Origin: Promethearchaeota archaeon
GTDB lineage: Archaea; Asgardarchaeota; Lokiarchaeia; Sigyniarchaeales; SOKP01
Direction: 5' to 3'
Assembly: GCA_016926735.1 (NCBI GenBank)
Contig: JAFGOA010000213.1
Location: 1 to 18,237, forward strand
Length of the DNA stretch: 18,237 bases
A model generated the notes under the pieces. It worked only from the letters and a program-made list of their open reading frames with translations, searched no databases and was not told where the DNA came from. A program made the translations under genes and the position numbers. Shown here piece by piece: positions 1-18,237 of the stretch; within the stretch, counting starts at the first letter, position 1; every line of letters starts with the position of its first letter.

Positions 1-120
1 TATAAACTTTTCAAAATATATTATATTGAATATTAAAAATGAACCTTGATCTTATTTTATCAATAATTATAATAATTATTTATCAAACTTCAAATGATTA
101 AAATAAGAAAAAAAAGATAA

Positions 121-492
121 TTATTCTTCTGGTAATATCTTAGAGAATTTACATTTATTAAGTCTAGTTCTACCTTCTATTTCATCAGTAAGATACATTT
201 TCACTCTCGCTGCTATAGCTCCTACTCTTACTTTCTGAAGAATGAAATAGGTTTTTCCAGCTTCTACATCAATCTCAATTTCATGTTTGTTTTCAAATGC
301 TTTTGAAAGAACCATATAATGTCCTGGATCTACTATTGCATAGAGAAAATTTTTACTTTTTGTTGCGCCAATATAATTTTCATTAAAATATACATGAAAT
401 TTAATAAGAAATCCTGTTTTCTTTGATCTAACTATATAAATTAATGCTTTTCCTTCAGGAGGAGTCATTTTTTTAAGATCTTGATTACTCAA
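121..492 (-). CDS. DUF2846-like small protein
   Basis: 123-aa ORF (TTG start, TAA stop). The pattern PPEGKALIYIVR...VYFNENYIG...FLYAIVDPGHY...IDVEAGKTYFI resembles the DUF2846 family (recognised by eye). Confidence 0.7.
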   Translation of the reverse strand: MSNQDLKKMTPPEGKALIYIVRSKKTGFLIKFHVYFNENYIGATKSKNFLYAIVDPGHYMVLSKAFENKHEIEIDVEAGKTYFILQKVRVGAIAARVKMYLTDEIEGRTRLNKCKFSKILPEE

Positions 493-742
493 ATTATCAC
501 ATCACTTATTTTTATATTATTATGAAAAAGTAATTTGAATATATATGTTTTAACAAACCAATATTTAAATCTTCTTTAATTACTTTTTACTAAATCATAA
601 AATTTAGTTTTCTTAATTCTTAAAAATTAAAATAAAATTTTATCTTATAAATCGCAATCTCAAAAGTAGGAATTTATCATATTCATAAAAGTGTATTCTT
701 AAAATTATATAGATATCCTTCATTACGAATGTTATAAGAATA

Positions 743-2611
743 ATGAAAAAAATCTATTTAGTAGATTATGATTCATGTAATCTACGATTCTGTGGTCGTC
801 AATGTATAAAAAAATGTCCTATAGTTATTAGTAATGAAAAAAATAAATCTCATATTAAAAAGCAAGAAGTTCCAATTTGGGTTCAGAAATCTACAAATCA
901 AATTAAAATAAAGGAAGAAAGATGTTTAAAATGTGGGATATGTGCTAATGTTTGTCCAACAAAAGCAATATATGTAAAAAATATTTTAGAAGAACCTATT
1001 AATCTAATTCCTACTCACAAATATCATGAAAGAGTTCAAAAAGAAAGCTTTCGGTTATATAATTTACCTACGCTAGTATCTGGCAAAGTTACCGGATTAT
1101 GCGGTCCAAATGGAATAGGAAAAACAACAGTATTGAATATTATTTCAGGTAATTTGAAACCCAATTTTGGAAACATTAACCTTGAGGAAAATAAGATCTC
1201 TTGGCAAGATATTATACCTAAAATTAGAGAAACAGAAATGAGAAATCATTTTACTCTACTTTCTCAAAATGATAGAAAGATTGCTTATAAACAACAGGTT
1301 TTACGAATATTATTTGAAAAATATAAAGATATCTGCGTTTCAGATGTACTAAATTCTGAAAATGAAGTATCAGAACAATTCTTTAAAAAAATAAAAAATT
1401 ATTTGGATATTGAGGCAATTTCAGATAGATATTTGGAAGAATGCTCTGGAGGAGAATTACAGAGATTTAGCATAGCATCTGTGCTTATTAAAGAAGCAGA
1501 TATTTACATCATTGATGAGCCCTGCACATTTTTGGATGTCCAAAAACGTATAAAGCTAGCTCAATTATTCCAAGATCGCTCTAAAGGATTTGATAAAGAA
1601 AGACCATGTCCAATTCTAGTTGTTGAGCATGATCTTGCAATACTGGACTATATTTCAGATATTATTCAATTATTTTATGGTGTTCCGCATAAATTTGGAA
1701 TCATCTCCAATCCTATGACAACTAAAAAAGGTATTAATGCATATTTAGATGGATATTTAAAATCAGAAAATATTGAATTTAGAGAAATAAAATATGGGTT
1801 TAGGCGATCAACAACTGGTCGAACTTGGAGTAATGCTAAAATATTTGCAGAATACGAAAATATATCAAAAACTTTTGAATCCTTTCATTTAGAAGTGAAT
1901 TCTGGTGTAATCTATTCTTCTGAGATTCTTGGTATTGTGGGAGAAAACGGTTGTGGTAAATCCACATTTGCTAAAATATTAGCTGGAAAACTTAAACCAG
2001 ATAATAATTCTAAATTCAAAGGAATAAATGCAATAGTCTCATATAAACCCCAATATATAACTCAAGATACATCTAACTCTGTTAAAGATTTTATAATTGA
2101 ATATTCCCAAAATTATAATTTTTCAGAAGAAATTATGAGAATTTTATATAGACCTTTAGGAGTAAATAAATTATTTAATGAATCTATATCTGAATTATCT
2201 GGCGGAGAATTGCAGAGAGTATATATTTGTGCTTGTCTAGCAAAAAAGGCAGACTTATATATTTTAGATGAACCTTCTGCTTATTTAGATATAGAAGAAC
2301 GAATTCATATTGGACAGATCATAAGGACAATAACGAAAAGAAATAACGCTGTTTCTATTTGTATTGAGCATGATATACAAATTGCTGATGCTCTAATTGA
2401 TCGATTACTTCTTTTTTCTGGAAAACCTGGTATTTATGGAAAAACACTTGGACCATTATTAAAGAAAGAAGGAATGAATAAATTTCTAAAATCAATTGAT
2501 GTGTCTTTTCGTCGAGATCCTAAAAATGGAAGAGCAAGACTAAATAAAAAAGGGTCACAACTTGATAAAAATCAACAAGCTAGTGGAGAATTATGGGGAA
2601 TTCATAATTAA
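743..2611 (+). CDS. rli1: ABCE1/Rli1 ribosome-recycling ATPase (RNase L inhibitor family), divergent
   Basis: N-terminal Fe-S cysteines (CNLRFCGRQCIKKCP; CLKCGICANVCP). Two ABC domains: Walker A GPNGIGKT and GENGCGKS, signatures CSGGELQR and LSGGELQR, Walker B IIDEP and ILDEP, EHD H-loops. C-terminal FRRDP..GRARLNK.GS hinge. Confidence 0.93.
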   Translation: MKKIYLVDYDSCNLRFCGRQCIKKCPIVISNEKNKSHIKKQEVPIWVQKSTNQIKIKEERCLKCGICANVCPTKAIYVKNILEEPINLIPTHKYHERVQKESFRLYNLPTLVSGKVTGLCGPNGIGKTTVLNIISGNLKPNFGNINLEENKISWQDIIPKIRETEMRNHFTLLSQNDRKIAYKQQVLRILFEKYKDICVSDVLNSENEVSEQFFKKIKNYLDIEAISDRYLEECSGGELQRFSIASVLIKEADIYIIDEPCTFLDVQKRIKLAQLFQDRSKGFDKERPCPILVVEHDLAILDYISDIIQLFYGVPHKFGIISNPMTTKKGINAYLDGYLKSENIEFREIKYGFRRSTTGRTWSNAKIFAEYENISKTFESFHLEVNSGVIYSSEILGIVGENGCGKSTFAKILAGKLKPDNNSKFKGINAIVSYKPQYITQDTSNSVKDFIIEYSQNYNFSEEIMRILYRPLGVNKLFNESISELSGGELQRVYICACLAKKADLYILDEPSAYLDIEERIHIGQIIRTITKRNNAVSICIEHDIQIADALIDRLLLFSGKPGIYGKTLGPLLKKEGMNKFLKSIDVSFRRDPKNGRARLNKKGSQLDKNQQASGELWGIHN

Positions 2612-2717
2612 ATTAGAAGTTAAATTCTAATAAAAGAGTATTGTATCGAACATATTAAAATTTATAATTAATAGATGAGATTATATACACATTACTATAT
2701 AAAAAAAACAGAAACTT

Positions 2718-4541
2718 ATGATAGGGAAAAAAAATTTAATATTATTATCAACAATTAGCGTTATTTTAATTGGAACAACCAGTATTTTATTAATATTCTT
2801 TCTTGATTCTCCAAATCCGTATAATGGTCCGAATAGAGCACCAGTTCTAACTTTATATAACCCTTCTTCTTCAATAACAATAGAAGAATCTGAATTATTA
2901 CAATTATATGTAAATGTTTCTGATCCAGATGGAGATCTTCTATCGTATGAATGGGAATTGAATGATACTTATATTGATTGTGATTTAAACATCTATAATT
3001 TTTTACCAAGCGTGTTTTCTGCAGGTATATATACATTTCATGTTAATGTTTCTGATGGAGAGTATTTTGTAGAACATTCTTGGATTATTACTGTAAAACA
3101 TATACCCCATATGGTTAAAGATATTTGGCCCGGGTATTATAATGATTCATATCCTAAAGAATTGAATATATTAAATGGAGTTCTTTATTTTTTTGCAAAT
3201 GATGGTCAAAATGGAAGAGAGTTATGGAAGTCAAATGGTACATTAGAAGGTACTTATATGGTAAAGGATATTAATCCAACGGGCTCATCAATTTTAGGAA
3301 GTGAAATTGAAACTATTATTTTCAAAAATAACCTCTATTTTCAAGCAGATAATGGCGTTAATGGTGTAGAATTATGGAGATCAGACGGTACAGAAGGAGG
3401 GACCTATATGATTAAGGATATAAATAATGGTTCAAGTGGTTCTTATCCTGAATTATTTAAAGAATTTAATGGAAATCTCTATTTTAAAGCATCCAATAAT
3501 ACTATGGGTCGAGAATTGTGGAGGACAAACGGTACAGAAGCAGGTACTTACTTGATAAAAGACATATATCCTGGAACAAATCCATCAAATATCGATTTAT
3601 TTATCGAATGTAATAATTCTCTTTACTTTACTGCAAATAATGGTATTAATGGAACAGAATTATGGTGTACGAATGGTACAACCGAGGGAACGTATATAGT
3701 AAAAGATATTTTTGGCGGTCCAAATGATTCTAATCCTTCTGAATTTATTGTTTTAAATGAGATTCTTTACTTTAGTGCAGATAATGGCATAAATGGAGTG
3801 GAATTATGGAGATCAAATGGTACAGAAGAGGGTACTTATATGGTAAAAGATATTGATAGTGGTTCAGATGATTCAAATCCCTCTCAATTCATTAAATATA
3901 ATGAGATATTAATTTTTCAAATAAAGCCTAGTTTTAGGACTGAATTATGGAGGACAAACGGTACAGAAGAAGGAACCTATAGGATAACAAATACATTTGT
4001 TCAAGCAAGTGATTCTTATCTTGAATATTTTATAGAATATAATGGAATTATTTATTTTAGCGCAGAAAATGGAATAAATGGAACAGAATTATGGAGAACT
4101 GATGGTACTGAGATAGGGACATTTATAATAAAAGATATTAATCCAGGAACAGGAAATTCTAACCCAGAAAGATTTGTAGAATATAATGAACGTCTATATT
4201 TCTGTGCTGAAGACGTACAATACAATCATGAATTATGGACTACAAATGGTACTAAGGAAGGAACCTATAAGGTAAAAGAGGTGAATACTCGTACTTCAAG
4301 TGATGGGTCATATCCGGGTAATTACATTGAAATAAATGGAATTCTTTATTATACGGCAACAGATGGTTATAATGGTTTTGAGTTATTTAGAACAGATGGA
4401 TCAGAAGCCGGTACTTACATGATTAAAGATATATGGCCAGGATCAGGAAACTCAATCCCTGAATCTATGATTGAATTAAATGGACTTCTTTTTTTCGTTG
4501 CTGAAGATGGTGTTCATGGTGTAGAATTATGGTATTTCTAA
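2718..4541 (+). CDS. Membrane-anchored ELWxxDGT-repeat (beta-propeller) surface protein with an N-terminal Ig-like domain
   Basis: N-terminal hydrophobic helix, an NRAP...VSDPDGD.LSYEW...VNVSDG Ig/cadherin-like domain, then about ten ~48-aa repeats of ELW(R/K)(S/T)(D/N)GTxxGTYxxKDI. Confidence 0.9.
   Translation: MIGKKNLILLSTISVILIGTTSILLIFFLDSPNPYNGPNRAPVLTLYNPSSSITIEESELLQLYVNVSDPDGDLLSYEWELNDTYIDCDLNIYNFLPSVFSAGIYTFHVNVSDGEYFVEHSWIITVKHIPHMVKDIWPGYYNDSYPKELNILNGVLYFFANDGQNGRELWKSNGTLEGTYMVKDINPTGSSILGSEIETIIFKNNLYFQADNGVNGVELWRSDGTEGGTYMIKDINNGSSGSYPELFKEFNGNLYFKASNNTMGRELWRTNGTEAGTYLIKDIYPGTNPSNIDLFIECNNSLYFTANNGINGTELWCTNGTTEGTYIVKDIFGGPNDSNPSEFIVLNEILYFSADNGINGVELWRSNGTEEGTYMVKDIDSGSDDSNPSQFIKYNEILIFQIKPSFRTELWRTNGTEEGTYRITNTFVQASDSYLEYFIEYNGIIYFSAENGINGTELWRTDGTEIGTFIIKDINPGTGNSNPERFVEYNERLYFCAEDVQYNHELWTTNGTKEGTYKVKEVNTRTSSDGSYPGNYIEINGILYYTATDGYNGFELFRTDGSEAGTYMIKDIWPGSGNSIPESMIELNGLLFFVAEDGVHGVELWYF
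3205..4538 (+). repeat. Tandem coding repeats (~144-150 bp unit) of the ELWxxDGT protein
   Basis: Recurring gaattatgga...ggtacagaag...aaagatat DNA and ELWxxxGT peptide motifs. Confidence 0.8.
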
Positions 4542-4556
4542 TTTTCTTTTTTTTTA
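4542..4556 (+). terminator. Oligo-T tract, archaeal-type terminator candidate
   Basis: T-rich run directly after the TAA of 2718..4541. Confidence 0.45.
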
Positions 4557-4731
4557 TTATAATTATGAAATAAAACATCTGAAAAATAATCTTATAAATA
4601 TCTTTGAAAAAACTAATGGTTTAAATTTCATTAATAAAAGTATTATTTAATTTTTAAGAGTTTAGTGAAGTTCTTAATTGCTGAATTTGTATCCAAATAA
4701 AATCTTATAAAAAAATCATCTTGATTAGAAT

Positions 4732-5730
4732 ATGAAAAAAAGAAGAAGCATTTATCTTTCCATATGTGCTTTTATTTTAATTATAATCTCAGCTTTTTTT
4801 TATATAAAAAATCAATCCAATTTTAAATGGTATTCTATTGAGGTTGTTATAAGTAGAATGTTTCTTCTTTTATATTTTAATCTACTCTTCTTTAGTCTTC
4901 TTTATGTCATCAATTTAAAGCATTATTTATATCTATTTATTCTTATCTTGATTATTGGTGTGTTCTTATGGATTTTAAGTTCTTATTCCCCTTATTTTGA
5001 TTCTAATAGTTGTCCCGATTTTCTTAATTATATTTTAGATCTTATTGAATGCTCTATGTATAGTTTGGTTTCCCCAGGTCTAATTTTGTTTACCTTTTTT
5101 TATATTAAAAAATTTACGGGTAGATATAAGGGGGTGAATTTCTTAAAAAAGTATCATATTCATGAAAACCTATTTGGAATTATATTATTAGCTATTGGTG
5201 TAATCTTTATGATAATGCGGGTTTTATTAATTTCACATAAAATATTTGAAAATCAATTAAGGTTAGTCTTAGGATTTATAGTGATTTTTGCGTTTCTTCT
5301 AATTTATTTTGGAAGTTTTTTTCTATTTAGGGATTGGTATGATGTAAAAAAGTTAAAATTTATAGAAAAAATAGAGTCTTTGGAAAAAAATGTTGATAAA
5401 TCTCCATTTCAACCAAAAGCGATCTTTCACACAATTAAAAAAGAGGATCTTCAATTTTTTAAACACCCAAATCATATTTTATATTCATTTGGTATTTTAT
5501 TAACAAGTATTTCCTTAAATATGGTAACTTATGGTTCCCTCTTTCTTTCCGAACAACTTTTTCATCTTAACGAAGAAAATATTGCTCTAATAGGATATTT
5601 TTTTGTGTTTCTTGGTGGTGCTTTAATTGGAATTGATTGGTTTAGAGTGATCAAACGATTTTATCCAAAAGATTATATTGATATAAAAAATCAAATAAAT
5701 AAGATATTAGCAGATAATTCTCATAACTAA
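4732..5730 (+). CDS. Hypothetical multi-pass membrane protein (~8 TM)
   Basis: 332-aa ORF with many long hydrophobic segments and a YHIHE motif before a TM helix. No family recognised. Confidence 0.75.
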   Translation: MKKRRSIYLSICAFILIIISAFFYIKNQSNFKWYSIEVVISRMFLLLYFNLLFFSLLYVINLKHYLYLFILILIIGVFLWILSSYSPYFDSNSCPDFLNYILDLIECSMYSLVSPGLILFTFFYIKKFTGRYKGVNFLKKYHIHENLFGIILLAIGVIFMIMRVLLISHKIFENQLRLVLGFIVIFAFLLIYFGSFFLFRDWYDVKKLKFIEKIESLEKNVDKSPFQPKAIFHTIKKEDLQFFKHPNHILYSFGILLTSISLNMVTYGSLFLSEQLFHLNEENIALIGYFFVFLGGALIGIDWFRVIKRFYPKDYIDIKNQINKILADNSHN

Positions 5731-5802
5731 TATAGTAAATATCTAATTGTTCAGGTAATTCTTCGTAAACCATCTATATTACTTTATTATCACTATCAAT
5801 TT

Positions 5803-5841
5803 TAGTCGTAAAATAACTTTTTTGCAAAACACGTTCTTATA
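5803..5841 (+). repeat. Core-only copy of the dispersed intergenic element (11-6-11 core TAGTCGTAAAA-TAACTT-TTTTGCAAAAC plus tail)
   Basis: 5805-5841 aligns ungapped to 11524-11560 at 27/37 by manual count. The ATGGAAAA boxes are absent. Confidence 0.45.
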
Positions 5842-6015
5842 CGCGATAACTACTATATAATTAAGAAATTAGAAGTAAGATAAATAAAAAATAGATTTTA
5901 TCTAAGAGATTAATAGATATAGGTAAATTATAAAAAATATAGGTTTTATTAACCTATAATTTTTAACATATGGAGATTTTACTTTACTTAATATATTTTA
6001 AGAGATTTTGAATTA

Positions 6016-7680
6016 TTAAAGATCTACTATATTTAGTCGCCAATAATCATCAAATTTTTTTAGAATATCTAGAGAAAATTGAAGTTTAATTCCATTAAGC
6101 TCCATTTCATATTTATTAATCTCATTATCACTGATTAAAAAATTAATTTGATACTTGTTAGATTCCTCGAAATTTGAATAATATATCCCAAAATAATAAT
6201 AAAATAAGATAATTGAATTTGGATCAATCTGAAATTCTGTACTTTTTGTTAGAAGTTTTGTACGAGGACCCCATGAATGTGATTTAACATCTAGAGTAGT
6301 ATGGATATTATTTTGAATAAGATAACCTTTTACGGTAGTTAATCTGTTGGGATTAAATTGTGAATTAAGGTAAAATGTTTTTGTTTTATTTGTCCTATTA
6401 TGAATTAGGTTTAAAACTATAAGTGGATATTCTGCAGTAGACGATCTATAATAGTTATTATTACTTCCATAAAAAAAGTCTTTTTTAGGACAAAGTTCTA
6501 TAAATAATTCAAGATCGTTAAAAAAAAAGCTTTTTCTGTTGCCATTTTTAATCTCATCTAATTTCCTTTTGGGATGGTTTTGAAAAGATGTAAAGATCTC
6601 ATCTTGAGACATACCTTCTCCATTTCCTACAATTAGTTGTAAGATATGTCTAGGAATACCTTCTTGTTTAACTACTTTAATTAAATTTCTTGATAAGATT
6701 AATCTTGATTTTAGAAATCCTTTTTTAGAGTATATGATACCTTCTCTTAACTTCCATTCCATAAAATTAATCATAACAAGATTGAACCATAATCCACAAT
6801 TATCAAGTGGTCCTATTATTATAATTTCCTTTTTAGGAGTAATTATTTTTAAACTATCTTTTCCTTGATGTTTTTTTATGGATTTATTTATGAGAAAGGT
6901 TTCTACTTTAAAGTTTTTATAAAAATTTATAGTTTTTTTATTTCCCTCCTTTACTATAACAATTCCATTCTCTGTTAAATGAATTATTGAATTATTTTCA
7001 ATTTTTTGATTATTTAAAACTTTCAATCCATCCTTTAGAACCATTATTGATCCCCAAATGAGAATTATTAAAAATAATCCAACAATAGTTATATATCCTC
7101 CAACAATGTTATTTTCTTCACCAAATAAAACCGTTAAATAGAATGATAGCCAAATATGAAATAAAAATAATAATATAAAAACCATATTTTGATAAATTAA
7201 TCTCTTTTTTCTTAGGGAAAGTTTATTTTGTTTTTCAATAGAGAGTAGAATTTCACCAGTGTTTCTAAGGTTTAATTTTCTATATATATAATTTATATTA
7301 CTCTCATTATCTCTATAATTATGGAGTATAGAATCAAATAAATGATTATTACTAAAGTTTTGTAGCTCAATTCTTATAGTTTCTTCTTTATCATTCCTTT
7401 TTATCGTAATTATTAAGAAATAGCTTTTAAATGTTTTAAAACTTGAAAAACTATAATGATGGCTCAAAATAGAACTATATTTTAGCCTCTGAAAAGAATA
7501 TTTATATTTAGAACAGCTCTTATCATATATAGCTTTATTATAATATATTGCTTCATTTGTTAAAAAGAGATTATGTCCCTTTTCATCATTTGTAAAAAAT
7601 AATATCTTTTCCTCTTTAGGAACTTTATCGAAAATATTTTTTCTCTCTATTTTTGATCCTAATTCCATATTTTTCACCAA
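6016..7680 (-). CDS. Hypothetical membrane protein (2 central TM helices, possible PH-like domains)
   Basis: 554-aa ORF with two TM helices at about aa 165-215. LFLTNEAIYY and IHLTENGIVI resemble bPH-like strands (weak). The start may be the ATG at 7668. Confidence 0.7.
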   Translation of the reverse strand: MVKNMELGSKIERKNIFDKVPKEEKILFFTNDEKGHNLFLTNEAIYYNKAIYDKSCSKYKYSFQRLKYSSILSHHYSFSSFKTFKSYFLIITIKRNDKEETIRIELQNFSNNHLFDSILHNYRDNESNINYIYRKLNLRNTGEILLSIEKQNKLSLRKKRLIYQNMVFILLFLFHIWLSFYLTVLFGEENNIVGGYITIVGLFLIILIWGSIMVLKDGLKVLNNQKIENNSIIHLTENGIVIVKEGNKKTINFYKNFKVETFLINKSIKKHQGKDSLKIITPKKEIIIIGPLDNCGLWFNLVMINFMEWKLREGIIYSKKGFLKSRLILSRNLIKVVKQEGIPRHILQLIVGNGEGMSQDEIFTSFQNHPKRKLDEIKNGNRKSFFFNDLELFIELCPKKDFFYGSNNNYYRSSTAEYPLIVLNLIHNRTNKTKTFYLNSQFNPNRLTTVKGYLIQNNIHTTLDVKSHSWGPRTKLLTKSTEFQIDPNSIILFYYYFGIYYSNFEESNKYQINFLISDNEINKYEMELNGIKLQFSLDILKKFDDYWRLNIVDL

Positions 7681-7883
7681 TTTAATTTATATTCTTTTTA
7701 GGTATAAATATTTATTTTTTTTTGATTTTTAGCAATAGATAGAATCTAAGATTAATTAAAAATAAGTATAATTTAGGAATCCTATCTGATTATTATCTTA
7801 AATTTTTGCTTGATTTATAATTAGTAGGAGATAAATAAAGATTTAAGGAAGAAAAAATAAAAAAATAAAAAATAGGTAAAAGT

Positions 7884-7948
7884 CTTTTTCCATGGAAAAA
7901 TGGAATATTTTAATGGAAAATTAAAGTGAAAGTTGGGTTTACAAAAAT
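7884..7948 (+). repeat. Dispersed intergenic element, copy 1
   Basis: CTTTTTCCATGGAAAAA-TGGA-ATATTTTAATGGAAAA followed by TTAAAGTGAAA-GTTGGG-TTTACAAAAAT. Confidence 0.8.
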
Positions 7949-8181
7949 TAACAATAATACTAAATTGATTCTCTAAATGATCAAATTTAAAGACTATAAT
8001 TATTGAAGAGGCATATTATAATTTATTTAGAAATAATCATGTTTCAATGCGTAATCCTCATTCTACTACTCGTAATTTGGTATACAAAAAGAATAAAAAA
8101 ATAAAATATAATTTAAGTTATACAAAAAGTTCCACAATTTTCCTTTTACCAATCTAATATCCCTTTAAGAAATAAAAATTA

Positions 8182-9633
8182 TTAGCCTTTCACACCTTTA
8201 ACGATTCGGTCGCCAATATCCTTATCAATATTGTGCCAGTATTCAAAGGCTCGTTGTAGCACGGATTCAGATACACCATTTTTTAAATGTCCCACTACAT
8301 TGGACACTAACCTATCGCGCTCTATATCATTCATGACTTTGCGTACCAGAGTGCCGGGCTGTCCGAAATCATCGTCTTCTTTACGCTTGGTATACGCGGA
8401 ACGGATAAAATCGCCGCTGGCATTCCAAATGGTCATCTCAGGATATTTCTCAGGGTCAGCCTTGGGACCACCCTTTGAGTTAGGTGCATAGACTGGATCG
8501 GAGATATTGTTAATTCTCATCGCTCCACCTTTACTATAGCTATGTACTGATACTTTGGGGCGGTTGACAGGAATCTGCTTATAATTAACCCCTAAGCGAG
8601 CCCGATGGGCGTCAGCGTAGGAGACTAGGCGGGCGAGTAACATCTTATCTGGGCTTGGACCGATTCCAGGAACAAGGTTGTTTGGTTCGAATGCCGCTTG
8701 CTCAATCTCAGCATGAAAATCGCTTGGATTACGATTCAGAATCAGTTGACCCACTTCAAGCAAAGGATAGTCTCCGTGGGGCCACACTTTAGTCAGATCA
8801 AAGGGATTGAATCGGTATGTCTCGGCCTCTTTGAATGGCATGATCTGAACTTTTAGGGTCCAACTGGGGTAATCCCCCCGCTTGATCGCATCGAACAGAT
8901 CTCGACGGTGGTAGTCGGCATCAACACCGGCAATCCGATCGCCCTCTTCTTGGGTTAGGAAGGCGATGCCTTGGTTTGTCTTGAAGTGATACTTCACCCA
9001 GTAGCGCTCACCTTTAGCATTGACCCACATATAGGTGTGGCTCGAGTAACCATTCATGTGCCGATAGCTCTTGGGGATTCCACGATCGCTCATCAAAATG
9101 GTGACTTGATGGGCCGACTCAGGTGAAAGTGTCCAGAAGTCCCATTGCATATCATTATCGCGTAGACCACTTTCTGCACGGCGCTTCTGGGAGTGGATGA
9201 AGTGCTGGAACTTCATAGGGTCACGTATGAAAAAAACAGGGGTGTTGTTTCCTACCATGTCATAATTACCCTCTGTGGTGTAAAACTTAAGTGCAAAGCC
9301 CCGCACATCTCGCCAAGTATCTGGACTACCGCTTTCTCCGGCTACGGTGGAAAAACGAGCTAGTAAATCGGTCTTCATACCTGGTTGGAACACGGCTGCT
9401 TTTGTATAAGCGCTGATATCCTTAGTCACCTCAAAATATCCAAAAGCCCCGGAACCCTTTGCGTGGGGTTGGCGGTCGGGAATCATTTCTCGGTTAAAGT
9501 TGGCCATCTGCTCCATCAAGTAGTGGTCTTGAAGTAGAATTGGGCCATCAGGTCCCACCGTAAGAGAGAATTCATCGCTGGCTACCGGGATCCCAGCATC
9601 TGTTGTTGTAGGTTTATTTTCGTCTTTTTTCAT
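8182..9633 (-). CDS. katA: Monofunctional heme catalase (small-subunit type)
   Basis: Active-site [60 protein letters not shown], and the proximal-Tyr motif [14 protein letters not shown]. Confidence 0.97.
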
Positions 9634-9920
9634 AGTTATAATTTCCTTATATTTATTATTATGTATCCATTCTAATATAATTCTATATAAATATATCGAT
9701 TATGATTAATTATTTATTCTTTTAACAGGAGATTGTTATTCTAAATAATCAAATATGGATTATTGAATAATATTTTCTGTCCACTTAAAATCCGTTAATC
9801 CTAAACAATTGAGAGTTTTCATACTAAACATATTTCATTAAGTAAATGAAAAATATATTGGTTAATTGAATTCAGAATTAATAAAGAATAAGAAAAAATT
9901 AGATAATTTTATGAAGATCA

Positions 9921-9935
9921 TGACTATGATTGTCA
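9921..9935. promoter_or_regulatory. 7-1-7 imperfect palindrome TGACTAT-G-ATTGTCA (Fur/PerR-box-like), upstream of catalase
   Basis: Three mismatches to the bacterial Fur 7-1-7 box TGATAAT-N-ATTATCA. It lies between the DPS-like gene and catalase. Confidence 0.25.
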
Positions 9936-10017
9936 TATGATATTCTATTACATCTAATGAGTAATTAAAAGTGGTTTCTGATATTTTAAATATTTGATTT
10001 TAATTCTAGTTATTTCT

Positions 10018-10506
10018 TTACTTACTTAAGTTTATATCGTTGAGTAAATCTTCCAAATCTTGTTCGTGTTCAACCTCATCTTCCATTATCTTTCTAATCA
10101 TGTTCATAGTAATTGAATCCTTTCCAATAATCTTATCCAAAATCTTTTTATATGCCATAATAGCACATTGTTCACCTTCAATATTCTGTTTCAATAACTC
10201 AACAGTATTGGAATTTGAAGGAGTTTTATAACCACAACCACTTTTTTCTAACAAATCTTTTGGATGGAGGAGAGGTGTTCCACCTAATTGAACGATACGA
10301 TCAGCAAGCATATTGGCGTGTTTTAGTTCATCATTTTGGTGTTCTTCAAGTTCTTTTACTATATTTGGCCTCATTCGACCTTCAGCAATTTTGGCACCGA
10401 CCCAATATTGATAGACAGCTAACCATTCATCAGCAAGTGCTTCATTTAACAAATCAATTAACTCATTAAGATCCATACCAACTATCTTTCTTCCAATAGT
10501 TCCCAT
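10018..10506 (-). CDS. DPS-like ferritin-superfamily protein (DPSL/thioferritin type)
   Basis: LNEALADEWLAVYQYW...ELEEHQNDELKHANMLADRIVQLGGTP...GCGY...EQCAI...DEVEHEQDL gives di-iron ligands plus a Cys pair. The likely start is ATG 10506 (MGTIGRKIVG); the ORF track extends it to 10527. Confidence 0.9.
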   Translation of the reverse strand: MGTIGRKIVGMDLNELIDLLNEALADEWLAVYQYWVGAKIAEGRMRPNIVKELEEHQNDELKHANMLADRIVQLGGTPLLHPKDLLEKSGCGYKTPSNSNTVELLKQNIEGEQCAIMAYKKILDKIIGKDSITMNMIRKIMEDEVEHEQDLEDLLNDINLSK

Positions 10507-10906
10507 AGTAAATTTATATATTTTCAATATTATTTATAGTTTTTTTTTATTTTTATAAATAAATAGTAAGAATAATACTAGAATTAAAGAGCAAAAACAT
10601 GAGAGAACTTATTTTCTAAAACTATAGGATTATATATCAATATCTTAAAGATAAAACTAAAATTATTAAATTACAATATAATTTTTTCAGGAAAAATAAT
10701 AGTTTATTCAAATGAAGGATAAGTATTATCTATTATAACAAACTCAACTATATCATTTATGTTTCCTATTCTACTGAAGATAGACTTTCAAGTGTATTAG
10801 TTCTATAAATTTATAAATTGTTAAACGGGAGGTTGAATATGCTCGAATTAATTAATTGAGAAATAAATTCTTTCAACATAGTAAAATTAATTTCTATTAA
10901 TATTAA

Positions 10907-11335
10907 TTATTCATGGTTTTTTGCTCTTATTAAAGCCACATGTATCGAAACAATTACTGCAATTATAATCAATAAAATTCGGATCCAAAGTATTTGAACT
11001 ATTATAATTGAAATTATCATGGTTATCCACAATAATGAGATTGTATAAATCCTTATTTTTATTGGAAGCCCTTTCCCTTCTCGAAAATCTTTTATATATT
11101 TTCCAAATATTTTATTATTTATAATCCAATTATAAGCTTTTTCCGAACTTCTGATATAACACGCTGCTGCTAAAAGTAGAAATGGTGTAGTAGGAAGAAT
11201 TGGTATTACAATACCTATTATCCCTAAAGCCAAACATACACTACCTGCAATATAAAATAATAATCGTTTTAGTTTACTTTTTGATAAGAATTCTTGGTTA
11301 AAATCACTTTTTCTTGAATTTGAATTTTCAGACAT
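10907..11335 (-). CDS. ybaN: YbaN/DUF454 family membrane protein
   Basis: Signature LGIIGIVIPILPTTPFLLLAAACYIRSS...W...FGKYI. Confidence 0.92.
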   Translation of the reverse strand: MSENSNSRKSDFNQEFLSKSKLKRLLFYIAGSVCLALGIIGIVIPILPTTPFLLLAAACYIRSSEKAYNWIINNKIFGKYIKDFREGKGLPIKIRIYTISLLWITMIISIIIVQILWIRILLIIIAVIVSIHVALIRAKNHE

Positions 11336-11485
11336 TATATATCTAAATTATATTGTTATAAAATAAATTACTCCTAATTTAGGTTATTACCATATAACTT
11401 TATTAATATCTTTTAGGATATTATAATTTTTAAAATATTGTTATATTACAACACTATAATTAATTTATGATCACTTTAAATAAAA

Positions 11486-11549
11486 CTTTTTTCTATGGAA
11501 AAGCTATATTTTAATGGAAAATGGATGCAAAATTACTGTTATGCAAAAG
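11486..11549 (+). repeat. Dispersed intergenic element, copy 2
   Basis: CTTTTTTCTATGGAAAA-GCT-ATATTTTAATGGAAAA followed by TGGATGCAAAA-TTACTG-TTATGCAAAAG. Confidence 0.8.
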
Positions 11550-11747
11550 GCGTTTTTAGAAACAATAAGCTCTATTTTATTAAAGATTGTGAAGATTAAA
11601 ATAACTAACCGAAAAGATTATCAAAATTGCTTTATCCCTAAATTTTATATGAAAGATATATAGGTATTTAACTACATTTTTTAAGATTTATAGAGAATTT
11701 TCATTACTTGAAATATTTATTCTTTTTTTGTTTATTATATTTAAAAA

Positions 11748-12122
11748 ATGAAGAAAAATTTTCTTTCCTTATATGAGAAAAATCATATAATCAAAAATGA
11801 TGAAAGATTTGAGTTATTTAACGAAATAAATAAAAAATATAATATAAAGAAAGTATTATATCCAGGAAGTTATGCACATATAACTCCTATTTTCGTATTT
11901 CCGTTAGTTATTTTTAATAACATCTATACGAAACTTCAAGAGTACTATGTTTTAGAAGAAATTAAAAATTATATTAATAAAAGAAAAATATATTCAAATC
12001 AACCTACTATTCATAAATATGCAGATTATAATAAATCTTGGTGCTGTGGACTTTTTTGTTCTTTTTCAATAACCTTTATATTCCTATCTATTATTATTTA
12101 TAATTTCACTTTTCTCCTATGA
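11748..12122 (+). pseudogene. Probably truncated conserved hypothetical protein (methyltransferase-like VLYPGS motif)
   Basis: The first ~97 aa look like a real domain (ERFELF...VLYPGSYAHITP..FP). The sequence then changes abruptly to a low-complexity hydrophobic tail ending in TGA, whereas the other credible genes end in TAA. Confidence 0.5.
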
Positions 12123-12168
12123 AATAAAGGAAGATTTAAATAAGATTCTAACTGATAATATCATAGTC

Positions 12169-12193
12169 ATTTCATATAGTAGTTATATGAAAT
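12169..12193. promoter_or_regulatory. Perfect 10-5-10 inverted repeat upstream of the GH5 gene (operator candidate)
   Basis: ATTTCATATA-GTAGT-TATATGAAAT, ending 56 bp before the ATG at 12250. Confidence 0.4.
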
Positions 12194-12249
12194 AATTTAT
12201 ACTTTTTTTATATTCAAAAGTAAATATTTCTGTAAAAAAGGTAAATAAA

Positions 12250-14889
12250 ATGTTAAAAATTATAAATAATAGATTTAAAAGACTAACACTTTTTATAGTT
12301 TTATTCTGGGGATTAATATTTAGTGCTATTTTACCATTTATCAATATACCTAATAATTATAATTCAAATGAAACGGAACTTAAATATGGAGCTGAAAAAA
12401 TTGTTGATAAATACGGAAGATTACAGGTTTACGGTTCTCATGTATGCTCAGAAACTGGAGAGCAAATTACTCTTGGTGGAATGAGCTTTTTCTGGAGTCA
12501 GTGGGCACCAGATTATTATACCGCCGATGTTGTTGATTATTTAGTTGATATCATGAAGGTTTCGGTCGTTAGAGCCGCATATGGAGTGGAGGAAGATATG
12601 GGTCCATCTGATACAGTAGAAGAAATAGAAACAGTTGTTGAAGCAGCAATAGATCGAGGTATCTATGTAATTATTGATTTTCATGGTGAAGGAAATCTCC
12701 TTCCATATGAGAGTTATGCGAGACAATTTTTCGGAGATATGGCCCAAAAATATGGTAATACACCAAATGTTATATATGAATTATATAATGAGCCAACGTC
12801 GCAATCAACTACGGAAATTCAACAATATTGTCAAAATGTTGCTAATGAAATTAGACGATATGATCCTGACAACTTAATTTTATGTGGATCACACGAATGG
12901 TCACAACATCCTGATTCTTATACAATAACAGACTCTAATGCAGCATATACTTTCCATGGGTACCCCGATACCTATGGAGGTCATTTACAGAATTTTTATA
13001 ATAATGTTGGGGCGGCTATGGATGCAGGTAGTGCAGTATGGGTAACAGAATTTGGAGGAAATGGTGACCAAACTAGCGCCACTGAGGAAATGATAAATGC
13101 ATGTCAAGACATGGGTATTAGTATGTGTGCATGGTCAGTACATCATAAAGATGAGGTTTGGTCAATATTTGCACCTAATGTGTTTATGGGACCATTAACG
13201 TCTTGGGGAAATTATTTGAAAGCCAAATTTGAAAATTGGCCCGGAGGGAAAACATACGATTATTATTTACTTACATCAACAATTGGGGGAGGTAGCGTAA
13301 CACGTTCAGGTGGCTATCAAAGTGGAGAAATTGCAACTGTAGAAGCAACCGCTGATAAATATTGGACATTTGATCATTGGGAAGGTGATCTCAGCGGGAG
13401 TCAAAATCCTGCGACTATTACAATGAATTCTGATAAATCAATCACTGCAGTATTCACTGGTGGTCCAGATTATTATTTAACTACAGCAATATCTGGGCTA
13501 GGTAGCGTATCTCCATCTTCAAGTGGCTATTTAAGTGGAGAAATTGCAACTGTAGAAGCAATACCTTCTACTGGTTGGACATTTGATCATTGGGAAGGTG
13601 ATCTCAGCGGGAGTCAAAATCCTGCGACTGTTTCAATGGATTCTGATAAGTTTGCCTATGCAATATTCACTGGCGGTCCACAAACTGACAATTTAGCGGC
13701 ATTTAAATTAACAAAAGAGTCTTCAGCTGAATTTAGTACGGCAAGCGCTGCTCAAGCTGTTGATTTAGACGATACAACACGTTGGTCATCTCTATGGAGT
13801 GTTCCTCAATGGATTTATGTTGATCTTGTAAATACTTATATTATTAATCAAGTCGTCATAAGTTGGGAAGATGCTTATGCAAATCAATATCAAATTCAAG
13901 TTTCAGATGATGCAACTAGCTGGACTACAGTTTATACAGAATCCGGTGGAAATGGAGGTATAGTTACCATCTCATTCACACCAACTCCTGCTAGATATGT
14001 TCGTTTGTATTGCACTGCCAAAGCAACTGAATGGGGAATCTCAGTTTGGGAATTTGAAGTCTATGGAGAGGAACCTCGTGATTGTTATTTAACTACAGCA
14101 GTATCTGGGCTAGGTAGCGTATCTCCATCTTCAGGTGGTTATGATTTTGGAGACATTGAAACTATACAAGCAATACCTTCTTCTGGTTGGACATTTGATC
14201 ATTGGGAAGGTGATATCAGCGGGAGTCAAAATCCTGTGACTATTACAATGGATTCTGATAAGTTTATCTATGCAATATTCACTGGTGGTCCACAAACTGA
14301 TAATTTAGCGGCATATAAAGCAGTTTTCGTGTCTTCAATTGAAGGTGAAAATTTTATCGGTTCTAATGCCGTTGATATGAACGCTGGTACACGTTGGGCA
14401 TCTGCATTTAATGAACCTGAGTGGATTTATATTGATCTTGTAGATAATTATAATATTAATCAAGTCGTTCTAAATTGGGAATCTGCTTATGCAACAGCCT
14501 ATGAAATTCAAGTTTCAGATGATGCAACTAGTTGGAGTACAGTTTATTCCACAACCAATGGAGATGGAGGTTTAGATTCCATCTCATTCACACCGACTAG
14601 TACTAGATATGTTTGTATGTATGGAATTACTCGAGCACTTCAATACGGATTCTCACTTTATGAATTTGAAGTTTATGGAGAAGCATCTGAGTTTCAAAAT
14701 GGTGATGTTAATCATGATGGTAATGTAGATATTATTGATGCATTATTGATCGCACAATACTATGTAGGTTTAAATCCTCAACCATTTTATCCCGAACAAG
14801 CTGATGTAAATCATGATGGAACTATAAATATTGTGGATGCTTTACTTGTCGCTCAAGCATATGTAGGGTTAATAGACTTACCACCATAA
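12250..14889 (+). CDS. Secreted modular glycoside hydrolase: GH5 (cellulase-like), 3 InlB-B-type repeats, 2 F5/8 type C (CBM32) domains and a C-terminal dockerin
   Basis: N-terminal TM/signal; GMSFFWS, IYVIIDFH, IYELYNEP (acid/base Glu) and VWVTEFG (nucleophile Glu); three WTFDHWEGD.SGSQNP repeats; two AVD...TRW.S...WIY.DL...EFEVYG domains; twin DVNHDG..NI.DALL.AQ.YVG calcium loops. Confidence 0.93.
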   Translation: MLKIINNRFKRLTLFIVLFWGLIFSAILPFINIPNNYNSNETELKYGAEKIVDKYGRLQVYGSHVCSETGEQITLGGMSFFWSQWAPDYYTADVVDYLVDIMKVSVVRAAYGVEEDMGPSDTVEEIETVVEAAIDRGIYVIIDFHGEGNLLPYESYARQFFGDMAQKYGNTPNVIYELYNEPTSQSTTEIQQYCQNVANEIRRYDPDNLILCGSHEWSQHPDSYTITDSNAAYTFHGYPDTYGGHLQNFYNNVGAAMDAGSAVWVTEFGGNGDQTSATEEMINACQDMGISMCAWSVHHKDEVWSIFAPNVFMGPLTSWGNYLKAKFENWPGGKTYDYYLLTSTIGGGSVTRSGGYQSGEIATVEATADKYWTFDHWEGDLSGSQNPATITMNSDKSITAVFTGGPDYYLTTAISGLGSVSPSSSGYLSGEIATVEAIPSTGWTFDHWEGDLSGSQNPATVSMDSDKFAYAIFTGGPQTDNLAAFKLTKESSAEFSTASAAQAVDLDDTTRWSSLWSVPQWIYVDLVNTYIINQVVISWEDAYANQYQIQVSDDATSWTTVYTESGGNGGIVTISFTPTPARYVRLYCTAKATEWGISVWEFEVYGEEPRDCYLTTAVSGLGSVSPSSGGYDFGDIETIQAIPSSGWTFDHWEGDISGSQNPVTITMDSDKFIYAIFTGGPQTDNLAAYKAVFVSSIEGENFIGSNAVDMNAGTRWASAFNEPEWIYIDLVDNYNINQVVLNWESAYATAYEIQVSDDATSWSTVYSTTNGDGGLDSISFTPTSTRYVCMYGITRALQYGFSLYEFEVYGEASEFQNGDVNHDGNVDIIDALLIAQYYVGLNPQPFYPEQADVNHDGTINIVDALLVAQAYVGLIDLPP
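13258..14682 (+). repeat. Intragenic duplications in the GH5 gene (210-bp and 612-bp offsets)
   Basis: Near-identical DNA blocks (e.g. tggacatttgatcattgggaaggtgat.tcagcgggagtcaaaatcctg) in units starting ~13258, 13468 and 14080. Confidence 0.85.
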
Positions 14890-14934
14890 AAAACAATTAT
14901 AATACAATAAAAATCCCAAAAAATAGCTAAAAAC

Positions 14935-14950
14935 TTTTTTTTTTTATTTT
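14935..14950 (+). terminator. Oligo-T tract terminator candidate
   Basis: T11 run about 45 bp after the GH5 stop. Confidence 0.4.
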
Positions 14951-15069
14951 AAACTATAAGACAATATTAAATAATTCGAATTCTAAGAATATTATATTTA
15001 ATATTATTATAAACTAAAATTTTTAAACCTCTATCTAATAAATTAGAATTATTTAGATTTAGAAAAAAT

Positions 15070-15134
15070 CTTTTTCTATGGAAAAACTGAATATTTTAAT
15101 GGAAATGGAAATCAAAAAGTGCGTATTCCTAATC
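15070..15134 (+). repeat. Dispersed intergenic element, copy 3
   Basis: CTTTTTCTATGGAAAAA-CTGA-ATATTTTAATGGAAAT followed by GGAAATCAAAA-AGTGCG-TATTCCTAATC (degenerate core). Confidence 0.8.
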
Positions 15135-15335
15135 TCCTTCTAACAGGAAAATCCTCTCATATCATAAAAGTATAAGAATTTTTATAATTTCTAAAGAAAA
15201 GGATTAATTCCATTATCAAATCTTTGAAATCTTATAAAAATTTATATTCTTCCAACAGATTTTTTATTTAAATATAATGATAAGATAAAATATGCATAGT
15301 TTTAATAATTCCTATAAAAACAAATATTGATAAAA

Positions 15336-15503
15336 ATGAACAAGACAAATTTAAAAATTCAAAATTTAGAGATAGAGAATACTGAAGAATTCATGAAAAT
15401 AAGAAAATCATGGGAATATCCATTGAAAAGAAGGGAATTTTTACCAAAACCAGAAAAGAATATGATGAAATCATATTGTAATGAAAGAATTCAAGGTCAA
15501 TGA
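15336..15503 (+). CDS. Possible small ORF or gene remnant (55 aa)
   Basis: Manual translation MNKTNLKIQNLEIENTEEFMKIRKSWEYPLKRREFLPKPEKNMMKSYCNERIQGQ*. Purine-rich, coding-like composition; below the ORF track cutoff. Confidence 0.25.
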   Translation: MNKTNLKIQNLEIENTEEFMKIRKSWEYPLKRREFLPKPEKNMMKSYCNERIQGQ

Positions 15504-15588
15504 GTATATAACACTCAAACCAGAAGGTAAAATTATTAAAATCAAGACTTATTAATTTACAGATATAGACGATTTTATAGTTATTAAG

Positions 15589-16965
15589 ATGAGGAAATCA
15601 CGCTCAAAAAAAGCAATCAAAAAGATTGGAATAGGATTTCTGATGTTAGGAATTGTTATTATGAGCTTCCAATTAGCATTGATGTTCCAAAAGAAAAGAA
15701 TTAATGATAAAGAGATACCAAAAGAATTTATTGGTTATTTTATTGATGGTGAAAATGGAAATGATACAAATCCAGGAACTTTTGAATTACCATGGAAGAC
15801 TATTACAAAAGCAGCTAATACTTTAGTCGCAAATGATACGGTTTACATAAAGTCAGGGATTTATAATGAGAGAATTGTTCCAAATAACTCTGGAAGCTCT
15901 GGAAAGTATATTACATATACCGCTTATCCTGGTGATATTGTAACTATTGATGGTACGGGTATGTCTTTTGGATATACTCAAGGATTAGTTCATATAGAGA
16001 ATATAAATTATATCAAAATTTTAGGATTAAGAATTGAAAACTCTGTATATACAGGAATTCAAGTGAGAGGAAATTGTGATCATATAATAATTAAAGATAA
16101 TTATGTATATAAAAGTCAATGTAGTGGTATCCATGTTCATGATAATTATCGGACTTGTAAGATAACTAACCTAACTATTGATGGGAATGAAATTTCAAAT
16201 ACAAATAATAATAGCAATCAAGAGGCAATTTCACTTGAGGGATTTGTGGATACATTCGAAATAAAAAATAATTACATCCATGATATACTTGGTAATAAAG
16301 AGGGGATCGATGTAAAGTGTGGTGGTTCAAATGGTAGGATCTATGAAAATTTAATACATAATGCATGGGTCGGTATTTATATTGATGCTTTTAATGAATT
16401 CAACAATAATATTAAAATCTTCAGAAATTTTGTTTATGATAATCTAGATGGTATAACTATAGCGACTGAAAGTGGTGGTAGTATTGAAAATATTACTATT
16501 TGTAACAATATTGTATTCAATAATAATAGGAGTGGTTGTGCAATCGAACGATATGACACTCCTGGAACACATTTCAAAAAAAATATTATAGTAATAAATA
16601 ATATCTTTTGGAATAATAAATGGGGTTTTTTCCTTGTAGAAAATAAAACTAGAATTGAAAATTTTGTAATAAGAAATAATATTATAAGTGATCATTTAAG
16701 GGGAATTTATTTTAGTAAATACGATATGGAAGATGTTACTATAATAGATCATAATTTGTTTTATAATTCAATCAATATTTATGGTGATTATGCTGTTCAT
16801 GGAGACCCTAAATTTGTTAATCCCTATGGTTTGGATTTTCATCTCCTACCAGATTCACCAGCAATAAACGCTGGTTCATCTAATTACGCACCTATAGAAG
16901 ATTTTGATGGAATTCCCCGACCTCAAGGGATTATATATGATATCGGAGCATATGAATATTGGTAA
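15589..16965 (+). CDS. Membrane-anchored right-handed parallel beta-helix protein (DUF1565 / pectate-lyase-like fold, choice-of-anchor-Q-like C-terminus)
   Basis: N-terminal TM; GNDTNPGT..PWKTI.KAA...DTVYIKSGIYNE; many I.I.NN.I repeats; C-terminal DPKFV...DFHL..DSPAINAG...DFDG.PRPQG...DIGAYE. Confidence 0.88.
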   Translation: MRKSRSKKAIKKIGIGFLMLGIVIMSFQLALMFQKKRINDKEIPKEFIGYFIDGENGNDTNPGTFELPWKTITKAANTLVANDTVYIKSGIYNERIVPNNSGSSGKYITYTAYPGDIVTIDGTGMSFGYTQGLVHIENINYIKILGLRIENSVYTGIQVRGNCDHIIIKDNYVYKSQCSGIHVHDNYRTCKITNLTIDGNEISNTNNNSNQEAISLEGFVDTFEIKNNYIHDILGNKEGIDVKCGGSNGRIYENLIHNAWVGIYIDAFNEFNNNIKIFRNFVYDNLDGITIATESGGSIENITICNNIVFNNNRSGCAIERYDTPGTHFKKNIIVINNIFWNNKWGFFLVENKTRIENFVIRNNIISDHLRGIYFSKYDMEDVTIIDHNLFYNSINIYGDYAVHGDPKFVNPYGLDFHLLPDSPAINAGSSNYAPIEDFDGIPRPQGIIYDIGAYEYW

Positions 16966-17015
16966 AAATATTATAATTCAATATTTAGAGAATTTAAAAA
17001 TTATTAAAATCTTCA

Positions 17016-17078
17016 CTTTCTATGGAAAAGTTGGATAATCTAATGGAAAATCTTCGTGAAACCTCTATTTCACGCATT
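17016..17078 (+). repeat. Dispersed intergenic element, copy 4
   Basis: CTTTCTATGGAAAAG-TTGG-ATAATCTAATGGAAAA followed by TCTTCGTGAAA-CCTCTA-TTTCACGCATT. The arms contain a perfect CGTGAAA/TTTCACG inverted repeat around a 6-bp spacer. Confidence 0.75.
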
Positions 17079-17158
17079 TTCATATATAAATAAATATGAT
17101 AAAATCCAAAATAATTGAATAACATATATCTTTAATAAAAAAAAAGAAAAAAAAGTAT

Positions 17159-17629
17159 TTAATTAAAGTTTTCATCGTAAGTTATGGCATATTTTTGAGT
17201 AAATTCTGATTTATATAGTCCAATTTTATTATTTATATTTTGATATCCTATTTCTATATCTATTTCAAAAATAATTTGATCTCCATGTTCTAAATTTTGT
17301 CCATACAAGGGATGATTTTGATAATCATTGTTTCCTCCCATAATTAATCCATTTAATGACTCTTCAGTATCAAATTCAATTTGGAAACTTACTGGTTGAT
17401 TTTTATTCCAATATTTTAATGTTTGGTTAAAATCTACTCCTAATCGAGCTTGTGTTGGATTAATATCACTTATTTGGAAATAGTTTGTAACTTCTGGATC
17501 TTCTGAACTGAGTAAATTTCTGAAAAAAAATATACTTCTTGCAATAAAATTGACTGGTGTAGGTATTTTAATAAGACCTGCAAGGAAAGCATAAACCATA
17601 TAAGCAATGTTCCAAAAGATATTATTCAT
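17159..17629 (-). CDS. Hypothetical protein or 3' fragment of a larger gene
   Basis: Protein-like sequence from MNNIFW... to TAA, followed by a T-tract on the minus strand (17136-17153). The track's extension to 17701 overlaps the + strand repeat frame and is probably not real. Confidence 0.5.
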   Translation of the reverse strand: MNNIFWNIAYMVYAFLAGLIKIPTPVNFIARSIFFFRNLLSSEDPEVTNYFQISDINPTQARLGVDFNQTLKYWNKNQPVSFQIEFDTEESLNGLIMGGNNDYQNHPLYGQNLEHGDQIIFEIDIEIGYQNINNKIGLYKSEFTQKYAITYDENFN

Positions 17630-18172
17630 GTTATTTGGCAAGATTCCACTCAAGGAATATGGGGATCTGATATGGAAATTATATATATCTTCTACAATCA
17701 ATCGATTGGATGGTCTAATATAACCATTATTTCAGATGATTTAACTAATTGGAATGATGGATTAAGTTTTCGATCAGATATATATATTGATTTTCAAAAT
17801 AATTTACATATTGTATGGGTAGATGGTACAGATGGACTATAGGGTACTGATCAAGAAATCATGTATATATCCTTCCTTCAAGATTCAGGATGGTCAAATG
17901 TTACAATAATCTCTGATGATAATAATAGGTGGAATAATGATATAAATGAGAATCCAGATATCGCAATTGATAATACAGGTAAACCACATATAGTATGGAG
18001 TGATAGAACAAATAGTTCATAGGGTTATGATCCGGAAATAATGTATAATTATGTTTCTAAGATTAAAACTAATAATAGAATCTCTTTAGGTATAGATTTC
18101 ATATTTATTATGATTGTTACATTTATGGGATTATTGGTTTATATAAGAAAAAGCTATAAATTCCTAGACTAA
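17624..18172 (+). pseudogene. 5'-truncated 60-aa-repeat (beta-propeller-like) surface protein with a C-terminal TM anchor, interrupted by two in-frame TAG codons
   Basis: Manual translation: IHVIWQDSTQGIWGSDMEIIY...GWSNITIISDD..WND...LHIVWVDGTDGL*GTDQEIMY...GWSNVTIISDD..WNN...PDIAID..GKPHIVWSDRTNSS*GYDPEIMY...IFIMIVTFMGLLVYIRKSYKFLD, then TAA and a long T-tract. Confidence 0.85.
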
Positions 18173-18193
18173 TTTTTTTCTTTTTTTTTTTTT
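18173..18193 (+). terminator. Oligo-T tract terminator candidate
   Basis: T7-C-T13 immediately after the TAA at 18170-18172. Confidence 0.5.
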
Positions 18194-18237
18194 AAATTCA
18201 TATTTCTAACTAATGAATTTTTTAAAATTATTTATAA

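Follow-up and report, generated by a model that had tools for sequence, protein, structure and literature searches.

A chromosomal array of candidate mobile gene cassettes bounded by dif-like junction sites in Lokiarchaeia

The attI1 site of integrons contains the direct repeats DR1 and DR2 in addition to a simple inverted-repeat site. In cer/psi and lambda-type arm sites, extra sequence confers direction and selectivity on recombination. The only cassette platform published for archaea is the classical integron, composed of IntI and attC (PMC9668308), and the archaeal recombinase XerA of P. abyssi cuts its site at either edge of a 6-nt spacer (PMC3646895). Here, we describe repeats in an 18,237-nt stretch of Lokiarchaeia DNA (referred to as the window) that, judging from sequence comparisons, probably mark the junctions (att-type sites) between mobile gene cassettes arrayed on the chromosome. 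We found no published description of this site family.

A scan of the window for two ATGGAAA boxes 10–18 nt apart returned exactly four matches, all on the plus strand (7892, 11495, 15078, and 17022). The chance expectation for this paired pattern is 0.01, and none of 200 shuffled sequences gave four. The initial annotation had reported four same-strand intergenic copies, and our ORF map places every copy between genes. Remeasured box-to-box distances of 21, 19, 21, and 21 nt and the arrangement of the flanking genes (tandem minus, divergent, tandem plus, and convergent) likewise agreed with it. Two parts of that description needed extension. The two boxes of the proposed site are present, but the element is longer and has a dif-like core downstream of the boxes that had been overlooked; the four boxed copies stand, but a fifth, box-less site (site 0) opens the array (Table 1). 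The conserved element covers ~62 nt from box 1 through the end of a 6-nt spacer and consists of two ATGGAAAA boxes, an 11-nt arm, the spacer, and often an inverted right arm. Its arm-spacer-arm portion, with the formula CGTGAAA/TGCAAAA-N6-TTTCACG/TTTTGCA, has the layout of a predicted dif-type tyrosine-recombinase core. The inverted arm (TTTTGCA or TTTCACG) forms the start of the next cassette, and a conserved leader of ~200 nt often comes after it.

Table 1. Sites and cassettes of the array, in window coordinates
Feature	Coordinates	Strand	Description
Site 0	5807–5826	+	Core with no boxes; arm is CGTAAAA, spacer is TAACTT, and right arm is TTTTGCA; junction follows 5819
Cassette 0	5820–7937		Conserved leader-type start, 5820 to ~5914; gene for 554 aa, 6016–7680, minus strand, matching no known family; 3' site is copy 1
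Copy 1	7886–7937	+	Box 1, 7886–7899; S1 (variable), 7900–7907; box 2, 7908–7920; arm, 7921–7931 (ends AGTGAAA); spacer, 7932–7937; right arm degenerate (TTTAC)
Cassette 1	7938–11538		Catalase, 8182–9633, minus; Dps-like ferritin, 10018–10527, minus; DUF454/YbaN, 10907–11335, minus; 3' site is copy 2
Copy 2	11489–11545	+	Box 1, 11489–11502; short S1, 11503–11508; box 2, 11509–11521; arm, 11522–11532 (ends TGCAAAA); spacer TTACTG, 11533–11538; right arm TTATGCA, 11539–11545
Cassette 2	11539–15123		Conserved leader of ~200 nt; truncated ORF of 124 aa, 11748–12122; GH5 enzyme, 12250–14889; conserved trailer, ~14968–15071; 3' site is copy 3
Copy 3	15072–15123	+	Intact boxes; degenerate arm ATCAAAA; spacer AGTGCG; no right arm
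Cassette 3	15124–17067		Right-handed beta-helix protein, 15589–16965; 3' site is copy 4
Copy 4	17016–17074	+	Boxes and complete palindromic core CGTGAAA CCTCTA TTTCACG (17055–17074)

The window belongs to a metagenome-assembled genome (MAG) of 238 contigs that is 99% complete (G000). We compared it with the other three genomes of its genus (G001–G003) and, at the order level, with 37 more, for a set of 41. Site 0, the first site of the array, comes immediately after a conserved 332-aa gene, and positions 5777–5914 resemble other cassette starts in G001 and G003. Copy 3 is a hybrid that joins the end of the GH5 cassette to the start of the beta-helix cassette. Copy 4 is probably the chromosomal anchor site; its core plus 4 upstream bases (24 nt) are identical at G002:C130:10329–10348, where boxes and array are absent. 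All five spacers of the array (5807–17074) differ from one another, and two right arms are degenerate, so the array looks old. With five different spacers and no right arm in copies 1 and 3, the window's sites would be unable to recombine with one another at present if spacer homology is strictly required.

Pfam searches bore out the cargo assigned by the initial annotation: a catalase, a ferritin/Dps-like protein, a DUF454 (YbaN family) protein, a beta-helix protein, and a GH5 enzyme identified as a cellulase with additional dockerin and F5/8 type C domains. The catalase appears to be foreign cargo of bacterial type. GC content over the gene is 43–49%, compared with 26% across G000, and the protein is 84–87% identical to proteins from Desulfobacterota, Acidobacteriota, and other Asgard MAGs. 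Elsewhere in the family, cassettes carry toxin-antitoxin pairs, LRR proteins, and glycosidases.

The boxed family is restricted to one genus: the boxed pattern has 19, 35, 6, and 18 matches in its four genomes and 0–2 in the 37 others of the order. G000 has ~28 copies. The motif is grouped and co-oriented on short accessory contigs, not dispersed through core regions, and neighboring sites 0.7–8.5 kb apart share their orientation in 35 pairs and oppose each other in 3. The median length of 85 non-identical cassettes is 1351 bp, and 65 of them hold one or two genes. Cassette genes face with the sites in 88 cases and against them in 81, which argues against a common promoter logic. Consistent with the earlier view that the element is neither promoter nor terminator, its position in the contexts listed follows neither gene starts nor gene direction in any regular way. 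The core is more widespread than the boxes: CGTGAAA-N6-TTTCACG was found in 29 of the 41 genomes, up to 14 times per genome, and the reversed-pattern control gave no match. Some sites, such as copy 4, have both inverted arms around the 6-bp spacer, as expected of an Xer/dif-type site. Hybrids are common among 72 copies, and many sites retain the left arm only; where the arms are fully complementary (7/7 bases; 23 copies), perfect pairing spans 7–8 bp, not 11.

Synteny breakpoints in sister genomes coincided with the sites. Most mapped ~20 nt downstream of the boxes, within the arm-spacer-arm core, and a second set fell between the boxes (S1). Right flanks were unrelated in 9 of 9 copy pairs with a common left flank, and left flanks were unrelated by BLAST in 7 of 8 pairs with a common right flank; the exception, G000:C161 and G001:C139, shares both flanks. 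One cassette (G000:C85, 22597–24031) aligns with G001:C192 over 1434/1434 nt at 98.3% identity with no match on either side, and its upstream site is boxed in one genome and box-less in the other. Another is 95.6% identical between G003:C560 and G001:C103 across its entire 1657 nt. The upstream neighbor was unrelated in all six testable pairs of cassettes from different sources (four MAG-MAG, one against a metagenome contig). Co-oriented sites thus bound mobile, reassorting cassettes.

The window's own cassettes behave similarly. In G003, the orthologous 332-aa gene is followed by the same site and then by a wholly different five-gene cassette; synteny with the window (93% identity) stops at 5849. 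The catalase cassette also lies between two such sites in G003:C86, where its upstream neighbor is unrelated and the ferritin gene is absent. Homology there begins at 7877, and box 2, arm, and spacer of copy 1 move with the cassette. A metagenome contig (L098) has the GH5 cassette, with 94% identity, after a PIN-toxin (VapC-like) gene and before a different leader; the upstream site and leader of this contig are shared with G001:C103. The beta-helix cassette is 95% identical to G003:C566, from which copy 3 and its flanks (14954 to ~15488) are absent. In their place are 58 unrelated bases, with the two adjoining cassettes fused; this loss is no clean site-level event. The S1 breakpoints are illustrated by G001:C139 and G002:C268 (97.7% identity over 700 nt, but mismatches at 5 of 8 S1 positions) and by window copy 1 against G003:C86. 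A single crossover at the spacer is insufficient to explain these breakpoints. Spacers of neighboring sites agreed within one mismatch in 23 of 38 cases (13.2 ± 2.3 expected); once TAACTG spacers are set aside, there are 8 neighbor matches against 1.65 expected. Such array-specific spacers are the pattern expected from exchange that depends on spacer homology. Collectively, these alignments show that cassettes have moved between arrays and species with breakpoints at the core, and that sites lacking boxes but sharing the arm and spacer are involved in the same exchanges. The breakpoints, the clustering, and the swapped neighbors support the initial annotation's proposal of recombination sites in a gene-capture system resembling integron cassettes or pdif modules.

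In our preferred model, each cassette has at its 3' end a pair of ATGGAAAA boxes with a 21-nt spacing, then an 11-nt arm whose last bases are TGCAAAA or GTGAAA, and then the 6-nt spacer. The enzyme may be a tyrosine recombinase that cuts at the spacer borders; housekeeping XerA is the likeliest candidate, and we consider its involvement almost, if not quite, as probable as its opposite. Given a one-base difference between the boxes and the TGCAAAA arm motif, the boxes may offer the same enzyme further places to bind; alternatively, they may be sites for an accessory protein. The cassette-borne side would be the strong side, comparable to DR1/DR2 in integron attI1 and to the accessory sequences in cer/psi. 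Cassettes would be excised as circles and would reintegrate at sites whose spacers match. The terminal overlap that marks circles was present in 0 of 291 sequences, comprising all G000 contigs and further stretches, some of them not whole contigs.

The ORF map and Pfam agreed with the initial annotation that the window encodes no recombinase. As to its proposed check for proximity to a tyrosine recombinase or transposase, none of the arrays examined has a recombinase linked to it. The sole tyrosine recombinase (PF00589) of G000 is XerA, encoded next to orc1/cdc6; it scores 240 bits against the XerA equivalog model (cut-off, 220) and 85.6 bits against the integron-integrase model TIGR02249 (cut-off, 265). 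Each genome of the genus has one PF00589 protein, with one further weak or partial match each in G001 and G002. IS200-type and IS110-type transposases are absent, and the three serine recombinases are IS607-like or Tn3-like. XerA is therefore a candidate by elimination within the 238-contig MAG, an elimination that covers binned contigs and that a recombinase on an unbinned element would escape. A dedicated recombinase other than XerA could serve the same cassette system instead; its gene would lie elsewhere, whether on an unbinned plasmid, in a virus, or in an unassembled region, and XerA would play no part. The lack of a linked recombinase, the extra PF00589 matches in two genomes, and the many copies with many different spacers, unlike a single chromosomal dif, would all suit such an enzyme. 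We nevertheless consider it unlikely, given the lone tyrosine recombinase of a 99% complete genome and an arm motif kept across an order-level clade, which suits a housekeeping enzyme better than diverse element-borne integrases.

Secondary structure bears on a further possibility, in which each site works as a single strand that folds, as attC and CTX-phage attP do. The two boxes would pair as one hairpin with S1 as its loop, the arms would form a second, and one exchanged strand would leave a junction to be resolved by replication. Folded as ssDNA, canonical copies do give two adjacent hairpins (z-scores, −2.4 to −6.0); the model would also fit the retention of only one good arm at many sites and would make S1 an unconstrained loop. 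However, shuffled sequences fold as well as three of the window's four copies do, and the box hairpin lacks covariation: CC in box 1 changes to TC, TA, or AC while GG in box 2 is at least ~90% conserved. Full arm complementarity is also confined to the 23 of 72 copies noted above, with hybrids common, and we regard this mechanism as improbable.

Ordinary homologous recombination between dispersed repeats could in principle produce mosaics with no site-specific enzyme, since copies are similar over 60–300 nt and breakpoints fall in two places, S1 and the spacer. This is very improbable, as boxed and box-less sites with only ~9–13 nt in common swapped flanks exactly at the arm and spacer, cassette borders match the core within a few bases, spacers are array-specific, and co-orientation is near-universal. 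Least probable of all is that a small non-autonomous transposon (a MITE or other insertion element) inserted several times, or that the repeats serve a stress regulon as promoters or as binding elements for its regulator. In favor of these readings, G000 has copy 3 with its flanks and G003 lacks them, two direct boxes two helical turns apart resemble a transcription-factor site, and the first module has a catalase and a Dps-like protein, but the copies have no inverted ends, left and right flanks belong to unrelated families that reassort in a way not expected from insertion into random targets, distance and orientation to genes are irregular in the contexts listed with cassette genes facing both ways, the flanking cargo is unrelated (toxin-antitoxin pairs, LRR proteins, glycosidases), short ORFs from the first ATG are broken by stops in several copies, and Rfam covariance models gave no match at E ≤ 1 across the entire window.

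Under the cassette-array model, a genome without an integron integrase arranges accessory genes as exchangeable modules through a different type of site. These modules include bacterial-type oxidative-stress genes, glycosidases, and toxin-antitoxin pairs, and the core motif is order-wide. Should XerA be the enzyme, gene capture would be driven by a recombinase that also serves chromosome maintenance. We tentatively suggest, as a possibility short of a likelihood, that Lokiarchaeia use housekeeping XerA for integron-like capture, in which spacer-distinguished dif-like sites receive circular cassettes. The compound site of this genus would then be three tandem half-sites (two boxes and the arm) that load the enzyme on the cassette side, and the system would import bacterial genes such as the catalase. 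In practice, the sites offer a short motif that flags the flexible part of the genome and accounts for assembly breaks there.

Integrons, including archaeal integrons and CALINs (PMC9668308), are similar to this array in that co-oriented short sites bound one- or two-gene cassettes, each cassette has its own 3' site, the order and context of cassettes vary, a fixed point on the chromosome anchors the array, and foreign genes are captured. The layout, in which a simple inverted-repeat site comes after two direct repeats, also recalls attI1. In contrast to integrons, cassette genes here are not mostly co-oriented. An integron was rejected, as neither IntI (by the TIGR02249 score) nor attC was found. 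No R'' RYYYAAC/R' GTTRRRY pair occurs at or near the five sites; the window has four attC-type R''...R' pairs (1.8 ± 1.4 in shuffles), all away from the sites. The folds contained two short hairpins only, and no long imperfect attC-type hairpin (50–140 nt).

Xer/dif systems (dif, IMEX, and Acinetobacter pdif) share the inverted arms, A/T-rich inner ends, 6-bp spacer, and modules without their own recombinase, and a housekeeping Xer-family enzyme is the only candidate here. They differ in that a one-sided box pair is attached here and often a single arm is retained. Chromosomal dif is a single terminus site, whereas these genomes each hold numerous copies that differ in spacer. It is ruled out by the complete palindromes, which number 5 in G000 and as many as 14 in relatives, and by dozens of additional half-sites. 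Sites of pdif modules alternate in orientation, whereas here orientation inverts only across a central complete site, and direct repeats lie within an arm; classification as pdif/dif modules was rejected on orientation. As in cer/psi and lambda-type arm sites, extra protein-binding sequence would flank one side of a simple core, but it is only ~35 nt long and consists of two repeats resembling the core arm. Closest to home, sister site families of the same genus share the CGTGAAA half-site and spacer and differ upstream of the arm, with TTCATGAA boxes in one and GATAATCAT in another. Junction types mix within one array (seven cassettes run from box-less to boxed sites, four the reverse, and two involve a third family), and in G000 contigs C222 and C1 two-armed mirror arrays surround a complete palindrome.

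The four copies on which the initial annotation rested were confirmed. A pattern search for paired ATGGAAA boxes 10-18 nt apart returned four matches in the window (at 7892, 11495, 15078 and 17022), all on the + strand, compared with 0.01 expected by chance. As had been described, all four lie outside open reading frames, the flanking genes are arranged as reported, and Pfam bore out the cargo of the intervals; it also identified an ABCE1 gene in the window, which helps to place the organism among Loki-type Asgard archaea. The source genome (G000; 26% GC) totals 3.88 Mb over 238 contigs, one of which is the window in full. A coding reading of the motif (an ATG start, with MEK..ILME in many copies) was rejected, as its frames stop after 3-34 codons and several copies contain internal stops. 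An Rfam search of the whole window at E ≤ 1 yielded no match.

Comparison with three sister genomes of the same genus (G001, G002 and G003) and with metagenome contigs supports the proposal that the copies are recombination or insertion sites of a gene-capture system, and their reading as cassette junctions: flanks and cassettes reassort at the sites, and homology of both between genomes breaks there. Copy pairs with a common left flank had unrelated right flanks in nine of nine cases. By BLAST, pairs with a common right flank had unrelated left flanks in seven of eight; the eighth (contig C161 of G000 versus C139 of G001) shared the left flank too. Upstream neighbors were unrelated in all six testable cassette pairs from different sources, four of them MAG versus MAG and one versus a metagenome contig. 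Whole cassettes recur. A 1657-nt cassette is common to G003:C560 and G001:C103 end to end (95.6% identity), and a 2.4-kb cassette is common to G001:C139 and G002:C268 at ~97-98% (blastn over the full length, 97.2%; megablast starting at position 79, 98.3%). Positions 22597-24031 of G000:C85 match G001:C192 at 98.3% over 1434/1434 nt, with no similarity on either side. The site upstream of this cassette is boxed in G000 and a box-less CGTGAAA-TAACTG in G001, which points to exchange within the few bases common to both types.

In a histogram of homology ends, 22 of 76 left-flank homologies end within 0-9 nt of the junction. Right-flank homologies continue through the conserved core, so the histogram alone cannot place the crossover. 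A second class of breakpoint falls between the boxes. Between copy 1 and its counterpart in G003, similarity covers box 2, the arm, the spacer and the cassette but neither S1 nor the left flank; the G001:C139 and G002:C268 cassettes are 97.7% identical over 700 nt, yet differ at five of eight S1 positions. Such breakpoints could arise if branch migration started in the core and ran across the shared boxes, or if the boxes themselves formed a second crossover site. No terminal overlap of at least 20 nt, which would mark a circle, was present in 291 sequences (all G000 contigs and the compared stretches, some of them partial contigs). An apparent swap between identical flanks, seen between G001:C145 and metagenome contigs, was discarded as LRR-repeat copy-number variation combined with assembly Ns. 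In this LRR-protein cassette (loci L066, L102 and L105), the number of LRR units varies between otherwise identical contigs, and one assembly contains Ns.

The anatomy of the site was derived from 72 copies and is listed with the window's features below.

Components of the site, as derived from 72 copies, and positions of sites, cassettes and conserved stretches in the window
Feature	Position	Sequence or length	Remarks
Box 1		TTTTCCATGGAAAA	ATGGAAAA part at least 90% conserved; two preceding bases variable
S1		8 bases	poorly conserved
Box 2		TTTTAATGGAAAA	at least 90% conserved over full length
Arm		11 nt	3' end TGCAAAA or GTGAAA
Spacer		6 nt	TAACTG in 38/72 copies
Right arm (inverted)		TTTTGCA or TTTCACG	present in many copies
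Site 0	5807-5826		box-less core, directly after conserved 332-aa gene
Copy 1	7886-7937		boxed
Catalase cassette	7938-11538
Copy 2	11489-11545		boxed
GH5 cassette	11539-15123
Copy 3	15072-15123		boxed
Beta-helix cassette	15124-17067
Copy 4 (hub)	17016-17074	CGTGAAA CCTCTA TTTCACG	boxed; complete palindrome
Leader	11539-11747; 5820-5914	~200 nt	starts TTTTGCAAAAC; also at many loci
Trailer	14968-15071	~100 nt	also at L071, L074, L059 and other loci

Arms and their partners are complementary at 4.89 of 7 bases, compared with 4.45 ± 0.11 with shuffled partners (72 copies); the matching of arm types to partners thus exceeds chance. Complementarity is perfect in only 23 of the 72 copies, and hybrids between both arm types occur. 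The box motif TGGAAAA and the arm motif TGCAAAA are a single substitution apart; on this basis the element may be interpreted as a tandem of three half-sites, at distances of 21 and 11 nt, with the spacer and an inverted half-site after them. Boxes 1 and 2 fold into a hairpin in canonical copies, but this was not adopted as the site structure, since compensating changes are absent.

A profile built from the copies, as the initial annotation had proposed, detected ~28 copies in the source genome. Across the genus, the four genomes hold 19, 35, 6 and 18 exact matches to the pattern; a further 37 genomes of the family and order hold 0-2 each, and these are mostly chance-like. Copies cluster on short contigs, with neighbors 0.7-8.5 kb apart and in the same orientation in 35 of 38 neighboring pairs, and contig ends often fall at or near a copy. 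Two further site families in the source genome end in the same half-site. One carries TTCATGAA boxes, with 43 copies across G000, loci of G001-G003 and metagenome contigs, and 22 exact matches in G000; the other has a left side of the GATAATCAT type. Junctions of different families are mixed within one array. On contigs C222 and C1, two arms of an array are mirror images, in C222 around a complete palindrome. The complete palindrome, whatever its spacer, was detected in 29 of the 41 genomes examined from the order, with a maximum of 14 in one genome, compared with 0 for a reversed-pattern control; several palindromes with an identical spacer are shared by two species within the genus. Neighboring spacers are equal within one mismatch in 23 of 38 pairs (13.2 ± 2.3 expected). 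Spacers are array-specific, as they would be if only sites with identical spacers could exchange. Separately, a ~25-nt sequence containing GAACCAAAACATAAGATGTAT, probably a CRISPR repeat, occurs ~42 times in G000 outside the window by k-mer count.

The box-less site 0 has an equivalent at the same place in G003, where the five-gene cassette behind it is a completely different one. At the other end, 24 nt identical to the hub lie in G002 between the ABCE1 gene and a homolog of the repeat protein to the right of the window's hub, there with neither boxes nor array. Judged from these two ends, the array spans 5807-17074, from conserved genes at the left to a conserved chromosomal site at the right. 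A hub-insertion model, with one spacer throughout an array, fits several arrays but not that of the window, whose five spacers all differ; the window array is therefore probably old. Just outside it, a gene at 2718-4541, conserved in G001 and G003, comprises eight repeats of 144-150 nt that share a conserved Glu-Leu-Trp motif. The repeat protein at 17540-18100 (+ frame), homologous to a 754-aa G002 gene, contains in-frame TAG codons at 17840 and 18020, both exactly at the Trp of the sister repeats (W-G-x-D-x-E-I). The gene is either in decay after two TGG-to-TAG changes or a more unusual case.

The window's own modules are found elsewhere in other company. In G003:C86, the catalase cassette sits between two such sites with a different upstream neighbor and lacks the ferritin gene. 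A metagenome contig carries the GH5 cassette at 94% identity, with a PIN-toxin (VapC-like) gene in front and a different leader behind. In G003:C566 (L056), 58 unrelated bases replace trailer, copy 3 and leader (window 14954-15488), as though the GH5 and beta-helix cassettes had fused. The catalase region (8001-9500) has 43-49% GC, compared with 26% for the genome. The proteins nearest to its product, at 84-87% identity, are catalases from Desulfobacterota, Acidobacteriota, Planctomycetota and other Asgard MAGs. Together these observations indicate a recent foreign origin of this cargo. The GH5 enzyme (12250-14889) contains a type I dockerin, two F5/8 type C domains and InlB-type B repeats; its dockerin segment (14695-14950) has dozens of paralogs at 70-78% identity across all four genus genomes. 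The leader opens many unrelated cassettes with 74-87% conservation, behind boxed as well as box-less sites; it could act as a promoter for the cassette or make up the second half of an extended att site. The trailer is conserved before the boxes of about ten otherwise unrelated cassettes.

The source genome encodes one PF00589 protein. It adjoins orc1/cdc6 and scores above the cut-off of the archaeal XerA equivalog model but below that of the integron-integrase model; in every sister genome, too, its counterpart is the only strong match. Searches found no IS200-type or IS110-type transposase, and three serine recombinases are parts of IS607-like or Tn3-like elements. XerA of P. abyssi needs no partner proteins to recombine dif in vitro, and it cleaves at either edge of a 6-nt spacer (PMC2958812, PMC3646895). 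XerA is therefore the best candidate recombinase, although only by elimination.

An incomplete literature search found no published description of these sites, which is not proof of absence. In its operation the system resembles an integron or a dif-module island. It nevertheless lacks the defining features of an integron, having neither IntI nor attC (an attC consensus scan gave no match at the sites), and unlike in an integron, the genes of its cassettes face either way. Nor does it have the defining features of a dif-module island, in which the sites alternate, whereas here they are direct repeats, with many sites per chromosome.
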